From assembly GCA_030649135.1 (NCBI GenBank), contig JAUSGI010000008.1, positions 81,935 through 145,934 on the forward strand: DNA of 64,000 nucleotides, in the 5' to 3' direction. The notes below the pieces were generated by a model. It ran no database searches. It worked only from the letters and a program-made list of their open reading frames with translations, and was not told where the DNA came from. This stretch comes from a bacterium (GTDB taxonomy: Bacteria > Patescibacteriota > Minisyncoccia > Phycocordibacterales > Zambryskibacteraceae). Below, piece by piece: positions 1 to 64,000 of the stretch. Within the stretch, counting starts at the first letter, position 1, and every line of letters begins with the position of its first letter. The position numbers and the translations under genes were made by a program.

Positions 1-98
1 TGTTTTTCCCCAAACTTTTTGGCCGCTATAAGCAGCACAACCGCCAGACCGGAGACGGCAAAAGAGATTATAAATATCAAATCTAGAGCTGGCATGCG

Positions 99-551
99 CT
101 AATTAACGGAAAACCGCACAAAATGTCCTATTTCAGCACGCTCGCCGAATTTCTGTACGGTATTGTTTATAAGGTCGCTGATTTTTTGTCCGGGGTCTTT
201 GATAAATGGTTGCTCGAGCAGTTCGGCAGTATCGGTTGGATTCATGGCAGCTATGTGCATGCAAATATCGCGGGCGATAGATTTGAATTCGGGATTTTTG
301 GCGACAAAGTCCGTCTCGCAAAGGAACTCAATCATCACCCCGACCGTCTCACCGGTATGAATGTAAGAGACTACTGTGCCGGCTCCGAGAGTGCGGCCGC
401 CTTTCTTAGCGGCGATTTCGGCCCCTTTTTCCTTGAGAAGGATTATGGCCTTGTCTTTATCCCCCTCCGCCGCTTCCAAAGCCTTCTGACATTCCATGAT
501 GGAGAGGCCGGTTTCTTCGCGCAGAGCTTTGATTTCAGCTGTGGTAATCAT
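99..551 (-). CDS. tsf: Elongation factor Ts (short form)
   Basis: 150-aa ORF. N-terminal UBA-like 'ITAEIKALREETGLSIMECQKAL' and a 'TDFVAKN' core are typical of EF-Ts. It lies immediately downstream of rpsB, as in the conserved rpsB-tsf pair. Confidence 0.85.
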   Translation of the reverse strand: MITTAEIKALREETGLSIMECQKALEAAEGDKDKAIILLKEKGAEIAAKKGGRTLGAGTVVSYIHTGETVGVMIEFLCETDFVAKNPEFKSIARDICMHIAAMNPTDTAELLEQPFIKDPGQKISDLINNTVQKFGERAEIGHFVRFSVN

Positions 552-553
552 CT

Positions 554-1279
554 TTAAACCTTTGGTTCTGCTGGTTCCGCTGGTACTGTTTCCCTGCCTT
601 TCTTATATGCAGTCACCAACGTTTCTAGGATAAAGGCAATGCTTTGTCTCGAGGAGTCGTTACCGGGGACGGCATAGTCAATTTCGTAGAGGTTAGAATC
701 AGAGCCAGCCAGGGCTACCACCGGAATGTGCATTTTGCGTGCCTCAGCGACGGCTATGGATTCTTTTTTAGGGTCAATGACTACCAAAAACTTCGGTAAA
801 GATTTAAGTTGAGCCAGTCCTCCGAAATAAATAGTAAGTCTCTCAATCTCACGGTCGAAAAGCAGGCGTTCTTTTTTGGTGTATTTGCCTAGCTCACCTT
901 TTTCTCTTTGTTCGACAAGCTCTGCCAGCCTGGCAATACGTTTCTTGATTTCAGAAAAATTGGAGAGAGTGCCCCCAATCCACCGACCGGCGACATAAGG
1001 CATATCAAGTTCCCTACCGGCTTTCTTGATAGCTTCTCTTGCTTCACTTTTGCCTCCGACCCAAAGGGCCACGGCCTTTTCCTTGCCTTTCTCTTCCACA
1101 AAAGCTTGTGCCTTCTCCAGTTCCTTACTGGTTTTCTCCAGGTTGAATATTTCGAGATTATTTTTGGAGCCGAAAATAAAGGGTTTGGCAGACGGGTGTC
1201 TGCGAGATTTTACGAAACCGAAGTGAGCTCCAACAGCAAAAAGAGCATTCACCGCCGAAGCTTTGTTGATTTTCTCCAT
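554..1279 (-). CDS. rpsB: 30S ribosomal protein S2
   Basis: The ORF finder opens this frame at 1330, but the S2-like N-terminus 'MEKINKASAVNALFAVGAHFG' begins at an internal ATG at 1279. The rest shows S2 family similarity throughout. The stop abuts the tsf start. Confidence 0.9.
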   Translation of the reverse strand: MEKINKASAVNALFAVGAHFGFVKSRRHPSAKPFIFGSKNNLEIFNLEKTSKELEKAQAFVEEKGKEKAVALWVGGKSEAREAIKKAGRELDMPYVAGRWIGGTLSNFSEIKKRIARLAELVEQREKGELGKYTKKERLLFDREIERLTIYFGGLAQLKSLPKFLVVIDPKKESIAVAEARKMHIPVVALAGSDSNLYEIDYAVPGNDSSRQSIAFILETLVTAYKKGRETVPAEPAEPKV

Positions 1280-1322
1280 GGTCGATAAGTTTAGCAGAAA
1301 AGCCCGTCTCTTACAAGGATAG

Positions 1323-1355
1323 AAAAACACCCTCGACTGTTGCCAGCCGAGGGTG
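1323..1355 (-). terminator. Rho-independent terminator (minus strand) between the GC-rich two-gene operon and rpsB
   Basis: An 8-bp stem (caccctcg / cgagggtg) encloses a 12-nt loop and is followed by a T-run on the minus strand, seen as an A-run at 1323-1327 on the plus strand. Confidence 0.5.
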
Positions 1356-1388
1356 TGGTGACTGTTGGGTCTGCGGGAGCGCGGACGC

Positions 1389-1646
1389 TTAGCTGGGCGT
1401 TTCCTGTTTTCTTACCTTCCTTTTCTTGCGAAAAGGAGAGTCACGGTGTAAGACGGTACACCACGCCTTACCGTCGCTTCCAGCCTCGGCGCTACCAGAT
1501 ATATAGCCCCGGTAGTCTACGAGGATGTCCTCAGAGCCGGACATGCCAGGCGTGTGGTTTTCGCACCACTTGATCTCCAGCATTTCCTTCGTGGAGTCGG
1601 CATCTCCTTCACACCCTGGGCAGTAGGGGCGCGCCGTCTCGCTCAT
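1389..1646 (-). CDS. Hypothetical small Cys-rich protein (CPGC...WC...WC), possible zinc ribbon
   Basis: Strong SD 'AGGGAGGG' lies 4 nt upstream of the ATG at 1646. That ATG overlaps the stop of the upstream ORF as ATGA, a translational-coupling arrangement. The region is distinctly higher in GC than its flanks. I recognise no family for the protein. Confidence 0.5.
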   Translation of the reverse strand: MSETARPYCPGCEGDADSTKEMLEIKWCENHTPGMSGSEDILVDYRGYISGSAEAGSDGKAWCTVLHRDSPFRKKRKVRKQETPS

Positions 1647-1900
1647 AGCGCCCTCCCTGCAGTCCACAGACCAAGGTCGTAGAGACGGCGTTTGTCGAGG
1701 TTCGCGTCGTACCTACAACGACTGCACTGTACCCTGATAGACTCGCCTTTCACGAGCCCCATGATGACCATCTCGGCCTTGCAGACGAAGTGTATGGCCT
1801 GGTTGTTCTCGATGGTGATGGTTCTCGGGTTCTTCGTCTGGTCAATCCGTAGGATAGGGGGTAGGTCATCCTTATCACTCAAAAATGCTAGGAGATTCAA
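1643..1900 (-). CDS. Hypothetical protein, first gene of the GC-rich two-gene operon; start codon uncertain
   Basis: ORF whose TGA stop overlaps the ATG of the downstream gene. The first in-frame start is a TTG without an obvious SD; internal ATGs fall at residues 44 and 47. The C-terminus carries 'VQCSRCRYD'. Confidence 0.35.
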   Translation of the reverse strand: MNLLAFLSDKDDLPPILRIDQTKNPRTITIENNQAIHFVCKAEMVIMGLVKGESIRVQCSRCRYDANLDKRRLYDLGLWTAGRAL

Positions 1901-1960
1901 ATAGTTCGGAGCGGCCTAACCCCACCTTACCTAGAAATATAGAAAAATCAACCGGGGTGT

Positions 1961-2746
1961 ATGATTAGTTTTATGTTGAATAAAGAGACCCCAAAAGGCA
2001 GGGATTATAGCCAAGATATCCGTTGGCTACTCGAAGAAAAGTATCATGGTCAAATGAGTGAGGCGGCCCAGACGGACATAGAAAGAATTAAACAGGGTGA
2101 GCCCGTAGCCTATGTTATTGGCTTTGTGGATTTTCTGGGGTGTAAAATTGACCTCTCGCAAAAGACTTTGATTCCTCGAGCAGAGACGGAATTTTGGGTG
2201 GAACAAGCAATCAGAAGCATCAAGAAGGATGTTCCTACAGGGGTAAGGTGTCTTGATATGTTTGCCGGGTCTGGATGTATTGGGGTTGCCGTGCTTAAGA
2301 ACATCCCTTTTTCGACAGTAGATTTTGTGGATTGTGACGCTACAGCGATTACACAAATTGCCATCAACTGTAAACTAAATGGTATCGAAGCGTCTCGTTG
2401 GAAGGTCATAAAATCGGATGGGTTTCAACGTGTAGACGACTCGTATGATTATATTTTTGCCAATCCGCCATATATTGCCAAAAACAGAAGGAGTGATGTG
2501 GCAGAATCTGTCTTAACCCATGAACCGCGCGGAGCACTTTGGGGTGGTACCGACGGCCTCCTCTACATTAAAACTTTTCTCGACCAAGTAAAAGAATATT
2601 TGAATGAAGGGGGCACGGTCTATATGGAATTCGATACTCACCAGAAAGACGAGATAGAAAAGATTTTAATGACTAAAAGTTTTAATAAAATTGATTTTTG
2701 CCAAGATCAATTTGGTAAATGGCGATATCTCGTTTTAATTGCCTAA
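1961..2746 (+). CDS. prmC: Release-factor glutamine N5-methyltransferase PrmC/HemK
   Basis: SAM-binding '[11 protein letters not shown]' and the catalytic 'NPPY' motif are present. The gene converges on prfA. Confidence 0.85.
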
Positions 2747-3628
2747 ATTGGCCGCTGTGGCTTCGAGAATCGGTCCCATCTCCCCTTTCATGATTCTTTC
2801 TATGTTATGCCACGACTCCTTGAGACGGTGGTCGGTAATGCGGTCCTGGAGAATATTATAGGTACGAATCTTCTCCGAGCGGTCCGCGGTACCAATTTGA
2901 GATTTCCTGTCTGCGGAATACTTGGCCTCTTCCTCCTCCTCTTTCTTAGCTTCAAGCTTGGCAATGAGAATGCTCATAGCTTTCTCACGATTCTTTAATT
3001 GGCTTCTCTCGGCAGTAGAGCGCACATCAATGCCGGTTGGTTTATGGATAATCCTGACCGCAGTTTCGATCTTATTAACATTTTGACCCCCGGCACCTCC
3101 CGACCTGGAAGTTTCTATCTCTAAGTCGGAAGGTTTGATTTCAATGGTAGTTTTTTTGCGTAACGGCAGAATAGCCACAGAAGCAGTCGAGGTGTGGACC
3201 CTGCCCATCTTTTCCGTCGCGGGTACTCGTTGGATGCGATGTACCCCAGTCTCGAAGCGTAGTTTCTTATAAACATCCCGTCCGCGTATTTCAAACGCCG
3301 CTTCCTTATAGCCCCCCAGCGATGTATCAGAACTGTAGAGCGGGGAGACCCCCCAGCCTTGGAGAGCGGCGTAGAGGGTATACATTTCGGAGAGTTCTCT
3401 GGCAAAGAGAGCCGCCTCCTCCCCTCCGGCACCGGCACGCACTTCCAGGATAATTTCATTTGGGAACTCATCGTCTTCTCCTGTAATTTTTTCTGCCGAA
3501 AGAATTCTGTCCATCTCCTCAAGCATCATTTGTTTCGACTCCTCGTCTTCGGGAGGCAGGCGTAAAAGAGCCTTGGCTAAATAGGCAGTCTTGGGATTAT
3601 TTTTATATTTTTCTATATCAAAACTCAC
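2735..3628 (-). CDS. prfA: Peptide chain release factor 1
   Basis: Carries the GGQ motif ('[11 protein letters not shown]') and a PAT tripeptide ('RVPATE'), which is specific to RF1. Confidence 0.85.
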
Positions 3629-3930
3629 TTCTTCTTGCTACGACTTGTCCCGAGCTTCGTCGAGGGAACCTTTCTAGGAGTAGCTTGCGCCTGTCTTTGT
3701 TTGAAGCGTTCGACTCGACCTGCGATATCGAGCGTGCGCACCTCTCCGGTATAGAAAGGGTGGGTAGCGGAAGATATTTCTACCCGAAAAACAGGATACT
3801 CTTTCTTGTCTACTTTGGCTTTGGCGGTTTCCTTGGTCACAACCGTGGAAGGAATGATAAATTCTGTGCCATCAGAGTTATCGATAAAAAGTACCGGTCG
3901 ATAATTGGCGGGGTGAATTTCTTTTCTCAT
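3625..3930 (-). CDS. rpmE: 50S ribosomal protein L31 (type B, no Cys motif)
   Basis: Starts 'MRKEIHP' and contains 'HPFYTG', both typical of L31. Confidence 0.8.
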
Positions 3931-3953
3931 TGGAACTCTATTATATCAGCAAA

Positions 3954-5390
3954 TTAGAGGTTCTGCAACGGGTTAATCATGGTCAGCTGGATGTTCGAGG
4001 CCCTGTTCATCACCTGATTTCCATAGCTTAGACCGACATTTGCTCTACCTCTGGTGTAGCAAGTTTTACCGGAGTAATATCGACAAGCGGCACTACGCTC
4101 ATCGGTAAAGTCTTGGGAGCCGGCACCAAGATTTCCAAGTAGAATAGCCGAAGCCATAATGGCATCGGCCGGGTTCCAGGGGTCAGGATTCGTCTTGCCA
4201 ACCGCCGAGGCAATCTGACTTTCGATAAGGTTCCAGGTCGAAGGAATAAACTGGGCCGGCCCCATAGCGCCACCGTATCCCGGGACACCCGCAATAGGAC
4301 ACGAAACTCTAGTCCCCAAAGCGTCTCGTCCCAGATTTTTTAAAATAGTTTGCAAGAGCGGCAGGTCACGTGTCGGGTGAATACCGTTTAAAAACATTCT
4401 GCCTGTGTTGACCCCCTTGGTCTCACCGGTGGCAAGGTTCGTGATTACACAAGAACCGACATTTGCCCCGAGGTTTGACTCTTGTTGGAGGATTGCCAAA
4501 ATAAATGCCGGTCGCACTCCCGTTTTGACGCTTGCCGTTTCGGCATATTGGAGGGCCGTACCGAAGGGAATCGCTCCGGCATCTCTTAGTGGAAAGAGTA
4601 CGGCTTTAATCTGTGCTGCCTTAGCTTGTCTGTCTGCCAAGACTTGTTCGTAAGTTTTTTCTTTGGTCTGGTTAATAGCCAGGAGGGTCTTTTTCTCGGT
4701 CTGGTCTATTTCCACTTCTTTCTTGGATGCTTCCATGGCGGCGCGGGCAGCCGCCTCGGCTTCCCTTTTTTTATTCAGAATTGCTTTCTCCGTTTCGGTC
4801 AGGGTTCTGGTGGTTCTTAATTCGGTAAATAGGTCAGCCAGCGCCTGCTCGGTGGAAGCATAGGTATCTATGTCTATAAAAAATTCAGAAAGATTCTTGT
4901 CGCTTAACATGGCCTCGACTAATGAATAAGAATTGATATCGTTTGTCTTACGCAAAATATCAGCAATGGCGTTTTTACCCTTCGTGATGCGGGTATCAAG
5001 TACTACAATTTCTTTTTGCTTGACCGCGATATCTTTTGTCAGGTTAGCTATAGCAATATTTTTCCCCTTGATATTAGCTTGGGCGGCCTTTATTTTGGCA
5101 GTAAGAGCTGCAATGTCTCTAGTAAATGAGGCGCTGTCCTGTTTAGTTTTATTGAGCGTTACCGTCCATTCAGCAATCTCTTTATTACAGGCTTCAAGCT
5201 CTTGTTCAAGTTGGGCCCGACTCTTATTGGCGATTTGGTCGGTACAGGCATCTTGAGCGAGAGCGGAGTGATAATTGGGAACAATCAAAAAGCCGATAAC
5301 GAGTATCGAGACGGAAATTATTTGGAGTGGATTAAACTGGAGGTGTTTCTTTTTTGACTTCACTTTCATTGGTTTCAATAGTTTCCTCAC
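3954..5390 (-). CDS. Membrane-anchored coiled-coil protein with a C-terminal lysozyme-like / lytic transglycosylase domain
   Basis: An N-terminal TM segment is followed by a long Ala/Lys-rich coiled coil. The C-terminal domain carries 'AILQQESNLG' and 'GPAQFIPSTW', resembling the SLT catalytic region. The start may be the internal ATG near 5369. Confidence 0.55.
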   Translation of the reverse strand: MRKLLKPMKVKSKKKHLQFNPLQIISVSILVIGFLIVPNYHSALAQDACTDQIANKSRAQLEQELEACNKEIAEWTVTLNKTKQDSASFTRDIAALTAKIKAAQANIKGKNIAIANLTKDIAVKQKEIVVLDTRITKGKNAIADILRKTNDINSYSLVEAMLSDKNLSEFFIDIDTYASTEQALADLFTELRTTRTLTETEKAILNKKREAEAAARAAMEASKKEVEIDQTEKKTLLAINQTKEKTYEQVLADRQAKAAQIKAVLFPLRDAGAIPFGTALQYAETASVKTGVRPAFILAILQQESNLGANVGSCVITNLATGETKGVNTGRMFLNGIHPTRDLPLLQTILKNLGRDALGTRVSCPIAGVPGYGGAMGPAQFIPSTWNLIESQIASAVGKTNPDPWNPADAIMASAILLGNLGAGSQDFTDERSAACRYYSGKTCYTRGRANVGLSYGNQVMNRASNIQLTMINPLQNL

Positions 5391-6003
5391 CTTCTTTGCC
5401 CTTCTTTTCCACTTCTATTTCCGAAAGGTCAACCGGTAGAACCTCTTCCTCCTTCTCTTCTCGTGGAGCCGATACCAAAGCCACCACTTCCTCCGGATTT
5501 TCTTTAAGCTCAACACCCGATGAAAGTATAATGTCTTTAGCTAGAATCTGGTCACCGAAATTGGCTAGAGGGCTTATGTCTATATTGATGCTATGGGGTA
5601 AATCTTTTGGCATCGCTTCTATTTTGAGTTTGTAGAGCACTTTTACGAGCATTCCGCCCAAATCTTTGACTGCCGGTGAAACCCCGATAAATTCGAGAGG
5701 TAATTCCACTTCTACTTTGTGGCCTTTTTCAAAGACATAGAAATCCGCATGACGAGGCACGCCGGTAATGGGGTCGAGGTCCACATCTTGGATTAGGCTT
5801 TCCTTAATACCTTCTGGTGTCTCTAGGGTCACTACGCTTGATTCCCCTGCTTCCTTCCAAACCTTTATAAAGTCAATCTTGGGAACAGAAATCGAGGTAG
5901 ATGCTTCCTTTTTACCATAAAAGACTGCGGGAACCTTTCCCGCTTTTCTGATTTGATCCAATTTATCGGCCTTATTCCGTGCCTCTGCCTTCAAGGTAAG
6001 CAT
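5332..6003 (-). CDS. rplY: 50S ribosomal protein L25 / general stress protein Ctc
   Basis: The L25 N-terminus 'MLTLKAEARNK...GKVPAVFYG' is followed by an acidic C-terminal tail. Confidence 0.8.
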   Translation of the reverse strand: MLTLKAEARNKADKLDQIRKAGKVPAVFYGKKEASTSISVPKIDFIKVWKEAGESSVVTLETPEGIKESLIQDVDLDPITGVPRHADFYVFEKGHKVEVELPLEFIGVSPAVKDLGGMLVKVLYKLKIEAMPKDLPHSINIDISPLANFGDQILAKDIILSSGVELKENPEEVVALVSAPREEKEEEVLPVDLSEIEVEKKGKEGEETIETNESEVKKETPPV

Positions 6004-6012
6004 ATCTCCATC

Positions 6013-7656
6013 TTACTCGATTGCGATGTGAGATTCAAGATACTCCAAAGTGCCGTTCACCTTCTTGCCGGGGTTGAAGATATTTTGTGGGTCGAAAATT
6101 TCTTTGGTTTGTTTGAAGAGTCCCAGTACCTTCGGCGAATACATTTTATTTAAATACGGAGTGCGGACGATGCCGTCATTATGTTCAGCAGTAGTCGTTC
6201 CCTTATACTCCGCTACTAAGTCATAAAACTTATCAGCAACAATTGGAATCTTTTTTCGCTCACTTTCTTTTCTCAAATCCATAAGCGGAATGATGTGGAA
6301 ATTGCCGTTACCCGCGTGTCCGGCGATATTAGCCTCTATACCCGCCTCTTCAAGAATTTTGAGCGCCCGCGGCAGAAATTCCGGAACTTTCTCAGCCGAG
6401 ATACAGAAATCATCCACGAAGGGGGCCGTTCTTTTACCCTTGACATGTTTTCTCAATAGATTAAACGACTCTCTGCGCATGACCCAGAATTTTTCTTCTT
6501 CAGAATCCTTTTCTATCACTCTTGACCAGACATTAAACGACTTGAGAGCTTCCATAACTTTTTTAACCTTTTCTTTTACTTCTCCTTCTGCTTGTTCAGC
6601 TATCTCTACCAAAATGATGAGTTTGGGTAAACCAAGCATTCTTAATCCAATAAGAATTTCTGGAATAAATTGCGCGGCAAATGATACGAGTCCGGTTCCG
6701 GCTTTTCTGGCAATTTCTGGCATGAAGCGGATACCTAGCTTGAGCGTATCTTCATCAAAGGTCTCGAGACTCTCTGGGTCATGGGGCAAGATAGCATTGA
6801 CCACTTGCGGAAGCTCATCCCATGATTTTAAGAAAAGTGCGACCATGTCGTGATACTTTTTTTCAGGCACTAACTTTAGTTTCATTTCCGTGACGATGCC
6901 AAGTGTCCCCTGCGAACCCACCAAAAGCTTATTTATGTCAAACACCTGGTGTTCGACATCCCAGACATTCCAAAGGTAATATCCGGCAGAGTTTTTTGAT
7001 ACTTTAGGTTTTGCTTGTGCCAGAGCTTCTTTATTATCTTCCACCAGACTGAATATCTTTTGGTAAATACTGCCCTCGAAATCTCCTTGTGCCATCTTGA
7101 CATCAAGTTCGGTTCTGGAGAGAGGCTTGACTACATACTCATTGCCATCAGCGAAAATCACTTTTGATTCCAGAATAAAGTTTTCCATTTTGCCGTAGCG
7201 TAAACTTCTCTCCCCCGCACAATTATTGCCAAACATACCACCGAGAGCGCACAAATTTTTTGAAGCCGTAAAGCAAGGCAAGATGAGTCCTTTTTCTTGC
7301 GTCCTTTGCTCAAAATCACGATAGAACATTCCCGGCTCTACCAACACAGAGGTTAAACCTTTGTGCTCGGAGATCTCAGCCATTTTATTAAGATATCTTG
7401 TCACGTCGGCGACTACCGACTCGCCGAGTGGTCCACCGGTCATATCCGAACCGGCTGCTCTGACGGTGACAGAATTACCAGGATTCTCCCCTACCCATTT
7501 GACAAGATTCTTCAAGTCTTCGGTATCTTTCGGGAATACCACAAGCTTAGGCTTCACTTCAAACAATGAGGCATCGTGCGAATATGTCTTGAGGGTCGCT
7601 TCGTCATCCGAAATATCGCCTTTAAAAAATTTCCTGACTTCTTCCGCTAAGGTCAT
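6013..7656 (-). CDS. FAD-linked oxidase (GlcD / D-lactate dehydrogenase family)
   Basis: 547 aa. An FAD-binding PCMH-type N-terminal domain ('VTVRAAGSDMTGG') is followed by a C-terminal FAD-oxidase domain. Confidence 0.65.
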   Translation of the reverse strand: MTLAEEVRKFFKGDISDDEATLKTYSHDASLFEVKPKLVVFPKDTEDLKNLVKWVGENPGNSVTVRAAGSDMTGGPLGESVVADVTRYLNKMAEISEHKGLTSVLVEPGMFYRDFEQRTQEKGLILPCFTASKNLCALGGMFGNNCAGERSLRYGKMENFILESKVIFADGNEYVVKPLSRTELDVKMAQGDFEGSIYQKIFSLVEDNKEALAQAKPKVSKNSAGYYLWNVWDVEHQVFDINKLLVGSQGTLGIVTEMKLKLVPEKKYHDMVALFLKSWDELPQVVNAILPHDPESLETFDEDTLKLGIRFMPEIARKAGTGLVSFAAQFIPEILIGLRMLGLPKLIILVEIAEQAEGEVKEKVKKVMEALKSFNVWSRVIEKDSEEEKFWVMRRESFNLLRKHVKGKRTAPFVDDFCISAEKVPEFLPRALKILEEAGIEANIAGHAGNGNFHIIPLMDLRKESERKKIPIVADKFYDLVAEYKGTTTAEHNDGIVRTPYLNKMYSPKVLGLFKQTKEIFDPQNIFNPGKKVNGTLEYLESHIAIE

Positions 7657-8501
7657 AGCATATTAAATATTTTCAGCCGGCCGAGAACCACTTTTTTCAT
7701 TTCCTCCACTCCTTCGGCCAAGAATTTATAAGGTGCTATTTCACCCGACTTAAGACCTTCCTCGATTCCCTCTTTGTAAGCAACCCTTAATTCGGTATTG
7801 ATATGAATAATTCTGATACCGGCCTTGATTGCCTCCCGAAATTCCTCTTCTTGATTTCCGGAGCCGCCGTGCAGCACCAACGGTATGCCGACAGTTTCCG
7901 CAATAGCCTGAATGCGTTCGATATTAAGCTTGGGCTCACCTGTTTTCACTATGCCGTGAACGTTACCGACGGATGGCGCAAGCATGGCCACACCGGTAGC
8001 TCTCACAAACTCAAGTGCCTCTTCAGGCTTGGTTTGTGTTTCAAGCGAAACACCTTCAGGCAGGGCATCAAGCAGTTTGGATGATTTGCCTATAAAACCA
8101 AGTTCCCCCTCTACTATTATTTCCGTATTTTTAGAACGAGCATATTCCACGACCTCTCTGGTCATTTTAACGTTTTCCTCAAGTGTTTTATCTGCAGCAT
8201 CGATGATAACGCTATCGACTCCTGCATCAATGGCCAACTTTGCCTTTTCCACGGAATAAGTATGGTCGGCGTTAATAAAAACCGGTAGACCGTTTGCCCT
8301 TGCGGTTTTTACCAAAGAAATCACCTCCTCAAGTCCGATGAAGTCCCGCTCCCCTTCGGAAACCCCGATGATGACCGGGACACCCAGCTCCTTAGCTGTC
8401 TCAACTACCGCCTTGAACCCTTCCGAGTCTGAAATATTGAAATGGCCTATAGCCACTTGTTTCTCTTTCGCCCAAGCTAGGTATTCCCTTAAAGTTTTCA
8501 T
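7653..8501 (-). CDS. fba: Class II fructose/tagatose-bisphosphate aldolase
   Basis: The ORF is open back to 8765, but the conserved N-terminus 'MKTLREYLAWAKEKQVAIGHFN' starts at the ATG at 8501. The 'HGGSG' and 'DHT' metal-binding region matches class II aldolases. Confidence 0.8.
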   Translation of the reverse strand: MKTLREYLAWAKEKQVAIGHFNISDSEGFKAVVETAKELGVPVIIGVSEGERDFIGLEEVISLVKTARANGLPVFINADHTYSVEKAKLAIDAGVDSVIIDAADKTLEENVKMTREVVEYARSKNTEIIVEGELGFIGKSSKLLDALPEGVSLETQTKPEEALEFVRATGVAMLAPSVGNVHGIVKTGEPKLNIERIQAIAETVGIPLVLHGGSGNQEEEFREAIKAGIRIIHINTELRVAYKEGIEEGLKSGEIAPYKFLAEGVEEMKKVVLGRLKIFNML

Positions 8502-8532
8502 TCTTACAATTCTATCATGATATACTTTCTGT

Positions 8533-9519
8533 ATGCATGACTTCGTAGCCATAGGCGAGACTACTATTGACGCGTTTATAAAGCTTGAGAATGCGAGTGT
8601 CAATTGCGATGTAGATAAGGAGAATTGCAAAATCTGTCTGCCTTTTGCGGCCAAAGTGCCGTATGAGTTCGTGGTCGAGGTACCGGCGGTCGGTAATGCG
8701 GGCAATGCCTCCGTGTCTGCTAGTCGCTTGGGCTTGAAGTCCGCCCTCGTTGCCAATATCGGCAAAGATAGCGATGGAGAAAAGTGTTTGCGCGCACTGG
8801 AGGCAGACGGAGTCTCGACCGAATATATCGGTATCCAGGAGGGTGAGAAAACTAATTACCACTACGTGCTCTGGTACGAAAGTGATAGAACTATTCTCCA
8901 GAAACATAGTAAATTTATATACAAACTACCGGATATTGGAGAGCCAAGCTGGGTATATCTGACTTCTCTTGGGAAAGATTCGGATAAATATCATACCGAG
9001 ATTGTCGAGTATCTTAAAGGCCATCCCAACATCAAACTTGCCTTCCAACCTGGCATATTTCAAATTGGTCTCGGTAAAGATAAGCTCAAAGATATCTATG
9101 GGAGAACAGATATATTTTTTTGTAACGTTGGAGAAGCAGAAAAAATTCTGGGCATCGATACTTTGGGCATAAACGAGCTTTTAAAACGTATGCAGGCTCT
9201 CGGACCCAAAATTGTGGTTATCACAGATGGACCGAATGGAGCATATGTCTTTGACGGTAAGGATATCTTGTTCCAGCCACCCTACCCCGATCCCAAGCCC
9301 CCTTACGAACGCACCGGAGCGGGCGATGCCTTTGCTTCGACGACGGTGGCCGCTCTGGCGCTTGGTAATGACCTCCCTACCGCTCTCTCATGGGGTGCAG
9401 TCAATTCAATGTCCGTGGTTCAACAAGTCGGCGCCCAAAAAGGTTTGCTCACCCGCCCTCAAATCGAAGAATATTTGAAAACTGCCCCTCCCGATTTCAA
9501 AGCCAAGCAAGTAAAATAA
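8533..9519 (+). CDS. PfkB-family carbohydrate/nucleoside kinase (ribokinase-like)
   Basis: Carries the anion-hole motif 'TGAGDAF' and the ribokinase-like fold signature 'AVGNAGN'. Confidence 0.7.
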   Translation: MHDFVAIGETTIDAFIKLENASVNCDVDKENCKICLPFAAKVPYEFVVEVPAVGNAGNASVSASRLGLKSALVANIGKDSDGEKCLRALEADGVSTEYIGIQEGEKTNYHYVLWYESDRTILQKHSKFIYKLPDIGEPSWVYLTSLGKDSDKYHTEIVEYLKGHPNIKLAFQPGIFQIGLGKDKLKDIYGRTDIFFCNVGEAEKILGIDTLGINELLKRMQALGPKIVVITDGPNGAYVFDGKDILFQPPYPDPKPPYERTGAGDAFASTTVAALALGNDLPTALSWGAVNSMSVVQQVGAQKGLLTRPQIEEYLKTAPPDFKAKQVK

Positions 9520-9521
9520 TA

Positions 9522-10508
9522 TTACCGCTTTATAATTTTGTTGACTGCTCCGATAATACTTTTGGTGCCCATACCGTAGTGTTCTATGAGTTCATCTGGA
9601 GTTCCGGATTGGCCAAATTGGTCGTCTACGCCCAGAAACTCCATGGGCACCGGGAAATTTTTAGCTAAACATTCCGCCACGGCAGAACCCATACCACCAC
9701 GAATTTGATGTTCTTCCAGAGTTATTATCCTGCCAACTTTCTTGGCAAATTTTACAATACTTTCTTCGTCTAAAGGTTTAATGGTCGCAAGGTTCACTAC
9801 TTCTACTTCAATCCCCTGCTCCTCAAGCTCTTTAGCTGCTAGGAGTGCTCTGTGAAGAAGCGCCCCGGTAGCAATGATACCCGCTTGGGGCTTTTCGCTA
9901 GTCCAGTAAGTTTCTGCTTTACCAATCTTGAAGGGTGTTTGTTCTGTTGTTATAATAGGCGTCTTTTCACGGGCGAGGCGTATATAAACCGGCGTGCCTG
10001 TATCCACGCTTGCCAAAGTGGCTTTCTTGGCTTCTATGGCGTCGCAAGGAGAAAGTACCATCATGCGAGGAATAACGCGAGTGATAGCGATGTCTTCTAT
10101 GGCCTGATGCGTCCCGCCATCAGGACCGACAGAGATGCCGGCATGGGAGCCGATAATCTTAACTGGCCTATCGTTATAACAAATATTGGTGCGAATCTGC
10201 TCCCAATTCCTACCGGGAGAAAACATGGCGTAAGAGCTGATGAAAGGAATCTTGCCCATCGCCGCTAAACCGCTGGCTACTCCGGCAAGGTTTTGTTCGG
10301 CCACTCCAACTTGAATAAATCGGTTCGGAAATTTCTCGGCAAACAGATTCATCTTGGTAGACTCTGTCAAATCAGCGCAGAGCCCCACTACCTGCATGTT
10401 TTTCTCCCCTGCCGCCAAAAGTCCTTCGCCGAATCCTTGCCGAATCGGTATTTGTTCTACATCCTTATCAAATATCTTCGTATTCAGTTTTAAGTCAGGG
10501 TTTAGCAT
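9522..10508 (-). CDS. Transketolase, C-terminal (pyrimidine-binding) subunit
   Basis: Transketolase Pyr and C-terminal domains, with 'GSHAGISVGPDGGTHQ'. Confidence 0.85.
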   Translation of the reverse strand: MLNPDLKLNTKIFDKDVEQIPIRQGFGEGLLAAGEKNMQVVGLCADLTESTKMNLFAEKFPNRFIQVGVAEQNLAGVASGLAAMGKIPFISSYAMFSPGRNWEQIRTNICYNDRPVKIIGSHAGISVGPDGGTHQAIEDIAITRVIPRMMVLSPCDAIEAKKATLASVDTGTPVYIRLAREKTPIITTEQTPFKIGKAETYWTSEKPQAGIIATGALLHRALLAAKELEEQGIEVEVVNLATIKPLDEESIVKFAKKVGRIITLEEHQIRGGMGSAVAECLAKNFPVPMEFLGVDDQFGQSGTPDELIEHYGMGTKSIIGAVNKIIKR

Positions 10509-10531
10509 TATTTATAGTGAGTTTATCGAAC

Positions 10532-11143
10532 CTACCTATTTTTATTAGTCCATAAATTATCCCACCAACTTGACGGGTCCTCGCTTAAAGCTATTTTAGC
10601 CAGGGCCTTGCCACTTTTTGTCTTGAATCTTTCCAAGTATTTGTCCTTCTCGCCCCCTTCACCCGGTTTTCCTTCTAACCAAATCAAAGCTTCTTTATTG
10701 CCTTGCCAAACGTACTCTCGTAAGAGAAAAAGTTGGTCAATCAGGTCAGCCTCTTTGGCTATTATAGCCTCCACGCTTTCCCGCTTGTCATACTCGTCGG
10801 CGATTTCCTTCAAATCTCCGAAGGGCAAAGTGCCGAGTTGTTCAGCTTTAATCTCCTCGTCGAAGATTTTGACATATTTTTTGTGAATCCAGTTGTGGTC
10901 CCCCGTTCTGACTTCGCCCATATCATGAGTAAGGCACATCATCACAACCTTATAAGGATCCGCTTTCTCCATTTTGGCCAAAAACCAGCCTATTAATGTT
11001 GCCCGATAGGAGTGAGTGGCAATATTGTCTGACATGTCATCCGTCAGAAGAGTTTGGCGGTGCATGCGCGGTAATTTGCGCATGGTACCCATTTCAAAAA
11101 GGAACCTGACTATCTTTTGTTCGTTTGAATCACTCATGTTCAC
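10532..11143 (-). CDS. HD-domain phosphohydrolase (YfbR-like 5'-nucleotidase family)
   Basis: HD motif ('HSYRATLI...LTHDMGE'). The gene sits between the two transketolase subunit genes. Confidence 0.6.
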   Translation of the reverse strand: MNMSDSNEQKIVRFLFEMGTMRKLPRMHRQTLLTDDMSDNIATHSYRATLIGWFLAKMEKADPYKVVMMCLTHDMGEVRTGDHNWIHKKYVKIFDEEIKAEQLGTLPFGDLKEIADEYDKRESVEAIIAKEADLIDQLFLLREYVWQGNKEALIWLEGKPGEGGEKDKYLERFKTKSGKALAKIALSEDPSSWWDNLWTNKNR

Positions 11144-12023
11144 TTCTTATTTTACCGCCCAGAGTCCGTAATTCGGACAAAGCCACATCACCCTGTTTAT
11201 CAGCCGGCACTTTATCGGTCGGACCTTTGCCGGGAGGACTGCCGTGCCAGCGGTAATCACGTTCAAATTCCGGAACTCCCTTACCTGCGATAGTATGAGC
11301 AATAATTACGGTTGGTTTGCCGAATATCCCCTTAGCCGCCTCGAAGGCATCAGCAATTTCTTCGATATTGTGCCCATCTATTTCAATCACGTGCCAATTC
11401 CAAGCGCACCATTTATCGGAAAGTGATTCAAGTGGCATAATATTTTCGGTATACCCCTCTATCTGGATATTATTTCTGTCTATTACGGCAGTCAGGTTGT
11501 GTAGCTTCTCTTTGCCCGCAAGCATGGCTGCCTCCCAAGTCTGCCCGCAATCCTGCTCCCCGTCGGAGAGGAGCGCGTAGATGCGTCGCTCACTTGTCAG
11601 ACCGTAGTCAATCTTATCGGCAAGCGCCATACCAACTGCTTGGGAAAGCCCGGAGCCAAGTGGTCCGGAACTGGACTCTAACATTGGCAAAAAATCTCGG
11701 TGCGGATGTCCCTGCAGGCGTGAGCCGAACTTTCGGAGAGTCTTGAGCTCTTCGACCGGAAAATAACCGGCATGAGCCATGGTCGAGTAGAGCACCGGAC
11801 AAATATGGCCATTCGAGAGTACCAACCTGTCCCGTTCCGGCCAGTCTGGTTTCTGGGGATTATGCTTCAGGGTATGAAAGTATAGTACGGTAAAGATATC
11901 GGCCATATCTAAAGGTCCCGCGGTATGCCCGGAGCCGGCGGTAATAAGCGCTTCAATAAGCGAGATGCGAATGTTATTCGCCTTCTCTTTAAGTTCGGTT
12001 AATTTTTCGTCAGTGATTTCCAT
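11130..12023 (-). CDS. Transketolase, N-terminal (TPP-binding) subunit
   Basis: 'GSGHTAGPLDMADIF' and 'LSDGEQDCGQTWEA' match the TPP-binding motif. Confidence 0.85.
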   Translation of the reverse strand: MEITDEKLTELKEKANNIRISLIEALITAGSGHTAGPLDMADIFTVLYFHTLKHNPQKPDWPERDRLVLSNGHICPVLYSTMAHAGYFPVEELKTLRKFGSRLQGHPHRDFLPMLESSSGPLGSGLSQAVGMALADKIDYGLTSERRIYALLSDGEQDCGQTWEAAMLAGKEKLHNLTAVIDRNNIQIEGYTENIMPLESLSDKWCAWNWHVIEIDGHNIEEIADAFEAAKGIFGKPTVIIAHTIAGKGVPEFERDYRWHGSPPGKGPTDKVPADKQGDVALSELRTLGGKIRSEHE

Positions 12024-12559
12024 AATTCTTGAAAGCCCGACCCGACCACCAACCTATCTGCGCCGGCATTTTGGAGCGCCTGATAGTTGGTAATATTGAT
12101 TCCCCCATCAATGCTCATCGGCACTTGGGGAAACTTTTCTTTAACCTTTTTTATTCTATCAAAAATCTGTTCATCTAGCGGATGTCCTTGCGCGCCAATC
12201 TGGGCGATAGACATGAGATGGATAAAATCTATTTGAGGTACAAGCGGGGAAACTTCTTCTAACGGTGTTTCGAGTTCTACTGCCAAGCCAATCTCCACTT
12301 TGCCTTTAAACTTACTAATCTTTTCTTCGAGAGTATGAACGATAATTCTCTTGGCTCCCCTCTTCACCCAGCGCTCTACAATTTCTCCTGGTTGCTTTAC
12401 CATCAAGTGCACTTCAAAGTTGATGCCCAGAGGCTCTATCCAGATATCTGCCTCGAGCGTATCAAGGTGCACCAATCTTACCTCCTTTGGTATCTGGGAG
12501 AGCTTAAAATCTAAATCGGCAATGTTGGTAGGTAAAATAGCCGGGATAATTTCACTCAT
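11999..12559 (-). CDS. rpe: Ribulose-phosphate 3-epimerase
   Basis: 'HLMV', 'IHLMSI', 'SIDGGIN' and 'GADRLVVGSGF' align with the Rpe catalytic motifs. Confidence 0.7.
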   Translation of the reverse strand: MSEIIPAILPTNIADLDFKLSQIPKEVRLVHLDTLEADIWIEPLGINFEVHLMVKQPGEIVERWVKRGAKRIIVHTLEEKISKFKGKVEIGLAVELETPLEEVSPLVPQIDFIHLMSIAQIGAQGHPLDEQIFDRIKKVKEKFPQVPMSIDGGINITNYQALQNAGADRLVVGSGFQELWKSLTKN

Positions 12560-13028
12560 GAATACGATTCATTTTAGTAATACGCCTCGCATATTTTTCC
12601 GTATTCTTAAATGGAGTATCGAGCCATTCTTTGACCACCTCTTTCATCTCTTCTTCGGTGATAAATCTCGCTCCTAAAGAAAGTACGTTGGCATCGTTGT
12701 CAGCTCGGGAGATCTTGATGATTGACTCGTGCTCTTCTTGCACTACGCATTGTCCCTGTCCATAATAAACCGTAGCCCGGACGTTATTAAATTTGTTGGC
12801 CGCCATGCCTTCTCCCTGGCCGGAACCGCCCAGGACAATCCCTCTCACTTCATTGGGGTGCATTGAGACTTCGCGGGCTACTGGAATGATGAAATCGGGA
12901 TAGTCGTCTTCCTCGTTGTATTCAAAGGCACCCTTATCCCCCACTTCGTAACCAAGCCCCTGGAGAAAAGGAACTAGTTTTTCCTTAAGTCCGAATCCGG
13001 CATGGTCAGAACCTACGAAAATTTTCAT
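12552..13028 (-). CDS. rpiB: Ribose-5-phosphate isomerase B
   Basis: Starts 'MKIFVGSDHAGF' and contains 'GIVLGGSGQGEGMAANK', consistent with the RpiB/LacAB fold. Confidence 0.85.
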   Translation of the reverse strand: MKIFVGSDHAGFGLKEKLVPFLQGLGYEVGDKGAFEYNEEDDYPDFIIPVAREVSMHPNEVRGIVLGGSGQGEGMAANKFNNVRATVYYGQGQCVVQEEHESIIKISRADNDANVLSLGARFITEEEMKEVVKEWLDTPFKNTEKYARRITKMNRIHE

Positions 13029-13029
13029 A

Positions 13030-14019
13030 TCATTTGATGTGCGAGCCTAACTTAATAACATGCTCTAAGAGCGTGTAGCAGTACCCCATTTCGTTGTCAT
13101 ACCAAGCGAGCACTTTCACCAAGTTACCGCCGACCACGCGAGTGAAGTTAAGGTCGGCAATCGAGCCGTAGGGACTACTTAAAATATCCGAGGAGACCAG
13201 TTCTTCTTCAGTAACAGTGAAGATTCTTTTCCACCTCTCCTCGCCCGATGCTTTCTTCAAAATGTTGTTTACCTCCTCGACGGTAGTTGCCCTTTTGGAT
13301 ACAAAGGTGATGTCTACAATAGAACCAGCCACAACCGGTACCCGCATAGCGATGCCATCGAACAATCCGTTAAGCTTGGTAAATGCTTTAGTCACAGCAA
13401 TAGCGGCACCTGTGGAGGATGGCACTATATTTTGCGCTGCAGCGCGTCCCTCCCGGAAGCCTCTCTGGGAAGGACCATCCACTAAAGACTGTGAAGCTGT
13501 ATAGCCGTGGGTAGTGTTCAAAACCGCTTTCTCTATACCGATGGCTTCATCGAGAATAGCAATTAAAGGACTGCCGGCATTGGTGGTACAGGAAGCATTG
13601 GAAGTAATAAGGCAAGTAGAAAGTTTTTCTTCATTTACCCCCATGAGTACTGTGGCTCCCTCAATACCCCCAATCGGTTCATCTTTCATCGGAGCAGTTA
13701 CCACTACCCTCTTAGCTCCGGCATCAAGATGCGCCTTCGAGCCGGCGTAGCTTGCAAAAAATCCCGTGGATTCAATAACTACATCTATATTGAGTTCTTT
13801 CCATGGCAGGTTACTTGGGTCTTTCTCCTGGAAAAATTTAACATCAAATTTGCCGTTCCAGTTGCCGTAAACGGTGTCATGCTTTAATAGATACTCAATG
13901 TTCTCCCGGTCACCCAAGTCGTTAACAGCCACCACCTCGACCTCCGGTCGCTCGACAGCCAATTTATAAAAAGCCCTGCCGATTCTACCCGCCCCATTGA
14001 TTGCCACTCGTATTGCCAT
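13030..14019 (-). CDS. gap: Glyceraldehyde-3-phosphate dehydrogenase
   Basis: 'INGAGRIGR' and the catalytic 'ASCTTNA'. Confidence 0.9.
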   Translation of the reverse strand: MAIRVAINGAGRIGRAFYKLAVERPEVEVVAVNDLGDRENIEYLLKHDTVYGNWNGKFDVKFFQEKDPSNLPWKELNIDVVIESTGFFASYAGSKAHLDAGAKRVVVTAPMKDEPIGGIEGATVLMGVNEEKLSTCLITSNASCTTNAGSPLIAILDEAIGIEKAVLNTTHGYTASQSLVDGPSQRGFREGRAAAQNIVPSSTGAAIAVTKAFTKLNGLFDGIAMRVPVVAGSIVDITFVSKRATTVEEVNNILKKASGEERWKRIFTVTEEELVSSDILSSPYGSIADLNFTRVVGGNLVKVLAWYDNEMGYCYTLLEHVIKLGSHIK

Positions 14020-14020
14020 C

Positions 14021-14464
14021 CTAGAATTGTACCATAGCGCCTATATCAATAAAGTGTCGAGCGCTAAATCCAGCCGGAAGTTCCAAGACGTATTGGACTA
14101 CTTGATTGGGATAGAAAATTTGTGGAAAAGTATCCGGCGATACTTCCTTGTTTATATCAACAACACGAAAATTATTATCAATCCAGACGATATCAATGGC
14201 AAAACGCATATCTTTCATCCAAAAGCCGTCTTGAACCGGATTACCAAATATAAAAAGCATACCCGTTCCTGCCGGAAGCGTTTTCCTACCCGACAAACCC
14301 TTGGCGCGCGTTTGCGGGGTATCAACTACCTCAACTTGTATGCTGGTATCGTTTATTTTTATAATTTTTGTCTGGCTTTCGGGAACTACTGGGCGGCTGA
14401 AGAACAGAAAAACTGACCCGAGTATAATGAGGAGTCCCAAGACAAGAAAGAAGAAATTCTTCAT
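14021..14464 (-). CDS. DUF192-domain protein (COG1430)
   Basis: An N-terminal TM segment is followed by DUF192-like 'AKGLSGR...GMLFIF...MKDMRFAIDIVW'. Confidence 0.6.
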   Translation of the reverse strand: MKNFFFLVLGLLIILGSVFLFFSRPVVPESQTKIIKINDTSIQVEVVDTPQTRAKGLSGRKTLPAGTGMLFIFGNPVQDGFWMKDMRFAIDIVWIDNNFRVVDINKEVSPDTFPQIFYPNQVVQYVLELPAGFSARHFIDIGAMVQF

Positions 14465-14477
14465 CTTTTTATTATAA

Positions 14478-14503
14478 CAAACCCCGCCAGAGGCGGGGTT
14501 TGT
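14478..14503 (-). terminator. Rho-independent terminator built on a CCCCGCC-AGA-GGCGGGG palindrome (REP-like family member)
   Basis: 'aaaccccgccagaggcggggttt' is a perfect 7-bp GC stem flanked by A and T runs, so it can terminate in either orientation. It lies 23 nt downstream of the RRM gene stop. Confidence 0.65.
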
Positions 14504-14526
14504 TCACTAACTGCTTTCGCAGTTAA

Positions 14527-14808
14527 TTACATAGGTCGACGATCGCGAGGAGCGCGAGGCTCTAGCGGGCGAGCAACATTGACAGTCAACTTTCTACCTT
14601 CGTAGTCTTGACCATTGTACATGTTAATCGCTGCTTGAGCTTCATCATCATTTGACATCTCGACGAATCCGAAACCTTTGCTTCTGCCGGTCATGCGATC
14701 AATAATAATTGATGCAGAGGAGACAGCTCCAGCCTTTGCGAACAAGTCGCTAAGGGCTGCTTCTGTCGTGGAATAAGGAATCCCACCGACGTATAGCTTT
14801 GTTGCCAT
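14527..14808 (-). CDS. RRM-domain RNA-binding protein
   Basis: RNP-2 'KLYVGGI' and RNP-1 'KGFGFVEM' motifs. The start is placed at the internal ATG 'MATKLYVGG'. Confidence 0.8.
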   Translation of the reverse strand: MATKLYVGGIPYSTTEAALSDLFAKAGAVSSASIIIDRMTGRSKGFGFVEMSNDDEAQAAINMYNGQDYEGRKLTVNVARPLEPRAPRDRRPM

Positions 14809-14956
14809 TTTATTTGTGCCGACATTTAAGTTAAGCATGTAAGTGTCGGACCGATCTCATCTCGCGCTCTCTCTCGGATAAACCTCAAGTAACCTCTCAA
14901 CGAGAACCTTACATTGCTTGATTATAGCATATAGTCCTAATTTGTGCAAACTTGCT

Positions 14957-15163
14957 TTAACCATCCTTTCTTTTAAACCAACCCTTTAATTTATCCCATA
15001 GTAAGACTCTAAGTCCCAATAACTCTAAACCTACGAGCAAAAGAAAGCCTACCGGTGTAAAAGGGGTGATTACGGACAGCAAGCCGATAATGACCAACAC
15101 CACACCGGTAACTTTTCTGACCTTGGGATTATCAGTCCAAATTTTTTTAAAATATTCTTTCAC
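14957..15163 (-). CDS. Small membrane protein (hypothetical)
   Basis: 68 aa with one or two predicted TM helices and a basic C-terminus. Confidence 0.4.
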   Translation of the reverse strand: MKEYFKKIWTDNPKVRKVTGVVLVIIGLLSVITPFTPVGFLLLVGLELLGLRVLLWDKLKGWFKRKDG

Positions 15164-15424
15164 TTAAAGTGGACAAACCGTATCCCCCCTCTGACATTTA
15201 TCGTAATACTCCTGTGTCACGCAATTTAGAGGGACCCCATAATTTACACAACCCGCCGGACATTTTCCATTGGCATCCGGGTCAACATTACATTGACTAT
15301 TATCTACAGCGGGCGGCGTCAGATAAACTGCGTTTTGTTTGGTGTAAACAAAATAAGAACCTGCTCCGATAACCACAATGGCAGCTATGATAAGGGCTAT
15401 ATTTATAAATCCTTTTTGGTGCAT
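15164..15424 (-). CDS. Small secreted/membrane Cys-rich protein (hypothetical)
   Basis: An N-terminal TM/signal anchor is followed by 6 Cys in the C-terminal 50 aa. Confidence 0.4.
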   Translation of the reverse strand: MHQKGFINIALIIAAIVVIGAGSYFVYTKQNAVYLTPPAVDNSQCNVDPDANGKCPAGCVNYGVPLNCVTQEYYDKCQRGDTVCPL

Positions 15425-15456
15425 ATTGTTCTCTCAATTATACCACGATTCCCAAC

Positions 15457-15544
15457 TGGCGGAGGCGGAGAGAGTCGAACTCTCGAGGGCTTGCGCCCTA
15501 CACGCTTTCCAAGCGTGCGCACTAGACCACTATGCGACGCCTCC
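15457..15544 (-). tRNA. tRNA-Ser (anticodon GGA)
   Basis: Folded by hand. Acceptor is GGAGGCG/CGCCTCC. The D-stem is 3 bp. The anticodon loop is TTGGAAA. A long variable arm (GGGC-GCAA-GCCC) is present. The T-loop is TTCGACT. CCA is encoded. Confidence 0.8.
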
Positions 15545-15603
15545 GTGATTGAAGCATACTAACCCAATTTCCGCCTTTTTAAAATCTCCACCCATATTTT
15601 TTC

Positions 15604-16434
15604 TTACCACCGACCACTCGCTCCCCCGCCACCGGACATTCCCCCGCCGAAACCACCGAAGCCACCGGAGTGGCCACCTCCCCTGCCTCCGCCAATCCAC
15701 CATGGCGGTACTCCGCCCCGCGTGACCGCATTTTTGTAAGCTCGAGAAACCAGAAAGTCGAAAACCAATCCGACCAAAATGCTTAAGCCAATGAACAAAA
15801 CGCCGGATAAAAATATAAATCCCAGAACGCCTCCTATGATACCACCCGCCCACCACGACTTTGACCTACCTAAAATTGAGGCAAAGTAAATTAAGATAAA
15901 GATAGCGTAAGGAAAAAAGTTTGACCAATTCTCACCGCCGGATTCTACCCCAGAAGGTAATTCCTCACCTCCTATAAGTCCGATAATGATGTTAATAGCA
16001 TCATTGATACCGCCATCATAATTGCCCGCCCGAAATGCCGGTACAATAATCTCTCTGATGATTCTTCCGCTGTCGATGTCCGTAACTACCGACTCCAATC
16101 CGTAACCGACTTCTATACGCACCTCTTTATCCTCGAGAGATACCAGAAGAAGCAGGCCGTTATCTTCCTTTTCCTTACCGATTTTCCATTCTTGAAACAG
16201 TTTTTCCGCGTAAGTCTCGATAGTCTCGTCTTCGAGCTTAGGGATAGTGACTACCGTAATTTCATTACTGGTATCTTCTGCAAACTGCGTCAATCTCTGA
16301 TTGAGACTCGAAATAGTTTCCGGTTTGAGAACTTTCGCAAAATCATTGACAAATCCCATCGGCTGGCCGGGAGAAATATAGCCCAGGACAATAGCCGGAA
16401 ATATCAAAGAGAAAACGAGAGCAGACCACCTCAT
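15604..16434 (-). CDS. TPM-domain protein (TLP18.3/Psb32/MOLO-1 family) with a C-terminal TM helix and Gly-rich tail
   Basis: TPM-like 'GFVNDFAKVL...LLLLVSLEDKEVRIEVGYGLE'. The C-terminal 'GGGRGGGHSGGFGGFGGGMSGGGG' is Gly-rich. This protein is classically paired with LemA. Confidence 0.7.
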   Translation of the reverse strand: MRWSALVFSLIFPAIVLGYISPGQPMGFVNDFAKVLKPETISSLNQRLTQFAEDTSNEITVVTIPKLEDETIETYAEKLFQEWKIGKEKEDNGLLLLVSLEDKEVRIEVGYGLESVVTDIDSGRIIREIIVPAFRAGNYDGGINDAINIIIGLIGGEELPSGVESGGENWSNFFPYAIFILIYFASILGRSKSWWAGGIIGGVLGFIFLSGVLFIGLSILVGLVFDFLVSRAYKNAVTRGGVPPWWIGGGRGGGHSGGFGGFGGGMSGGGGASGRW

Positions 16435-16437
16435 CGC

Positions 16438-16995
16438 TTATTCGAGATTTACTGTAGGAGATGTCTCGGCCCCACTAGCTGATTCGAAGTATGAACGTTC
16501 ACCAAAACCAAGCAATCCCGCCAGAATATTCTTAGGAAATCTTTTTACGGAGATATTATAGTCACGAATCATGTCGTTGAAGCGGATGCGTTCCACCGAG
16601 ATACGGTTCTCCGTACCTTCAAGCTGGGTCATCAGGTCTCGCACATTGGAGGAAGACTGTAATTGCGGATAGTTCTCCATCACTACGAGGAGTCTCGCGA
16701 AAGCATTTTCGACTTGGCTCGCAGCGAGGGCCTTATCATTGGCGGAAGTAGCGCCGGCGTAGCGAGTGCGGGCTTCGGCAATATCACCGAAAATCTTTTG
16801 CTCTTGAGTTAAGATGCCTTTAACCGAATTTACCAAGTTAGGGATAAGGTCAAATCGTCTCTGATACTGTGTTTCCACTTTGGCCCACTGGGCGTCGGCC
16901 GCTTCGTTCAATGAAATCAGGCCGTTATAACCAGAAAATCCCCAAATGACGAGAAGAACGAGCACTCCTATAATTGCCAAAACGCTTTTGTTCAT
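16438..16995 (-). CDS. LemA-family protein
   Basis: TM helix followed by a LemA-like domain ('AQWAKVETQYQRRFDLIPNLV'). The start is placed at the internal ATG at 16995. It is paired with the TPM gene. Confidence 0.7.
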   Translation of the reverse strand: MNKSVLAIIGVLVLLVIWGFSGYNGLISLNEAADAQWAKVETQYQRRFDLIPNLVNSVKGILTQEQKIFGDIAEARTRYAGATSANDKALAASQVENAFARLLVVMENYPQLQSSSNVRDLMTQLEGTENRISVERIRFNDMIRDYNISVKRFPKNILAGLLGFGERSYFESASGAETSPTVNLE

Positions 16996-17029
16996 ATCTT
17001 TTTGGTTAGTTACCAAATTGTAAACTAAT

Positions 17030-18694
<1,665 letters not shown>

Positions 18695-19075
18695 TTATTT
18701 AATGACTGCTAAAATATTGTCTTCTTTCAAGAGATAAAGTTCCTCGCCGCCCTGTTCAACTTCGTCATATCCGTATTTGGAAAAGATGACAACGTCGCCA
18801 ACCTTAAGACGCACCGGTACCAATTTTCCCTCGATCCATTTCCCCTCCCCGACGGCTAAAACTTTACCTTGAGCCGATTTCTCTTTGGTCACGGATTCAG
18901 GGAGAATAAAATTGAGTGGAGACTTTTTACCTTGAGCTTGCCCCGCCACGGCGGGGCGCAGTCGAATCTCTTCTTCGGTAAAAGGACGAACCAGAACTCT
19001 GTCCCCAAAAGGCTTGATCTGGGCTTTTGCTTGCCCGGAGTTTTTGCGAGGGGTTTTTGTATTTTTCTTTTTCAT
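18695..19075 (-). CDS. groS: Co-chaperonin GroES with a Lys-rich N-terminal extension and an internal in-frame insertion
   Basis: 'IKPFGDRVLVRP' and 'GKVLAVGEG' are GroES motifs. The protein is 126 aa against about 95 aa typical. The extra 'EIRLRPAVAGQAQ' segment is encoded by the palindrome at 18940-18957. Confidence 0.85.
   Translation of the reverse strand: MKKKNTKTPRKNSGQAKAQIKPFGDRVLVRPFTEEEIRLRPAVAGQAQGKKSPLNFILPESVTKEKSAQGKVLAVGEGKWIEGKLVPVRLKVGDVVIFSKYGYDEVEQGGEELYLLKEDNILAVIK
18940..18957. repeat. REP-like palindrome CCCCGCC-ACG-GCGGGG, in-frame inside groES
   Basis: 'gccccgccacggcggggc' with flank 'ggcggggcaagctc' on the coding strand. It is identical in core to the copy at 28582-28597 and shares the flank with 61547-61560. 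Confidence 0.7.
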
Positions 19076-19124
19076 ATTGCCCGCACATTATATTCAAAAA
19101 AATCATAAAGTCAAATTAAATGGT

Positions 19125-19154
19125 TTGCGTGGCTGGTTTAAATTGTGCTAGTAT
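19125..19154 (+). promoter_or_regulatory. Putative sigma70-type promoter for secG
   Basis: TTGCGT, an 18-nt spacer, then TAGTAT with a TG dinucleotide 2 nt upstream of the -10, about 40 nt upstream of the secG ATG. Assigned by eye only. Confidence 0.3.
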
Positions 19155-19193
19155 AACCCGGTACAGGCCCCTCGACCTTACTCGGGGTAAACA

Positions 19194-19421
19194 ATGGCCC
19201 AGATTCTTCCCTACATTCAGATTCTTTTGAGCATCCTTCTTATAGGAGGAGTGCTCCTCCAGCGCTCGGAAGCCAGCCTCGGTTCCGCCTTTGGAGGGGA
19301 CAGTGCGATAGGAGGTCGTTTCATGCGACGTGGATTTGAAAAAATTCTTTTCAACGCTACGGTAGTAGTGGCTATCCTTTTCGCCCTTTCCGCTTTTGCC
19401 AGTCTTTTCCTCGACCGGTAA
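19194..19421 (+). CDS. secG: Preprotein translocase subunit SecG
   Basis: 75 aa with two TM helices and 'ILLIGGVLLQRSEASLGSAFGG', the SecG signature. Confidence 0.75.
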   Translation: MAQILPYIQILLSILLIGGVLLQRSEASLGSAFGGDSAIGGRFMRRGFEKILFNATVVVAILFALSAFASLFLDR

Positions 19422-19427
19422 GTAACA

Positions 19428-21185
19428 ATGAATTATAAAGAATTGCAAGTGCTTCTCTTGAAGCGCTTCAGTATGCCCAAGGAACGTTTAGTACGCGGAA
19501 TTCTGCGTTCTTTCTCCATAGCGGAAAAGGCGGTGTTCTTTTTCTTAGTCTCGGTCTTTGTATTTTCCGGCACCACTCTCCTATGGAAAGTGAGCAGTAC
19601 CTATCTCGTCGAAGTACCTACCGAAGGCGGCACCCTGACGGAAGGCGTAGTCGGTAATCCGCGCTTTATTAACCCGGTGCTGGCTATATCGGAAGCTGAC
19701 AAGAATTTGGTAGCTCTGCTTTACTCCGGCTTGGTACGCGTCACCCCGGAAGGCCAGACGGAAAATGATTTGGCGGAAAAAGTGGAAATTTCAAATAATC
19801 GCCTAGTTTATACGGTTCAAATTCACCAAGATGCCCATTTCCATGACGGTACGCCAGTGACGGCTGACGATGTAATTTTTACTATCCAGAAAATTATTGA
19901 CCCGAGTATTAAAAGTCCCAGAAGGGGCAATTGGGATGGGGTTGAGGTCGAGAAAATCGACGACAGAACCGTCTCGTTTACTCTAAGACAGGCATACACT
20001 CCCTTCATCTACAACTTGGCGGTAGGCATCTTGCCCAAACATATTTGGAAAAATGTTTCCCCCGACGAGTTTTCCTTTAGTCAGTTTAATACTCTTCCCG
20101 TCGGTTCCGGACCGTATCAGGTTGAAAGTGTCGAGAGAAATTCCGGTGGCATACCCAATTTATACAAATTAATCCCCTTTGAGAACACGCCCGGTAAAAC
20201 ACCCTTTATCAAAAATCTAGTGTTCAGATTTTATCCTAGCGAAGCCGAATTGATTATGGCCCATAACACAAATGCGGTAGAAAGCCTTAGCGGTATCTCG
20301 CCAGAGAGAGTACAGGAGCTCGAAATAAACGATTCCCGCATTGTTTCCTCCGCTCTACCTCGCGTTTTTGCCGTCTTTTTCAACCAAAGTAAATCCAAGG
20401 CGCTTTTAAATAGAGAGGTGCGCCAAGCGCTTGACCTTGCCAGTCCCAAGGAAGAAATAGTCGAAAAAATTTTCGACGGCTACGCTACCGTTATCGACGG
20501 CCCAATGCCCGCCGGCATATACTCTTGGACCAATACCGACAAGAACAGACCTCCACTTGACCAGAGATTAGAGACAGCGCAAGCATTACTTGCCAAAGCA
20601 GGTTGGAAAATGAACACGGAGACGGAAGTGCTTGAAAAGAAATCCGCTTCTGGTACAATGACCTTGTCGTTTGCAATCTCTACCGGTGATGCCCCCGAAC
20701 TTCAACAGGTAGCGAATGAGCTCGTTGCTCAATGGGGAAAACTCGGCGCCAAGGTCAATGTTCTCGTCTTCGAGACTGGTGACCTTAACCAAAACGTCAT
20801 ACGCCCGAGAAACTTCGACGCCCTTCTCTTCGGTGAGGTAGTAAGCAGAGATGCCGACCTGTATCCATTCTGGCATTCTTCTCAGAGAGCCGACCCCGGG
20901 CTCAATATCGCTCTCTATGCCAATAGTCGGGCCGACAAGGAACTCGACAATGCCCGAAGTGCAAGTAACCCGCAAGCGGCGGAAGAAAGTTACAAGGCCT
21001 TCACGAAAGAGTTGGAGGCCGATATGCCGGCAGTCTTCCTCTATACGCCAAGTTTCCTTTATGTCGTACCGGAAAAAATAGCGGCCTTGAGTCTAAACTC
21101 TCTGACGGTTGCTCAAGATAGATTCCTGGGTATTAGAGAATGGTATATCGAAACAGATAAAGTTTGGAAAATATTCGTTAACTAA
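19428..21185 (+). CDS. ABC transporter substrate-binding protein, family 5 (peptide/nickel, OppA/DppA-like), membrane-anchored
   Basis: 585 aa with an N-terminal TM anchor and SBP_bac_5-like architecture. Confidence 0.65.
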   Translation: MNYKELQVLLLKRFSMPKERLVRGILRSFSIAEKAVFFFLVSVFVFSGTTLLWKVSSTYLVEVPTEGGTLTEGVVGNPRFINPVLAISEADKNLVALLYSGLVRVTPEGQTENDLAEKVEISNNRLVYTVQIHQDAHFHDGTPVTADDVIFTIQKIIDPSIKSPRRGNWDGVEVEKIDDRTVSFTLRQAYTPFIYNLAVGILPKHIWKNVSPDEFSFSQFNTLPVGSGPYQVESVERNSGGIPNLYKLIPFENTPGKTPFIKNLVFRFYPSEAELIMAHNTNAVESLSGISPERVQELEINDSRIVSSALPRVFAVFFNQSKSKALLNREVRQALDLASPKEEIVEKIFDGYATVIDGPMPAGIYSWTNTDKNRPPLDQRLETAQALLAKAGWKMNTETEVLEKKSASGTMTLSFAISTGDAPELQQVANELVAQWGKLGAKVNVLVFETGDLNQNVIRPRNFDALLFGEVVSRDADLYPFWHSSQRADPGLNIALYANSRADKELDNARSASNPQAAEESYKAFTKELEADMPAVFLYTPSFLYVVPEKIAALSLNSLTVAQDRFLGIREWYIETDKVWKIFVN

Positions 21186-21198
21186 AATTTAAGGAAAC

Positions 21199-22971
21199 AT
21201 GCTTAATACATTTACGAGTGGTCTGCGCCACAAAAATATTCATAGGAGATCTAACGCACCCATGGTGGCGAAAAAGCCTCATGACATCATTCCGACATTG
21301 GGAGAGAGCATTAGAATCATCCCGCTCGGCGGGGTGGAAGAAATCGGCAGAAACATGACCGTCATAGAATACGGCGAAGATATCATAGTCATTGATGCTG
21401 GCATTAAGTTTACCGACTATGAGACGCCAGGGGTCGACTATATCCTGCCTAATATTAAATATCTCGAGGAACGCAAGGACCACATCCGCGCCTTGGTGAT
21501 TACTCACGGGCACCTCGACCACATCGGCTCCATCCCCTACGTCATTGACCGCCTTGGTAATCCGCCAATCTATACCCGTGAGTTTGGGGCCCTATTGATT
21601 CAGAAGAGGCAGGTGGAATTTCCCCACCTGGCGCCGCTTGATATCAGGATTGTCGAAGCCAACGACACTTCCATCCCGTTAACCGCCAATCTCAAGGTGC
21701 GCTTTTTCGGTGTTACCCACTCTATTCCGGATTCCACCGGTGTCATCATCGAGACCCCTTACGGCGACATCGTCAATACCGGAGACGTGCGTATAGAGAA
21801 CGAAAATGGCGTACCGGACCAGAGGGAAATAGAGCATTACAAAATGTTCAAGGACCGCAATATTCTGCTCTTTTGTATGGACTCGACAAACATCGAACAA
21901 CCGGGCTTCTCGCTATCGGAAACTTTTATTTTGAAAAACATAGACGGGATTGTGGCCGCCGCGCCCGGCCGGATTATCTTAGCCACCTTTGCTACCCAAG
22001 TGGAGAGGGTGATTGAGTTTATCAAGATGGCCCAGCACTATTCGAGAAAAGTGATTATTGAAGGCCGCAGTATGAAAACAAATGTCGAGATTATCAAACA
22101 TCTTAATCTCGTCGAAACCAGCCATATCATTCCGATTGAAGATACTACGAAGTATCCTCCCAACAAGATTATGATTATCACCACCGGCGCCCAAGGCGAA
22201 GAATTCTCCGCTCTGATGCGCATGTCCAACAAGACCCACAAATTTGTCCGTCTGGAACGTTCCGACACCATTGTGCTCTCTTCTTCCGCTATTCCCGGTA
22301 ATGAACGCGCTATTTCCAAGCTGAAAGATAATCTCTATCGTCATGATTCAAAAATTATCACTTATCTTGATTCGGACGTGCACACCTCGGGCCACGGTAG
22401 GCGCGGTGAATTGGAGTGGTTACACAAGCAAATGCCGTACAAATATTTTATGCCGGTGCATGGCAACCACTACAGACTAAAGATGCACGCCGAACTAGCC
22501 GCGAGACTCGGCTGTCCGCGCGAAAACATTATCGTGCCGGACAACGGCAGTATTCTCGAAATTCAAGACAAAGGCGCTAAGTTTGTTAAATTACGGGAGA
22601 AAGCGCCCTCGGAAGATATGGTGGTTGAGGGTCTTTCTATCGGAGATATTTCTGACGTAGTAATCCGAGACAGAAAAATGTTGGCGGAAGACGGTATTTT
22701 CGTAGTTATAGCCCTGGTGAACACGCGCACGGGCTATCTCAAAAAATCACCGGACATTATCGCCAGAGGTTTCGTCTACCTGCGGGAATCGCAGGAATTG
22801 CTTTCCGAAGCGCGGGGCATCATTAAGCGCTCCATCGAAGGCACCACCGTGGGTATGAATCCGATTAATTTTGATTACGCCAAGAACGCAGTCACCGAGG
22901 ATGTCTCCCGGTTTCTCTTCCAACGCACAGCCAAAAAACCGATAGTTATTCCGGTCATCTTAGGAGTATGA
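21199..22971 (+). CDS. rnj: Ribonuclease J
   Basis: Metallo-beta-lactamase 'HGHLDHIG' plus beta-CASP and RNase J C-terminal domains. The start could be the second ATG ('MVAKKPHD'). Confidence 0.85.
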   Translation: MLNTFTSGLRHKNIHRRSNAPMVAKKPHDIIPTLGESIRIIPLGGVEEIGRNMTVIEYGEDIIVIDAGIKFTDYETPGVDYILPNIKYLEERKDHIRALVITHGHLDHIGSIPYVIDRLGNPPIYTREFGALLIQKRQVEFPHLAPLDIRIVEANDTSIPLTANLKVRFFGVTHSIPDSTGVIIETPYGDIVNTGDVRIENENGVPDQREIEHYKMFKDRNILLFCMDSTNIEQPGFSLSETFILKNIDGIVAAAPGRIILATFATQVERVIEFIKMAQHYSRKVIIEGRSMKTNVEIIKHLNLVETSHIIPIEDTTKYPPNKIMIITTGAQGEEFSALMRMSNKTHKFVRLERSDTIVLSSSAIPGNERAISKLKDNLYRHDSKIITYLDSDVHTSGHGRRGELEWLHKQMPYKYFMPVHGNHYRLKMHAELAARLGCPRENIIVPDNGSILEIQDKGAKFVKLREKAPSEDMVVEGLSIGDISDVVIRDRKMLAEDGIFVVIALVNTRTGYLKKSPDIIARGFVYLRESQELLSEARGIIKRSIEGTTVGMNPINFDYAKNAVTEDVSRFLFQRTAKKPIVIPVILGV

Positions 22972-24119
22972 TGCGATTCATACCGGTTTTCGCGGCCAGC
23001 CTCTTTCTCTCCGTACACTTTGGCAGTACCCTTTACTTCCATTCTTCTTTCTTAAACGATTACTTCAAACCTAATGTCGTCAGTTTTCTCTTTCTCCTTG
23101 GAGCCCTCGGTAATATTTTTCTTTTTTTATTTGCTCCTAAGTTGATTCAACGATTCGGCAAGCGTCCTCTGCTCTTTTTTTCCCTCGTCCTAACCGCCGC
23201 CAGTACGTTTATTTTCGCTTTAACTATCACCCGACCAGTGATTATTTTTGCTTTTATCGTCTACAGTAGTTTCCTGCCCATGGTTTATTACTGCCTTGAT
23301 GTTTTCCTGGAAGAACTATCGACAAATGCCAAGACGGGGGAAATCCGGGGTATTTATCTTACTGTATTTAATGCCGGCATAGTCGTGGGACCGCTTATTC
23401 TGGCGATCTTGGCGCAAGAGGGCCCGCCTACTAAATTTCTGTATTTAGTGGCGGGTCTGTTGTTAATACCGCCGGCGATACTAGCGCTTTTTTCTTTCAA
23501 ATCTCAACAGCCTAAAGCGCACAGCCCCTACCACCATTCCCTGCGATTGCCATTCGGCGATTGGTGGCATTCCAAAAACATTCAACGCGTTACTTTAGCC
23601 AGACTAACACTCGAATTGTTCTTCGCCTTTATGGTTATCTATGTTCCAATTTATCTCCATACTGGGCTTGGTTTCGCGTGGTCAGAACTTGGTATTATTT
23701 TCACCGTTATGCTTCTGCCTTTTGTGCTGTTCGAGTGGCCAGCAGGCGAACTTGCCGACCGTCTCCTGGGGGAAAAAGAGATTATGAGTGCCGGTTTTTT
23801 CATTACTGGCATATCTCTGCTCATCATGCCTTTTATAGGGAAAGTATTTTGGGCATGGATGGCTATCCTTTTTATCTCAAGAGTTGGAGCGAGTCTAATC
23901 GAGGCGATGACCGAAAGTTATTTCTTTAAACATATCAACGCGCGTGATACCGGTCTGATAAGCATTTTTCGCTTAACCCGTGCGTCCGGTTTCGTTTTGG
24001 GCGCCATAGTCGCCACTCTGACTTTAAATTTTTTCTCGTTCGATAAAATTTTTTTTGCTCTGGCGGTGATAGTCTTCTTCGGTCTCAAACAAAGTTTGTC
24101 TCTCAGAGATACGCGGTAG
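22968..24119 (+). CDS. MFS transporter
   Basis: 383 aa with about 11-12 predicted TM helices, typical of the MFS fold. Confidence 0.65.
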   Translation: MMRFIPVFAASLFLSVHFGSTLYFHSSFLNDYFKPNVVSFLFLLGALGNIFLFLFAPKLIQRFGKRPLLFFSLVLTAASTFIFALTITRPVIIFAFIVYSSFLPMVYYCLDVFLEELSTNAKTGEIRGIYLTVFNAGIVVGPLILAILAQEGPPTKFLYLVAGLLLIPPAILALFSFKSQQPKAHSPYHHSLRLPFGDWWHSKNIQRVTLARLTLELFFAFMVIYVPIYLHTGLGFAWSELGIIFTVMLLPFVLFEWPAGELADRLLGEKEIMSAGFFITGISLLIMPFIGKVFWAWMAILFISRVGASLIEAMTESYFFKHINARDTGLISIFRLTRASGFVLGAIVATLTLNFFSFDKIFFALAVIVFFGLKQSLSLRDTR

Positions 24120-24130
24120 AAAAATTTATA

Positions 24131-24162
24131 AAAAAATAGGACCCGCCAAGTAGGCCGGGTCC
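24131..24162 (-). terminator. Hairpin terminator for island gene a (GGACCCGCC...GGCCGGGTCC followed by a T-run on the minus strand)
   Basis: An A-run at 24131-24137 on the plus strand precedes a GC hairpin at 24139-24162. Confidence 0.5.
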
Positions 24163-24199
24163 TGTGGCAGTTTGGGGAGGTCTGCCAACCTTTACTTCT

Positions 24200-24388
24200 C
24201 TACTCGGCGGGTCGGAACTTACGACGAGGCCGACTTTGTTTCAGGTCTTCGTCACACCCTACCATCTCCCTTTCTATCACATCCTGGTCAGAGAGGTCTT
24301 CATCCTCCGACCCATGCATCAGTCCAAAACCCTTAAGGAGTCGAATTTCCTTACTCGAAGGATCTACGCCTGTCTTTCTCTTTTTCAT
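24200..24388 (-). CDS. Island gene a: small acidic hypothetical protein
   Basis: 62 aa. SD 'AAGGAG' lies 6 nt upstream of the ATG. The gene sits in the ~60% GC segment and is followed by a hairpin terminator. Confidence 0.5.
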   Translation of the reverse strand: MKKRKTGVDPSSKEIRLLKGFGLMHGSEDEDLSDQDVIEREMVGCDEDLKQSRPRRKFRPAE

Positions 24389-24514
24389 CTGGGCTCCTTA
24401 TGTCCTGCTTCCCTTTCGATTATGTTCAGGGTGAAGGCTTACAGACACTAACGCTCTGTCCTTTAGAGTGGCATGAACAAGCTAGTTTGTCAATTAGTTG
24501 TAATCGTTGTATAG

Positions 24515-24544
24515 AAAAAGGACCCTCCATGCTGGCAGGGTCCC
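24515..24544 (-). terminator. Hairpin terminator for island gene b (AAAAA-GGACCCTCC-N-AGGGTCC)
   Basis: 'aaaaaggaccctccatgctggcagggtccc'. It is near-identical in design to the hairpin at 25517-25545. Confidence 0.5.
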
Positions 24545-24621
24545 GTTGTGAGTTGAGGCCGTGTCCTCAACTCGTTTGTACTTAGGCGTGACATCGGCAC
24601 GCATTGGGATCTGAAACTCTG

Positions 24622-24852
24622 CTAGTCCCCGATCGCCCCACTTCGTGAGAACGGGCGAGAGACGCCCGGTAACACCCGGGACGGATCCATCCCGAGGCGC
24701 TGCCTCAGCCACGCGACCCACTCCGGATAGCTCGGAGTGAGAAGCACGACGACCTCGTCGTAGGTCGGCGTGTCCCCAAGCACGTCGCACACGGCTGGCA
24801 AAAGAAGCCGGCGTGTTTCCTTGTCGAGTCTCCGACCCGATGCGTCATTCAT
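24622..24852 (-). CDS. Island gene b: hypothetical protein
   Basis: 76 aa with a strong SD 'GAGGAGAAGG' upstream of the ATG. The gene is GC-rich. Confidence 0.5.
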   Translation of the reverse strand: MNDASGRRLDKETRRLLLPAVCDVLGDTPTYDEVVVLLTPSYPEWVAWLRQRLGMDPSRVLPGVSRPFSRSGAIGD

Positions 24853-25085
24853 TGCCTTCTCCTCATCGCGCTTTGCGCGACTTTAAACATTTAGCAGTGC
24901 GTCCTCTTGCGAGGCCTATACGCACTGCGGTTCAGCCCCCTCTGTGCGGGGAATCGATACTTGATTATATTTTCTTTCTCAAAGAACTAACTGTTTCGCC
25001 CTTTCGGACTCATCAGCGCAGATACACATCTGCGAACAGCGGGAAGTTTTGCTGAGATACTTCCCGAAACTCTGGGTTTGCACGG

Positions 25086-25406
25086 TTACCCCTTCTTCTT
25101 CTTGCTACCGGCACCCATGCCAGCGGCCATCCGGCGCTGCTCCTCCGCGCGCTCGCTCCGGTGGGCGAGGTAGCGCTTGTGCGCCGCCTCACGGATGGAG
25201 GCCGAGAACTCGGTCTCCTTCCGACGCCGCTCGGACAGCATGCGCCTGGCGCACGCCAGGCGTGGCCGCCAGAAATCGGAGGTCGCGAGTTGCTTGTCGA
25301 GCTCGACCGCGGCGATATCCGCCGCAACGGTCGAAGTGGCGACCTGCACCGGCAGGGTGCAGGCCAGAAACTCTATCACTCGGCCAATGGAGCGTGTCGC
25401 ATTCAT
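25086..25406 (-). CDS. Island gene c: hypothetical Ala/Arg-rich protein with a KKKKG tail
   Basis: 106 aa with SD 'AAGGAGAA'. Upstream on the minus strand lies TTGACAA-N17-TATCAT. Two hairpins follow downstream. Confidence 0.5.
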   Translation of the reverse strand: MNATRSIGRVIEFLACTLPVQVATSTVAADIAAVELDKQLATSDFWRPRLACARRMLSERRRKETEFSASIREAAHKRYLAHRSERAEEQRRMAAGMGAGSKKKKG

Positions 25407-25516
25407 GGCGTTCTCCTTATCGTGCCTCCCCTTCGTCTATACTTAGGGTGAGGACTTTCTAGCTACAATGATAGCATAATACAACTTATTTGTCAATGGC
25501 TTTAAATAGTTAAAAG

Positions 25517-25545
25517 TAAAAGGGCCCTCCGTGTAGGCAGGGCCC
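25517..25545 (-). terminator. Hairpin terminator for island gene d (AAAA-GGGCCCTCC-N-AGGGCCC)
   Basis: 'aaaagggccctccgtgtaggcagggccc'. Confidence 0.5.
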
Positions 25546-25564
25546 AGTCGAAACGCCACCTAGT

Positions 25565-25960
25565 CTAGTAACTGGTGGGGAAAGCAGATGTCAGCGCCTC
25601 CCCCTGGTCGCTTGCCGGGTTGGGGTTGAACCAAACCCGAGAGATGGACCCATGGCCGATGTGATACACGCCGGCCAGAGTACATGAGCCATCCCGCTGT
25701 GCGGGGTGATGTACGAACACCCCGAAACGCAGACGGGCCAGCGCGGCCGCGATGCAGAACGGCACATCCGCGACGGCATAGACGAAGCCATCGCCATGCT
25801 CGCGGACGTAGTCCGCGAGCCCATCCGTGGTGACGAACACCGTGGGGTCCTTCACGATCTCCACGTAAACACCGTGGAGAGTTCGCATCGCCCGCCGCTG
25901 TGTGGGCGACATGTCGTAACGCGATAACCAATAAATCCTCCCGATGTAAATTCTGTTCAT
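25565..25960 (-). CDS. Island gene d: hypothetical protein
   Basis: 131 aa starting at the ATG at 25960 ('MNRIYIGRIYW...'), with SD 'GGGGGAA'. Upstream on the minus strand lies TTGACAA-N17-TATTAG. No family recognised. Confidence 0.5.
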   Translation of the reverse strand: MNRIYIGRIYWLSRYDMSPTQRRAMRTLHGVYVEIVKDPTVFVTTDGLADYVREHGDGFVYAVADVPFCIAAALARLRFGVFVHHPAQRDGSCTLAGVYHIGHGSISRVWFNPNPASDQGEALTSAFPTSY

Positions 25961-26068
25961 GGTTCCCCCACTCTGCCTCCCATTTCTCGGAGGGCTATAG
26001 GTAATACAACCTTGGTCTGCTCTCACTAATAGCACAGCACAATTCTCTTGTCAACAGCGTCCATAAAT

Positions 26069-26503
26069 CTAATACACATTTAGGAGTTTGAAAATTGGAG
26101 CAAGGAACGGGTCGAAATGAGTACCGTAGACGGTGGCGCCGAAGAGTCCGCCGGCAACCACAATAAAAAATAGTCCGATAATAGCCAAGGGAATTATGAT
26201 GACTGGCAAGAGCATTTTAGACCATCTAACGTAAGCCAGAGAAATAATGCCGAAGATAGTGGCAGTGATAAGAATAAAAATTTTATACATGGTTACCAGA
26301 GGACTATCCCCCGCCAAATTAGCGCTCATGTAAGCGGTGACAACCGTAGCAATAGCGCCCAGCTCACCGACTACGAGCAAAGTTCCTTTGATAGGGAGCC
26401 AGTGCGGAGAGTCCAATAATTTTTTGAAACGCATTAGTTCAAAAACAGTATAAGTTGTCAAAAATGCTATGGGGTAGTGTATCACCAGTGGATGAATGTC
26501 CAT
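26069..26503 (-). CDS. DUF2231-like membrane protein
   Basis: 'MDIHPLVIHYPIAFL' matches the DUF2231 N-terminal signature and is followed by 4 TM helices. Confidence 0.55.
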   Translation of the reverse strand: MDIHPLVIHYPIAFLTTYTVFELMRFKKLLDSPHWLPIKGTLLVVGELGAIATVVTAYMSANLAGDSPLVTMYKIFILITATIFGIISLAYVRWSKMLLPVIIIPLAIIGLFFIVVAGGLFGATVYGTHFDPFLAPIFKLLNVY

Positions 26504-26504
26504 T

Positions 26505-28154
26505 TTATTTCTTATTTTTTATTATAGCTTTTATAAAAGCCGTGAAAAGAGGGTGGGGGGAAAGAGGTCGCGCTTTGAACTCCGGATGAAATTGCGTTGA
26601 GAGATAAAATGGGTGAGCATTTTTAGACAATTCAGCTATTTCGCAAAGTCTCCCGTCTGGAGACATGCCGGAGAAAATCATGCCTGCCTTATTAAGTCTT
26701 TCAATATAAGCAGGATTAACTTCAAAACGATGCCTGTGTCTCTCGGAAATTTTATTTGTCGCGTAGGCCTTGTGGGCAAGAGTCTTTGGTTTAAGAACCG
26801 CCGGCCAAGCACCCAGGCGCATGGTGCCGCCAAGTTTACCGTCTTTAATTTTATCTTTCTGCTCTTCCATGACATCTATCACCGGGTATTTGGTTTCTTT
26901 ATCTACTTCCGTAGTGTGTGCACCCTTGAGACCGGCCACATGCCGTGCGTACTCCACTACCGCCAGTTGCATACCGTAACAAAGCCCGAGATACGGAATC
27001 TTCTTTTCCCTCACAAACTTAATTGCGCTGATAATGCCCTCCACGCCGTTGGAACCAAAACCACCCGGCACTATCACTCCATCGTAATTTTTAAGTTCAC
27101 TTACTTTGCGTTTACCCGTCTCGTATTCTTTGGCATTTATCCAGACTAGTTTAGGCTTCACGCTTTGCCAATAGGCAGAGAATTTGACAGCTTCTATAAC
27201 CGACACGTAGGCATCGGAGAGCACAAAGTCTCCGGTGTCGAAATATTTACCTACTACCGCAACCCTCACTTCCCTCTTGGCGGACTTGGTTTTAGAAACA
27301 AATTTTTTCCAGGCGACTAAATCCTTTTTGCGTGGTTTGAGACCGAAGTGGCCGAGAATCCTTTGACTTAACCCGTCCCGTTCAAAATTTATCGGCACAT
27401 CATAAATACTTTCGATATCCGGCGCTGCAATGATATCCTCACTCGACACGCCCGTGGCCAGAGCGATTTTCTCCTTCCGCTTCTGGTCAATCGACACCTC
27501 GCTTCTTGCGATAATCATGTCCGGTTGGATACCGTAGGAATTGAGTTGGCGGATAGCATTTTGGGTAAGTTTGGTTTTCATCTCGCCGAGCTTGCCCGGC
27601 ACAGGAAGATAAGAGACCATCACGAACATAACGTTTCTTGGTTCTCGAATTTTCATTAGGCGGGCTGCTTCGAGAAAAATGGCATTCTGATATTCGCCGA
27701 CCGTACCGCCGATTTCGAGTACGGTAATATCCGCATTAGTTTTAGAAACTGAATGATGAATACGATTGAATATCTCTTCCGTTACGTGATAGACCGGTTC
27801 CACACACTTGCCGTTGTATCCAAGAGCGCGCTCTTTATCTATAACATGTTTAAGAATCATGCCATTGGTCAGATAATTTTCCGAAGGCATATCGGCATTG
27901 AGGAAACGTTCGTAATTGCCCATATCCTGGTCAGTCTCAAGACCGGAATCCAGCACAAAGACTTCTCCATGTTCGACCGGATTCATGGTGCCGGCATCGA
28001 CATTTAAATAAGGGTCAGCCTTGATCAGACTGACCGAGAAACCTTTTGACTGGAGAATGGCGCCAATAGAGGAGGTGGCGATACCTTTGCCGACTCCCGA
28101 CATTACTCCGCCCACGACAAAGATATATTTATACCGACCTTCCTTTTTTCTCAT
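26505..28154 (-). CDS. pyrG: CTP synthase
   Basis: A synthetase domain ('GGVMSGVGKGI') is followed by a GATase domain ('GLCYGMQ'). Confidence 0.95.
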   Translation of the reverse strand: MRKKEGRYKYIFVVGGVMSGVGKGIATSSIGAILQSKGFSVSLIKADPYLNVDAGTMNPVEHGEVFVLDSGLETDQDMGNYERFLNADMPSENYLTNGMILKHVIDKERALGYNGKCVEPVYHVTEEIFNRIHHSVSKTNADITVLEIGGTVGEYQNAIFLEAARLMKIREPRNVMFVMVSYLPVPGKLGEMKTKLTQNAIRQLNSYGIQPDMIIARSEVSIDQKRKEKIALATGVSSEDIIAAPDIESIYDVPINFERDGLSQRILGHFGLKPRKKDLVAWKKFVSKTKSAKREVRVAVVGKYFDTGDFVLSDAYVSVIEAVKFSAYWQSVKPKLVWINAKEYETGKRKVSELKNYDGVIVPGGFGSNGVEGIISAIKFVREKKIPYLGLCYGMQLAVVEYARHVAGLKGAHTTEVDKETKYPVIDVMEEQKDKIKDGKLGGTMRLGAWPAVLKPKTLAHKAYATNKISERHRHRFEVNPAYIERLNKAGMIFSGMSPDGRLCEIAELSKNAHPFYLSTQFHPEFKARPLSPHPLFTAFIKAIIKNKK

Positions 28155-28180
28155 TCAGATGATTCTATCACACTCAATAT

Positions 28181-28387
28181 CTAAGACATTTTGGGGATAA
28201 TAAAGATGGCCAAAATGTATGCGACAAGTCCCGGTACCACCCCGCTGAATATAACTACGAGGAGCCAAACTAGGCGTAATGGCACTGGGTCAATGCCGAA
28301 GTACTCCCCCAGTCCTCCACAGATACCGGCAAAAACCTTGTTGGTATTACTGCGATATAATTTCTTGGTTTCCATATTGGTTTCCAT
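28181..28387 (-). CDS. PspC-domain membrane protein
   Basis: 'KKLYRSNTNKVFAGICGGLGEYFGIDPVPLRL' matches the PspC domain. The start lies in a tandem 12-nt duplication (METN-METK), and the ORF is open back to 28459. Confidence 0.65.
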   Translation of the reverse strand: METNMETKKLYRSNTNKVFAGICGGLGEYFGIDPVPLRLVWLLVVIFSGVVPGLVAYILAIFIIPKMS

Positions 28388-28426
28388 ATTGGAATTATAA
28401 CAGATTTCAGGTATCGTATGAACTAT

Positions 28427-28663
28427 TGCGGGATCGTCTAATGGTAGCCTGCCCGCCATCGCTGGGAGTTGAGCTGGGAGATCGTCTAATGGTAGGACAC
28501 CTCCCTCTGAAGGAGGTTATCTTGGTTCGAGTCCAAGTCTCCCAGCTCAGGCCCTAGCAGGCGGGGACATCGCCATCCCTGCCCCGCCGTGGCGGGGTGA
28601 AAAGGCGAGCATCTTGCTTGTCCCGGCCAGCCGGGCGGGAGTCGAGTCCAAGTCCCGCAGCCA
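28427..28663 (+). pseudogene. Fragmented tRNA-Gln(UUG)-like gene interrupted by GC-rich palindromic insertions and by an intact tRNA-Gln(CUG)
   Basis: Segments match the intact tRNA-Gln(TTG) at 39279-39352 in collinear order. 28427-28447 matches nt 1-21 (21/21). 'GACATCGCC' at 28567-28575 matches nt 22-30 (9/9). 'GGCGAGCATCTTG' at 28604-28616 matches nt 39-51 (12/13). 28647-28663 matches 'TCCAAGTCCCGCAGCCA' (17/17). They are separated by inserts that include ccccgccgtggcgggg. Confidence 0.55.
28475..28545 (+). tRNA. tRNA-Gln (anticodon CTG)
   Basis: Hand fold. Acceptor is TGGGAGA/TCTCCCA with a U1-A72 pair, as in bacterial tRNA-Gln. D-stem is GTC/GAC. Anticodon stem CCTCC/GGAGG encloses loop CTCTGAA. 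The T-arm is CTTGG-TTCGAGT-CCAAG. No CCA is encoded. Confidence 0.75.
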
Positions 28664-28711
28664 GGTTTGCTATAACTAAGCGCATGAACAAATGTGCTAC
28701 AATAAGAACAT

Positions 28712-29602
28712 ATGAACAAAATAATCATTGCGCTGGCTGTAATCATGATTGCTGGTTTGGGTGTTTACTTTATAAACAAGAGTCCTACAAAGGTAGTAAA
28801 TCCTCCCGAAAGCCAGAATACTACTGCTACCACTACGCCCATAGCGAAAGAAGAAAATCCAAGCGAATCGATTATCGGTAAATCGGTCGAGAATCGCGAC
28901 ATCATCGCCTACCACTACGGCACCGGTGAGACGGAACTATTGTTTATTGGCGGGATACATGGCGGATATTCGTGGAATACGGCACTGGTCGCATTTGAGT
29001 TGATGGACTATCTCAAGGCAAGCCCCAATATCATTCCCAAGAATATAAAAGTGACGGTCATTCCGGTACTGAACCCGGACGGTTTGAATAAAGTTGTCGG
29101 CACTGCTGGTCGCTTTACCCCATCGGATGTGCCGTCGCCAATATCCGCCACGGTGGCTGGTCGCTTTAACGCCAATACCGTTGACCTTAATCGTAACTTC
29201 GACTGTGACTGGAAAGCTTCAGGCACATGGCAAAGCAAAACCGTCAGCGGCGGAAGCAGGGCTTTCTCCGAACCCGAAACCCGGGCAATCAAAAGCTACG
29301 TAGAATTAAACAAACCAGACGCAGTCGTGACCTGGTATAGTGCCGCAGGGGGTGTCTATGCCTCCGAGTGCGGTAAGGGCATTTCCGCCGAAACCCGGGC
29401 TATCACAAAAGAATTTGCCGATACCTCCGGCTATCCTGCTTTTGATGATTTCGACTTCTATGAGGTAACGGGCGACATGGTCAATTGGTTTGCCAAGAAT
29501 AATATCCCAGCCATCAGCGTGCTTCTCACGAACCACACAGACACCGAATGGACAAAAAATCAGAAAGGCATCCAGGCTCTCCTCAAGTATTACGTCAAAT
29601 AA
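28712..29602 (+). CDS. Secreted M14 / AstE-AspA-superfamily zinc-peptidase-like protein (paralog 1)
   Basis: TM anchor, then 'GGIHGGYSWN' and 'VDLNRNFDCDW' (M14-like DxNRNF motif). The canonical HxxE appears altered. Confidence 0.5.
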   Translation: MNKIIIALAVIMIAGLGVYFINKSPTKVVNPPESQNTTATTTPIAKEENPSESIIGKSVENRDIIAYHYGTGETELLFIGGIHGGYSWNTALVAFELMDYLKASPNIIPKNIKVTVIPVLNPDGLNKVVGTAGRFTPSDVPSPISATVAGRFNANTVDLNRNFDCDWKASGTWQSKTVSGGSRAFSEPETRAIKSYVELNKPDAVVTWYSAAGGVYASECGKGISAETRAITKEFADTSGYPAFDDFDFYEVTGDMVNWFAKNNIPAISVLLTNHTDTEWTKNQKGIQALLKYYVK

Positions 29603-30471
29603 TGCCCAGGAAGGTTATTGTTCCGGTTGTCATTGTCATCTTGGGTATTGGTGCGTTTGTGCTGTTTAATTTTTACGGAAAATCTAGAGAAGCGCCATCG
29701 ATAGTAGACTTAGAGCCCAAGTGGCCCCAATTCGAAGTCATCGGCCAATCCGTCGAGGGGCGCAAAATTGAAAGTTATACATATGGAGACGGAGATAAAT
29801 ATGTGCTGTTCGTGGGTGGCATCCACGGGGGTTACGAGTGGAACAGTGTACTCCTCGCTTATCAATTCATCGACTACTTGGCGGCCAATCCTACTACCGT
29901 ACCCCCCAATTTAACTATCGCAGTAATACCTTCGGCTAATCCTGACGGAGTCTATAGAGTGGTAAGCAAAGAAGGTCGTTTTACCAGCACCGATGTTTCT
30001 ACCGACAAAGAAACCCTGGCCTCGGGACGTTTTAATGCGCACAAGGTAGACCTTAATCGCAACTTTGACTGCAATTGGAAACCGACAAGCCTGTGGCGAG
30101 AGAAGACCGTGAGTGCCGGCTCCGAGCCATTCTCCGAGCCGGAAGCAATGGCACTGCGAACATTTGTTTTAGAAAACAAACCGGATGCCGTTATCTTTTG
30201 GCATAGTCAATCCAACGCTGTGTACGCATCAGAGTGCCAGTCAGGTATTCTTCCGGAAACACTTGATATCATGAACGCCTACTCGCGTGCGTCAGGATAC
30301 CAGGCGGTCAAGTCATTTGACAGTTACGATGTCACAGGCGACTCTGAAGGGTGGCTCGCTTCTATCGGTATCCCGTCCATTACGGTCGAGCTTAAAGACC
30401 ACGAGAACATAGAGTGGGAGAAGAACCTAGCCGGTATCAAAGCTATACTCGGATACTATTTGACAAAATAA
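29602..30471 (+). CDS. Secreted M14 / AstE-AspA-superfamily zinc-peptidase-like protein (paralog 2)
   Basis: Same architecture ('GGIHGGYEWN', 'VDLNRNFDCNW'). The start is the ATG overlapping the upstream stop (TAATG). The ORF is open back to 29548. Confidence 0.5.
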   Translation: MPRKVIVPVVIVILGIGAFVLFNFYGKSREAPSIVDLEPKWPQFEVIGQSVEGRKIESYTYGDGDKYVLFVGGIHGGYEWNSVLLAYQFIDYLAANPTTVPPNLTIAVIPSANPDGVYRVVSKEGRFTSTDVSTDKETLASGRFNAHKVDLNRNFDCNWKPTSLWREKTVSAGSEPFSEPEAMALRTFVLENKPDAVIFWHSQSNAVYASECQSGILPETLDIMNAYSRASGYQAVKSFDSYDVTGDSEGWLASIGIPSITVELKDHENIEWEKNLAGIKAILGYYLTK

Positions 30472-30519
30472 GCGAGGTGCGATATACTAGAGCGGTAAAT
30501 CAGTACTCACAGGTTTCGT

Positions 30520-31752
30520 TTGGAGATTATCTCTATTACGCAGACGCAAGTCTATAAACCTCACGAGCGAGGTTTATCTTATATGCAAAATGGAAATCGC
30601 GGCTTTAGGCCGCAAAATAGAGGACGTATAGGCAAGTGGCCCCAGAAGGCCTTTTCTGACGTGTCGAAGTTTATAAATAAGGATATTATCAACCTTGAGA
30701 CGGAGCACTTCGCGCCGGAACATTCTTTCGCCGATTTCAAATTCCAAGAAATATTGAATCAAAATATCAAAGCGAAGGGCTACATCACTCTTACGCCTAT
30801 TCAGGATAAGGCCATCCCCTATGTTATGGCCGGCAAAGATATTGTCGGTATCGCCAATACCGGTACCGGTAAGACGGCCGCTTTCCTTATCCCACTTATC
30901 AATAAAATTATTCTCGACTCCCGAGAGAAGGTCCTGATTGTGGTACCCACCCGTGAGCTGGCGCACCAGATAGACGAGGAGCTACGAGTTTTTGCCAAAA
31001 ACTCAAACCTTTTTTCCGTGCTCTGTATTGGCGGTGTCGGTATGGGTAAACAGATTAGAGAACTCTATCAGAGACACCATTTTGTCATCGGCACACCCGG
31101 GCGTTTGAAAGACCTCATGGAACAGAAAGTACTTGACCTCTCCGGATTCAAGACTATCGTCCTTGATGAGGCTGACAGAATGCTCGATATGGGCTTTATT
31201 CGTGATATGCGTTTTATGATGTCAAAAATGCCCAAAGAGAGGCACACGCTCTTCTTCTCCGCCACTTTATCGCCGGAGATTGAGAAACTTATTCATGAAT
31301 TCCTACGCGAACCGGTGCGTATCTCGGTGAAAACTCAAGATACTCCCAAGAATGTACACCAAGATGTGGTGAGAATTCCGAAAGATAAAACCAAACTGGA
31401 TATCCTTCACAATCTTCTTACGCAAGTGGAGTTTAGTAAGGTGCTCATCTTCGGCCGTACTAAACACGGAGTAGAGAAGCTTGCCCATGAGTTAGGAAAG
31501 CGAGGTTTCAAAGCCGAATCTATCCACGGCAACAAGAGTCAACCACAAAGACAGCGAGCGCTGGAGCTCTTCAAGCACGACCACGCCCAAGTGCTTACCG
31601 CGACCGATGTGGCCGCACGTGGTCTCGACATTTCCGATGTGACACATGTCATCAACTTTGATTTGCCGGCTACCTATGACGACTACGTCCATCGTATCGG
31701 CCGTACCGGCCGCGGTAGTAAGTCAGGCAAGGCCCTCACATTTATCGAGTAA
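30520..31752 (+). CDS. DEAD-box ATP-dependent RNA helicase
   Basis: Q-motif, 'ANTGTGKT', 'VLDEADRMLDMGF', 'SAT' and 'HRIGRTGR'. The exact start is uncertain. Confidence 0.85.
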   Translation: MEIISITQTQVYKPHERGLSYMQNGNRGFRPQNRGRIGKWPQKAFSDVSKFINKDIINLETEHFAPEHSFADFKFQEILNQNIKAKGYITLTPIQDKAIPYVMAGKDIVGIANTGTGKTAAFLIPLINKIILDSREKVLIVVPTRELAHQIDEELRVFAKNSNLFSVLCIGGVGMGKQIRELYQRHHFVIGTPGRLKDLMEQKVLDLSGFKTIVLDEADRMLDMGFIRDMRFMMSKMPKERHTLFFSATLSPEIEKLIHEFLREPVRISVKTQDTPKNVHQDVVRIPKDKTKLDILHNLLTQVEFSKVLIFGRTKHGVEKLAHELGKRGFKAESIHGNKSQPQRQRALELFKHDHAQVLTATDVAARGLDISDVTHVINFDLPATYDDYVHRIGRTGRGSKSGKALTFIE

Positions 31753-31753
31753 A

Positions 31754-32170
31754 CTAACGTACAGTCAGAGTACCAACCATACCCATAGCGCGATGATTGC
31801 CGATTGAGCAGTAGTATTGGAAAGAGCCAGTCTTATCGGCGACAAAGGTAATCGTTTGTTCTTCTCCGACTTTAAGGGTACGGGTGGCGACACCAAATTC
31901 GTCTATCTTTAAGTCGTGAGTGCCGTTCACGTTCTTAACGGTAATTTTAACAGTATCTCCTTTATTGACCACCAAGGTCGTAGGAGTAAATGAGAAAGGA
32001 ACCGCCTCGATATTAAATTCCTTAACTCCGATTAAGTTAGTTTGTACCTCCTCTTCCAGCACTTTTTCTTCCACTACTGCCGTTGGCGCAATACTTTTAC
32101 TTTTGAAAAGTAGGAAACCGCCAACAATCAGGACAACAACAATGACAACTGAAATTATTTTATTATTCAT
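31754..32170 (-). CDS. Membrane-anchored plastocyanin-like (type-1 blue copper, cupredoxin) protein
   Basis: The C-terminus 'GSFQYYCSIGNHRAMGMVGTLTV' parallels plastocyanin 'YSFYCSPHQGAGMVGKVTV' (Cys/His/Met ligands), with an upstream His in 'VNGTHDLKIDEFGV'. There is an N-terminal TM helix. The gene is the last of the ftsE-ftsX operon. Confidence 0.7.
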   Translation of the reverse strand: MNNKIISVVIVVVLIVGGFLLFKSKSIAPTAVVEEKVLEEEVQTNLIGVKEFNIEAVPFSFTPTTLVVNKGDTVKITVKNVNGTHDLKIDEFGVATRTLKVGEEQTITFVADKTGSFQYYCSIGNHRAMGMVGTLTVR

Positions 32171-32181
32171 GATACTTTAAA

Positions 32182-33123
32182 TTATACCTTCAAGTACTTT
32201 CTAATGGCAAGAGCGCTCGAGAGCGCGCCGATAGACACTCCGGAAACCATAATGATGGAAGCAATCTCCAGGAAGTGGCGAAAATAATAAGAGAAGATAT
32301 TGAAGCCTACAAAGAAACTTTCGGTAGTACTGCCAAGCCAGTAAGTAAGGGGTAAAAGGATTAGCAGAGTCAAGAGGCCTGCCACCACTCCGTAAATAAT
32401 GCCAACCACCACGAACGGTCCCCTGATGTAGGTGGTCGAGGCACCCACCAAGCGCATGACACTTATCTCATCCCGAGCGAGGTAGATGGTCAGACGAATG
32501 GTATTGAAGGCAATCAGCACGGAAATAATGGCCAGAAAGAGCGTCAAGGCGAAACCGAGCCGGTCAGCGGAGGAAATAATTTGTGTCAGTTTGTCTATGG
32601 CCACTTTGTTCTGAAAGTAATTAACTCGGTCAATAATAGGCACACCGCCGGAGGCAAGCGCGCTCCCACTCTCCAGAAACTCGGCTACGGAAGCGTACTG
32701 GGCTGGGTCCCTGGCTCTGACATTAAGAACCGCCCCCAGCGGATTTTCACCCAGCTCATTAAGAGCGGAAAGAATGGGCTGGTCACTTGCGTGTCTCTCT
32801 TTGAAGGCAGTGAGCGCCTCCTCGCGCGAAACATAAGTGACCAAAAAGACTTCGGAGAGAGATTCAATGGTATGTTTAATATTTAAAATATCCTCTTCTT
32901 TGGCCGAAGTGACAAAAGTGACGTTAATATCAATCTTATTTTTCAATTCGGCCAGAGTAGTATCGAGAATGGCGCTGGAGAAAGAAATGAGACCAATAAC
33001 CAAAAGTGTAACCATCATCACCAAAACGGAGGCGAGAGTAACCGTGCCGTCTCTCCAGAAGTTGAAAAATCCGGTGCGTAGGATTCTCTTTAATTTTGTC
33101 CAAAACATTTGCTTTTTCGTCAT
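32182..33123 (-). CDS. ftsX: Cell-division ABC transporter permease FtsX
   Basis: 313 aa with 4 TM helices and a periplasmic loop. It overlaps the ftsE stop. Confidence 0.8.
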   Translation of the reverse strand: MTKKQMFWTKLKRILRTGFFNFWRDGTVTLASVLVMMVTLLVIGLISFSSAILDTTLAELKNKIDINVTFVTSAKEEDILNIKHTIESLSEVFLVTYVSREEALTAFKERHASDQPILSALNELGENPLGAVLNVRARDPAQYASVAEFLESGSALASGGVPIIDRVNYFQNKVAIDKLTQIISSADRLGFALTLFLAIISVLIAFNTIRLTIYLARDEISVMRLVGASTTYIRGPFVVVGIIYGVVAGLLTLLILLPLTYWLGSTTESFFVGFNIFSYYFRHFLEIASIIMVSGVSIGALSSALAIRKYLKV

Positions 33124-33800
33124 ACGAAATATTTGCCGGCTTTTTCATCGCGGACAATCTTGCCTCGATTCATGGCCACGACGCGCTTCTTCAACAAATC
33201 AATTATACCTTTATTGTGCGTGGCGAGTATGACGGTGGTGCCAAGATCGTTAATCTTTTTTAATATCTGCACTATGTCGTAGGTATTGGCTGGGTCAAGA
33301 TTGCCTGTCGGCTCATCGGCAATAATGATATCCGGTTCGTTGACCAAGGCGCGGGCAATAGCTACTCGCTGCTTCTCACCGCCCGAGAGTTCGCGCGGAA
33401 AATTCCAAATCTTCGGCATCAAGTCTACCAATTCAAGAACATGGGGAACATCCGACTCTATCTCACTATCCGTTCGACCAGCTGCTTCCATGGTGAAGGC
33501 GATATTCTCGTAGACGGTCTTATTGGGCAGAAGCCGAAAATCTTGGAAAACCATGCCCACTTTTCTGCGAAAGGCATCAATTTCTTTCTTGTTGAGAGTG
33601 TGGATATTGGTAGATTCGTAATACACGGAACCTTCGGTCGGCTTTTCTTCCGCGAGAAAAAGTTTCAAGAGTGTGGTTTTGCCGGCACCGGATGGTCCGA
33701 CGATAGAGATAAATTCCTCCGGCTCGATTGAGAGCGTTACCTCCTCCAGAGCTATGGAATTATCGGGATAAATTTTAGACACACGGTCAAAAACAATCAT
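33120..33800 (-). CDS. ftsE: Cell-division ATP-binding protein FtsE
   Basis: Walker A 'GPSGAGKTT', the ABC signature 'LSGGEKQR' and Walker B 'IIIADE'. Confidence 0.85.
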
Positions 33801-33862
33801 GTCTCTCTATTCTATCATGCGACTATCCGCCCAACAAGATAAAATATGCTATATTATCAACA

Positions 33863-34450
33863 ATGAAGGGACGAATTATCGTTATAATTGCTGTTTGCGC
33901 CGCTGGGATAATATTTTTTATTAGCACTTACCCATCGAAAACCGTGCGGTCTTTCCCGAACCCTGATTTACCCCTTGTCTCCCCTGTGCTCTCTGCTCCG
34001 CCCATAGACATACTATCCGGTAATGACCCGCTATTGGCTACCCGAGCATGGATGACCTTCCAGAACTATCTGGAATTTGCCCGCACTCATAATCTACCAG
34101 GGATAAAAAGTTTGTCTCATCAAATTTCCGACACATGTAATGACCCTGTAAAAGAGCAGAGGTGTTTCGCTCTGATGGACAGCGTGTACATTATGGCTAG
34201 TAAACTAAAGATGGACGAATTCAAACATATCCAAGCAGACCGACGCCAGATTATGATGTTTACAGATGGACCGATAGTGGCAATTCTTTATTTCACCAGA
34301 GATGAAAGCCTTACTCCCAAGATGCTCGGCCTTAGGTTTTGTTTCGAAGAGACAACGACACCGGGAAGATGTGTCGAGGCTGATCCCAAACTGCGCGACC
34401 AGGATGGCAACGGCTGGTGGGACAACGTTGAATCACTTTTCTACCGTTAG
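33863..34450 (+). CDS. Hypothetical membrane-anchored/secreted protein
   Basis: 195 aa with an N-terminal TM helix and several Cys. No family recognised. Confidence 0.4.
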   Translation: MKGRIIVIIAVCAAGIIFFISTYPSKTVRSFPNPDLPLVSPVLSAPPIDILSGNDPLLATRAWMTFQNYLEFARTHNLPGIKSLSHQISDTCNDPVKEQRCFALMDSVYIMASKLKMDEFKHIQADRRQIMMFTDGPIVAILYFTRDESLTPKMLGLRFCFEETTTPGRCVEADPKLRDQDGNGWWDNVESLFYR

Positions 34451-34464
34451 TTCAAATACGCTTC

Positions 34465-34890
34465 CTAGGACCTGTCGGTACTTTTCAATGCCAAGAGAGC
34501 CAACACCAGAATATAAACAATGTGTTCGTCAAGCAGAGGATGGTTGGCAGGCGGGAAAGCGGCCAAATACATTAACAAGAACATAAGACTGCCGGCAAGT
34601 GCTCCCCAGACAACCTTCCTATTAAGTAATAGGGTAAGTCCCACGGAGAGAAGTCCCAGCATAAAGAGCCAATCAACCACGGGCATCCCGGAGAGACCCT
34701 TGAAAAATTCCGCCAAAGGCCCACGGGTGGCATTCATTAAGAATCCAGAAGTGGGCGAACCGCCGTTAATCCAAGCTTTTTCGCTTGTGGTGGCAAAGCC
34801 GAGTCCGAACAACTTATCGACAAACGCCCAAAGGAAAATTAGACCCATTGATAAACGTAGCGCGAGCCAAACAATTTTTTTCTTCTTCAT
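34465..34890 (-). CDS. DoxX-family membrane protein
   Basis: 141 aa with 4 TM helices and a DoxX-like sequence. Confidence 0.55.
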   Translation of the reverse strand: MKKKKIVWLALRLSMGLIFLWAFVDKLFGLGFATTSEKAWINGGSPTSGFLMNATRGPLAEFFKGLSGMPVVDWLFMLGLLSVGLTLLLNRKVVWGALAGSLMFLLMYLAAFPPANHPLLDEHIVYILVLALLALKSTDRS

Positions 34891-34931
34891 ATGCGCTTAT
34901 TATAACATGTGATAAAATGTAATATCATATT

Positions 34932-35348
34932 ATGTGGATAGGTTACGCTTTATTGTCAGCTATCTTTGCGGCCGCGGTCGCTATTCTTGCTAAAATCGGC
35001 CTGAAAAATGTTGACTCGACTCTGGCAACCACTATCAGAGCTGTGGTTATGGCGCTTTTTCTCCTCGGTGCCGCTCTTGTATTGCAGAAATTCTCGCTCA
35101 TCAAAACTGTCGGCAATCAAACTCTGACTTTTATTGTCTTTTCCGGCGTGGCCGGAGCTCTCTCCTGGCTCTTTTACTTCCTCGCTCTTAAATACGGTCC
35201 GGCTACCGGTGTAGCCGCTTTAGATAGACTAAGTGTCGTCTTTGTCGTCATTCTCGCCGCCATATTTCTCGGTGAAGCTCTAACCTTTAAATCCGTCACC
35301 GGTCTAGTATTACTTGTCCTCGGAGCCCTTCTCCTCGTCTGGAAGTGA
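34932..35348 (+). CDS. EamA-like (DMT superfamily) small transporter
   Basis: 138 aa with 4 TM helices and an EamA/DUF6-like sequence. Confidence 0.5.
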   Translation: MWIGYALLSAIFAAAVAILAKIGLKNVDSTLATTIRAVVMALFLLGAALVLQKFSLIKTVGNQTLTFIVFSGVAGALSWLFYFLALKYGPATGVAALDRLSVVFVVILAAIFLGEALTFKSVTGLVLLVLGALLLVWK

Positions 35349-35355
35349 AAAAGTC

Positions 35356-35640
35356 CTACTTATCCAACTTTTTATAAAGAGTACCGGTAAAAATAAGGAT
35401 TACAAGACCAATTAAAAATAAATACCACGGGTTATTCTCGAATATCAATACGCTTCTGATAATCCCTTTCACCCCTTCAGAGACTGCAACAGCGCCGAAA
35501 AGTGCAAGCAGAGCAAAGGTGAGCGGATACCTTTTAAAAACAGATTGACCCTTCTTCCCCGCCATATTATTTACCTCCTCAGTCAGTTTCTCTAAATCTT
35601 TCAGTAAGTCAAGCTGACTACGCGGTTCTGATTCGTTCAT
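35356..35640 (-). CDS. Hypothetical small membrane protein
   Basis: 94 aa with an acidic N-terminus and 2 TM helices. Confidence 0.4.
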   Translation of the reverse strand: MNESEPRSQLDLLKDLEKLTEEVNNMAGKKGQSVFKRYPLTFALLALFGAVAVSEGVKGIIRSVLIFENNPWYLFLIGLVILIFTGTLYKKLDK

Positions 35641-35674
35641 GGGTATATTCTAACAGAGTTTAGATTTCATACAC

Positions 35675-36244
35675 TCATTGCATCTCCAACACGGCTTCTA
35701 GAGCTGATGGTAGACTGCTTACTCCGTCACTGCCGCTAAAATGCCCCTTGTTGTGTTCTACGATTATCTTGGCCCCGGCCTTTTCTTTCCAGGATTCCTG
35801 ATTTTCCGCTAAAACAAAAGGGTCATTATCTGAAAAGATAGCAACCGCTTTGTTTACCACTCTTTTTACTTTCTCATCGTTGCGTGGCGTATTGACCCAT
35901 GGTCCGGCAATTCTTTCTTCCTCTTCAGTCTCCAGATTACGAAGATTGTAAAACCCAGCTACGAATACAGCCCCGCCAATTTTAACTCCTTCCGGCAAAG
36001 TTTCGAGATACCTGATAATGGCCTGGCAGCCGATACTATGTCCAATAAAAAATGTATTGATATCGGCTGTTCCCACTAAGTTACTCAAAAATGGAATCCA
36101 TGTTTCTATCTTTGGTTCTGACGGGTCTGGCATTGCTGGCACAAAAACTTCGAAACCTCTGGCTTCTAGTTCTTTCTTCAACCACGGAAACCAGCATTCT
36201 TCGGGATGACCATCCCAACCGTGAATTATGTAGACTCTTTTCAT
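35675..36244 (-). CDS. Alpha/beta-hydrolase-fold serine hydrolase (YdeN/RBBP9-like)
   Basis: 'IIHGW' and the GxSxG motif 'GHSIGC'. The start is placed at the ATG 'MKRVYIIHGW'; the ORF is open back to 36277. Confidence 0.6.
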   Translation of the reverse strand: MKRVYIIHGWDGHPEECWFPWLKKELEARGFEVFVPAMPDPSEPKIETWIPFLSNLVGTADINTFFIGHSIGCQAIIRYLETLPEGVKIGGAVFVAGFYNLRNLETEEEERIAGPWVNTPRNDEKVKRVVNKAVAIFSDNDPFVLAENQESWKEKAGAKIIVEHNKGHFSGSDGVSSLPSALEAVLEMQ

Positions 36245-36249
36245 ATAAA

Positions 36250-36810
36250 TTACTTTTGGGCGCTCATAATAAAACACGGCGGAATATTACGAAGTTCAAA
36301 TTGAGTATTAACGGCATCTTTATTAAAGTATTTATTCAGTAGGCCAAGCATTAGCGGAGAATACTGGTGAAAGACGATAAATTTACCGGTACTCTTGAGC
36401 ATTGCGAATGTATCACCCACTATTTTTTCCCGCTCAAGAGACTTCAAGATGGAAAAGGGGATGCTGGAAACTACTAAATCGATAGTGGCCTCGTTCCTGC
36501 GGCTTAATTCTCGGGAGGCTTCTTGGGCTGTTCCTTTGATAATTTTCAGTCGGGAATCTTCTATATTTTTTAAAACTTTCAAAAACTTTGGATTCGTTTC
36601 CACCACGATAAGCTCTCCATCTTCCGGCATTCTTTTCAGTATCTCCATTGTCAGCACCCCGTCCCCGGGGCCATATTCTACTACCCGGCGCAGTGCCCTA
36701 CCGTCAAACTGGCGCACCACAGCGTTCACCACATATTTAGAACTACGCGTTAGCGCGCCGATTTGACTGTCCAGGAAAGCGACCTTGAAAAAATTTAATT
36801 GTTCCAGCAT
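36250..36810 (-). CDS. Class I SAM-dependent methyltransferase
   Basis: SAM motif 'VVEYGPGDGVLT'. Confidence 0.6.
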   Translation of the reverse strand: MLEQLNFFKVAFLDSQIGALTRSSKYVVNAVVRQFDGRALRRVVEYGPGDGVLTMEILKRMPEDGELIVVETNPKFLKVLKNIEDSRLKIIKGTAQEASRELSRRNEATIDLVVSSIPFSILKSLEREKIVGDTFAMLKSTGKFIVFHQYSPLMLGLLNKYFNKDAVNTQFELRNIPPCFIMSAQK

Positions 36811-36814
36811 GTTG

Positions 36815-37390
36815 TCAGACTACGCGGAGGAGGAAAAGTAGTATTTCTTTCCCCAGAAAGATATAGACCGCGCAAGTTATCCCTTCTCCAATAAATACCC
36901 CCAGCAGAAACTTTTTTTTATCTATCTTCAGCGAACCGCAAACATAGCATATGACATCGGTGGGCGTGAATGGAAGCATACTCCAAAGGATAACGATTGG
37001 CAATTCATTTTTCTCGATTACCGACTTTAATTTGGCTATCTGTGTGGGATATTTGCGTTCGAAAAATTCGCTTAAGTGGAGAAATTCAGAGAAGTAATAG
37101 ACAACGATGGAAGATACCATAATGCCAACTAGGGTTAGGATAAAAAGCGGCTTTAAGGGCAGGAATAAAAGTCCCAGTATTATTAAATAGGTTACCGGAA
37201 TCAGAGTAAAACCGCGTAGGCATCCTAATACTAAATAAACCCAGTAACGTACATAAAGGGGTGCATCCACTACTCTGGTTATCTGCTCCACGATGAATCC
37301 TCTCTGGAAAAAATACAAATAAAACGCCGCAATAATTACGAGAAGCCATATATCTCTAGCGACGAGCTTTGTTTGGGAGTGAGTTTCCAA
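36815..37390 (-). CDS. TVP38/TMEM64 (DedA-like, VTT-domain) membrane protein
   Basis: 191 aa, multi-pass, with a VTT-like core 'LRGFTLIPVTYLIILGLLF'. Confidence 0.55.
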   Translation of the reverse strand: METHSQTKLVARDIWLLVIIAAFYLYFFQRGFIVEQITRVVDAPLYVRYWVYLVLGCLRGFTLIPVTYLIILGLLFLPLKPLFILTLVGIMVSSIVVYYFSEFLHLSEFFERKYPTQIAKLKSVIEKNELPIVILWSMLPFTPTDVICYVCGSLKIDKKKFLLGVFIGEGITCAVYIFLGKEILLFLLRVV

Positions 37391-37437
37391 GAGTTTTGCT
37401 AGTAGTAATTCCTAAATCTTCATTTTTTATCTTACCA

Positions 37438-37674
37438 TCAGGTGCGAACTTGTTCTTGAATCCTTTTTAGGTTTTGCGAAGCCTCATTGTATCGTTCCTC
37501 AACAGTATCGTGTAACCAAGCTGATGAAATCTCTTGATTATTACCACCCGATTCTTTAACTAGACCCGCAACTTCTGCCAAGTGAAAAATGTATGGTGTT
37601 TTTGCTTCGTCATTGCGCACATGGTCCTTGTGTGCGTGCGATGCGAATTCTTTTGCTTTTGTAATTATGTCCAT
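37438..37674 (-). CDS. Truncated HD-domain protein (SpoT/Rel-like hydrolase N-terminal fragment)
   Basis: 78 aa. 'EFASHAHKDHVRNDEAKTPYIFHLAEVAGLV...AWLHDTVEE' parallels 'AFTFALRAHQGHERLSGEPYLKHLSETALIL...GLLHDTIED' of the rel gene at 51423. The fragment ends shortly after the HD motif. Confidence 0.5.
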   Translation of the reverse strand: MDIITKAKEFASHAHKDHVRNDEAKTPYIFHLAEVAGLVKESGGNNQEISSAWLHDTVEERYNEASQNLKRIQEQVRT

Positions 37675-37712
37675 ATTTTTGATGTTTCTTAGAGTCCGAA
37701 CCTGTCTCTACA

Positions 37713-38348
37713 CTAGAGATCTACTCGGTGTAATCCTTTTTTCTTTATTAGACTGCCTAGAAAGATGCAATTGCGGCCATGCTTCCCGTTGACGAATATT
37801 TCATCGCACTCACATTCACCAAGAACACCTTTAAAGTACTCGTAGTCCATCTCTTTGGGCGCAAAGATTACAATATCATTCGTTATAAACTCTTTGATAT
37901 CAGAAATCAATTTAGCTAAGTCAGGATTTACTAGAGACCTTTTTTCTGCCGAATAGTTTGGATATTTCTCAGGGTACCAGTAAGGAATATCGTAAATAAC
38001 AATATCCGCAGCAATACTTTTGAGTAAATCGGTATCAGTCACATCTCCCAAAACTAATTTAACTTTTTCAAGCAGACCTGCTTTTTCTAAATTTTCTCGA
38101 CATGCTTCCAATACTTTTTTATCTATATCGACACCAATAGCTCCCTTGAACACTGGTGCTAAACGTTCAAGTGTAACACCAACCGCACAGCAGAGTTCGA
38201 GTAAAATCTTATTCGTATTGCCAATGCGTTCTCCAAGCCATTTTGCAGCCGTAGGATTGTTGGATAGGTAGAGAGATAATGCATCACCAGCGATATCTTC
38301 CCGGTATCCTCTTTTTTGTATGAGTAAACTACGAACGTTATCGTACAT
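37713..38348 (-). CDS. Class I SAM-dependent methyltransferase (RNA/small-molecule MTase-like)
   Basis: Motif I 'LELCCAVGVTLERLA' and 'GVDIDKKVLEACRENL' indicate a Rossmann-type MTase. The start is the internal ATG 'MYDNVRS'. Confidence 0.55.
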   Translation of the reverse strand: MYDNVRSLLIQKRGYREDIAGDALSLYLSNNPTAAKWLGERIGNTNKILLELCCAVGVTLERLAPVFKGAIGVDIDKKVLEACRENLEKAGLLEKVKLVLGDVTDTDLLKSIAADIVIYDIPYWYPEKYPNYSAEKRSLVNPDLAKLISDIKEFITNDIVIFAPKEMDYEYFKGVLGECECDEIFVNGKHGRNCIFLGSLIKKKGLHRVDL

Positions 38349-38415
38349 AATCTCTATTTTAACAGATTTAGGCTTCAACAATAGACACCTGCGATTTTTG
38401 ACAATTTCAAATTTT

Positions 38416-39276
38416 TTAAGAGATTTTCCCGAAGAAGTCCTCAAGTCCCTGATGATTCATTGTATCGTCATAACCCTGCTGGATCGTCTGAGACAAACAG
38501 TTAAACCTGGTGTCTATTCTGAAAATTGGTAAGTTCTTCTTTGGCTGAATTACAGCAATGTTTTTCTTCTGGCGTATTTTCTCAATAAGATTGGGTATTT
38601 GCTCGTAGTGAGCGGGCATGCTCCAAATCGCTTCCTGTAGTGCAGTTGTTTCATCGCGTATGAGAAGCCAGCGTAAAATTTTACGGAAGAAAAACATTTT
38701 AGGCAACGGCATAGGCGGTCTTGTAAGAACTATCAGGATATTATCTTCATCAAAAACTCTTTCTAGCCCAGAAACACTACCAATAGTGCCGTCATAGTAA
38801 CACCGGCCCCCAAAACAAACCTTTCCTTCAGAAAAATAAGGAACGGCACAGCTTGATCTTAATAGTTCATAAAAATTTATTGGATCATCTTTCGAGAAAA
38901 AAACAGAAGTTCCAGTTTCAGCATCGGTAACGCCAATTTCTAATTTAGTTGGGTTACTCTTAAATGCGGGAAGATTTAATGGATATCGCTTTTGAAGCAT
39001 TTCATCGATAAGAAAATTAATGTTCATGACACGTTTACCGATGGGGAATTTCCAGGGAGTAACAAATTTACCAGATCTTACTAAGTCCTCCCAAATCGGT
39101 TGGATGAGATTCTCCTGGCCGCTGACAAGATACGAATATACTGCTGCTGCACCTGAGCTTGCTACAATACGATGGAGTTTTTTAAAGCCGTATCTCTTCC
39201 CAAGTGCGGACACGACTCCAGCATGATAGGCAGTAATCATTCCGCCGCCCTGCCCAATGATACAAAATTGATTCAT
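38416..39276 (-). CDS. Patatin-like phospholipase
   Basis: Oxyanion 'GQGGGM', the serine lipase motif 'ASSGA' (GxSxG) and the C-terminal 'DG' dyad. Confidence 0.7.
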   Translation of the reverse strand: MNQFCIIGQGGGMITAYHAGVVSALGKRYGFKKLHRIVASSGAAAVYSYLVSGQENLIQPIWEDLVRSGKFVTPWKFPIGKRVMNINFLIDEMLQKRYPLNLPAFKSNPTKLEIGVTDAETGTSVFFSKDDPINFYELLRSSCAVPYFSEGKVCFGGRCYYDGTIGSVSGLERVFDEDNILIVLTRPPMPLPKMFFFRKILRWLLIRDETTALQEAIWSMPAHYEQIPNLIEKIRQKKNIAVIQPKKNLPIFRIDTRFNCLSQTIQQGYDDTMNHQGLEDFFGKIS

Positions 39277-39278
39277 TT

Positions 39279-39352
39279 TGGCTGCGGGACTTGGATTCGA
39301 ACCAAGATACTCGCCTTCAAAGGGCGATGTCCTACCATTAGACGATCCCGCA
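39279..39352 (-). tRNA. tRNA-Gln (anticodon TTG)
   Basis: Hand fold. Acceptor TGCGGGA/TCCCGCA, anticodon loop CTTTGAA, T-arm CTTGG-TTCGAAT-CCAAG, CCA encoded. Confidence 0.8.
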
Positions 39353-39401
39353 ATAGGTCCAATTTATCAAAATTCTATCCCTTTCGCCACCTCCATAAAA
39401 T

Positions 39402-39671
39402 CTATTCTAGTGTTCTCAAGAACTTAAGAATAGATTTGCCATCATCAGTTAAAGCATGGCGCACACTATTATTATCATTCCTTTTCATCACAATACCAGA
39501 AAGCGCTAACCGCCGGATATGATCTGCCCCTGTTTTGTAATTTATTATCAACATGTCAGATATCTCCGTGACTGACAACTCGGGAGATTTGGCTAATAAC
39601 TCCATTATTTCTATCCTTCTATGGTTTGAAAACCCTCTAACTAATTTTTGCAGTTGTTTAGGTTTTCTCAT
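39402..39671 (-). CDS. ArsR/SmtB-family winged-helix transcriptional regulator
   Basis: 'HRRIEIMELLAKSPELSVTEISDMLIINYKTGADHIRRL' matches the ArsR HTH. Confidence 0.65.
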   Translation of the reverse strand: MRKPKQLQKLVRGFSNHRRIEIMELLAKSPELSVTEISDMLIINYKTGADHIRRLALSGIVMKRNDNNSVRHALTDDGKSILKFLRTLE

Positions 39672-39703
39672 TCTATACTGGTGTTCTTGAGAACATAAGA
39701 ATG

Positions 39704-40747
39704 CTATTTGACAGTGTCGGCGAGAGCAAGCTCGAGAGCCAGTTCTGGGATACTGGTGCGGCCGGAGTCTTCGTAAGCAGTAATGAAGCGCAGGAGAACG
39801 TCGGCAGTTAGGTCAGTCCCAGCTTTGTCTCTAAGGGTTTGCAAAAACTTAAAGTCATCTTCACTAACTTCTCCGGCAATATATTCGTCCATACCTGCTT
39901 TGAGCCGCAGGAGAAAGAGGAAACGCAGGCGCTCGAGAATAAGTTTGGCGAAAAGTTTCATCTCGGCATTGGCTCCGGCGGCGCTCTGGATTGCTTTCAT
40001 CCCCTTTTCTAAATCTTTTTCGACAATCGATTCGAGAATCTGGCGCACCAGCTCCGCTTTCGGCGCACCAGTTACTTGTTCTATCTCCTCTCTGGTTATC
40101 TTCTTACTTTTGGTAGAAGAAAGCACTTTTTCCAAAATCCCATGCGCATCGCGGAAAGAGCCGTCACCCAGTAGCGCCACCAGTTCCGCCGCGGCCGGCT
40201 CAAGCGCTGCGCCCTCCTTTTTCGCCACCGAGAGTGCGAAATCTTTGAGCGTCGCTTGATTGGGTTGTTTGAACGAAAAAGTTTGGCAACGAGAAATCAC
40301 CGTCTCCGGCACTTTCTCAAGTTCGGTGGTAGCTAAGATGAAGACCACATGCGCCGGTGGTTCCTCAAGAGTCTTTAGAAACGCGTTCCAGGCATCTTTG
40401 GTAAGCATGTGCACTTCGTCGATAATGTAGACCTTATATTTGGACTCGAATGGCAAAGTATTGACCGATTCCCGAATCTCCCGCACGTCGTCGATACCAC
40501 GGTTGGAAGCGGCGTCCATCTCGACGAGGTCATTGGCCGAGGTGCCAATTTCTCGCGACAAAATTCTCGCCATGGAAGTCTTGCCGGTACCTCGTGAGCC
40601 AGAGAAAAGGTAGGCATGGGAAATATTGCCGAGTTTGATTGCCCCTTCCAAAACTTTGACAATATGACCCTGCCCGATAATATCTCCAAAGGTTTGGGGA
40701 CGATATTTGCGGTAAAGCACTCCCCCGCTCTTCTCTCCTTTTTTCAT
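39704..40747 (-). CDS. dnaX: DNA polymerase III subunit gamma/tau (short)
   Basis: 'YRPQTFGDIIGQ', Walker A 'GSRGTGKTS', 'DEVHML' and sensor motifs. Confidence 0.85.
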   Translation of the reverse strand: MKKGEKSGGVLYRKYRPQTFGDIIGQGHIVKVLEGAIKLGNISHAYLFSGSRGTGKTSMARILSREIGTSANDLVEMDAASNRGIDDVREIRESVNTLPFESKYKVYIIDEVHMLTKDAWNAFLKTLEEPPAHVVFILATTELEKVPETVISRCQTFSFKQPNQATLKDFALSVAKKEGAALEPAAAELVALLGDGSFRDAHGILEKVLSSTKSKKITREEIEQVTGAPKAELVRQILESIVEKDLEKGMKAIQSAAGANAEMKLFAKLILERLRFLFLLRLKAGMDEYIAGEVSEDDFKFLQTLRDKAGTDLTADVLLRFITAYEDSGRTSIPELALELALADTVK

Positions 40748-41727
40748 GAACGTAGTATATCAGATACTATTTTGTTAACCTCGTTTGCGTTGTTCGTTTC
40801 CATAAGTTTGGCGCGTAAATCCCCTGCTTTATCAAAGCCCGTAACGTAGGCCTTAAAATGTTTCTTCATCACAGAAAAGTTTTTGTACCCACCGAGCAGT
40901 TCTTCAAATAACTTTGTGTGCTCAACCAGCACCCGCAGTTTTTCTTCGGTTGCCGGAACATATCCTTCCACAAATAGCCACGGGTTTCCGAAAATGGCCC
41001 GGCCGAGCATGACACCATCACAGCCCGTCTCTTCGACTCTCATCCTTGCTTCTTTCAAATCTTTAACATCCCCATTACCCAAAATTAAAGTGTCTTTACC
41101 ACTTGCATCACGAATCTCGACTGCCAGTTTGACAAACTCCCAACGAGCGGGCACCTTCGACATTTCTTTCCTGGTACGAGCATGAATGGTAACCATCGCC
41201 ACTCCCTCTTTAAGCATTTCTGACAGCCAGCTCTCCAGGTCAGGACGACTGTACCCTATACGAGTTTTGACCGAGACAGGTAGTGTGCTAGCCCCTTCTT
41301 TAGCCGCCCTTACAAGCTCCCGAGCCAGCACCACGTTCTTCATAAGTGATGCGCCGGCACCTTGTTTCTCGATACTTTTGTCCGGACAACCCATATTTAT
41401 ATCGACACCATCAAAGCCAAGCTCCTTTGCGAGCTCGGCGGCTTTTTTCATATGTTCCGGAGAGGAGGTAAAGAATTGCGCCACGATTGGCCGCTCCGCT
41501 TCGCTATATTCCAGATTCTTCAAAAGTTTCTTTTTCCCCTCTTCCGGCGCAAGTGCCAAGCCGTCGGCAGAAGTAAATTCTGTCCACATCACGGCGGGTT
41601 TACCCCGCCCACCTAGGCGGGGCGAGCCGTACTTAGCGATTATTCTGCGAAAAGCGGCATCCGTAACATCCGCCATGGGAGCGAGGACGAAAACAGGTTT
41701 TTCTATTTTCTGCCAGAAATTATCCAT
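40744..41727 (-). CDS. dus: tRNA-dihydrouridine synthase, carrying an in-frame 10-aa palindromic insertion
   Basis: 'FVLAPMADVTDAAFRRII', 'MWTEF' and the TIM-barrel Dus family. The inserted 'SPRLGGRGKP' lies between the conserved 'AKYG' and 'AVMWTEF' and is encoded by the palindrome at 41603-41622. Confidence 0.8.
   Translation of the reverse strand: MDNFWQKIEKPVFVLAPMADVTDAAFRRIIAKYGSPRLGGRGKPAVMWTEFTSADGLALAPEEGKKKLLKNLEYSEAERPIVAQFFTSSPEHMKKAAELAKELGFDGVDINMGCPDKSIEKQGAGASLMKNVVLARELVRAAKEGASTLPVSVKTRIGYSRPDLESWLSEMLKEGVAMVTIHARTRKEMSKVPARWEFVKLAVEIRDASGKDTLILGNGDVKDLKEARMRVEETGCDGVMLGRAIFGNPWLFVEGYVPATEEKLRVLVEHTKLFEELLGGYKNFSVMKKHFKAYVTGFDKAGDLRAKLMETNNANEVNKIVSDILRS
41603..41622. repeat. 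REP-like palindrome CCCCGCC-CACCTA-GGCGGGG, in-frame inside dus
   Basis: 'ccccgcccacctaggcgggg', with an adjacent ggcggg-ttta-ccccgcc half overlapping at 41594-41609. Confidence 0.7.
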
Positions 41728-44068
41728 TCACGTCCTTTTCCGTCAATTCTATTTCCGAGCCTGAAGTAATTTCACCGGATATCATCTTCTTGGCAATAAC
41801 CTGTTCAACAGTCTCCTGTATGGCGCGATTAAGCGGCCGGGCACCGAACTTCGGGTCCATACCTTTTTTGGTTAGAAATGATATCAAAGAGTCGCTGATT
41901 TTAAGAGTGATGCCTTGTTTCTTCAGACGTAAGGTGAGGTGGGACAATAAGCGTTTAGACACCTCACGTAAAGATGCTTCGTCGAGGGGATGGAATAGTA
42001 TCACGCCGTCAAAGCGATTCAATAACTCCGGTTTGAAAATTCCCTTGGCGATTATCTCATTAATAATCGTTTCGCGCGCCAGGGAAAGGTCCTTACCGGA
42101 CTTGACGTATTCAAAGATGAGGTCACTCCCAGCGTTGGAGGTGGCGACAATGATGACATTTCTGGCACTCACCTTTTCGCCCCGCATGTCCGAAAAGATT
42201 CCCTCATCTATAATCTGGAGAAATAAGTCCAGTACTTTCGAATCTGTTTTTTCAAATTCATCAAGCAAAAGAACGCCATACGGGTTCTCACGAAGCAAAG
42301 TAGTAAGCGTCCCCGGCGTCTTGGACTCAAATGAGCCTATCAATCTGTTTAACGAGTCCGGAGCATTATATTCGGACATGTCGAGACGAAGTAATTTGGA
42401 TGCTTGGCCGAAAAAGACTTCCCCCAAAGCTTTAGCCGTTTCCGTTTTACCAACTCCGGTAGGGCCGATAAACAGAAAAGAGCCGGCGGGTCTTAACGGA
42501 TTGCCTATGCCGGAGCGGGCGCGTCTGACAGCGTCGCTCACCGCCTTAATCGCATCATCTTGACCCACAATCCTCTCCTTGAGAATAATCTCAAGATTCA
42601 AGAGCTTGTCTTTCTCTTCCGGTTTGACAAAACCGGTTGGTATGCCGGTTTTAGACTTGACCGCGGAGAGAATGTCTTCCTTATTCACTATCCCCCTTCC
42701 ATCTTGGCTCACTTTCGCTGACGATGTCGCTATAAGATCCATGGCGCTGTCAGCAAGCGGTCTGTCCACAAAATATTGTTTGGATGCGGCCACAGCTTCA
42801 GAGAGCGCCGGGTAGGAAATCAAAATATTCATTTGTTTCTCCAAATGGTTGACCTCCGATTCAAGCATTTGCACCAACGCGTCTTCATCGACCGGCAAGA
42901 CATTTACTTTTTCAAAATGTTGTTTAATCTCGCCCAAGGGTTCGAGCAGACGCTGGTATTCCTCGGTATTGGAGACGCCCACAATCTGCATCTGCGACGA
43001 AGAGAGAAAGGGACTTAACAGGGCCAGCACAGAAACTCCGTAACTATTGCCCGCCGACAAAAAAGCGGCCATATTCGGTATGACGAATATGACATTACCG
43101 GCCCTTTCGGACTCTTGCAGCACCTTTATCAGTTCGCGTTCCAATATCTGACCATTACTTGCCGCCGCGGAAAGAGTGGAGATTTCAAAAACCCATATTT
43201 GTTTGTTGCTTAATGCGGCAGACACTTCGTCTTTCTCTATAAGTTTGTGGAGTTCCTCAAGCACTTCCATCTTCCCTACCCCGTCGTCACCGACAAGCAA
43301 AGCATTGGCTTCATGCGACCGGGACAGAGCAATTTCCAGAAGCTTGGCTTCTTCGATATGGTACCCTTCCTCACCCATTGAGTCGGAGATTATAAGTGGA
43401 CGGGCATACTTCATCAGAGAAAATGATTTTCCATACGACCAATCCCGGCCTATGGGGTCTATTTTGAAAAGATTGTCTTTGCCCCACCATCTTTTTGATT
43501 TCAAGATATTAAATCTGACTGACGCGGTCCATGTCGCCGCTCCCAGAAATTCTTCCTCCGTAACGTGATGAGTGAGAATAAAGTTCTTGAATTCGATATC
43601 GGAAGTAAGCAATCCTCCTAGATATCCACGAAGGATGGAATGGCCTCTAGTTAACTTGAAAGAGGCCGATGTTACCTTAGACTTTCTGTTCGATAAAAAG
43701 TTCTTCTGGGATTCCTGGTCTATGCCACAACGCCAAAGTATTTCCCTTCCCAACTTGGCCGACATGAAGCCGTAAGTTAAATCGCCTTCCGGAGAACCGA
43801 AAACTATCAAGGCGAGCTCACAGGCAAATCTACCGGTATCTTTGGAACGCTTAAAATAAAGAGAGTAAAAGAAACAATCAAACAAAGAGAGTATGAGCCA
43901 TAACGAGAAAAAGGCGAGACCAAGACCTATGGACCATATTGAAGTAATAGCGAATAATAAAATAAGGACGGTCTTCACAATACCGCGCGCACGTCGCGGT
44001 AAGGTTTGCTCAAGCAGATAAACCGGCTTCCAGGGGGTAAGTGTTTTCTTTAATGTTTCATAATGCAT
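41720..44068 (-). CDS. Membrane-anchored Clp/Hsp100-family AAA+ ATPase (ClpC/ClpA-like) with a degenerate D1 module
   Basis: Two N-terminal TM helices. D1 Walker A is degenerate ('LLVGDDGVGKMEV'). D2 is intact: Walker A '[14 protein letters not shown]', Walker B 'LLLDEFEK', sensor 'IIVATSN', R-finger 'GARPL'. Confidence 0.7.
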   Translation of the reverse strand: MHYETLKKTLTPWKPVYLLEQTLPRRARGIVKTVLILLFAITSIWSIGLGLAFFSLWLILSLFDCFFYSLYFKRSKDTGRFACELALIVFGSPEGDLTYGFMSAKLGREILWRCGIDQESQKNFLSNRKSKVTSASFKLTRGHSILRGYLGGLLTSDIEFKNFILTHHVTEEEFLGAATWTASVRFNILKSKRWWGKDNLFKIDPIGRDWSYGKSFSLMKYARPLIISDSMGEEGYHIEEAKLLEIALSRSHEANALLVGDDGVGKMEVLEELHKLIEKDEVSAALSNKQIWVFEISTLSAAASNGQILERELIKVLQESERAGNVIFVIPNMAAFLSAGNSYGVSVLALLSPFLSSSQMQIVGVSNTEEYQRLLEPLGEIKQHFEKVNVLPVDEDALVQMLESEVNHLEKQMNILISYPALSEAVAASKQYFVDRPLADSAMDLIATSSAKVSQDGRGIVNKEDILSAVKSKTGIPTGFVKPEEKDKLLNLEIILKERIVGQDDAIKAVSDAVRRARSGIGNPLRPAGSFLFIGPTGVGKTETAKALGEVFFGQASKLLRLDMSEYNAPDSLNRLIGSFESKTPGTLTTLLRENPYGVLLLDEFEKTDSKVLDLFLQIIDEGIFSDMRGEKVSARNVIIVATSNAGSDLIFEYVKSGKDLSLARETIINEIIAKGIFKPELLNRFDGVILFHPLDEASLREVSKRLLSHLTLRLKKQGITLKISDSLISFLTKKGMDPKFGARPLNRAIQETVEQVIAKKMISGEITSGSEIELTEKDVNG

Positions 44069-44074
44069 AAATCC

Positions 44075-44464
44075 TTAGATAAAGAGATTAATTGCGCCGA
44101 GAGAAAAAAGAAACAAAATGATAAGCGGCACGAGCGCCCATAAAACAAACGCTACAGGACCGGCGATAACCAGCAGAAGCAAAACGAGCAACCCGGCCGT
44201 CATCACAAACGTTTTTAAGACAAATCCCACCATGCGCATCAGAGTATTAACCACCAAAGTTTCGAAAAAAACTTCGGGGTTAAGCCCTTTTTGATACTCT
44301 TCATCAAGCCGTCCAAATGGGGCAAACCAAGTTCTAAAGAGAAGTCCCAAGGAGAAAAAGTGACGGACGAACAAAATAAGATTTTTCCAATTGTGAAGTA
44401 AATCTTTTAAGCCATCGGTATAATGCCACCTGGTGTAGAAAGGTAAGAGATAGAAGAAACCCAT
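44075..44464 (-). CDS. Hypothetical multi-pass membrane protein
   Basis: 129 aa with Trp/Phe-rich TM helices. Confidence 0.4.
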   Translation of the reverse strand: MGFFYLLPFYTRWHYTDGLKDLLHNWKNLILFVRHFFSLGLLFRTWFAPFGRLDEEYQKGLNPEVFFETLVVNTLMRMVGFVLKTFVMTAGLLVLLLLVIAGPVAFVLWALVPLIILFLFSLGAINLFI

Positions 44465-44482
44465 GACTTCTTAATTATACTA

Positions 44483-45298
44483 TTAATCTTTGAATTTGTA
44501 GAATACTTTATTTTCGGTACGCAAATCGAGGTAGCGTATCCTGTCGAAGAAATCACTTTGGGCTTTGATGGCGGGGTCGGAGAGAAACGCCTCCAAGTTC
44601 GAGCGGATAAGGACGAGATCGTCCTCCCTTCGCCATATAATCTGACCTCCCTCGGACAGCCCGAGCTTGTAGTCCTCGCTTCCGACTTCCATGGTCAAAG
44701 GTTGAATCTTGAGTGCCGCCAAATTTTCTATAAACTTTGAAAGTAATCGAAAATCTTGAATAGGAGTGAATCTTTTACCCACGGGACTCTCGGCCTGGTT
44801 AGGAGCAAGGTAGGCAAAGTAGACTCCATCCGAAAAGGAGGGCGCGGGAGCAAAAATGAATCCCTCTTCGTCCAGGAAAAAACATTCGGGAGTGCAGTAA
44901 AGGGCAAAAGGCATACGCTCGAGAACTGCTACGAGCAACTCCTGTTGTTCCCCTAAATCCAAATTAACAGACTTGAACCTAGGAAATTCTCCAAGCAGAT
45001 TTTCTCTGATGGCACGCCGCGGATAGATGAGAACATTGGCCCGGGGAATAAGCCAAAGATAGTAACCTGCAAGCCCGCGTCTGACCGTTTGGATAATTTC
45101 TTCTTTATCAACCACATTCTCTCCCAAAATCGTGACATCGGTTATTTGAAAGCGTTCCAGACGAGAAAGATAGATTAGCCAAGAAAGAATGGACAGGAAT
45201 CCAATAGAAAGCAGGGTAAGCCGGATAAGTCTCCTCCTTTTCTTCTTCTCATAGAATTCTCGCGAGTTAAGGACCCTGCCACTCGAAACAATTTTCAT
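44483..45298 (-). CDS. ftsQ: Cell-division protein FtsQ/DivIB (POTRA domain)
   Basis: A basic N-terminus and a TM helix are followed by POTRA-like 'FQITDVTILGENVVDKEEI'. The gene is in a dcw-cluster-like position beside the mur-ligase fragment. Confidence 0.65.
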   Translation of the reverse strand: MKIVSSGRVLNSREFYEKKKRRRLIRLTLLSIGFLSILSWLIYLSRLERFQITDVTILGENVVDKEEIIQTVRRGLAGYYLWLIPRANVLIYPRRAIRENLLGEFPRFKSVNLDLGEQQELLVAVLERMPFALYCTPECFFLDEEGFIFAPAPSFSDGVYFAYLAPNQAESPVGKRFTPIQDFRLLSKFIENLAALKIQPLTMEVGSEDYKLGLSEGGQIIWRREDDLVLIRSNLEAFLSDPAIKAQSDFFDRIRYLDLRTENKVFYKFKD

Positions 45299-45328
45299 AA
45301 GAGAAGTATAACAAATCCTTTAACAATT

Positions 45329-45910
45329 TTAGAAAAAAGAAATGTGATGAGGCCGATACATCGAGTACTCAAGACAGAGAACCTCGTGTGATGGGTCCAT
45401 GTAGTTGACTATCCAAGACGATAGATTGAGTGGGGTCAGACGCTTCGAATAAATGCGTCCGCACTCAAACCGTTTGGATAGAATGCTCTGGATCATGGCG
45501 GCGGTTGTCGTCTTACCGACACTTCCAGTAACTCCCACTACTAGTGGGTTGAGAATCGAAAGAACGTACTCCCGCAGTTGATTGATTGCGAGAAACACGT
45601 CGTGAACACGGATATATTTCAGGCCGTACATGTCGCCGTCGGAGACTCTGCCATCGACCACGAAGACGATATTGCTTCTTTGTCGAAGTTTGGGGATATT
45701 TTTGGTACGATCAAACGCGTTGATGTACCAACCCTCTTCTTTCGGATTGTCTTTATAGACTACGAAGTAGAGTTCGTTTCCCTCTCTAACACCGCCTGTC
45801 TCAAACTCCCTGATGTAGGCGACGTTGAGTCTCATGAAAGATGTTCCGTCACTGACGTTGTGAACCTCTGCTTCCCAGATGGCTCTGATCGTCTCGATAC
45901 TTATTTGCAC
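45329..45910 (-). CDS. Mur-ligase (MurF-like) N-terminal fragment, truncated
   Basis: 'LVVGVTGSVGKTTTAAMI' is the Mur-ligase P-loop, preceded by a MurF-like N-terminal domain. The ORF stops after about 193 aa against about 450 aa expected, and no remainder of the gene is visible nearby. Confidence 0.55.
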   Translation of the reverse strand: MQISIETIRAIWEAEVHNVSDGTSFMRLNVAYIREFETGGVREGNELYFVVYKDNPKEEGWYINAFDRTKNIPKLRQRSNIVFVVDGRVSDGDMYGLKYIRVHDVFLAINQLREYVLSILNPLVVGVTGSVGKTTTAAMIQSILSKRFECGRIYSKRLTPLNLSSWIVNYMDPSHEVLCLEYSMYRPHHISFF

Positions 45911-45920
45911 TTTGTTCTCC

Positions 45921-46628
45921 CTAGGTCAGGTTGACGATGACTGAAACAAGCTCATCAGTGTGAGTGTTGGCGATATCGTGTCCGCCGCCCTCGATGACGT
46001 GGAGTTTGTGGTGGCTCTTGCGCGAAGCAAGAAAATCCTTTACCGACTCAAGCGGAGTAGCAGAATCCTTCTCTCCGTAGATCAGGACGAGTTCGTCCGA
46101 CACTTTCAGCAGGTCCTCTCTGAGATCGAGACCGACGATGTTGCGGTAGGTTTCTCTCATCACGGGACTGGCCTTAGTGTAGTAGGGATTTCTCACCACG
46201 CTCGTAAGATAGAAGTCTCTGGCAAGTACAATGAGTCTTTCCGGCAGGATGGCTTTGAGCCAACCGATCGAGACACTCTTTTTCTCGTACCGGCGAAGAA
46301 TGGCTGGGGAGACGAGAAAGGTCTTGACTGTCTTGTTGCCCGAGACTGCCTTCCAGTGAAGCAAAATCGCTCCGCCGAAAGAGTATCCGAGCACGATGTC
46401 CGGTTTCTCCCTCTGTATAACCCGATCTAAATACCGGCTAAAATCAGAAAGAACCCATGGGTGTTCTGGTTCTTTCTCCCCGCAGAATCCGGGAAGATTG
46501 AAGCGAACAACCTCAAAGTATGTCGAGAGTTCTTCCACGAAGCGTGAGCGATTGCTCCACGCATCCGTGCATCCAGACGATGTATAGTTATCGTGATTCC
46601 AACCGTGGACAAGGAGAATCTTTTTCAT
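45921..46628 (-). CDS. Alpha/beta-fold hydrolase
   Basis: 'LLVHGW' and the GxSxG motif 'GYSFGG', plus a C-terminal 'GGGHD'. Confidence 0.6.
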   Translation of the reverse strand: MKKILLVHGWNHDNYTSSGCTDAWSNRSRFVEELSTYFEVVRFNLPGFCGEKEPEHPWVLSDFSRYLDRVIQREKPDIVLGYSFGGAILLHWKAVSGNKTVKTFLVSPAILRRYEKKSVSIGWLKAILPERLIVLARDFYLTSVVRNPYYTKASPVMRETYRNIVGLDLREDLLKVSDELVLIYGEKDSATPLESVKDFLASRKSHHKLHVIEGGGHDIANTHTDELVSVIVNLT

Positions 46629-46720
46629 GTTTTCACCTTTCGTGGGTTTGTTGTTAAGGATCTGATGTCTGCAGTGGACACTACATTAAATAAATACATT
46701 CGTCAAGATAGTGTTCTTTT

Positions 46721-47986
46721 TTATTTCCTTATTTCAGAGAGTCCGTTCATATAGGGCACCAGTACCTCGGGAATCCTGATGGAACCATCAGCCTGTTGAA
46801 AATTCTCAATCAGAGAAACCAGAATGCGCGGAGTGGGCGCAGCAGTGGCGTTGAGTGAGTGGGCGTATTTAATTTTGCCGTCATCATCTTTATATCGAGT
46901 GTTGAATCTTCTGGTTTGGAAGTCATGATAGTACGATGCGCTGGCAATCTCTCTGTACCTGCCTTCTTTGGGCACCCAGAGTTCGGTATCATAAGATTTG
47001 ACGTGAGCACCCTTGAGGTCGCCGGTACATATCGCTAGCTGTTGATACGGAATACCGAGTGACTCGATAAACTCTTCCATATTTCTGTTTAGTTCTTCAT
47101 GGAACTTCACGGACTCTTCGTGGCTTGCCTCACACAAAATAAGTTGTTCCAGTTTGAAAAACTCATTGACCCGAATCAAACCTTTTACATCTTTTGAATA
47201 GCTGCCGGCTTCGCGGCGATAACACGGCGAAAACGCCAGATACCTCTTTGGCAACTCTGCCTTGTCGAGAATCTCTTCCGCATGATAGGCCATCATCGGC
47301 ACTTCGGCCGTGCCGGCCAGATAATCACCGTCTTGAGTTTGATAAATGTCTTCGGCTCCTCCCGGCAAGTGACCGGTACCGTAGAAGAAATTTTTATGAA
47401 CAATCGCTGGGGCAATGAATGGCGTAAAGTTTTTTCGCAGGAAGAAGTGTTGCGCATAATTCCAGATTGCCCAAGAGAGCATGGCTCCAGCATTTTTCAA
47501 AAAGTAGCCCCGAAAGCCGTGCACCTTGACTCCCCTTTCAAAATCAACCATATCGAGTCCAATCATGAGCTCGGTATGATCTTTAGGCTCAAAGTCGAAC
47601 TTAGGCTTGTCACCCCAAGTTTTGATTACAACATTTTCTTCTTCGCTTGCGCCTTCGGGAACAGAAGCATCCGGCACGTTAGGGACAGAGAGCATCAGTC
47701 CCTGCCATTCATGCATCACTTCCTTTAATGCCTCTTCCTCTCGCCCAAGCTCTACCTTCAGCACTTTCATCTTTTCCAAAATATTGTCGCGTTCTTCGGA
47801 ATTTGCCTTAACTATTGCGTTGTTAGCCACCTTCTGTTCAGCTCGCTTCTCTTCCACTTTGCCTAAGAGCTTTTTACGCTTGTCATCGACTGCGATAAGT
47901 CTATCGATATCGCATTCGATATGTTTCTTTTTAGCCGCGAGTTCGACTAGTTCTCTATTTTCCCTAATAAACTTAATATCAAGCAT
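46721..47986 (-). CDS. serS: Seryl-tRNA synthetase
   Basis: N-terminal coiled-coil arm plus class II core motifs 'FRGYFL' and 'YRREAGS'. The start is the internal ATG 'MLDIKFIREN'. An antisense ORF at 47607 was judged spurious. Confidence 0.9.
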   Translation of the reverse strand: MLDIKFIRENRELVELAAKKKHIECDIDRLIAVDDKRKKLLGKVEEKRAEQKVANNAIVKANSEERDNILEKMKVLKVELGREEEALKEVMHEWQGLMLSVPNVPDASVPEGASEEENVVIKTWGDKPKFDFEPKDHTELMIGLDMVDFERGVKVHGFRGYFLKNAGAMLSWAIWNYAQHFFLRKNFTPFIAPAIVHKNFFYGTGHLPGGAEDIYQTQDGDYLAGTAEVPMMAYHAEEILDKAELPKRYLAFSPCYRREAGSYSKDVKGLIRVNEFFKLEQLILCEASHEESVKFHEELNRNMEEFIESLGIPYQQLAICTGDLKGAHVKSYDTELWVPKEGRYREIASASYYHDFQTRRFNTRYKDDDGKIKYAHSLNATAAPTPRILVSLIENFQQADGSIRIPEVLVPYMNGLSEIRK

Positions 47987-48008
47987 AATACGATACAATA
48001 TTATCATA

Positions 48009-48866
48009 ATGATTCGTGAACTTCTCCCACCTGATTTCCCCGCACTTCTCAAAGAAATTCCTGACGCCCCGCAACGGCTTCGTTACGAAGGCATGTTACC
48101 GAAAGATGGCAATAAGCTTTTGGCTGTCGTCGGTTCAAGAAAGTACTCGAGCTATGGCAGAGAATCATGCGAGTCTATTATCTCCGGACTGTCCGGTTCT
48201 CCCATCACAATCGTCTCCGGCTTGGCACTCGGTATCGATTCTATAGCCCACCGCGCCGCTCTGCGCGCTGGCCTCCAGACTATCGCCATCCCGGGCTCCG
48301 GTCTTGATAGGAAAGTCTTACACCCCCACTCACATGTTAATCTCGCGGAAGAAATTATCGAAAATGGTGGCGGACTCATTTCGGAATACGACGATACGAT
48401 GCCAAGTGGCGCGTGGGCCTTCCCAAGAAGAAACAGAATCATGGCTGGGATGTGCCACGCCACTATCGTCATCGAAGCGGAGAAGCGTTCTGGGACTCTC
48501 ATAACTTCACGGCTCGCCACAGAATATAACCGTGAAGTTGGTTGCGTTCCCGGCCCAATTGATTCTCCCACTTCCGATGGGCCGCATATGCTTATCCGCC
48601 TCGGCGCCGCACTCATCCGAGATGCCAATGATGTACTGGAACTTCTAGGACTCCAGAGAAAGGACGAGAACCTAACACTCGTAGATATAGAAGAGCTAAG
48701 TGATGAAGAGAAAATTTTTATAAAAATCTTAGAGGAACCATGTTCACGCGATGAACTTATCCGTAAATCACAACTCGATATCGGCAACGCTAGCGCTACT
48801 TTGTCACTTCTGGAGATTAAGGGTTTAATTAGCGAAGAACTGGGTGAAGTACGAAAGACGTTTTAA
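48009..48866 (+). CDS. dprA: DNA-processing protein DprA (Smf)
   Basis: 'AVVGSRKYSSYG', 'IVSGLALGIDSIAHRAAL' and a C-terminal winged helix. The start is placed at 'MIRELLPP'. Confidence 0.8.
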   Translation: MIRELLPPDFPALLKEIPDAPQRLRYEGMLPKDGNKLLAVVGSRKYSSYGRESCESIISGLSGSPITIVSGLALGIDSIAHRAALRAGLQTIAIPGSGLDRKVLHPHSHVNLAEEIIENGGGLISEYDDTMPSGAWAFPRRNRIMAGMCHATIVIEAEKRSGTLITSRLATEYNREVGCVPGPIDSPTSDGPHMLIRLGAALIRDANDVLELLGLQRKDENLTLVDIEELSDEEKIFIKILEEPCSRDELIRKSQLDIGNASATLSLLEIKGLISEELGEVRKTF

Positions 48867-48936
48867 ATATTTCAATTCGCATATTTTCCTTGACATTATT
48901 GACACGATATGTTATGCTTCTCGCAGGAGGTGTGTT

Positions 48937-49164
48937 ATGGAGTCAATCATCACGGCCATCATGATTCTCCTTGTTGTGCTATGCACGATCCTCACATTCG
49001 ACAGATGGCTGACTGCTATCCTGTCGGTCGGAGGACTCGCGCTCTACGTGGCCTCGTGGCCTGCCGAGAGCGTGTGGGGTAGCTGGCCAGCGATGCTGGT
49101 CTGGGCCGTCGGTATTCTAATGTGGTTCACAGCGGTCCGCATGTGCATGTCATCAACGGACTGA
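48937..49164 (+). CDS. Small GC-rich membrane protein (hypothetical)
   Basis: 75 aa from the ATG, with a strong SD 'AGGAGGTG', 2 TM helices and about 56% GC. A terminator follows. The ORF is open back to 48844. Confidence 0.5.
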   Translation: MESIITAIMILLVVLCTILTFDRWLTAILSVGGLALYVASWPAESVWGSWPAMLVWAVGILMWFTAVRMCMSSTD

Positions 49165-49169
49165 GCAGA

Positions 49170-49215
49170 TTCCACTGCTCCCCGCCTCGTCGCAAGATTT
49201 GGCGGGTTTTCGTTT
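49170..49215 (+). terminator. Rho-independent terminator after the small membrane-protein gene
   Basis: 'ctccccgcctcgtcgcaagatttggcggg' followed by 'ttttcgtttt'. Confidence 0.45.
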
Positions 49216-49254
49216 TATAATTTGCAAATAAAAAGTTTCTGTAGTATTTGTTAG

Positions 49255-51462
49255 GTGATGCGTTTACTTATAGTAGAGTCGCCGTCGAAAGCCAAGACTA
49301 TCGAGAAATATCTTGGTAAAGATTTTCGCGTGGTCGCGTCCGTCGGGCATATTCGCGACCTTCCCAAATCAAATAAGGCGGCTATTGATGTACCGGGTGG
49401 CTTCATACCGCACTACGAAGTGGTGAAGGGAAAAGAAAGAGTGATTTCGGAAATTAAGTCATTGTCCAAAAAAGCCGACGAAGTCTTGCTCGCGACCGAC
49501 CCAGACCGCGAAGGTGAGGCTATTGCTTGGCATGTCGAGCAGGCGGTTGGATTGAAGTCTCCGAAACGTATTGTCTTCTATGAGATAACCAAAGAAGCCG
49601 TAGAAGAAGCGCTCGAACATCCCCGAGAAATTGACACCAACCTTCGGGAAGCACAGGAAGCAAGGAGGGTTTTGGACCGTTTGGTCGGCTATGACCTTTC
49701 CGGACTAATCTGGAAAAAGGTGCGTTACGGTCTGTCCGCCGGCAGAGTGCAATCCCCCGCTCTGCGCATCGTAATGGAGCGCGAGCGCGAAATACGCGCC
49801 TTTCTACCGGTCACTTTCTGGACTATTACTGCCAATCTCGAAGATAAATCTAAAAATAATCTGGTTTTCGTCTGTTCCCAAGAACCAAATAAAAAAGAGG
49901 ATGTAGAAAATATCATTAATTCTGCCAAGGTCTCCCCTTGGCAAGTTACGGACATCAAGGAAACCAAAGTGGCGCGCGCTCCGCGCGCGCCCTTCATCAC
50001 CTCGACCTTGCAACAGACAGCAAGTTCTCGCCTTGGCATGGCACCCTCTCGCTCTATGTACTTTGCCCAGAGACTTTACGAAGCCGGACACATTACTTAT
50101 ATGCGTACCGACTCCACCAATCTTGGTGGTGCGGCGCGCAAAGAAATAGAGGAGGTGGTGAAGAAAAAATACGGAGCGAATTATTTTGAATCGCACGTCT
50201 TTGCGAAAAAATCTAAAAACGCACAAGAAGCTCACGAAGCCATTCGGCCAACGCACATGAATGTAGAAACGGCTGGGGCGACAGATGGGGAGAAAAAACT
50301 TTACCAACTAATCTGGCAGAGAACCATCTCAAGCCAAATGAAACCGGCGGAAGTCATGCGGACCAAAGTCGTGGCCAACACAGAGGTTAAACCTCTGGGA
50401 TTGGAGTCCGGAGGTTTAACCTCTGGGGAAATGCCGGACTTCTGGCTCAATGGCTCGCGCATTATCTTTGACGGCTGGCTTAAGGCCGACCCACGCTCGG
50501 CTAGTGAGGATATTATCTTGCCGAAAATCTTGACAGGCGACCCGCTCAAGCTCTTGAATATAAGCTCGGAAGAAAAGCTAACCGAACCGCCCGCTCGATA
50601 TTCCGAAGCAGGATTAATTAAAGAACTTGAAAAACGCGGCATCGGCCGACCGTCGACCTATGCTTCCATTATCAAGACACTTGACGACCGTGGCTATGTG
50701 GAAAAAAGGGCTAAAGCCCTTTTCCCCACCGACACAGGTGAAGTGGTCAGCTCATTTCTCGAAGAGCATTTCCCTACCTATATCAGTGATTCCTTCACTG
50801 CGGAAATGGAGGACGAGCTGGACGACATCGCCAACGGTACGCGCACATATAAGAAAACTCTGGCTGATTTTTATACGCCATTTTCAAAAGAAGTAAAAGA
50901 GCGAGATAAAGTCGCCAAAATCACTAACCTAGGCAAAGCGCCAGCGGACTTGAAGTGCCCCGTCTGCGGAGCTAACATGATTATCAAGCTCGGCAAGAGC
51001 GGTAAGTTCTTGTCCTGCGAGAAGTACCCGGAATGCCAAGGGGCACGCACCATGGAAGGCAAGGAGCTTGAAGGGCCTAAAGATACCGGAGAAATATGCC
51101 CTAAGTGCGGCAAGGGTAATCTGGTCACTCGGGAAGGCAAGTTCGGCATGTTCACGGCTTGTTCGCGTTTCCCCAAGTGCAAGTTTGTCAAAAAAGATGA
51201 GGAGCAAGAGAAAGCAAACTCCACCGGTGTAAAATGTCCCGTATGTAAAACTGGTTTTCTGTCGGAACGGCGCGGCCGCTTCGGAATATTCTACAGCTGC
51301 TCAAACTATCCCGACTGTAAGTATGCCATCAATGCTAAGCCTACCGGTGAGACCTGCAAACTCTGTGGTAGTTTGATGATGGAAGGTACGAAAACTATTC
51401 CGGAGAGATGTTCAGATAAAAAATGTCCCAATCACAACCCACACAAAATCAATCAGACCTAG
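49255..51462 (+). CDS. topA: DNA topoisomerase I with C-terminal zinc ribbons
   Basis: Toprim 'LIVESPSKAKTI', the active-site region 'GHITYMRTDS' and four C4 zinc ribbons. Confidence 0.9.
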   Translation: MMRLLIVESPSKAKTIEKYLGKDFRVVASVGHIRDLPKSNKAAIDVPGGFIPHYEVVKGKERVISEIKSLSKKADEVLLATDPDREGEAIAWHVEQAVGLKSPKRIVFYEITKEAVEEALEHPREIDTNLREAQEARRVLDRLVGYDLSGLIWKKVRYGLSAGRVQSPALRIVMEREREIRAFLPVTFWTITANLEDKSKNNLVFVCSQEPNKKEDVENIINSAKVSPWQVTDIKETKVARAPRAPFITSTLQQTASSRLGMAPSRSMYFAQRLYEAGHITYMRTDSTNLGGAARKEIEEVVKKKYGANYFESHVFAKKSKNAQEAHEAIRPTHMNVETAGATDGEKKLYQLIWQRTISSQMKPAEVMRTKVVANTEVKPLGLESGGLTSGEMPDFWLNGSRIIFDGWLKADPRSASEDIILPKILTGDPLKLLNISSEEKLTEPPARYSEAGLIKELEKRGIGRPSTYASIIKTLDDRGYVEKRAKALFPTDTGEVVSSFLEEHFPTYISDSFTAEMEDELDDIANGTRTYKKTLADFYTPFSKEVKERDKVAKITNLGKAPADLKCPVCGANMIIKLGKSGKFLSCEKYPECQGARTMEGKELEGPKDTGEICPKCGKGNLVTREGKFGMFTACSRFPKCKFVKKDEEQEKANSTGVKCPVCKTGFLSERRGRFGIFYSCSNYPDCKYAINAKPTGETCKLCGSLMMEGTKTIPERCSDKKCPNHNPHKINQT

Positions 51463-52967
51463 ACCCACTCGCCAACATTATAAGGAGCATGGTCAACCCT
51501 TTGCCGGAAGACGTTGTCACCGTCAAGAAGGCCTTTACCTTCGCTCTCCGCGCTCACCAAGGGCACGAGAGACTATCCGGGGAACCTTATTTAAAACATC
51601 TGTCCGAAACGGCACTGATACTGGCAGAGCTGGGCGCGGGAGGGCCAACGATTGCAGCTGGATTACTTCACGATACGATAGAAGATGTTGGGGTTAAAAG
51701 AGAGGAAATTGTATCTGAATTTGGAGAAGAAGTCGCTTTCTTGGTTGACGGTGTTACCAAGCTCGGACATCTTAAATATAAAGGTGTTAACCGACACAAC
51801 GAGAGCTTGCGTAAATTATTCGTAGCCATGTCGGAAGATATCAGAGTGCTTCTCATCAAGCTCGCGGACCGCCTACATAATATGAGAACGCTCTCTCATG
51901 TGCCGAAAGAAAAACAAAAAAGGATAGCGGCGGAGACACTCGAAATCTACGCCCCCATCGCCTACCGACTGGGTATCAGAAAGATTAATCGCGAGCTTGA
52001 AGACTTATCCTTCCCTTACGTATATCCCAAGGAATACGAAGAGATGCGAAAAATGCTCAAAGAACGACACTCGGATAGAGTAGAGAGTTTAGAAAAATTT
52101 TCACACTCTGTTCAGAAGGCGCTGGCCAAAGAAGGTTTAACCAAAGCCAAGACAGAGTATCGGGTAAAGGGACTCTATAGTCTATACAAAAAATATCTTA
52201 GATATGATAAAGACCTGGAAAAGATCTATGACGTGAGCGCCATGCGTATCCTAGTGGACTCTATAGCAGATTGTTATCGAGTGCTGGGAGTGATACATGG
52301 ACGCTGGAGACCTTTACCGCGTCGTATCAAAGATTACATCGCTTTCCCCAAACCGAATGGCTATCAGGCCCTACATACAACTATCTTCATTGGAGACGGC
52401 AATATTGTGGAAGTCCAGATTAAAACTCACGAGATGTATCGGTATTCCGAATACGGTATCGCTTCCCACCTTTACTATAAAGAAAACGGTCGCAATAAAA
52501 ATGTCTTGGCCTGGGTCTATGCCCTTTTGCCAAAATCTAAAAAAGCAAACGGCACAGGTACTGTTAAAAGTAAGGATGTGCCCAAATGGATATCGGAGTT
52601 GGCCACATATGAAGAGCCCTCCCAAAATCAACGGCTCTTCCGAGAAAGGCTCACAAGCGACTTTTTCAGCCAAAGAATATTTGTTTTCTCCCCGAAGGGC
52701 GACGTGGTGGACTTGCCTATTGACTCAACCCCCATCGACTTTGCCTATTCGATACATTCCGACATCGGAGACCGCATGACGGGCAGCAAAGTGAATGGCA
52801 AGTTGGTCTCACTTGACACCAAGCTTCACAATGGAGATATAGTTTTCATCATGACTAGCGAATCGGCTAAACCTAATCGCAAATGGCTTGAGATGACCAA
52901 AACCTCAATGGCTCGCCGCCATATCCGACATCAACTTGGGAAACTTAGGAAACCTGACCGCGCTTAG
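51423..52967 (+). CDS. rel: RelA/SpoT-family (p)ppGpp synthetase/hydrolase (HD + synthetase + TGS, no ACT domain)
   Basis: HD 'HDTIEDV', synthetase 'ILVDSIADCYRVLGVIHGRWRP...DYIAFPKPNGYQALHTT' and TGS 'IFVFSPKGDVVDLP'. The start may be the second ATG at 51489. Confidence 0.85.
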   Translation: MSQSQPTQNQSDLDPLANIIRSMVNPLPEDVVTVKKAFTFALRAHQGHERLSGEPYLKHLSETALILAELGAGGPTIAAGLLHDTIEDVGVKREEIVSEFGEEVAFLVDGVTKLGHLKYKGVNRHNESLRKLFVAMSEDIRVLLIKLADRLHNMRTLSHVPKEKQKRIAAETLEIYAPIAYRLGIRKINRELEDLSFPYVYPKEYEEMRKMLKERHSDRVESLEKFSHSVQKALAKEGLTKAKTEYRVKGLYSLYKKYLRYDKDLEKIYDVSAMRILVDSIADCYRVLGVIHGRWRPLPRRIKDYIAFPKPNGYQALHTTIFIGDGNIVEVQIKTHEMYRYSEYGIASHLYYKENGRNKNVLAWVYALLPKSKKANGTGTVKSKDVPKWISELATYEEPSQNQRLFRERLTSDFFSQRIFVFSPKGDVVDLPIDSTPIDFAYSIHSDIGDRMTGSKVNGKLVSLDTKLHNGDIVFIMTSESAKPNRKWLEMTKTSMARRHIRHQLGKLRKPDRA

Positions 52968-53926
52968 ATACTGAAATTGGCGACAGAATAGAGAGACTCG
53001 TCGTCTTCGGATTTTACTGGCTCGTCCTCTGCGAGAATTTTGTCCTCCTCTGTCAGAGCTGGAACGTCTGCTATAGACATGTTTACTTCATGTGAGTTTT
53101 TAAATTCTTTATCCACAATAATTCTTTCAAGTAGAGCTCGTAGGTCATCTTTATTGAAAAAGTCTATCGTCACTCGCCCGCCTTCTTCCTTCTTTTCTAT
53201 TCTCACTCGAGTACCCAATTTCTCTTTAAACAAGCCCTCGATATCTATAAGTTCTTGGTCGATCAACTTGCGGGCACGCTCGACCGCAATGTGACGTGCG
53301 ATACCTTCCGCCTCCCTGACGTTGAGTTTTTTGAAAATAATTTCTTTGAAAAGCGTTTCTTGCTCCTGTGGCCTGTCGGTAAGCATCATGAGTGGCCGGG
53401 TATGGCCCTCGCTAATCTTATTTTCCGATAGAGCGTTAATAATATATTCCGGCAAAGAAAGAATGCGCAGAGAGTTTGAGACAAACTCACGACTCTTCCC
53501 TACTTTCTTGCCGATCTCGTGATGCTTGAACTTAAATTCTTTCGACAGGCGGTCGAAAGCGCGGGCACGGTCAACGGGACTAAGGTCCTCGCGCTGAATG
53601 TTTTCGATGATAGCGAGCTCAAGTTTCATTAGGTCAGTTTCCTCACCATCGCGAATGAGTACTGGTACTTGCGCGAGGCCAGCTAGGCGAGCGGCGCGGA
53701 GGCGCCGCTCGCCGGCCACCAATTCATATTCCACACCAATCCCCCCCTCCTCCTTTTCCACTTCTTTACGCGTCACCACAAGAGCCTGAAGCACGCCATA
53801 TTGGCGGATGGAATCCGCCAAACTCTTGAGCTGAACTTCATCGAAGTCACGGCGGGGCTGGTATGGGTTCGGCTTAATTTTATCCACCTCTATCCAGAAA
53901 ATAGAGTCGTTATAGAATCGGGACAT
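52964..53926 (-). CDS. parB: ParB/Spo0J-family partition protein
   Basis: ParB box 'GVLQALVV...ELVAGERRLRAARLAG', an HTH and an acidic C-terminus. Confidence 0.8.
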   Translation of the reverse strand: MSRFYNDSIFWIEVDKIKPNPYQPRRDFDEVQLKSLADSIRQYGVLQALVVTRKEVEKEEGGIGVEYELVAGERRLRAARLAGLAQVPVLIRDGEETDLMKLELAIIENIQREDLSPVDRARAFDRLSKEFKFKHHEIGKKVGKSREFVSNSLRILSLPEYIINALSENKISEGHTRPLMMLTDRPQEQETLFKEIIFKKLNVREAEGIARHIAVERARKLIDQELIDIEGLFKEKLGTRVRIEKKEEGGRVTIDFFNKDDLRALLERIIVDKEFKNSHEVNMSIADVPALTEEDKILAEDEPVKSEDDESLYSVANFSI

Positions 53927-53969
53927 GCAAATATTATATCAAATGTTTTTATGCTATTCTATGGTAGAC

Positions 53970-54052
53970 GCTGGAGTGATGGAATGGCAGACATGCAGCA
54001 CTCAAAATGCTGTGGGCGCAAGCCCGTGTGGGTTCAAGTCCCACCTCCAGCA
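53970..54052 (+). tRNA. tRNA-Leu (anticodon CAA)
   Basis: Hand fold. Acceptor GCTGGAG/CTCCAGC, 3-bp D-stem, anticodon stem CAGCA/TGCTG with loop CTCAAAA, a 15-nt variable arm (GGGC-GCAA-GCCC), T-arm GTGGG-TTCAAGT-CCCAC. No CCA is encoded. Confidence 0.8.
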
Positions 54053-54053
54053 C

Positions 54054-54632
54054 ATGCTAAATCTTACCGATAAAACTTTGGTGGCATATGTTATTGGTAT
54101 CGCTCTTGGCGATGGAAATCTTTCTAATCCGAATGGACGTGCAGTTAGATTAAGAATAACCTGTGACTCTAAATATCCCTTTTTGATTTCTAAGATTGAA
54201 CAGTCATTAAAGAAATTGGCCCCTAAAAATAAAGTCTCTCGAATCAATAGAGGAGATAATGCCATAGATGTCAGCTGCTATTCAAATCAATGGGAGCAAT
54301 TACTCGGTTGGAAGGCCTACGGTGGCTCAAAAATAAGACAATCGGTTCGCATACCTAGTTGGATATTTAGAAATAAAAAACTTTGTCAGGCTTGTTTGTG
54401 CGGACTATGGGAGACCGATGGTTCGGTTTACAAAGACAGAAAATATATAACAGCAAATTTTGTGACTCAGATTCCAAGCCTCGCACAAGGTGTGGCGAAG
54501 ATGATTCTTAAAACCCGCTACAAGGCTTCTATACAAAAATTGGTCTTATCTGATAACAGAGAAAAATTTACTTTCAGAATTCATAGAAATGCTTCTCAGT
54601 TTATTAAAGAAATGTCTATAGAGAAAAGGTGA
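54054..54632 (+). mobile_element. Free-standing double-motif LAGLIDADG homing endonuclease gene
   Basis: Motif 1 'VIGIALGDGNLS' and motif 2 'LCGLWETDGSV'. The ATG sits 2 nt after the tRNA-Leu 3' end. The frame is open back through the tRNA to 53925. Confidence 0.7.
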
Positions 54633-54770
54633 TACAGCAAGCGTCCATCATAGAATGTGGATTCTCTCTCCCGGCACCCATAATTGACTTCCTATCAGTG
54701 TGATATAAAATTCGTGTTAAACAGTACAAACGCGACTTATCAGATAGAACCAAGGGAGGAGGTGAAGGAC

Positions 54771-55160
54771 ATGACACCAGGCGATAAACTGCAGTTATGC
54801 CAGCAGGTTGGGGAGTGCCTCCGAAACTCTCCGGTAAAAGATTCTCTCACGAAGCGCTGGGAGAATCAGCTCTTCGCGAGGCATCTAGAGTATCCGGAGC
54901 GAAGTCCCCAAATCTGCACGACGGTGCAGTTGGAAATCGGACCTACAACCGGCTGGTTTACACTTGAGCAGACGGGTGGTGGTTTCTTGGCGCACATCTG
55001 GGCGCCAGGCGCCCGAGAGTCCAAGGAGGTCGAGAAGGAGGCACGCGATCTCGGTGACCATCTGTTGTCGGTCCTTCCTGCCTCATGCGTTCGAGTCCGT
55101 TTTGCCAAACCGCACGAGTTCCTCTCTCGTAAAGGGTGGTCAATCCACAACGGCAACTAG
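54771..55160 (+). CDS. Hypothetical protein in GC-rich islet
   Basis: 129 aa with a very strong SD 'GGGAGGAGGTG', about 58% GC and a perfect terminator downstream. The ORF is open back to 54684. Confidence 0.5.
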   Translation: MTPGDKLQLCQQVGECLRNSPVKDSLTKRWENQLFARHLEYPERSPQICTTVQLEIGPTTGWFTLEQTGGGFLAHIWAPGARESKEVEKEARDLGDHLLSVLPASCVRVRFAKPHEFLSRKGWSIHNGN

Positions 55161-55181
55161 GTATAGACGGGCAATCATCCC

Positions 55182-55224
55182 GGGCCTCTCCGACACCGCT
55201 GTCGGAGAGGCCCTCTTCTTTTTT
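55182..55224 (+). terminator. Strong rho-independent terminator
   Basis: A 14-bp stem (gggcctctccgaca / tgtcggagaggccc) is followed by a T-rich run ending in TTTTTT. Confidence 0.7.
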
Positions 55225-55339
55225 AAATTTATTTTCATAAATGGTTAGTTTTTACTGCATGTGCTTGACTTTTAGCATATATCTATTGTATAATCTAAGC
55301 AGAAAATAAAACGATCTTAGCCCAGGGCCCAAGGAGGGC

Positions 55340-55795
55340 ATGATGCACAAGTCACTAGTTTTCGCATGGATATGTGTGATCTGTTGGTCATTCCTTCCGA
55401 ATATTTTGGAACGGAAGCTGGATGGTTTCCACCCTGCGTCGATCCTCGTCCTCGTCTACTCCGTGATGCTCTCGCTCGCCTTTGTACGACTGGGACACGT
55501 AAAGTACATGGGAGAGCCGGTGCACTTCCCGACGGGCATCTTCCTTACCATCGCTGTCGGTACTGCCTTCCTCTGGTTTGTGGGTGACTACTCGTATACC
55601 AGCGCATTCTTGAGCCAGGGTAGCCTGGTCGCGATCATGACTATTTTGGCTTTATCACCCATCGGTGCAACCCTCGTGAAGATGGTTTGGGCAGGGGAGC
55701 TCCCGAACCGTTATCACATCGTGGCGTATGTGGCAGTCCTCATAGCAATCTACTTCACGGCGAAAGGTAATACCATCGCCAACTCAGTCCCCTGA
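55340..55795 (+). CDS. Hypothetical 4-TM membrane protein in GC-rich islet
   Basis: 151 aa with SD 'AAGGAGGG' and GC-rich codon usage unlike the core genes. Confidence 0.5.
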   Translation: MMHKSLVFAWICVICWSFLPNILERKLDGFHPASILVLVYSVMLSLAFVRLGHVKYMGEPVHFPTGIFLTIAVGTAFLWFVGDYSYTSAFLSQGSLVAIMTILALSPIGATLVKMVWAGELPNRYHIVAYVAVLIAIYFTAKGNTIANSVP

Positions 55796-55907
55796 AATAG
55801 ACATTGCGAGTTCAAGCCTCGCATGGGAAAGCTCAACACAGCTTACCGTGCGGGGCTTTCTTATTTTCATAACATACTCTGTATATTTGCAATGTATAAT
55901 AAGATGA

Positions 55908-58619
55908 ATGGAAACCAAGTGGCATACACTAGAGCTTTCGGAAATATTTGAGATATTGAAGTCTAGTGAGCACGGACTCTCAAGCGTAGAGGCGGATCGG
56001 CGGCTTGACGAGAACGGACCGAATAAATTACCGGATTCGAAAGCAGATAGCATCGCGTTTATTTTCCTGCGCCAATTTCGAAGTCCCTTGATTTATATCC
56101 TCCTCGCGGCCGCCCTGACGGTTTTTGTCATGGGGGAAACAGTCAACAGTATCGTTATTATGGCGGTGCTTATTGTTAATGCAGTTATCGGCTCCATCCA
56201 GGAGGGACGGGCCCGCAGTACCATACTTGCCCTGAAGCAATTCGTGGAGACAAAAGCGGTTATTCTGCGAGACGGCAAAGAAGTGATTGCCCCCGATACG
56301 CAAGTAGTAGTCGGGGATATCATCTTACTCCAAGAGGGCGACAGAATAGCCGCCGATGCAAGGTTGATAGTCGCCCGGAATCTAAAAATCGACGAATCCT
56401 CTTTGACCGGAGAGTCCGAGGCGGTGCACAAGACAAGTGACACTCTGGTCAAGCCAGACTTGGCGATGATAGGGGAAAGCAATATGGTCTTCAAAGGCAC
56501 CCACATTGTCCTGGGCAATGGCAAAGCAGTTGTGGTAAAAACCGGAGTGGAAACAGTCATCGGTAAAATTGCCAAAGAGGTTCTAACTATCGAGACAGAA
56601 ATTCCACTTCAGACCAATATCCGTTATCTCTCCAGAATAATTATCGCAATTGCTATTGGCGTCAGCACCGCCATCTTTATCCTTGGCAGCTTTTCCGGTC
56701 AATCTACACGAGAAATGTTTTCTCTTGTCGTTTCCATGCTCGTCTCCGTCATACCGGAAGACTTGCCTATTGCCATCACTATAATTTTAGCCGCCGGCGT
56801 CTGGAGAATGAGTAAGAGAAATGCTCTGGTCAAGCGCCTGCAGGCGGTCGAGGCGCTTGGAGAAGCCCGAGTCATCGCGGTAGATAAGACCGGCACTATT
56901 ACCAAAAACGAGATGATGGTCCAGACTATCTATGTGGATGGTAAAACTTTCGAGGTCGGAGGCATCGGGTATGAACCTAAGGGAGATATCAAACTGGAAA
57001 ATCGGATTATAGACCCGCCCAATCATCCGGAACTTTTGCTAGTCGGCAAAATGGCCGCTTTTTGCGCCAATGCTCGGGTCATGTTTCTGGAAAAGACCAA
57101 GGAGTGGAAAATCTCCGGCGATCCGACGGAAGCGGCCATGTTGGTAGTGGCAGAAAAACTTGGATTTAATAAAGATGATTTGGAACGTGAGTCCCCGCTC
57201 ATATCGGAAATTCCTTTCGACTATAAATTGAAATATCACGTGACCGTTCACAAAGACAATAACCAAAACTTTACAACAATCGTGGGGGCGCCGGAAACTA
57301 TCTTGGGAATCTCGAGCAAAGTCTGGCGTAACGGGCAGGCAGAGCAACTCTTACCGGAGGAGAAAGATGAATTGGTATCCATTTTTTCCGGTATTTCGAA
57401 GAGGGGGCTTAGAGTTATCGCGCTTGCCTTAAGCCCACAGGTGTCAGAAAATGTTAATCAAACAGATATTAAACATCTCACTTTTGTCGGGTTCTTGGGC
57501 CTAAAGGATGCCTTACGTCTGGAAGTTAAGGAAGCCACCAAACGCGCGATCTCGGCCGGCATCAGGGTGGTGATGATTACCGGTGACCACCAAAATACTG
57601 CGGAAACCATAGCGAAAGAAGCCGGTATCTACAGGACCGGTGATATCAGTTTGACGGGCGCAGAAATTGATAATCTGTCGGATACCATGCTTAAAGAGCG
57701 CCTGACCAAAACTTCTGTCTTTGCCAGAGTAACGCCGGAGCACAAGCTCCGCATTATCAATGCCTACAAATCGAGAGGAGAGATTGTCGCGATGACGGGT
57801 GACGGAGTAAACGACGCGCCGTCTCTAGTGGCGGCAGACCTCGGAGTGGCGATGGGCAGAGTCGGCACCGAGGTGGCCAAAGAAGCTTCCGATATCATAC
57901 TCTTGGACGATAACTTCGGCAGTATCATTTCCGCCATTGAGGAGGGCAGGAGTATTTATAAAACTATTAAAAAAGTTGTTCTATATCTATTATCCACCAG
58001 TCTCGGAGAGATTTTTGTTATTGCCGGAGCCATCATCGTTGGGCTCCCCCTACCGCTTTTGCCAACACAAATTATCTGGCTGAACTTCGTCACTGACGGA
58101 TTTTTCACCTTGGCGCTCGCCATGGAACCGAGGGAGGAGGGACTATTGCGCGGCAATTTTGAGAAGCCGAAAAAATATTTGGTTGATGCCCTCATGGGAC
58201 GGCGGATGATTGTCATGGCGCTCCCGATGACGATAGCGACGCTCGTGCTGTTTCAAAATTACTTCAATACTGACTTGGCAAAAGCCTGGACAATTTCCCT
58301 CACCCTCCTGGCAGTATTCCAATGGTTCAATGCTTGGAATTGCCGCTCCGAGAGCGAGTCTATCTTCCAGACTAACCCCTTTGAAAATAAGTTCATGGTA
58401 TTTGCCACCTTGGCGGCCTTTTCCTTCCAGTTGCTGGCTGTTTATAATCCCCTGTTCCAAAAATTCTTACATACTGCGCCGCTTGCGCTTTCCGACTGGT
58501 TGGTTATCATTGCCCTTGCTACTTCTATTGTCTTGGTGGAAGAAGTTAGAAAATTTTTATGGCGCAACAAAAAGTCCTCGTTATCCTTGGCCCTACCGCT
58601 TCAGGCAAGTCAGATTTAG
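55908..58619 (+). CDS. P-type cation-transporting ATPase (type IIA, Ca2+-ATPase-like)
   Basis: Phosphorylation site 'DKTGTIT', 'MITGDHQNTA', 'GDGVNDAPSL', and 10 TM helices. Confidence 0.85.
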   Translation: METKWHTLELSEIFEILKSSEHGLSSVEADRRLDENGPNKLPDSKADSIAFIFLRQFRSPLIYILLAAALTVFVMGETVNSIVIMAVLIVNAVIGSIQEGRARSTILALKQFVETKAVILRDGKEVIAPDTQVVVGDIILLQEGDRIAADARLIVARNLKIDESSLTGESEAVHKTSDTLVKPDLAMIGESNMVFKGTHIVLGNGKAVVVKTGVETVIGKIAKEVLTIETEIPLQTNIRYLSRIIIAIAIGVSTAIFILGSFSGQSTREMFSLVVSMLVSVIPEDLPIAITIILAAGVWRMSKRNALVKRLQAVEALGEARVIAVDKTGTITKNEMMVQTIYVDGKTFEVGGIGYEPKGDIKLENRIIDPPNHPELLLVGKMAAFCANARVMFLEKTKEWKISGDPTEAAMLVVAEKLGFNKDDLERESPLISEIPFDYKLKYHVTVHKDNNQNFTTIVGAPETILGISSKVWRNGQAEQLLPEEKDELVSIFSGISKRGLRVIALALSPQVSENVNQTDIKHLTFVGFLGLKDALRLEVKEATKRAISAGIRVVMITGDHQNTAETIAKEAGIYRTGDISLTGAEIDNLSDTMLKERLTKTSVFARVTPEHKLRIINAYKSRGEIVAMTGDGVNDAPSLVAADLGVAMGRVGTEVAKEASDIILLDDNFGSIISAIEEGRSIYKTIKKVVLYLLSTSLGEIFVIAGAIIVGLPLPLLPTQIIWLNFVTDGFFTLALAMEPREEGLLRGNFEKPKKYLVDALMGRRMIVMALPMTIATLVLFQNYFNTDLAKAWTISLTLLAVFQWFNAWNCRSESESIFQTNPFENKFMVFATLAAFSFQLLAVYNPLFQKFLHTAPLALSDWLVIIALATSIVLVEEVRKFLWRNKKSSLSLALPLQASQI

Positions 58620-59449
58620 CCGTTCGATTAGCCAAGAGATTCGGGGGAGAAATAATCTCTGCCGATTCGCGACAAGTATATAAGGGTCTTGATATCGGCA
58701 CCGGCAAGATTACCAAGCAGGAAATGCGGGGAGTCCCCCATCATCTGCTGGATGTGGTAAATCCTCGAAAACAATTCTCGGCATCGAAATACAAAAAACT
58801 AGCTGATGAAAAAGTACGATATATCGCACAAAAGCATAAGTTACCCATTGTGGTAGGAGGGACGGGGTTTTATATTGATGCCTTGACAGGCAGAGCTAAT
58901 TTTCCGGAGGTGGGACCCAATCTTCTATTACGCAAGAAGCTGGAGAAAAAAACTGCGTCTGAACTTTTCCGAATGTTAAATAAAAAGGACCCCCGGAGAG
59001 CTGGAGCAATTGATTTGAGAAATAAAGTACGTGTGATACGGGCATTGGAAATTGTCGAGGCTCTGGGCAAGGTGCCCCAAGCTAGCCCCAAGCCCCTAGA
59101 ACCTAGCCCCTTTATCTACATCGGCCTCAAACCGGATAATCTTGACGGGAGAATTCATAAGAGACTAATAGAGAGGCTTGATGGGATGATTCGCGAGGGC
59201 AAAAAACTCCACACTCAAGGACTCACCTACAAGCGCATGCACCAGCTCGGGCTGGAATATAGATATGTTGGTATGTACCTACAAGGCAAGCTCTCACGGG
59301 AAGAAATGGTTGATAAGTTATATATTGAAATAAAACGTTACGCCAAGCGCCAAATGACTTGGTTCAAACGCAATAAAAAGATTAGGTGGTTTAAACCGGA
59401 GGAATACAAAAAGATAGAAAGATTAGTAAATGTTCAGCTAAACACCTAA
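58559..59449 (+). CDS. miaA: tRNA dimethylallyltransferase
   Basis: P-loop 'GPTASGKS', 'ISADSRQVYKGLDIGT' and 'VGGTGFY'. Its start overlaps the ATPase 3' end by 61 nt in another frame. Confidence 0.85.
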   Translation: MAQQKVLVILGPTASGKSDLAVRLAKRFGGEIISADSRQVYKGLDIGTGKITKQEMRGVPHHLLDVVNPRKQFSASKYKKLADEKVRYIAQKHKLPIVVGGTGFYIDALTGRANFPEVGPNLLLRKKLEKKTASELFRMLNKKDPRRAGAIDLRNKVRVIRALEIVEALGKVPQASPKPLEPSPFIYIGLKPDNLDGRIHKRLIERLDGMIREGKKLHTQGLTYKRMHQLGLEYRYVGMYLQGKLSREEMVDKLYIEIKRYAKRQMTWFKRNKKIRWFKPEEYKKIERLVNVQLNT

Positions 59450-59842
59450 AAACTTTCGAATTTCAGCTATGGCTAGCATGTCATGGTCAATCATCTGGAG
59501 ATTTCCTAAATCATCAAACTTCCGCCAACTCTTGCCTTGACCCTCATGCTGTATAAGCGGCTGTGAAGAATCGTATTCCTCAACAAAAACGTACTTGATA
59601 TTTTCATCTTCCTTCCAATTAAATTTCTGAACTAACACCCGAACTGGCTTAGATACTTTATATTCTAGTTCTTCAAAAATTTCTCGCTCTAAAGCCGCCT
59701 CTGGAGTTTCCCCTTTCTCTATCCCTCCCCCAAAGAAACCCCAGTAGTTAGGAAGTCTTTTCGCATCCTCGTCTCTATGTTGAAGAAGGATTTCCTTATC
59801 CTTATTGTATAAGGCCAATACTGAAATATTTCTTACTGCCAT
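59438..59842 (-). CDS. NUDIX hydrolase
   Basis: Nudix box 'GGGIEKGETPEAALEREIFEELE'. Confidence 0.8.
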   Translation of the reverse strand: MAVRNISVLALYNKDKEILLQHRDEDAKRLPNYWGFFGGGIEKGETPEAALEREIFEELEYKVSKPVRVLVQKFNWKEDENIKYVFVEEYDSSQPLIQHEGQGKSWRKFDDLGNLQMIDHDMLAIAEIRKFLGV

Positions 59843-59845
59843 ATG

Positions 59846-59916
59846 CGGGCGATCGAGGAATCGAACCTCGGATAGCAGATTTGGAGGCCGCAGTTATACC
59901 ACTTAACTAATCGCCC
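59846..59916 (-). tRNA. tRNA-Trp (anticodon CCA)
   Basis: Hand fold. Acceptor GGGCGAT/ATCGCCC, D-stem GTTA/TAAC, anticodon loop CTCCAAA, T-arm CGAGG-TTCGATT-CCTCG. There is one mismatch at the 31:39 pair. No CCA is encoded. Confidence 0.7.
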
Positions 59917-59939
59917 TTCGAGGGCTATATTAGCACAGA

Positions 59940-60113
59940 CTAAGCTTTCTTCTCCTTATAAACCGTGTGTTTGCGGACGATGGGGTTATATTTTTTAAAC
60001 TCGAGTTTACGCTCTACGGATTTGCGATTTTTGCGAGAATAATAGGTGTGGCCTTTGCCGGCACCCTTTTCGTCCCCTACCGAGACTAGCTTGATGAGAT
60101 GATTCTGCGACAT
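59940..60113 (-). CDS. rpmG: 50S ribosomal protein L33
   Basis: Not in the supplied ORF track because it is under 60 aa. Translation is 'MSQNHLIKLVSVGDEKGAGKGHTYYSRKNRKSVERKLEFKKYNPIVRKHTVYKEKKA'. The pattern 'Y.T.KNKR...ERLELKKY.P..RKH..YKE' matches L33. Confidence 0.75.
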   Translation of the reverse strand: MSQNHLIKLVSVGDEKGAGKGHTYYSRKNRKSVERKLEFKKYNPIVRKHTVYKEKKA

Positions 60114-60226
60114 ACTAGACGGCTATTCGGCAATATAAACCTCTGACCCTTCTTTGGCTGGTTGACAGCCACAGAAAGCTTGTCGTACCAGTGCATCACC
60201 TTGCCAATCGGATTGTCTTTTGACAT
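60086..60226 (-). CDS. Possible small ORF (46 aa) overlapping the rpmG start; function unknown
   Basis: Translation is 'MSKDNPIGKVMHWYDKLSVAVNQPKKGQRFILPNSRLV...'. No SD checked and no family recognised. It may be spurious. Confidence 0.2.
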   Translation of the reverse strand: MSKDNPIGKVMHWYDKLSVAVNQPKKGQRFILPNSRLVCRRIISSS

Positions 60227-60296
60227 GACAATATATGTTACACCATTTATTAGATTTTGCAACTGTCTATAGTGACGATTATGGTATACTTGTAGA

Positions 60297-60581
60297 ATGC
60301 TTACTCCTCAATATTTTGTTCGTGGTTTGACACTGGGTATCGGACTAATCTATCTGATCATTGGGATAGCGAGTTTGCCGTTTACTCTTATGGCAGTAGA
60401 TCCCTCGCCGGATGGTTGGCCGGCTTTTCGTCCGTCAGTTCATCCAATAATACTAGTGCTATTCACATTGTCATTTATTTCAGCTTCAATAATCTTAATC
60501 AGACCGAGTTCCCCATCTAGACTTCGTCGGATATCTTTCTATCTCCCGTTAATAATTACTATCCTGATGTTATGGAAATAA
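60297..60581 (+). CDS. Hypothetical small membrane protein
   Basis: 94 aa with 2-3 TM helices. Confidence 0.4.
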   Translation: MLTPQYFVRGLTLGIGLIYLIIGIASLPFTLMAVDPSPDGWPAFRPSVHPIILVLFTLSFISASIILIRPSSPSRLRRISFYLPLIITILMLWK

Positions 60582-60750
60582 CTTTGGACCAGCTAGCTTG
60601 CCTTAGGCAGATTTTTTAATTAACTTAAAAACAAAAGACGCCCACCCCGCCTCCAGCACGATGCTGAGGGGAAATGAACGAAATCAATATAAAAGTAATT
60701 AGTGTGCCTGGCCGGGGTCTCTCGCGACTCTTCCAGATTCGTCCCTTTAA

Positions 60751-61170
60751 CTATGCCTCCGGAGTCTTGATTGGTACTGGTAAGCCAAACTTTCTGTGAT
60801 AGTCGAGGTCTTCAGCTTCGTAATCGAAAGTTAACTCTTCTCCTTCCGGAATATCATGGGCGGCAATATCAGAATAAATTCCATTTTCTAGAGAACCATT
60901 TGTAATGTTTGGTTCTTTCGAGTGATTGACAAATCGAGCATCATCAAAACATAGAATGTAAATGTCTGGCTTTTCTTTATCAATATAAGAATAGTTTAGA
61001 ATTTGCTCGCGACTATATTCAGAGAGGGCAACTAGATCTTCTTTCTTCAACTCTAAATCAAGGCCTGGAGTAAACTTCCAAGTAGGCGTGCCCTTTTTGA
61101 CGAACTCCGCAGCAAATAATCCAATACCGTTAATTTTACTTGGACCAATTCTTGTTTTAACGAGTAGCAT
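60751..61170 (-). CDS. SET-domain protein (putative protein-lysine methyltransferase)
   Basis: 'GIGLFA', 'FVNHSKEPN' (the NHSxxPN motif) and 'ELTFDY' (the ELxFDY motif). The start is the internal ATG 'MLLVKTR'. The supplied ORF's extended N-terminus is rejected because it overlaps tRNA-Tyr. Confidence 0.7.
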   Translation of the reverse strand: MLLVKTRIGPSKINGIGLFAAEFVKKGTPTWKFTPGLDLELKKEDLVALSEYSREQILNYSYIDKEKPDIYILCFDDARFVNHSKEPNITNGSLENGIYSDIAAHDIPEGEELTFDYEAEDLDYHRKFGLPVPIKTPEA

Positions 61171-61186
61171 ATAACATATTTTATAC

Positions 61187-61273
61187 TGGTGCGCCGGGCA
61201 GGATTCGAACCTGCGTAGACCAAAGGTCGAGGGATTTACAGTCCCTTGCGATTGACCGCTCCGCCACCGACGC
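61187..61273 (-). tRNA. tRNA-Tyr (anticodon GTA)
   Basis: Hand fold. Acceptor GCGTCGG/CCGGCGC with one G-U pair, anticodon loop CTGTAAA, long variable arm, T-arm CAGGTTCGAATCCTG, CCA encoded. Confidence 0.75.
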
Positions 61274-61281
61274 AATAACCA

Positions 61282-61521
61282 TCAATTTATCAGTTTTTTC
61301 AAACCATTGCCACCTTTGTAAGATTTGATCTTCTTTTCTCTCTCAAAAGCTTCTTGTTGTCCCTCGAACAATTCCAAATGGACTATTTCCCACGGACAGC
61401 CAAGTTTTGTAGATAAATTTTGACCTTTATTATGTTCCTTCAGCCTCCTTTTATAATTATTTGAGCACCCTATATAATATTTTCTATTCTTTTTGCTCTG
61501 AAGAATATATACATGCCACAT
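61282..61521 (-). CDS. GIY-YIG nuclease-superfamily small protein (YhbQ/UPF0213-like)
   Basis: 'WHVYILQS...KYYIGCSNN...RRLKEHN' matches the GIY-YIG core. Confidence 0.7.
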   Translation of the reverse strand: MWHVYILQSKKNRKYYIGCSNNYKRRLKEHNKGQNLSTKLGCPWEIVHLELFEGQQEAFEREKKIKSYKGGNGLKKLIN

Positions 61522-61538
61522 GTCCGTGCGATTGATTC

Positions 61539-61588
61539 CGCCCCGCCTCGGCGGGGCAAGCTCCGCCTTTACCCCGCTGTGGCGGGGA
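61539..61588. repeat. Two tandem REP-like palindromes (CCGCCCCGCC-TC-GGCGGGGC and ACCCCGC-TGT-GGCGGGGA) between the GIY-YIG gene and clpB
   Basis: The first copy carries the 'ggcggggcaagct' flank, identical to the groES-internal copy. On the minus strand the pair would act as a terminator for clpB. Confidence 0.65.
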
Positions 61589-61641
61589 CCGACACGATGG
61601 GGCTATTCTAATCGAAATCTGACGGACTTGCAAAAATACTT

Positions 61642-64000
61642 CTATTTCAGCGCAGGTTCTCTGCTTGATACAACTGTACTCACATGACCCGAGCGTTTGC
61701 TCCTCTTAATATCGAAAGTAAATTGGCCATCTTTCACATCAACCGAAACCGTACCACCGGAAAGCACTTTATTGGATATCATCATGGAAGCCACCGGGTT
61801 CAGAATTTTTTCCTGAATCAGACGCTTCAGGGGTCTTGCTCCGTACTGTGGATTATAACCTTCTGCGGCCAAGAGTTCCGACACCGACTCCATGACCGAA
61901 AGGTTGATTTCCTTTTCTGCGAGACGCTTCTTAATGATATCGATTTGGATATTAACAATTTCTTTGATTGCCTCCTTGGAGAGTATGTCGAAGATAATAA
62001 TATCGTCAAGACGGTTGAGAAATTCCGGTCGGAAATGCTCTTTGAGGGTCGAGAGCACTTTCTCTTTAACACCCTCGTAAGTTTCCTTCTCGCCACTGTT
62101 GAAGCCGATGGATTGCATCTTGTCTATGTATTGGGCACCAATGTTTGAGGTCATGATGATGACCGTGTTTTTGAAATTAATAACCCTACCCTTGGCATCG
62201 GTCAGACGACCATTATCGAGGATTTGCAATAAAATGTTAAACACCTCCGGATGCGCCTTCTCAATCTCATCGAAAAGGATGACCGAATATGGCCTGTGTC
62301 GCACAGACTCGGCAAAACTGGAACCTTCTTCGAAGCCGACGTATCCCGGTGGCGCGCCAATCAGTTTGGAGACGGAATGCTTTTCCATAAACTCCGACAT
62401 ATCTACGCGGATGAGTGCCCGTTCATCGTCAAACATAAATTCCGCCAAGGCCTTAGTCAGCTCGGTCTTACCCACCCCAGTCGGACCAAGAAAGATGAAA
62501 GAACCGATAGGACGATTGGGGTCGGAGATACCGGCGCGCGAACGCTTGACGGTGTCAGCAATCTTTTTGACTGCCTCGCCTTGACCGACAATACGCTTCT
62601 TGAGGAATTCTTCCATTCGGGAAAGTTTGGCCGCTTCTTCTTCAAGCATTCTGGAAACCGGGATACCGGTCCACCGACTGACTACCAGCGCGATATCGGG
62701 TGCGGTAATTTCTTCTTTCAGAATGCTCCTGGAACTTTGAAGTTTTTTCAGACGCTTGGCTTTGGCTTCTAATTCTTTCTCCAGACCCGGTATCTGGCCG
62801 TATCGAAGTTCCGCCGCGCGGGAAAGGTCGGCGCGTGCCTCCGCCGCTTCGGCCTCAAGTCGCAGAGTTCCCAGAGTTTTTTTAATCTCCTTGATTTCCC
62901 CTACCGTTTCTTTCTCATTTTTCCACTTCAACTCTATCTCCGAAGTCTTCTCGCGCAAATCGGCAATATCTTTGTCAATAACTTTCAGTCGTGCTTTCAC
63001 TTTAGGGTTCCCGGACTCTTTCTTAAGTGCTTCCTTCTCGATATCTAACTTCATAATCTTGGAGTGGGCATCCTGAAGCACCGGCGGCATATTCTCGAGA
63101 GAAATTTTGAGAAACGAAGATGCCTCGTCTATAAGGTCTACCGCTTTATCCGGCAAAAACCTGTCAGTGATATAACGCGAAGAGAGATTAACGGCTGCTT
63201 GGATAGAATCATCGGTAATACGCACCCCATGATAGAGTTCGTACCTTTCTTTCAATCCACGCAAGATGGTCACGGCATCATCGATAGAAGGTTCCTGAAC
63301 ATAAACGGGCTGGAAACGGCGGGTCAAAGCCGGGTCTTTCTCGATATGTTTCTGATATTCACGCAGAGTTGTGGCACCAATAGCCCGTAGTTCCCCTCGA
63401 GCGAGTGAAGGTTTGAGCATATTGGAGGCATCCATAGCCCCTTCCGCGGCACCGGCGCCGACGATGGTATGAATTTCATCTATAAACAGAACAATTTTGC
63501 CTTCCGATTTTTCGATTTCTTTAATGATATTTTTGAGCCGCTCTTCAAATTCGCCGCGGTACTTGGTGCCGGCAATCAAGAGTCCGATATCGAGAGACAC
63601 CAATTCCTTATCCCGCAGAGATTCCGGGACGTTGCCGCTTGCCATGCGTAGTGCCAGTCCTTCGGCAATGGCAGTCTTACCGACGCCCGCTTCACCGATG
63701 AGAATCGGATTATTTTTGGTACGGCGGGAAAGAATTTGGATAATGCGCGAGATTTCATCATCGCGACCAATAACCGGGTCGAGTTTATTTGCCTTGGCAA
63801 GCATGGTTAGGGAACGGGTGTATTTGGAAAGAGATTTATATTTCTTCGATTCTTTCGGCTCGGTGGGGCTGGTCTTTTTCAGTTCCTCAAGCACCTTTAG
63901 AATTGTTTGTCTGTCGATTTTAAATTTTAAAAGAAGTTCACGCGCTTCTCCCGGAACATCGAGTACCGCGATAAATAGATGCTCGGTGGAAACAAATTCA
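61642..64000 (-). CDS. clpB: Chaperone ClpB (5' end beyond the window edge)
   Basis: D1 Walker A '[10 protein letters not shown]', Walker B '[12 protein letters not shown]', a long middle coiled coil and D2 '[14 protein letters not shown]'. The frame stays open upstream of the annotated GTG to the window end, with N-domain-like '...[10 protein letters not shown]...'. Confidence 0.9.

Follow-up and report, generated by a model that had tools for sequence, protein, structure and literature searches.

Rickettsia palindromic elements (RPE), reportedly described by Ogata and colleagues in 2000 and by Claverie and Ogata in 2003, are said to occur both in intergenic regions and in frame inside conserved housekeeping genes. 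Elements of the RPE-1 type are 100-150 bp long, have a consensus of their own and are confined to Rickettsia, and the peptide that they add is located in a surface loop of the host protein. Elements of the IS200/IS605 group, which depend on Y1 enzymes of the HUH class, move as single strands in a reaction centred on hairpins, and use a fixed target of 4-5 nt at one end without target duplication. Their mobility requires a pair of unlike subterminal hairpins, and their length is in the hundreds of bases or more; we know of no lone 24-nt hairpin that is mobilised by them. Short REPs with GTAG or CGTC tags have been found inside ORFs of several phyla, including those of tRNA-modifying enzymes, and different REPs occupy about the same recB site in two Xanthomonas species (Di Nocera et al., 2013; PMC3733652). 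In organelle genes, perfect inverted repeats translated in frame are found in the mitochondria of Nematomorpha (PMC6649704), and palindromic repeats occur in Volvox (PMC2670323). In the literature that we searched, we found no earlier report on CPR bacteria that describes palindromic elements, REPs or RAYTs. In-frame insertions of REPs and RPEs are already known, and the feature added by the locus described here is recurrence at the same site together with targets that look alike.

We analysed a stretch of 64,000 nucleotides (the window) in which the gene for a tRNA-dihydrouridine synthase (Dus) carries a short palindromic segment. Positions of the segment and of related features are collected in Table 1. 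We suggest that this segment is probably a secondarily inserted copy of a short, GC-rich hairpin repeat of the REP type that circulates in Parcubacteria (CPR). The assignment of the host gene to Dus, made in the original prediction from the sequence alone, was confirmed by a match to Pfam PF01207 (E 1.4e-59; 202 bits against a cut-off of 20.4; residues 15-321). This is a full-length match to the TIM-barrel profile above the curated cut-off, and the Dus structures 1vhn and 6ei9 in the PDB were matched as well. The gene order ClpB-like/Dus/DnaX is common to the window and to L085, the locus of the closest ortholog.

Table 1. Positions of the Dus insertion and of related palindromic features in the window
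Feature	Position	Strand	Basis or detail
Dus (tRNA-dihydrouridine synthase), 327 aa, intact ORF, host of the insertion	40744..41727	-	ORF list, Pfam, AF2, PDB matches
Net 24-nt insertion TCG CCC CGC CTA GGT GGG CGG GGT (SPRLGGRG, residues 35-42)	41602..41625	-	Ortholog alignment
Perfect palindrome CCCCGCC-N6-GGCGGGG	41603..41622	.	Arms 41603-41609 and 41616-41622, loop 41610-41615
AAACC, native, directly 3' of the insert (Lys codon and first two Pro bases); putative target or tag	41597..41601	-	
GCC (Ala) codon, Asp (GAY) in orthologs; makes a third half-site CCCGCC and an outer helix UACGGC/GCCGUG	41593..41595	-	
Intergenic family copy, 13-bp extended arms, T-runs on both sides	14482..14498	.	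Palindrome scan
In-frame family copy in GroES, 21-nt CTGCGCCCCGCCGTGGCGGGG (LRPAVAG)	18941..18961	-	Pfam Cpn10, alignment of 120 GroES
Intergenic family copy downstream of tRNA-Gln (28475-28546)	28582..28597	.	
36-nt palindromic insert in topoisomerase I (TopA)	50380-50426		Comparison with syntenic relatives
Two adjacent intergenic family copies	61541..61587	.	

The coding strand at this site reads TAC GGC TCG CCC CGC CTA GGT GGG CGG GGT AAA CCC GCC GTG and encodes Y G S P R L G G R G K P A V. We aligned the 120 best Dus homologs, all of them from Zambryskibacteria, Parcubacteria or other Patescibacteria, of which 118 were informative at the site. The protein is uninterrupted, ...AKY-GKPD-VMWTEF, in 114 of these. 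The closest ortholog, P0007 (locus L085, syntenic, 85% identity), is empty and reads AAA TAT GGC/AAA CCG GAT (here and below the slash marks the insertion point), and empty Dus sites in general read GGY AAA CCN. The alignment, which had been proposed as a check, delimits the indel to the eight residues SPRLGGRG, with an ambiguity of one Gly codon in its placement (the alternative is 41605-41628, GSPRLGGR). The original prediction of a ten-residue insertion, SPRLGGRGKP, within an otherwise uninterrupted ...AKYG-AVMWTEF has to be revised to a net eight codons (24 nt), since G-K-P is native, whereas the CCCCGCC/GGCGGGG palindrome inside Dus and the preservation of the reading frame were correctly recognised. 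Similarly, the proposed 30-nt element holds in part: the net insertion is only 24 nt, but the 30-nt stretch matches a unit that recurs elsewhere, because that unit always has AAACC after it.

An additional half-site noted beside the palindrome is present (CCCGCC, 41593-41598), although its last three bases belong to a lineage-specific change of an Asp to an Ala codon (GAT to GCC), which was seen only in the window Dus (P0001) among the 120 homologs. This substitution extends the pairing of the hairpin and is probably secondary, being either templated or selected. RNA folding of a 45-nt context of the hairpin gave -24.9 kcal/mol (z -2.3), with the outer helix present in the MFE fold, and folding as DNA gave about -12.5 kcal/mol for either strand.

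We then considered where the inserted residues would lie in the protein. An AlphaFold2 model built from 50 homologs had a mean pLDDT of 89.5. The insert was modelled as a coil between the helix at 24-34 and the strand at 46-48, with pLDDT below 50 at residues 38-40; the low-confidence coil spans residues 35-45 and includes the native G-K-P-A. In the solved Dus structures 1vhn and 6ei9 there is a gap at the point of insertion. The model is therefore in line with the suggestion of a surface loop, placed as a low-confidence coil in the alpha1-to-beta2 connection of the TIM barrel. In standard TIM-barrel topology, alpha-to-beta connections face away from the catalytic, FMN-binding ends of the strands. 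The loop would thus be expected to sit opposite the FMN and tRNA site, a location that would make the insert most likely neutral for the enzyme.

The Dus protein P0064 (locus L081), which is 75% identical to that of the window, reads GGC TCG CCC CGC CCA AAT GGG CGG GGT AAA CCC GAT at the same site. Its insert agrees with that of the window at every base of the arms and tags (23/23), and three of the six loop bases differ. The site is empty both in the nearest relatives of P0064 (P0044 and P0052, 83%) and in those of the window Dus (P0007 and P0009, 85%). We also scanned JGI metagenomes for the tagged unit with the pattern TCGCCCCGCC-N2-10-GGCGGGGTAAACC, requiring exact arms and tags, and recovered 18 contigs with one copy each. 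In three of the 18 (L099, L101 and L102) the host is the Dus of a third clade, which is Nomurabacteria-like and shares 58-63% identity with the other two, and the insert lies at the same Dus nucleotide with the loop CAGATG. The Dus proteins of these three contigs are only 71-77% identical, yet the 6-nt loop is the same, and the empty relatives L026, L021 and L028 are interspersed among them.

Since the scan required exact arms and tags, it was blind to decayed copies and the 23/23 identity of these three contigs is partly a matter of ascertainment; the loops, and the L081 copy as a whole, were not forced by the pattern. Likewise, AAACC follows the unit in every metagenome context, though there the pattern forced it, and in L081 it is unforced. 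Among the filled Dus lineages, 90-nt flanks are 42-80% identical and the unit itself is identical at 26-29 of 29 positions. No decayed version of the insert was found among about 200 Dus orthologs. The arm codons show no synonymous variation across the filled lineages, which points to constraint or recency at the level of the DNA and not of the peptide.

A native loop of the same length and sequence in homologs had been named as the observation that would speak against an inserted repeat. Such loops, equal in length and nearly identical in sequence, are present in L081, L099, L101 and L102, but these homologs share the palindromic DNA down to the synonymous positions and the relatives closest to them are empty, which argues for recurrent insertion and not for a native loop. 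Judged from the sequences, with independence assessed by an NJ tree and pairwise identities, the same Dus nucleotide has been filled in at least two other Parcubacteria lineages, and thus in at least three separate lineages in all. An assembly artefact was rejected, as the Dus insert is found in independent NCBI, JGI and ENA assemblies.

The unit is also found in genes unrelated to Dus. MurG of five Yanofskybacteria-like contigs carries it as AKYF[SPRPDGRG]KPGK, between TAT TTC and AAA CCG, with a loop (CGGATG) one nucleotide off that of the L099 Dus copy. Most MurG orthologs are without the insert and read YFKPGK, and the empty DNA is AAG TAT TTT/AAA CCC GGC or AAA TAC TTC/AAA CCA GGC (TTY AAA CCN). 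Dus and MurG therefore have in common a 24-nt sequence, TCG-CCCCGCC-YRRRTG-GGCGGGG-T, placed between AAR TAY NNY and a native AAA CCN. The similarity of the flanks is too extensive for protein selection, which argues for sequence-directed insertion. No target-site duplication or other footprint of transposition was visible at the insert junctions when empty and filled Dus and MurG sites were compared. In addition, a unit in reverse orientation lies in frame in an alpha/beta hydrolase gene of L095 (GLPRLVSEAGRV), two GC-richer contigs also contain the unit, and seven contigs have a near-identical hairpin with covarying outer flanks at a conserved place upstream of rplJ-rplL.

These comparisons define a unit of 24 nt net, or about 30 nt with its tag, of the form (C)TCG...GGCGGGG-T followed by AAACC, in which the arms and the end tags are conserved. 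By conceptual translation the insert reads in frame as Ser-Pro-Arg-x-x-Gly-Arg-Gly. No Rfam family matched the metagenome contexts, and a scan of viral contigs for the tagged unit gave one unrelated match only. When GC-rich hairpins were surveyed across all loci retrieved, the TAAACC tag was found only in the two Dus copies outside the pattern-selected contigs, suggesting that the family is uncommon among the relatives sampled. Almost no further copies of the unit turned up in about 1.5 Mb of other Parcubacteria loci.

Within the window, the claim that the Dus palindrome belongs to a family was well founded. The perfect pattern CCCCGCC(N2-12)GGCGGGG occurs five times against 0.00 expected from shuffled sequences, and a second in-frame copy of the family, besides that in Dus, lies in GroES. 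With up to two arm mismatches allowed, about 8 sites were found (0.9 expected), and the heptamer GGCGGGG is present 24 times (7.4 expected). The family has a stem of 7-9 bp and a loop of 4-6 nt, at a density of about 6-8 copies per 64 kb, of which 4-6 are extragenic. No second copy of the full 30-nt unit was found in the window with up to three mismatches; the copies have only the 7-nt arms in common and their loops differ, with the addition of a YAARC tag in three of them. The tagged arm GGCGGGGYAARC occurs three times in the window, compared with 0.03 expected.

The window copy at 14482 looks like a bidirectional terminator and may be merely that. An intrinsic terminator was rejected for the Dus copy, which lies inside an ORF and is followed by UAAACCC with no U-run, so that only the copy at 14482 fits such a role. 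Of the two adjacent intergenic copies, that at 61541-61556 is perfect, reads ...GGCGGGGCAAGCTC and is followed by CAAGCTC as in GroES; that at 61572-61587 has one arm mismatch and is followed by TAAAGG on the minus strand. Scanning the window with Rfam at gathering scores detected tRNAs only.

The copy in GroES represents a sister variant of the unit. The gene (18695-19075, minus strand, Pfam Cpn10) carries the insert in the mobile loop, nested in an older 'ALRQAQG' unit (TTCGACAAGCTCAGGG). It is shared by the four closest GroES sequences among the 120 aligned, with the right arm decaying in L087 and L089, and the site is empty in L091 (CTT CGA/CAA GCT). At the 3' end of SerRS in L081, the stop codon is replaced by nearly the same 21 nt followed by CAAGCTC, giving the extension RPAPAVAGQAHYK, and the corresponding empty site in L085 reads GTTCGA/TAAACTCAC. 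The GroES and SerRS copies, although at unrelated sites, thus share both flanks, TTCGA/YAARCTCA.

How might such a unit reach the same nucleotide more than once? Insertion would be directed by sequence, immediately 5' of AAACC and with a preference for AAR TAY NNY on the other flank, and would probably proceed through a single-stranded hairpin intermediate. A Y1/HUH enzyme, IS200/IS605- or RAYT-like, could act on the unit in trans. Alternatively, short homology on either side of the site could guide the copying or annealing of a strand that bears the hairpin, and this route would account for the similarity seen on both sides. Selection would then retain only those copies that are multiples of three, free of stop codons and placed in tolerant, harmless loops. 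In a related Zambryskibacteria contig (L082), inverted REPs flank a Y1_Tnp gene on both sides, and a third copy lies in frame within its coding sequence; these REPs differ in sequence from the Dus unit. A tblastn search of the 64-kb window with the Y1 transposase of a relative found none.

A bolder proposal, which we hold only tentatively and consider possible but rather unlikely, is that the 24-nt hairpin is repeatedly and actively written into CPR lineages at AAR TAY NNY/AAACC, and its sister variant at TTCGA/YAARCTC. This would call for a flank-guided, homing-like process not described for REPs or RPEs, for instance annealing of a single strand with the hairpin, whose stem would hold two short homology arms close to each other, or a dedicated HUH enzyme. 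If true, repeated writing would turn hairpins into a general supply of new loops for essential proteins of CPR bacteria (Dus, MurG, the GroES mobile loop, SerRS and TopA).

The pattern of filled and empty sites could also go back to one old insertion event, or to a native loop, kept for a function of the hairpin (in Dus mRNA structure, or as a protein- or DNA-binding site) and lost by precise deletion from most lineages. That no filled lineage departs from the others in its arms or tags, that L099, L101 and L102 keep one 6-nt loop despite the divergence of their Dus proteins, and that decayed inserts are absent from about 200 orthologs would all fit this history, as would the outer helices predicted around the hairpin in three lineages. 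The near-identical hairpin upstream of rplJ, with its conserved place and covarying flanks, further suggests that the motif may function somewhere. Each filled lineage nevertheless has closer relatives that are empty, so that many independent precise losses would be needed, and the unit is present in the unrelated MurG, in reverse in the alpha/beta hydrolase and at intergenic sites. Together with the free decay of the sister copy in relatives of the window GroES and the absence of an Rfam family match, this makes an ancient origin unlikely.

Two further explanations appear much weaker. The unit could have originated from, or serve as, a lone repeat of the CRISPR type or some other RNA module with a function, and the activity of that system would then account for the spread of the unit through genes. 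The type I-E CRISPR repeat has the form ...CCCCGC-N4-GCGGGG-AUAAACCG, and a stem followed by UAAACC resembles both its shape and its 3' tag. The best Rfam match on the coding strand was indeed CRISPR-DR28, but at 14.1 bits against a gathering score of 35 (E 2.8) it was not significant; a permissive Rfam scan of 91 nt around the Dus site gave no significant family, CRISPR-DR families included. Arrays are also absent, each of the 18 metagenome matches and the window having one copy per contig, and we regard a CRISPR-type origin as very improbable. Still less credible, to the point of being barely tenable, is a palindrome generated locally by replication slippage or intrastrand template switching (quasi-palindrome mutation), with the other hairpins the result of convergence on GC-rich stems. 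The adjacent change of GAT to GCC does look like a templated correction that extends pairing, and 7-nt GC-rich stems are generic. The arms, however, are not copied from flanking Dus sequence, five copies with identical arms occur in the window where none are expected, and MurG and other contexts contain the same 23-29 nt together with the TCG and T tags, which are not palindromic. The MurG copy already appears to have largely refuted a de novo origin.

Other candidates were set aside on simpler grounds. A MITE was rejected, as the unit has 24 nt (MITEs have at least about 50 bp) and no target-site duplication. A DNA-uptake sequence was rejected because copy density is far too low and loops vary, and protein-level selection for the loop was rejected because synonymous positions of the arms never vary. 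The coding copies are all multiples of three (21, 24, 24 and 36 nt) and contain no stop codons; neither property would be needed if they were skipped during translation, so a translational bypass or hop element is unlikely.

Our preferred reading, an inserted copy of a circulating hairpin repeat, can be set against the described systems. The original prediction called the Dus insert RPE-like. Like RPEs, the family is found both between genes and in frame within conserved genes, at surface-exposed positions of host proteins that stay intact, and the description is apt in so far as the insert is a non-native, in-frame copy of a palindromic repeat in a tolerant loop. The likeness is nevertheless by analogy only and the insert does not belong to the RPE family: the unit is 24-30 nt and not 100-150 bp, which places it closer to the REP type, and it consists of a single simple hairpin with other end tags, in a CPR host, and recurs at the same nucleotide. 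With REPs it shares the 20-40 nt size class, a single stem-loop and short end tags, and the few copies in the 64-kb window are mostly extragenic with some in ORFs. However, the tags are (C)TCG and T/AAACC or CAAGCTC in place of GTAG/CGTC, and the copy number is low. The search of the 64-kb window gave no RAYT, and, as a further difference, loops vary between copies with invariant arms. Since it differs from RPEs in length and from REPs in tags, we file the unit as a member of neither.

The invariant AAACC beside the unit resembles the one-sided fixed target of IS200/IS605 elements, but the similarity of the other flank in Dus and MurG (AAR TAY NNY) is not predicted by that model. The palindromes of organelle genes are likewise perfect inverted repeats in frame within protein-coding genes; they are, however, much longer or far more abundant, and lack conserved end tags and recurrence at the same site.

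CPR/Patescibacteria proteins are rich in unexplained short, lineage-specific inserts, and at least some of these are translated copies of small DNA hairpin repeats. Such inserts matter for annotation and for structure prediction. They matter, too, wherever indels serve as phylogenetic markers, since an identical insert at one site may be homoplastic. That new protein loops can be seeded by palindromic repeats was first proposed for Rickettsia; the proposal is extended here to another group, and the identical insertion point in Dus, with the look-alike site in MurG, offers a testable handle on how tiny elements choose their targets.

Palindromic insertions at these loci are not restricted to the unit. 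Compared with syntenic relatives, the window has four in-frame insertions of 7 aa or more, and three of them (Dus, GroES and topoisomerase I) are palindromic. The alpha1-beta2 loop of Dus itself harbours unrelated perfect palindromes in L013, L040, L046 and L012, with arms of 15 bp in L013, 10 bp in L040 and 13 bp, AT-rich, in L046. As a separate observation, a dozen other sporadic short inserts were seen among the Dus orthologs.

The alpha1-beta2 loop of Dus is a general landing place for palindromes. In other Parcubacteria (loci L013, L040, L046 and L012) the same loop holds perfect palindromes unrelated to the CCCCGCC/GGCGGGG hairpin. In each of three lineages carrying the Dus insert, namely the window genome and the loci L081 and L099, predicted base pairs join the codons on either side, enclosing the hairpin. 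For the window gene, this predicted pairing depends on a unique Asp-to-Ala codon. The flank pairing may have arisen by chance, may mean that small inverted repeats are preferred as targets, or may be a later adjustment.

Locations of inserts, palindromes and associated genes in the window and in related loci (L) and Dus homologs (P)
Feature	Locus	Coordinates	Strand
Palindrome in Dus alpha1-beta2 loop, 15-bp arms, no loop	L013	10040-	
Palindrome in Dus alpha1-beta2 loop, 10-bp arms	L040	10049-	
Palindrome in Dus alpha1-beta2 loop, 13-bp AT-rich arms	L046	678-	
Hairpin in Dus alpha1-beta2 loop, tandemly duplicated	L012	1242-	
Dus insert with predicted flank pairing	window	41590-41634	
Same	L081	7870-7914	
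Same	L099	3205-3257	
TTCGACAAGCTCAGGG(CAAGCT) unit	L085	10415-10438	
Same	L091	GroES	
Same	P0007, P0026, P0096	Dus	
GroES gene with nested inserts in mobile loop	window	18695-19075, especially 18941-18961	-
36-nt in-frame insert TEVKPLGLESGG in topoisomerase I (49255-51462)	window	50380-50426	+
Perfect palindrome in ParB (52964-53926, -)	window	53686-53713	
Example of hairpin upstream of rplJ-rplL	L097	2095-2170	
Y1_Tnp gene (IS200/IS605- or RAYT-like)	L082	8364-9101	

The weakly palindromic DNA unit TTCGACAAGCTCAGGG(CAAGCT) is a second family of short inserts. Its reading frame differs between genes, giving 'LRQAQG' in GroES and 'RSTSSGQA' in the Dus of the closest relative. The mobile loop of GroES is the part that binds GroEL. 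Here the 'ALRQAQG' unit is an older insert, widespread in the clade of the window genome, and the 21-nt CCCCGCC hairpin (LRPAVAG) is nested within it. This hairpin is common to the window and its four closest relatives, and its right arm is decaying in the relatives.

The SerRS stop codon in L081 (5670-5718) is replaced by a hairpin of the CAAGCTC subfamily, which lengthens the protein by RPAPAVAGQAHYK, whereas the site is empty in L085 (6320-6345), with GTTCGA directly adjoining TAAACTCAC. The topoisomerase I insert is made of CAGAGGTTAAACCTCTG-type palindromes and is absent from the L085 ortholog. The ParB palindrome, GGCGAGCGGCGC-GGAG-GCGCCGCTCGCC with a 12-bp stem, lies inside the N-terminal domain. 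The Pfam match there exceeds the profile by ∼10 residues, and the palindrome may be another in-frame hairpin insert.

In seven contigs (L093, L096, L097, L098, L103, L104 and L107), the same tagged hairpin as in Dus also occurs upstream of rplJ-rplL, at a distance of ∼100–170 nt. A longer helix encloses it, and the outer pairs of this helix covary (AGGAYTTAC/GTAAACCTRY). The element had no Rfam match, and may be the CPR form of an element resembling the L10 leader.

Window positions 24000-26000 are raised in G+C (0.55 versus ∼0.46), with GC-rich hairpins dense at 24138-25880. No Pfam match was found for the ORFs of this stretch and no Rfam match for the stretch itself, which may be of foreign origin or may hold a structured RNA that has gone unrecognised.

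The Y1_Tnp gene of L082, a related Zambryskibacteria contig, lies between inverted copies of ACTGTGCAAAG-N5-CTTTGCACAGT. The gene itself contains a third copy (8575-8601), which is translated in frame.

What the first reader, a model, noticed from the sequence alone, without database searches (positions are those of the whole stretch)
45329..45910. Orphaned MurF-like N-terminal fragment beside ftsQ
The ORF has a MurF-type N-terminal domain and the Mur-ligase P-loop ('VVGVTGSVGKTTTAAMI'). It terminates after 193 aa, less than half of a Mur ligase. The next gene downstream is an unrelated alpha/beta hydrolase. It sits in a vestigial dcw-cluster context next to ftsQ. It is either a decaying pseudogene, indicating loss or relocation of part of the peptidoglycan pathway, or a frameshifted gene.
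Basis: seen in the sequence. Interest (0 to 1): 0.5.

Follow-up and report, generated by a model that had tools for sequence, protein, structure and literature searches.

The report
Truncated accessory MurF-like ligase remnant
This ORF is the dead first 40% of a MurF-like ligase gene that sits, with its intact partner hydrolase gene, in a two-gene unit inserted between serS and an ftsQ-like gene; it is not the organism's housekeeping murF, so it does not show cell-wall pathway loss, but it points to an uncharacterised hydrolase-ligase module common in CPR bacteria.

Summary
The ORF is real: minus strand, 45329-45910, 193 aa, Mur-ligase P-loop. It is a 3'-truncated remnant, not a frameshifted gene. 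Homology to about 457-aa relatives stops at base 45342 (codon 190). The last three codons and the stop come from the native ftsQ-like leader. The missing 265 aa are absent from all 64 kb.

The parent gene is not housekeeping murF. It belongs to a distinct MurF-like family (about 75-90 clusters at 50% identity, mostly CPR/Patescibacteria). Members score 60-105 bits against TIGR01143 (cutoff 288.6) and lack a recognisable Mur_ligase_C. One contig carries a family member directly beside a canonical murF.

True syntenic relatives of this genome have serS abutting the ftsQ-like gene. So the promoter, hydrolase and ligase stub (45342-46706) form an inserted accessory unit, not a dcw vestige.

The ligase is disrupted by different lesions in 11 of 36 complete copies. 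The hydrolase is degraded in only 1 of 31.

Verdict: an ordinary pseudogene inside a mildly interesting, uncharacterised module.

The parts
45329..45910 (-). Truncated MurF-like ligase ORF (193 aa; NCBI MDO8590256.1). It holds domain 1, the linker helix and the first three strands of the ATP-binding central domain.
   Evidence: Domain boundaries are read from the AlphaFold model of the 84%-identical intact relative P0048.
45342..45910 (-). The part homologous to full-length family members (codons 1-190). Homology ends at ...CCTCATCACAT.
   Evidence: blastn and tblastx against L002, L094-L107, L010 and others all stop at 45341/45342. Motif coordinates.
45329..45341 (-). Fortuitous tail: the third base of the Ile-190 codon (45341), codons S-F-F and the TAA stop, read from non-ligase DNA.
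   Evidence: Relatives continue ...HHIE(V/A)LT.... This tract aligns with the native upstream region of the ftsQ-like gene in L132.
45299..45341 (-). Native leader/promoter region of the ftsQ-like gene (TTCTAAAATTGTTAAAGGATTTGTTATACTTCTCTT). It forms the right-hand junction of the insertion.
   Evidence: Homologous to L132's ...TTCTAAGTTTACCAAAGGATTTGTTATACTTTCCTTA directly before its ftsQ-like ATG.
45921..46628 (-). Intact alpha/beta-fold serine hydrolase (235 aa, GYSFGG nucleophile motif). It is the conserved operon partner of the ligase family.
   Evidence: Pfam Abhydrolase_6/_1. 79-89% identical to hydrolases directly upstream of intact ligases in L094, L096-L099, L104, L106. dN/dS about 0.07-0.13.
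46629..46706 (-). Promoter-like TTGACG (46701-46706) / TAGTGT (46678-46683) plus a leader of about 50 nt. It is conserved with cassette-bearing relatives and marks the left end of the inserted unit.
   Evidence: Alignments. Homology to relatives begins here. Coordinates.
46721..48052 (-). serS (seryl-tRNA synthetase), the left backbone flank. Its stop is at 46721-46723, 14 nt before the cassette promoter.
   Evidence: 68-79% identical to serS of L128, L130, L132.
44483..45298 (-). FtsQ-like (POTRA) gene, the right backbone flank.
   Evidence: It directly follows serS in L128 and L130.

Best explanation
The ORF is a non-functional 3'-truncated remnant of an accessory MurF-paralogue ligase.

The parent gene belongs to a self-contained two-gene transcription unit: promoter, alpha/beta hydrolase, a MurF-like ligase of about 457 aa, then a terminator. 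This unit is widespread in CPR/Patescibacteria. In this genome a copy lies between serS and the ftsQ-like gene, which are directly adjacent in syntenic relatives.

Everything after ligase codon 190 is missing: two thirds of the ATP-binding domain, the whole C-terminal domain and the terminator. Translation runs three codons into the ftsQ-like leader and stops.

Shown: the truncation point, the absence of the remainder from the window, the insertion into a conserved backbone, the ligase-hydrolase partnership, and the paralogy to canonical murF.

Inferred:
- The stub has no ligase activity. It lacks the family's near-invariant N206, H211 and K227 and all of domain 3.
- The loss was recent.
- The cassette promoter now probably reads through into the ftsQ-like gene.
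- The intact module acts on peptidoglycan precursors or muropeptides. The ligase would add an amino acid or peptide that is not D-Ala-D-Ala, and the hydrolase would act on the same substrate. I give this last step about 35-40% confidence.
For: 1. Truncation. Homology to all relatives ends at 45341/45342. The C-terminal 333 aa of the 80%-identical relative L002 has no match anywhere in the window beyond its first 66 residues. Only 30 nt lie before the next gene.

2. Full-length family. More than 130 clusters at 90% identity are mostly 455-473 aa. About 75-90 clusters at 50% identity score above canonical MurF. Intact single-frame copies were found in 25 metagenomic or genomic loci.

3. Fold. 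The AlphaFold2 model of P0048 (84% identical to the fragment) has pLDDT 94 and pTM 0.91, with three domains. The best PDB matches are MurF, TM 0.73-0.75 at 17-18% identity. The fragment ends inside domain 2.

4. Not housekeeping murF. Against TIGR01143, intact members score only 60-105 bits (cutoff 288.6) and match model positions 35-300 only. No Pfam Mur_ligase_C is found. On L114 a family member is directly followed by a canonical murF N-terminus, 160 bits over 166 aa.

5. Hydrolase partnership. The hydrolase lies within 25 nt upstream of, or overlapping, the ligase in about 30 loci. It lies downstream in four others. Ligase-hydrolase fusions exist: P0102, P0108, P0114.

6. Insertion. L128, L130 and L132 share the order ParB-RelA/SpoT-TopA-DprA-SerRS-FtsQ-like-129aa-ClpB-like-Dus-HolB with the window. 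In them serS abuts the ftsQ-like gene (4-nt overlap in L130, 19 nt in L128) or is separated by a different 133-aa ORF (L132). Cassette-bearing relatives share no flanks with the window.

7. The junction is reproduced in an independent assembly.

8. Recurrent decay. Eleven of 36 complete ligase copies carry different lesions: deletions, frameshifts, nonsense codons and P-loop substitutions. At least four are seen in independent assemblies. Only 1 of 31 hydrolases is degraded. Short forms in the global library diverge at different points.
Against: The ORF still looks healthy. It has no internal stop or frameshift in 190 codons and keeps its ribosome-binding site and promoter. All family-invariant residues up to position 190 are retained. 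Pairwise dN/dS against intact relatives (0.08-0.20) is no higher than between intact copies. So either the truncation is recent or the stub is still under selection.

Whether the unit arrived whole and was then deleted, or arrived already truncated, is unresolved. No microhomology or repeat marks the junction.

That serS and ftsQ-like were adjacent ancestrally, rather than relatives having lost the cassette, is a parsimony argument from three relatives.

Only 64 kb of the genome was visible. A separately encoded C-terminal half or a second intact copy elsewhere cannot be excluded.

Paralogy to canonical murF on a single contig was shown for the about 429-aa subfamily (L114), not for the about 457-aa subfamily to which the window's copy belongs.
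Confidence: 0.85

Rival explanations
1. The 193-aa product is a functional stand-alone protein (MurF-like domain 1 plus a P-loop stub) retained by selection, for example as a nucleotide- or substrate-binding partner of the hydrolase.
For: The ORF, ribosome-binding site and promoter are intact. dN/dS is 0.08-0.20, similar to intact copies. All invariant residues up to position 190 are kept.
Against: The cut falls inside the central domain. Only 3 of its strands remain, and the family's near-invariant N206, H211 and K227 are lost. The last residues and the stop come from unrelated intergenic DNA. No relative shares this length; other short forms end at many different positions with unrelated tails. 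The nearest sampled relative is at dS 0.36 or more, so the selection test has little power.
Confidence: 0.07
2. This is an assembly artefact or a minority variant. The real population carries a full-length ligase, and the contig joins two places wrongly at 45342.
For: Related cassettes from co-occurring genomes share long conserved stretches that break assemblies. Three contigs of one metagenome end inside the ligase at aa 222-228. The MAG and the Logan contig may derive from the same reads.
Against: A second assembly of SRR13727527 gives the identical 2.8 kb across both junctions. Both flanks (serS on one side; ftsQ-like, the 129-aa ORF and ClpB-like on the other) are in the order seen in relatives. 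A chimera would therefore need two compensating mis-joins.
Confidence: 0.05
3. One reading: a decaying housekeeping murF in a vestigial dcw cluster, marking loss or relocation of part of peptidoglycan synthesis.
For: The best family match is murF. An FtsQ-like gene is adjacent. JGI names some family members 'UDP-N-acetylmuramyl pentapeptide synthase'.
Against: Intact family members fail the MurF threshold and lack a recognisable Mur_ligase_C. A canonical murF sits next to a family member on L114. A Paceibacterota genome has a canonical murF next to ftsI (L037: 277 bits, with Mur_ligase_C). The stub lies in an insertion between serS and ftsQ-like. About 30% of copies are broken, which is implausible for an essential gene.
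Confidence: 0.03

Closest known systems
MurF (UDP-MurNAc-tripeptide:D-Ala-D-Ala ligase; TIGR01143; PDB 4qf5, 4cvm, 3zl8)
   Same: Intact relatives share the three-domain Mur-ligase fold; MurF is the best structural match over the whole length (TM 0.73-0.75). They share the P-loop GxxGKTT, the Mg-binding Glu (E181), the N...H motif (N206/H211), a conserved Lys (K227) and the Arg at the start of domain 3 (R331). The window fragment keeps only the first two of these.
   Different: 17-19% identity. TIGR01143 scores of 60-105 bits against a cutoff of 288.6, matching model positions 35-300 only. The C-terminal domain is not recognised by Pfam Mur_ligase_C, and the MurF DxYNANP-type motif is replaced by FDGD(V/A)T (the motif comparison rests on my own knowledge). 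Family-specific invariant motifs GW..FDR and R.YSKRLTPL. Obligate pairing or fusion with an alpha/beta hydrolase. Not in a dcw cluster. Co-occurs with canonical murF.
Accessory Mur-ligase paralogues that work with a partner enzyme (MurT/GatD lipid II amidotransferase; Mpl murein-peptide ligase with LdcA; CapB/PgsB; the cyanophycin synthetase M domain)
   Same: These are Mur-ligase-fold enzymes recruited outside the core MurC-F series, encoded next to or fused with a second enzyme acting on the same substrate (established knowledge). MurT and cyanophycin synthetase appear as weak sequence matches.
   Different: None of these partners is an alpha/beta-fold serine hydrolase. MurT lacks a MurF-like domain 1 and has a DUF1727 C-domain. 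Sequence similarity to all of them is weaker than to MurF. No experimental function is known for this family, and two full-text searches found no description.
Ordinary bacterial pseudogene / gene remnant left by deletion
   Same: Less than half of the family length. It ends in unrelated DNA and lacks catalytic motifs. Sister copies carry independent frameshifts, nonsense codons and deletions.
   Different: It is annotated by NCBI as an ordinary 'Mur ligase family protein' rather than a pseudogene. It shows no sign yet of neutral drift.

Membership tests
MurF (TIGR01143, UDP-MurNAc-tripeptide--D-Ala-D-Ala ligase) | Whole-protein score at or above the curated cutoff (288.6 bits) | tested here: not met
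   Fragment: 46.5 bits. Intact relatives P0048, P0015, P0120, P0102: 105.5, 94.4, 60.0 and 61.8 bits. For comparison, a canonical CPR MurF (L037) scores 277 bits, and a 166-aa canonical N-terminus (L114) scores 160 bits.
MurF (TIGR01143) | Three-domain architecture with a Mur_ligase_C (PF02875) domain | tested here: not met
   The fragment ends at residue 190, inside domain 2. Intact relatives have a third domain by structure prediction, but it gets no PF02875 hit.
MurF (TIGR01143) | Location in a dcw / mur gene cluster as the single murF of the genome | tested here: not met
   The window has no other mur gene. The stub lies in an insertion between serS and ftsQ-like. A family member lies beside a canonical murF on L114. 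The rest of this MAG could not be searched.
Mur ligase superfamily (Pfam PF08245 Mur_ligase_M) | Pfam gathering score and the ATP-binding P-loop GxxGK(T/S) | tested here: met
   26.1 bits against a cutoff of 24, but only profile positions 1-68 of 200. P-loop GSVGKTT is present.
Mur ligase superfamily | Complete catalytic set (Mg-binding Glu, N...H motif, conserved Lys, domain-3 Arg) | tested here: not met
   Only the P-loop and E181 are retained. N206, H211, K227, R331 and all later near-invariant positions are deleted.
Hydrolase-coupled MurF-like ligase family (unnamed; defined here) | Invariant motifs W61, GVTGSVGKTT, R152-x-Y-S-K-R-L-T-P-L, N169, E181-Y-S | tested here: met
   All are present in the fragment. 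It is 84% identical to intact P0048 over residues 1-190.
Hydrolase-coupled MurF-like ligase family | Alpha/beta hydrolase gene immediately adjacent (or fused) | tested here: met
   The hydrolase ends 10 nt upstream of the GTG start. The same arrangement holds in about 30 loci; fusions are P0102, P0108 and P0114.
Hydrolase-coupled MurF-like ligase family | Full length of about 427-473 aa | tested here: not met
   193 aa; homology stops at codon 190.
Pseudogene / gene remnant | Truncated relative to intact homologues, with the missing part absent and the end lying in unrelated sequence | tested here: met
Pseudogene / gene remnant | Relaxed selection (dN/dS approaching 1) on the remnant | tested here: inconclusive
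   Pairwise dN/dS is 0.08-0.20, like intact-intact pairs. The nearest relative is at dS 0.36 or more, so power is low.
FtsQ (neighbour gene 44483-45298) | Bitopic protein with an FtsQ-type POTRA domain (PF08478) | tested here: inconclusive
   No Pfam hit for the window protein itself. NCBIfam FtsQ E = 0.014. No PDB sequence match. The 46%-identical homologue P0384 passes PF08478.

The most novel reading that the evidence does not exclude
The hydrolase-plus-MurF-like-ligase unit is an uncharacterised, horizontally exchanged accessory cell-wall system of CPR/Patescibacteria. It would be a promoter-to-terminator module that edits or salvages peptidoglycan stem peptides, for example by ligating a non-canonical amino acid or a scavenged host peptide onto a UDP-MurNAc-peptide, with the hydrolase trimming it. 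The ligase half would be repeatedly discarded while the hydrolase is kept, implying conditional benefit, perhaps host- or antibiotic-dependent.
Probability: 0.3. Interest if true: 0.55.

Novelty: new variant of a known kind. Interest (0 to 1): 0.33.

Why it matters
For this genome, the practical point is annotation. MDO8590256.1 is a gene remnant, and it should not be counted as MurF in metabolic reconstructions. Nor should its truncation be read as loss of peptidoglycan synthesis.

More broadly, COG-style pipelines already label some family members as 'UDP-N-acetylmuramyl pentapeptide synthase'. That could mislead pathway calls across CPR genomes.

The module itself is a cheap target for biochemistry. 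It is a MurF paralogue with a divergent third domain, tied by operon and by fusion to a serine hydrolase. It is often found near ddl, murA-like, murD/murL, VanX/VanY-like and canonical murF genes. It might reveal a new stem-peptide modification or salvage step in episymbiotic bacteria.

Tried and rejected
1. Frameshift rescue. tblastn of the missing 333 aa (from L002) against all six frames of the window found nothing beyond the first 66 residues. Rejected.

2. An early impression that every relative is broken. The first homologue search, using the truncated query, returned only 14 mostly short proteins. This was a sampling artefact. The family-specific metagenome scan and a full-length query found mostly intact copies.

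3. GTDB scan. Only one true family member (L010) was recovered, and the window's own genome was not seen.

4. Riboswitch or structured leader upstream of the hydrolase. No Rfam match. RNAalifold gave -1.5 kcal/mol with no convincing covariation.

5. Anti-phage defence system. No PADLOC hit for ligase, hydrolase or fusion.

6. Compositional signature of the insertion. GC is 0.45-0.52, against 0.41-0.50 in the flanks. No signal.

7. Relaxed selection on the stub. Not detected, but power is low.

8. Microhomology, target-site duplication or a terminator remnant at the junction. The T-rich tract after the junction resembles both the terminator tail of intact cassettes (L097) and L132's native ftsQ leader. 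Nothing decisive.

9. Literature. Two full-text searches found no description of a hydrolase-coupled MurF paralogue in CPR.

10. PDB sequence search for the FtsQ-like protein: no match.

Full report
**1. The observation**

The ORF is real but lies on the minus strand. It runs from a GTG start at 45910 to a TAA stop at 45329-45331 and encodes 193 aa. It contains VVGVTGSVGKTTTAAMI, the only Mur-ligase-type P-loop in any frame of the 64-kb window.

Family matches are as follows:
- Pfam Mur_ligase_M just passes its threshold (26.1 against 24 bits) but covers only the first 68 of 200 profile positions.
- The best NCBIfam model is murF TIGR01143, at 46.5 bits against a cutoff of 288.6.
- The best PDB sequence matches are MurF chains.

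In gene orientation, the alpha/beta hydrolase (45921-46628) is upstream, 10 nt away with a GGAG ribosome-binding site. The FtsQ-like gene (44483-45298) starts 30 nt downstream.

NCBI lists the product as MDO8590256.1, 'Mur ligase family protein', from a 216,895-bp MAG contig.

**2. Truncation, not frameshift**

A relative 80% identical at protein level (L002) aligns at 77% nucleotide identity from window 46706 down to 45342 and no further. tblastx against twelve further relatives stops at the same base. Relatives continue ...EYSMYRPHHI-EVLTRILRPDVGV... The window reads ...HHI-SFF-stop.

The remaining 267 residues of the L002 protein have no tblastn match anywhere in the window, and only 30 nt remain before the next gene. 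The roughly 40 nt after the breakpoint are homologous to the region directly upstream of the ftsQ-like gene in relative L132. The stop codon is therefore borrowed from native intergenic DNA.

An independent assembly of run SRR13727527 gives the identical sequence across both junctions.

**3. The parent family**

Searching with an intact member (L010, 457 aa) found more than 130 clusters at 90% identity, mostly 455-473 aa or about 427-435 aa. All carry only Pfam Mur_ligase_M.

A profile search of 1.84 billion representatives gave about 75-90 family clusters. Canonical MurF and MurE-MurF fusions followed at lower scores and matched only profile positions about 64-344.

An AlphaFold2 model of P0048 (457 aa, 84% identical to the fragment) is confident: pLDDT 94, pTM 0.91. 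Its best PDB matches over the full length are MurF structures (TM 0.73-0.75, 17-18% identity), followed by MurE.

The family keeps the P-loop, the Mg-binding Glu, the N...H motif, a conserved Lys and the domain-3 Arg. Even so, intact members reach only 60-105 bits on TIGR01143 and match only model positions 35-300. Their third domain is not recognised as Mur_ligase_C.

On the model, the window fragment corresponds to domain 1, the linker helix and the first three strands of domain 2.

**4. The hydrolase is the partner, not a bystander**

A homologous alpha/beta hydrolase lies immediately upstream of the ligase, separated by at most about 25 nt or overlapping it, in roughly 30 loci. In four loci of the shorter subfamily it lies immediately downstream. 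Three protein clusters are ligase-hydrolase fusions of 600-688 aa.

Among the window's closest cassette relatives, homology begins at a conserved TTGACG/TA(A/G)TGT promoter plus leader about 85 nt upstream of the hydrolase. It ends about 35 nt after the ligase stop, at a hairpin terminator whose stem includes the stop codon. The unit is thus a promoter-to-terminator module, and it sits in unrelated flanks in different genomes.

**5. Not the housekeeping murF**

- On contig L114, a family member is directly followed by an ORF whose first 166 residues score 160 bits on TIGR01143 over model positions 1-177. That is a canonical murF.
- A Paceibacterota genome (L037) has a canonical murF (277 bits, with Mur_ligase_C) next to an FtsI-type PBP.
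- Neighbours of the module are otherwise diverse. They include Ddl and YceG/MltG (L010), MurL and MurD (L009), three EPSP-synthase-fold (MurA-like) genes, two M15 VanX/VanY-like peptidases and three PGA_cap genes.

This is a modest hint of a peptidoglycan-related accessory role, not proof.

**6. Genomic setting in the window**

Homologues of the FtsQ-like protein are named Parcubacteria, Zambryskibacteria or Minisyncoccia by their sources. They led to true syntenic relatives L128, L130 and L132. These share the order ParB-RelA/SpoT-TopA-DprA-SerRS-FtsQ-like-129aa-ClpB-like-Dus-HolB with the window. Identities to the window are 68-79% for SerRS and 76-84% for the ClpB-like protein.

In L130, serS and the ftsQ-like gene overlap by ATGA. 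In L128 they are 19 nt apart. In L132 a different 133-aa ORF, with its own promoter and terminator, lies between them.

The segment 45342-46706 in the window is therefore most simply an insertion into a variable spot of a conserved backbone. The window contains no other mur gene and no other classical dcw-cluster gene. It does hold FtsE/FtsX, an SLT-domain protein and two M14 carboxypeptidases elsewhere. The "vestigial dcw cluster" reading does not hold.

**7. Recurrent decay of the ligase**

Among 36 complete, non-redundant copies, 11 are disrupted, each differently:

| Locus | Lesion |
|---|---|
| Window | 3' deletion |
| L002 | 49-nt internal deletion |
| L003 | 1-nt frameshift |
| L099/L100 | TGA at codon 42, plus G-to-R beside the P-loop |
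| L004 | about 170-codon internal deletion |
| L006 | 3' truncation at residue 245 |
| L112 | Nonsense codon, plus GSVAKTT in the P-loop |
| L114, L120, L126, L127 | Frameshifts |

The lesions in the window, L099, L004 and L006 are reproduced in independent assemblies.

The hydrolase is intact in 30 of 31 loci. If lesions fell in proportion to gene length (2:1), all nine in loci with both genes complete would hit the ligase with probability of about 0.03.

Many short family representatives in the global library end with unrelated tails at different positions. The stub's length is therefore not conserved.

**8. Age of the lesion**

Pairwise dN/dS of codons 1-190 against intact relatives is 0.08-0.20, the same as among intact copies. 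The nearest relative is at dS 0.36. A long period of neutral evolution is excluded. A recent loss and a retained function cannot be separated with these data.

Synonymous divergence of hydrolase and ligase is discordant in several pairs. For L098/L104/L106 it is 0.2-0.5 against 0.03-0.05. That indicates recombination between cassettes.

**9. Verdict**

The fragment is a pseudogene-like remnant of an accessory MurF paralogue (confidence about 0.85).

|---|---|
| "Decaying pseudogene" | Right |
| Frameshift alternative | Excluded |
| Inference about the peptidoglycan pathway | Not supported |
| dcw-cluster context | Not supported |
| "Unrelated" hydrolase | Not supported |

As a finding it is ordinary. 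The moderately interesting by-product is an uncharacterised, apparently exchangeable hydrolase-ligase module of CPR bacteria whose ligase half is frequently lost. Two full-text searches found no published description of it.

Noticed in passing
window 46629-46706 (minus); L002, L094, L096-L099, L104, L107 upstream of the hydrolase: A promoter-like TTGACG-17 nt-TA(A/G)TGT and a leader of about 50 nt (…AGATCCTTAACAAC…GAGGTGAAAACATG) are almost invariant among cassettes whose coding regions are only about 80% identical. There is no Rfam match and no convincing RNA fold, so it may be a protein-binding or translational control site.
   Followed up: partly
L094, L096, L097, L098, L104: 0-40 nt after the ligase stop: Intact cassettes end in a perfect hairpin (AGGCGCGTGA-loop-TCACGCGCCT plus a T-run) whose 5' arm includes the last codons and the stop codon of the ligase. 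Homology between genomes ends right after it. The window copy has lost this terminator, so the cassette promoter may read into the ftsQ-like gene.
   Followed up: partly
L128 6981-7001; L130 7001-7004; L132 4515-5109; window 45299-46720: The serS / ftsQ-like junction is a variable spot. The genes overlap in L130 and are 19 nt apart in L128. L132 holds a different 133-aa ORF of unknown function with its own promoter and GC-rich terminator. The window holds the hydrolase-ligase unit.
   Followed up: partly
L098, L104, L106; window vs L094: Synonymous divergence of the hydrolase and of ligase codons 1-190 is strongly discordant: 0.2-0.5 against 0.03-0.05 in the first group, and 0.76 against 0.36 for window vs L094. 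This suggests recombination or gene conversion between cassettes of different genomes.
   Followed up: no
L092 vs L096: The two loci share flanking genes at 64-67% nucleotide identity, but in opposite orientation relative to the cassette. The unit appears inverted in place, or inserted twice at the same site.
   Followed up: no
L114 1640-2143; L009 1057-4981: Members of the shorter (about 429-aa) subfamily sit next to core mur genes. On L114 a canonical murF follows directly. On L009 the order is family member, a GNAT-like 400-aa protein, MurL epimerase, MurD.
   Followed up: partly
L105, L106, L107 (metagenome Ga0209542): Three separate contigs of one metagenome end inside the ligase at residues 222-228, and L102 starts at residue 158. 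Assemblies probably break at a stretch shared by several co-occurring genomes.
   Followed up: no
L108 1328-1537: This is the reverse case of decay. The ligase is intact, but only a remnant of about 70 aa of the hydrolase survives upstream.
   Followed up: no
window 53925-54632 (+): A 235-aa ORF with a LAGLIDADG_3 homing-endonuclease-like domain lies head-to-head with parB. It is free-standing, not obviously inside an intron or intein.
   Followed up: no
window 28712-30471 (+); L130 13467-14816: Two tandem M14 zinc carboxypeptidase genes occur here. The same tandem pair occurs in relative L130 but at a different position (after holB), showing local rearrangement of the backbone.
   Followed up: no
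window 41720-44068 and 61642-63894 (both minus): There are two ClpB/ClpC-like double-AAA+ genes within 20 kb. The first (782 aa) has a long, non-canonical N-terminal region with predicted membrane-like segments and is conserved next to the ftsQ-like gene and the 129-aa ORF in all relatives.
   Followed up: no

Follow-up and report, generated by a model that had tools for sequence, protein, structure and literature searches.

A LAGLIDADG homing endonuclease family abutting tRNA-Leu(CAA) genes in Patescibacteria: a candidate cassette for replacement of resident tRNA alleles

Introduction

LAGLIDADG endonucleases make site-specific double-strand cuts at targets of 14–40 bp. Monomeric double-motif members include I-DmoI and I-Tsp061I of archaeal rRNA introns. 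LAGLIDADG scaffolds can also be domesticated, as exemplified by WhiA, and domesticated proteins of the WhiA type have lost the catalytic Asp. To our knowledge, free-standing LAGLIDADG homing endonucleases (HEs) are regarded as rare in bacteria, and accounts of them in Patescibacteria have so far been confined to rRNA insertions and introns.

Within the CPR/Patescibacteria, LAGLIDADG endonucleases lie in insertion sequences of the 16S and 23S rRNA genes or in group I introns (PMC11270868; PMC13011429), and a tRNA-linked free-standing family is mentioned in neither of these two papers. The family described here shares with the endonucleases of rRNA insertions the host phylum, the superfamily and the occupation of highly conserved RNA genes (PMC11270868).

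According to the available part of the report on phage T4 SegB (PMC2330249), this free-standing GIY-YIG HE lies in the T4 tRNA gene cluster and recognises a target that includes the conserved TψC stem-loop of a tRNA gene; through homing, the HE and neighbouring tRNA genes are inherited together, and the recipient loses its own tRNA-region markers. The locus presented here is similar in that a free-standing HE lies among tRNA genes, displaced tRNA stubs have their boundaries in the T-arm region, and the tRNA has moved along with the HE. SegB differs in being a GIY-YIG enzyme of a phage, acting in co-infection, with demonstrated cleavage, whereas here a LAGLIDADG protein with putative cleavage activity is encoded on a bacterial chromosome. 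Abutment of the start codon on the tRNA and a displaced tRNA stub, both present here, are not mentioned for SegB in that part of the report (PMC2330249).

The mobile ORFs (mORFs) of mitochondria form hybrid genes, namely Glomus atp6, atp9, cox2 and nad3 and Allomyces atp6, in which the core of the gene is followed by an imported 3' end, a LAGLIDADG ORF and the displaced native 3' end (PMC3630166). As in these, the native stub at our locus matches a close relative, the functional part is foreign, and the ORF directly adjoins the host gene or is transcribed along with it; unlike these, the host gene is a tRNA gene in a bacterial genome, and the whole tRNA and its leader, not only a 3' end, appear to have been exchanged (PMC3630166). 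Our search of the literature found this kind of arrangement described for phage T4 and fungal mitochondria and not for bacterial chromosomes.

Layout of the Locus

The stretch of DNA that was analysed, hereafter the window (WIN), comprises 64,000 nucleotides of a Patescibacteria contig, and all features given below lie on its forward strand. The spacer between parB and the tRNA gene (53927–53969), which belongs to the "HE haplotype", ends in tattctatggtagac and probably contains the tRNA promoter and the leader. It is followed by a tRNA-Leu(CAA) gene, here called the type-A allele (53970–54052), which has the acceptor strands GCTGGAG/CTCCAGC and no intron, and does not encode CCA. ARAGORN called the gene at 53970–54053 and Rfam at 53970–54052 (55.5 bits), and acceptor pairing sets the discriminator base at 54052. 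A first-pass annotation, made by a model from the sequence alone, had described a complete intron-less tRNA-Leu ending at 54052, which the Rfam match and the acceptor pairing bear out.

In the window, the HE start codon lies 1 nt past the discriminator base. The HE gene runs from the ATG at 54054 to 54632 (192 codons) as an uninterrupted frame containing its own start and stop codons, and the tRNA is likewise uninterrupted. A search of 52500–57000 against Rfam (E ≤ 1) returned the tRNA alone besides weak chance matches, and no intron was found. In most loci of the family, miaA starts 0–12 nt past the HE stop, a gap too short to accommodate intron RNA. The HE is thus free-standing, being neither intron- nor intein-encoded. 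A possible peculiarity of the HE, the missing Shine–Dalgarno (SD) site, was dropped, as SD-like motifs are rare upstream of the genes of the window generally (7 of 38 in a crude count in which each gene was taken to begin at its first ATG, compared with 11.5% at random positions).

Downstream of the HE lie the displaced tRNA stub, two small cassettes, a P-type cation ATPase gene identified by Pfam (55908–58619) and miaA, which encodes a tRNA isopentenyltransferase (58559–59449) and is the conserved gene to the right of the tRNA-Leu/HE module.

The Endonuclease Protein

The frame contains the motifs VIGIALGDG and LCGLWETDG. With the preceding residue included, motif 1 (YVIGIALGDG) spans 54087–54116, with the codon of the catalytic Asp20 at 54111–54113, and motif 2 (CLCGLWETDG) spans 54393–54422, with that of Asp122 at 54417–54419. 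Pfam LAGLIDADG_3 (PF14528) matched the protein at E = 7.5e-8, with 33 bits against a cut-off of 22.5. The reading frame, the Pfam match and both motifs therefore agree with the earlier description of a 192-aa double-motif LAGLIDADG protein. In an alignment of 28 diverse family members (A1), D20 and D122 were invariant, as were Y12, A17, G19 and G21 in motif 1 and G117, L118, T121 and G123 in motif 2; the motifs are intact and not degenerate. About 45 positions of the HE are invariant across hosts whose ParB is only 36–45% identical.

The AlphaFold2 model (pLDDT 95.3) consists of two alpha-beta-beta-alpha-beta-beta-alpha halves, and its best fold matches in the PDB (Foldseek) were I-Tsp061I, I-DmoI and PI-SceI, with TM of about 0.65–0.7. 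A sequence search of the PDB found no significant match to any chain and returned only marginal ones, including spurious matches to BamA, which made a search by fold necessary. With I-DmoI and I-Tsp061I the HE shares a length of ~190 aa, a two-fold pseudo-symmetric fold and an acidic residue ending each motif (Foldseek E ~1e-8, TM 0.63–0.70); the identity, however, is only ~17%, and those enzymes are intron-encoded with rRNA targets, whereas the HE is free-standing at a tRNA. By its motifs and its model, the HE is a monomeric double-motif member of the LAGLIDADG superfamily with a predicted I-DmoI-like fold. An exact-sequence look-up with the window's own HE matched no record.

The protein also resembles WhiA in its two-domain LAGLIDADG scaffold, with a weak Pfam LAGLIDADG_WhiA match (E = 0.006) under the cut-off. 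Unlike WhiA, it has 192 aa, ends with the second LAGLIDADG domain, lacks a C-terminal HTH and keeps both catalytic acidic residues. Some sources name the protein WhiA, and gene callers recurrently extend the HE ORF through the tRNA; the WhiA label was rejected as an annotation artefact, given the missing HTH, the retained D20 and D122 and the sub-threshold match.

Distribution of the Family

The family was searched in species-representative genomes, which gave 166 loci, and 80 of these were fetched for neighbourhood analysis. It is tight (48–85% identity), with E-values of 1e-62 to 1e-84 within the family and of ~1e-26 for the nearest full-length proteins outside it. Among the 80 fetched loci, tRNA-Leu(CAA) was directly 5' on the same strand in 68 and adjacent in another arrangement in four, while four loci met a contig end and four had no such neighbour. 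The tRNA therefore adjoins the HE in 72 of the 76 informative loci, and every adjacent tRNA is the CAA isoacceptor. As the adjacency recurs to this extent in other genomes, it lies far beyond chance. In 57 of 67 loci, the first in-frame HE start was found 1–16 nt past the discriminator; 24 loci had it at 1–2 nt. The order TopA-RelA-ParB / tRNA-HE-miaA is conserved among HE-bearing loci; in most of these genomes miaA follows directly 3' of the HE, without the islet seen in the window, and often 0–12 nt past the stop. Judging from these neighbourhoods, the results show that the family lives almost only at the tRNA-Leu(CAA) site in Patescibacteria.

The homologous site occurs in HE-bearing, empty and remnant form, which demonstrates a presence/absence polymorphism. 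At the more distant empty sites L138, L164 and L179, a terminator lies directly 3' of the tRNA. In L149, HE codons 1–40 alone remain, fused to miaA, and the HE genes of L032, L059 and L071 are pseudogenes with stops or frameshifts. No known Rfam family was found for the structured element 3' of the tRNA in L179, L077 and L083.

Family members were also found in low-GC islands of non-Patescibacteria genomes with 61–65% GC. At one such locus, L066, a P4-type tyrosine integrase is encoded 0.7 kb away from the HE, and an inverted fragment of the tRNA-Leu 3' end lies next to it. The IMG/VR viral contigs contained no close family members, only relatives at 26–29% identity, and no match to the family was found in collections of cultured phages and plasmids. 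A metagenome scan with the tRNA 3' 23-mer was set aside, as the matches listed were mostly tRNA-Leu genes of other phyla, including CAG and TAG isoacceptors; five Patescibacteria-like loci among the matches listed were usable.

The Displaced tRNA Stub and the Leader

Immediately past the HE stop, at 54637–54680, a second tRNA-Leu(CAA), called type B and recognised by its match to the tRNA of relatives, is present as a displaced 3' stub. The variable-arm and T-arm parts of the stub are decayed, and its last 19–20 nt, GATTCTCTCTCCCGGCACC (54660–54678), are intact. This intact part is identical to the 3' terminus of the full-length tRNA of HE-less L214 and L215, and also to the beginning of L209. 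The local score of the stub is 21, against 13 for the 99th percentile of the null, and its 18-mer occurs once in the window, where 0.02 occurrences are expected. DNA homology between the window and L001 stops within the stub, at 54677 (BLASTN). The first-pass annotation had proposed, as a check, a search of the islet boundary for direct repeats matching the tRNA 3' end; such a repeat does exist and is strong, at the distal boundary of the unit of tRNA and HE, and not at 55806–55822, where an att-like remnant had been suspected.

The type-A tRNA of the window differs from the native type-B tRNA of its nearest HE-less relatives, L214 and L215. As the 3' end of the stub is that of the native tRNA of HE-less relatives, the working tRNA of the window must have come with the HE. 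The sequence comparison thus identifies the working tRNA-Leu(CAA) as an imported allele that arrived together with the HE. The 43-nt spacer agrees with this picture in its distribution: it can be aligned end to end among HE-bearing WIN, L001, L005 and L006, and its end, ...tggtagac, recurs in L007 and L059, whose ParB is only 55–69% identical (tatggtagac in five of six). The ...tggtagac leader is thereby common to HE-bearing loci of hosts with 55–85% identical ParB, and six HE-less relatives with 85–90% identical ParB have a different spacer.

Comparable stubs lie immediately 3' of the HE stop in L001, L015, L030, L032, L039, L048 and L070. Foreign tRNA fragments were found immediately 5' of the HE in L049, L077 and L083, and T-arm-like fragments 5' of the HE in L066, L074 and L075, which are GC-rich contigs from outside Patescibacteria. 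The stub boundaries are spread over tRNA positions ~45 to 60 rather than at one point, and the stub of L049 begins in the anticodon loop. L216 has the type-A tRNA and a native stub with the HE absent, which indicates that the tRNA replacement can happen, or persist, without the HE. An inverted repeat around the tRNA and HE (53956–53972 / 54640–54656) was judged to be chance, as it is not kept in L001 and an estimated ~0.16 pairs are expected.

Comparison of Close Relatives

Nine close lineages including the window, with ParB 85–90% identical, were compared; for L209, a short contig, the placement relied on its ATPase and on DNA identity. The HE is present in the window and one other of the nine and missing from six (L211/L212, L213, L214, L215, L216 and L217, HE-less at the same locus), and L209 is HE-less or uncertain. 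The HE-bearing loci in the presence/absence comparison were WIN and L001–L004. In HE-less L211, the ATG of miaA lies 3 nt past the tRNA discriminator.

The interval from parB and the tRNA to miaA has nine different contents in the nine lineages; the relatives have an ATPase, small ORFs or serine recombinases there, with large serine recombinases in L215 and L209. The first-pass annotation had suspected an integration hotspot after the tRNA-Leu and had proposed the interval from parB to the ATPase for comparison. The gene order there is not shared among the relatives, and the nine contents, two of them with large serine recombinases, uphold the suspicion: on these alignments, the interval 3' of tRNA-Leu(CAA) is a real hotspot of content variation.

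Downstream Cassettes

The ORF2 cassette (54684–55160) contains a promoter-like TTGACT-16-TAAAAT (54684–54711), the SD GGGAGGAGGTG and ORF2 (54771–55160, 129 aa), and is followed by an intrinsic terminator with a 14-bp stem (55182–55213) and a T-run (55182–55224 in all). The ORF3 cassette (55229–55872) contains a TTGACT-18-TATAAT promoter (55265–55294), an SD, ORF3 (55340–55795, 151 aa) and a hairpin, tgcgag-ttcaagc-ctcgca (55805–55823); it is flanked by a 12-bp direct repeat, TTATTTTCATAA, at 55229–55240 and 55861–55872. ORF2, the terminator, the membrane ORF and the T-arm-like hairpin were all found where they had first been placed. The islet had been called GC-rich, and ORF2 (56.4%) and ORF3 (52.6%) do exceed the window (46.6%), the HE having 36.8%; the enrichment is nevertheless modest.

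ORF2 had no match in Pfam, NCBIfam or PHROG and is an orphan with only five homologues in 5.8 billion proteins; in L209 the ATPase is linked to it, and L001, L214, L216 and L217 lack it. ORF3 is weakly EamA-like in Pfam (25.1 bits, under the cut-off of 28.2). It had been described as a protein with four transmembrane segments; a hydrophobic, membrane-type ORF is indeed present, with five hydrophobic segments counted by eye. The cassette is an indel relative to L209: BLASTN aligned WIN 54660–55224 with L209 13–566 and WIN 55857–59415 with L209 557–4110, and the 632-bp ORF3 cassette is not present in L209. The hairpin, which lies inside this cassette, had been taken as a possible att-like remnant. 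Its likeness to tRNA-Leu is only borderline, its score of 15 against a library of tRNA ends being equal to the maximum of 120 null windows, and the att repeat at 55806–55822 was rejected as more than a borderline possibility, as the 12-nt T-arm match (83%) is no better than a 16-nt match (88%) internal to the HE.

Only in this clade is the ATPase part of the DNA that separates the HE from miaA; it is missing there in L005, L006, L059 and most HE-bearing loci, and its identity to relatives (65–88%) is discordant with the flanking genes. No integrase or recombinase ORF was found within 53970–58619 of the window, and no integrase was noticed beside the HE in the Patescibacteria loci with examined neighbours; recombinases occurred only in the HE-less or uncertain relatives L215 and L209 and, outside Patescibacteria, in L066. 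The view of the HE as cargo of a GC-rich islet did not hold, as the unit from tRNA to stub consists of the tRNA and the HE alone and most HE genomes lack the islet. ORF2, ORF3 and the ATPase are separate insertions, later or earlier, outside the HE unit.

Transfer and Vertical Inheritance

The Mantel rho between HE distances and those of ParB, RelA and TopA was −0.07 to 0.16, compared with 0.54–0.79 for pairs of host genes, rate differences between HE subclades contributing to the contrast. As a proof of horizontal transfer, the whole-set Mantel test was downgraded for these rate differences and because most HE groups are consistent with their hosts: at intermediate depth the HE clusters largely follow host groups, with L030 as one clear outlier. 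Individual pairs differed in their identities, with 85% for the HE and 80.7% for host proteins between the window and L001, and 68% and 83.0%, respectively, between the window and L006. No consistent "immune" substitution was found in HE-bearing tRNA alleles, the T-loop variants being mixed.

The dN/dS of the HE was 0.04–0.15 in ten close pairs (0.07 for the window and L001), equal to that of ParB, RelA and TopA, and its dS was below that of flanking genes in most pairs. In 77 of 79 loci, the GC content of the HE lies ~8 points under that of its host, which it tracks (r = 0.80). The low GC is thus the norm of the family and not a sign of recent arrival, and the adaptation to host GC points to long residence, with mostly vertical inheritance between rare transfers.

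Discussion

The best reading of these data is that the leader, tRNA-Leu(CAA) and the free-standing HE gene form one mobile unit. We give a probability of roughly 60% to the view that a cassette with a free-standing HE takes the place of resident tRNA-Leu(CAA) alleles, its closest analogues being T4 SegB and the mitochondrial mORFs. From the geometry of the locus, the tRNA promoter would drive synthesis of a joint tRNA-HE precursor, and tRNA 3' processing by RNase Z or an equivalent would release an mRNA with a leader of one to a few nt, which may be translated without a Shine–Dalgarno site, probably at a low level. The stub boundaries in the variable-arm/T-arm region mark this part of the tRNA gene as the candidate target region, and the HE would cut HE-less tRNA-Leu(CAA) alleles probably in or near it. 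Repair would then copy the donor tRNA, or its 3' part, together with the HE, so that a functional tRNA is kept and the native 3' end is pushed downstream as a stub. Repeated breaks and repairs, along with other integrating elements, could produce the variability of the stretch up to miaA.

The strict maintenance of the protein may be explained differently, by an old, vertically inherited host gene of a tRNA-Leu(CAA)-miaA operon whose patchiness reflects repeated loss. Such a domesticated LAGLIDADG protein could act as a DNA/RNA-binding factor or nuclease for tRNA-Leu, miaA expression or the parB/origin region. WhiA is a precedent for the scaffold; the housekeeping-level dN/dS, the ~45 invariant positions in hosts of 36–45% ParB identity, the conserved synteny, the host-adapted GC and HE clusters that mostly track host groups are all consistent with it, and with miaA so close to the HE stop, translational coupling could make an open frame useful. 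We consider this explanation unlikely, as the HE is missing from six of the eight other close lineages, of which L214 and L215 keep an intact native tRNA and therefore never had the cassette. Moreover, a remnant or pseudogenes were found in L149, L032, L059 and L071, both catalytic Asp are strictly kept, unlike in WhiA-type proteins, the stubs and foreign tRNA fragments record insertion events, family members lie in low-GC islands of 61–65% GC genomes outside Patescibacteria, and HE distances are uncorrelated with host distances, partly through the subclade rate differences. The synteny, the adapted GC and the host-consistent clusters would also suit a single ancient insertion at tRNA-Leu(CAA), since inherited or lost as an immobile relic, with the stubs and the islet arising from unrelated recombination at the hotspot, for which L216 provides a tRNA replacement without the HE. 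This appears highly improbable: an inactive gene should decay, yet dN/dS is 0.04–0.15 and the catalytic residues are invariant, the ranks of HE and host identity are incongruent for WIN, L001 and L006, the leader-tRNA-HE haplotype is shared by hosts with 55% identical ParB and not by those at 85–90%, and the HE is present in non-Patescibacteria genomes.

tRNA-targeting elements with tyrosine integrases have identity blocks at att sublocations within the 3' part of the tRNA, and the stubs, running from the T-loop or variable arm to the tRNA 3' end, resemble such blocks. The earlier integrative model can accordingly be revised to a miniature tRNA-3'-end element moved in trans, with the HE as passive cargo and the tRNA end and stub as attL and attR. 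P4-like islands (leuX etc.) provide the parallel, as they share the 3' part of tRNA-Leu(CAA), a tRNA restored by the incoming DNA and a far-end direct repeat; here, in contrast, there is no integrase, the unit measures only ~0.7 kb and its boundaries vary. The stub of L049 starting in the anticodon loop, the integrase 0.7 kb from the HE in L066 and the large serine recombinases in L215 and L209 could fit such an element. We regard it as quite improbable, since no integrase was found in the window stretch or noticed beside the HE in the Patescibacteria loci examined, where miaA usually comes next, and such an element would consist of a single 0.6-kb ORF. Boundaries between positions ~45 and 60 give no single crossover point, we know of no such tRNA-end duplications created by serine recombinases, and the upkeep of an intact, catalytically complete endonuclease would go unexplained.

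Replacement of tRNA alleles by a mobile HE cassette is therefore preferred. Several observations count against this reading too: a T-arm-internal site would exist in HE-bearing alleles as well, purely selfish elements do not usually show purifying selection at housekeeping level when their hosts are largely clonal, and a vehicle was absent from the viral, phage and plasmid collections searched. The tRNA replacement without the HE in L216, the host-adapted GC and the HE clusters that mostly follow host groups belong here as well. A more far-reaching version, which we put forward tentatively and with some doubt, is an allele-replacement drive in which the HE destroys the resident tRNA-Leu(CAA) and supplies a linked resistant allele, the tRNA processing site making the 5' end of its mRNA. 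The drive reading would be the bacterial counterpart of mitochondrial tRNA punctuation. If it is true, the host would depend on the cassette for tRNA-Leu(CAA) and, by read-through or translational coupling, for MiaA, a dependence that would account for the housekeeping-level purifying selection on a selfish gene, and tRNA-Leu(CAA) would be among the most horizontally exchanged genes in Patescibacteria.

The findings present a large, coherent HE family that, in many lineages, keeps to one and the same tRNA gene. The imported tRNA allele and the displaced native stub indicate that a core tRNA gene has repeatedly been replaced between lineages, which helps to explain a local hotspot of gene content in otherwise streamlined genomes. 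The locus is also a candidate case of a bacterial mRNA whose 5' end is possibly made by tRNA processing, and the 192-aa, highly conserved monomeric LAGLIDADG scaffold, whose target is likely to be a conserved tRNA gene, may be of interest to enzyme engineers.

The tRNA-Leu(CAA) gene and its adjoining endonuclease

The intron-less tRNA-Leu(CAA) gene of the first-pass annotation was located by both ARAGORN and Rfam at 53970–54052/3. Acceptor pairing placed the discriminator A at 54052, which is followed by a single C and then by an ATG at 54054. The double-motif ORF of 192 aa reported to open there runs over 54054–54632 on the forward strand and contains VIGIALGDG and LCGLWETDG; it encodes the free-standing LAGLIDADG homing endonuclease (HE). 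An in-frame ORF of 235 aa also stays open across the whole tRNA gene, from an ATG at 53925 to 54632. Apparently because the frame remains open through the tRNA, public homologues are often annotated 20–40 aa too long; many have 210–235 aa and some are named 'WhiA', which looks like a recurrent annotation artefact. The 'WhiA' naming is not supported, as the protein has no HTH domain and retains the catalytic residues. A 17-nt inverted repeat around the tRNA and HE (53956–53972 / 54640–54656, 15/17 complementary) was also set aside; it is not conserved in the HE-bearing relative L001 and is probably due to chance.

The HE passed the Pfam LAGLIDADG_3 model with 33 bits (cut-off 22.5). A word-indexed search gave 718 proteins, the best 120 of which were 49–100% identical and nearly all from Patescibacteria (Zambryskibacteria, Parcubacteria, Magasanik-, Falkow- and Uhrbacteria, and others). 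In an exhaustive profile search, full-length family members scored E-values of 1e-62 to 1e-84 and the next full-length proteins ∼1e-26, a gap that points to a compact, well-separated family. Across 28 diverse members, the mean column identity was 65% and the catalytic residues D20 and D122 were invariant. The PDB sequence search yielded no matching chain. The AlphaFold2 model (pLDDT 95.3) was closest to I-Tsp061I, I-DmoI and the endonuclease domain of PI-SceI. The dN/dS of ten close pairs was 0.04–0.15, the same range as for ParB, RelA and TopA. The intact motifs, the Pfam match, the invariant Asp residues, the fold and the low dN/dS therefore defeat the objection, raised in the first-pass annotation, that the motifs might be degenerate. 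From sequence and model, the protein is predicted to be an active LAGLIDADG enzyme of the monomeric type.

Linkage of the endonuclease to tRNA-Leu(CAA)

Scanning one genome per species identified 166 HE loci, of which 80 were fetched. The tRNA-Leu(CAA) gene lay immediately upstream on the same strand in 68 of these, including one locus that contains an assembly gap and another that runs off its contig. Four further loci had the tRNA adjacent in another arrangement: the HE stop precedes the tRNA 5' end by 2–5 nt in L051 and L056, and the two genes are convergent in L018 and divergent in L052. Another four were uninformative owing to contig ends, and in the last four the tRNA was absent beside the HE. 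No other tRNA partner was found among the fetched HE loci. The linkage is therefore the rule, not a coincidence.

The first in-frame HE start was 1–16 nt past the discriminator in 57/67 loci and 1–2 nt past it in 24, where the junctions read CATG, CCATG, CAATG or CTTG; at some loci, the A of the encoded CCA doubles as the A of the HE ATG. At L065, L083 and L077, where the HE stands apart from the tRNA, it is closely preceded by a terminator plus a -10-like box and again has almost no leader. The usual gene order was TopA-RelA-ParB(-), followed by tRNA-Leu, HE and miaA, with the miaA start often 0–12 nt past the HE stop. In L211 (345–432) and L212 (348–435), both on the reverse strand and without the HE, miaA starts 3 nt past the tRNA discriminator. 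The locus itself, then, places an ORF against this tRNA, and the HE has moved into that arrangement. At the more distant HE-less sites L138, L164 and L179, an intrinsic terminator directly follows the tRNA.

MiaA modifies A37 in tRNAs for UNN codons; tRNA-Leu(CAA), Trp and Tyr would be among them, and the genes for all three are clustered here (window 59845–59916 and 61187–61273). Other structures were observed near the locus in relatives. L179 (2124–2250), L077 (4715–4861) and L083 (5765–5911) contain a structured element in the interval from tRNA-Leu to miaA or the HE, with fold z-scores of -6.1, -2.9 and -4.6, respectively, and no Rfam match. Its closing helix, in which an exact inverted copy of the last 20 nt of the tRNA pairs with a degenerate direct copy, imitates the acceptor and T-stem and encloses two hairpins; possible identities are an unknown ncRNA, a signal for processing and the scar of a repair. 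Directly 3' of the HE, ARAGORN reported four head-to-tail 92-nt 'tRNA-Ser(ACT)' copies and a tRNA-Thr(TGT) in L057 (6608–7037), and one 'tRNA-Ser(ACT)' copy in L037 (6910–7072). The L057 array consists of odd tandem tRNA-like units with an unusual anticodon.

A displaced native tRNA end in the window

A repeat of the tRNA 3' end, which the first-pass annotation had proposed to look for, was found just past the HE. A decayed tRNA-Leu 3' half occupies 54637–54680, starting five nt after the HE stop, with a local-alignment score of 21 (null 99th percentile 13); its 18-mer occurs once in the window against 0.02 expected. The last 19–20 nt of this stub, GATTCTCTCTCCCGGCACC, match without a difference the 3'-terminal bases of the complete native tRNA in L214 and in L215, as well as the bases that open the L209 contig. 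The working tRNA of the window (type A) has the acceptor GCTGGAG/CTCCAGC and T-stem GTGGG/CCCAC, whereas the native allele (type B) has GCCGGGA/TCCCGGC and GAGAG/CTCTC. As the stub matches the native allele while the working tRNA differs, the incoming tRNA and HE have overwritten the native tRNA-Leu(CAA) of the window lineage and left only its 3' end.

Similar tRNA-Leu 3' fragments were located 0–45 nt past the HE stop in L001, L015, L030, L032, L039, L048 and L070 (scores 13–24). The 5' limits of the stubs fell at tRNA positions ∼45 to 60, which correspond to the variable arm and T-arm. L049, L077 and L083 have foreign tRNA fragments immediately 5' of the HE, the one in L049 starting in the anticodon loop. 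The 43-nt parB–tRNA spacer is of one sequence type in the window, L001, L005 and L006, and shares its end, ...tggtagac, with L007 and L059, in which ParB identity falls to 55–69%; the spacer differs in six HE-less relatives with ParB 85–90% identical. From these comparisons, the left spacer also belongs to the unit.

The parB–ATPase interval was compared in relatives, as had been suggested, and the gene order was not shared. Among the closest relatives, fetched via ParB at 85–90% identity, each lineage differed in its parB–miaA content. Without the HE, tRNA type D is followed directly by miaA (L211/L212), type E by a 126-aa ORF and miaA (L213), and types B (L214) and C (L217) by the P-type ATPase and miaA. 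L215, also HE-less, has tRNA type B, a large serine recombinase, a 104-aa ORF, a patatin and miaA. The HE-less L216 holds tRNA type A, a type-C stub, a 152-aa ORF, the ATPase and miaA. The HE is present in L001–L004 (tRNA type A, HE, type-B stub, three small ORFs, ATPase, miaA) and in the window (tRNA type A, HE, type-B stub, ORF2, ORF3, ATPase, miaA). The L209 contig starts within a type-B tRNA or stub, followed by ORF2, the ATPase, a truncated miaA and a serine recombinase. The HE is thus carried by two of nine close lineages; the L209 contig begins at this very site.

In L216 (reverse strand, within the ∼55 nt that directly follow tRNA-Leu 4869–4954), a 19-nt palindrome, CCTGCCTGCCGGCAGGCAG, sits precisely where T-stem and T-loop meet and splits the native type-C stub, perhaps as a trace of break repair. 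In L215 (3415–4980) and L209 (4122–5771), the locus contains large serine recombinases (Resolvase + Recombinase + Zn_ribbon_recom), one directly against tRNA-Leu(CAA) and the other truncating miaA. Decayed copies of the HE were also identified: L149 (reverse strand, in the ∼120 nt that follow tRNA-Leu 3715–3799) retains codons 1–40 only, through RVTCDNK, fused directly to the miaA start codon, and stops or a frameshift interrupt the HE in L032, L059 and L071.

The downstream islet

The HE had been grouped with the downstream islet, but miaA directly follows the HE in most HE-bearing genomes; ORF2, ORF3 and the ATPase lie outside the HE unit. ORF2 (54771–55160, SD GGGAGGAGGTG) and the 14-bp-stem terminator (55182–55213) were both recovered. 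ORF3 was found at 55340–55795 with five hydrophobic segments instead of the four proposed, and its EamA match (Pfam) is under threshold. The islet is above the window mean in GC, although only at 53–56% against 46.6%. The T-arm-like hairpin is present at 55805–55823, but its likeness to the tRNA-Leu T-arm is at the edge of significance, and it does not bound the HE unit. Relatives have many tRNA-Leu stubs at this locus, and the hairpin may be an eroded one.

The orphan ORF2 has just five homologues and is found together with the ATPase in L209. Relative to L209, ORF3 with its promoter and the hairpin forms a 632-bp indel between TTATTTTCATAA repeats. Each of the two cassettes comes with a promoter-like site and with a strong SD (54755–54765 for ORF2, 55330–55337 for ORF3); for ORF2, a clear intrinsic terminator is present in addition. 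By a crude count taking the first ATG as start, an SD-like motif, even a 4-mer, precedes only 7/38 long window ORFs (11.5% at random positions); strong SDs, being rare in the window, are consistent with a foreign origin of both cassettes. The ATPase is 65–88% identical to that of relatives, discordant with the flanking genes (79–85%), and may therefore itself be exchanged. At its 3' end, the ATPase ORF shares 61 nt (58559–58619) with the start of miaA as annotated.

Vertical and probable horizontal history

The HE has probably been inherited both vertically and horizontally, at different time scales. Its GC content tracks that of the host (r = 0.80), being ∼8 points lower in 77/79 loci, and most HE subgroups are limited to one host group, with L030 as the outlier; both observations speak for long residence. 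HE distances were uncorrelated with those of ParB, RelA and TopA (rho -0.07 to 0.16), which correlate mutually at 0.54–0.79. Between the window and L001, the HE is 85% identical and host proteins 80.7%, as against 68% and 83.0% for L006. In most close pairs, HE dS was below that of the flanking genes (0.70 vs 2.78 for L063/L081). The window is as near to L214 as to L006, and nearer than to L001; with its native tRNA intact, L214 can never have carried the cassette. Family members 51–54% identical occur in low-GC islands within non-Patescibacteria contigs of 61–65% GC (L066:3002–5554, L075:2800–7000, L074:999–1550), where T-arm-like tRNA fragments precede the HE. In L075, the HE lies inside a 50–55% GC island; in L066, it is neighboured by a P4-type tyrosine integrase as well as by a tRNA-Leu 3' fragment in inverted orientation. 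The uncoupled distances, identity ranks, dS, L214 and the foreign contigs speak for transfer. IMG/VR viral contigs gave only matches of 26–29% identity and no close HE relatives, and GenBank phages and PLSDB plasmids contained no family member; natural DNA uptake as the route is a guess.

A proposed homing cassette and its alternatives

The likeliest mechanism, to which we assign a probability of roughly 0.6, is a free-standing homing cassette of leader, tRNA-Leu(CAA) and HE that replaces resident alleles. The HE would be co-transcribed from the tRNA promoter, and its mRNA 5' end would be made through tRNA 3' processing. The enzyme would then cut tRNA-Leu(CAA) alleles that lack the HE, somewhere within the gene's 3' half; repair would copy the cassette into the cut allele, restoring a working tRNA and pushing the native 3' end aside.

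Some points weaken this reading. A site purely in the T-arm would also be present in HE-bearing alleles; in L216, the tRNA was replaced and a stub left with no HE; and selection on the HE matches in strength that on housekeeping genes. The main rival reading, which we consider unlikely, is a domesticated HE, perhaps with translational coupling to miaA as a reinforcement; the strong selection would suit it, and the evidence for transfer stands on the other side. That a mini-element is moved by an integrase acting in trans is more doubtful still, with the integrase beside the HE in L066 in its favour. An immobile relic is the least probable, given the low dN/dS and the signs of transfer.

The homing cassette has two close analogues elsewhere. 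SegB of phage T4 is described as a free-standing GIY-YIG enzyme in a tRNA cluster, with a 27-bp site including the TpsiC stem-loop, which drives the inheritance of itself and neighbouring tRNA genes (PMC2330249). Mitochondrial mobile ORFs (mORFs) comprise, in this exact order, a gene core, an imported 3' end, a LAGLIDADG ORF and a displaced native 3' end (PMC3630166); there, as in the window, the native stub matches sister species. Two recent papers on Patescibacteria tRNA introns and rRNA insertions treat LAGLIDADG genes and describe no tRNA-linked free-standing family (PMC11270868, PMC13011429), and full-text literature outside subscription journals contained nothing comparable in bacteria. 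The cassette would follow the SegB/mORF logic, with a LAGLIDADG enzyme acting on a tRNA gene of a bacterial chromosome.
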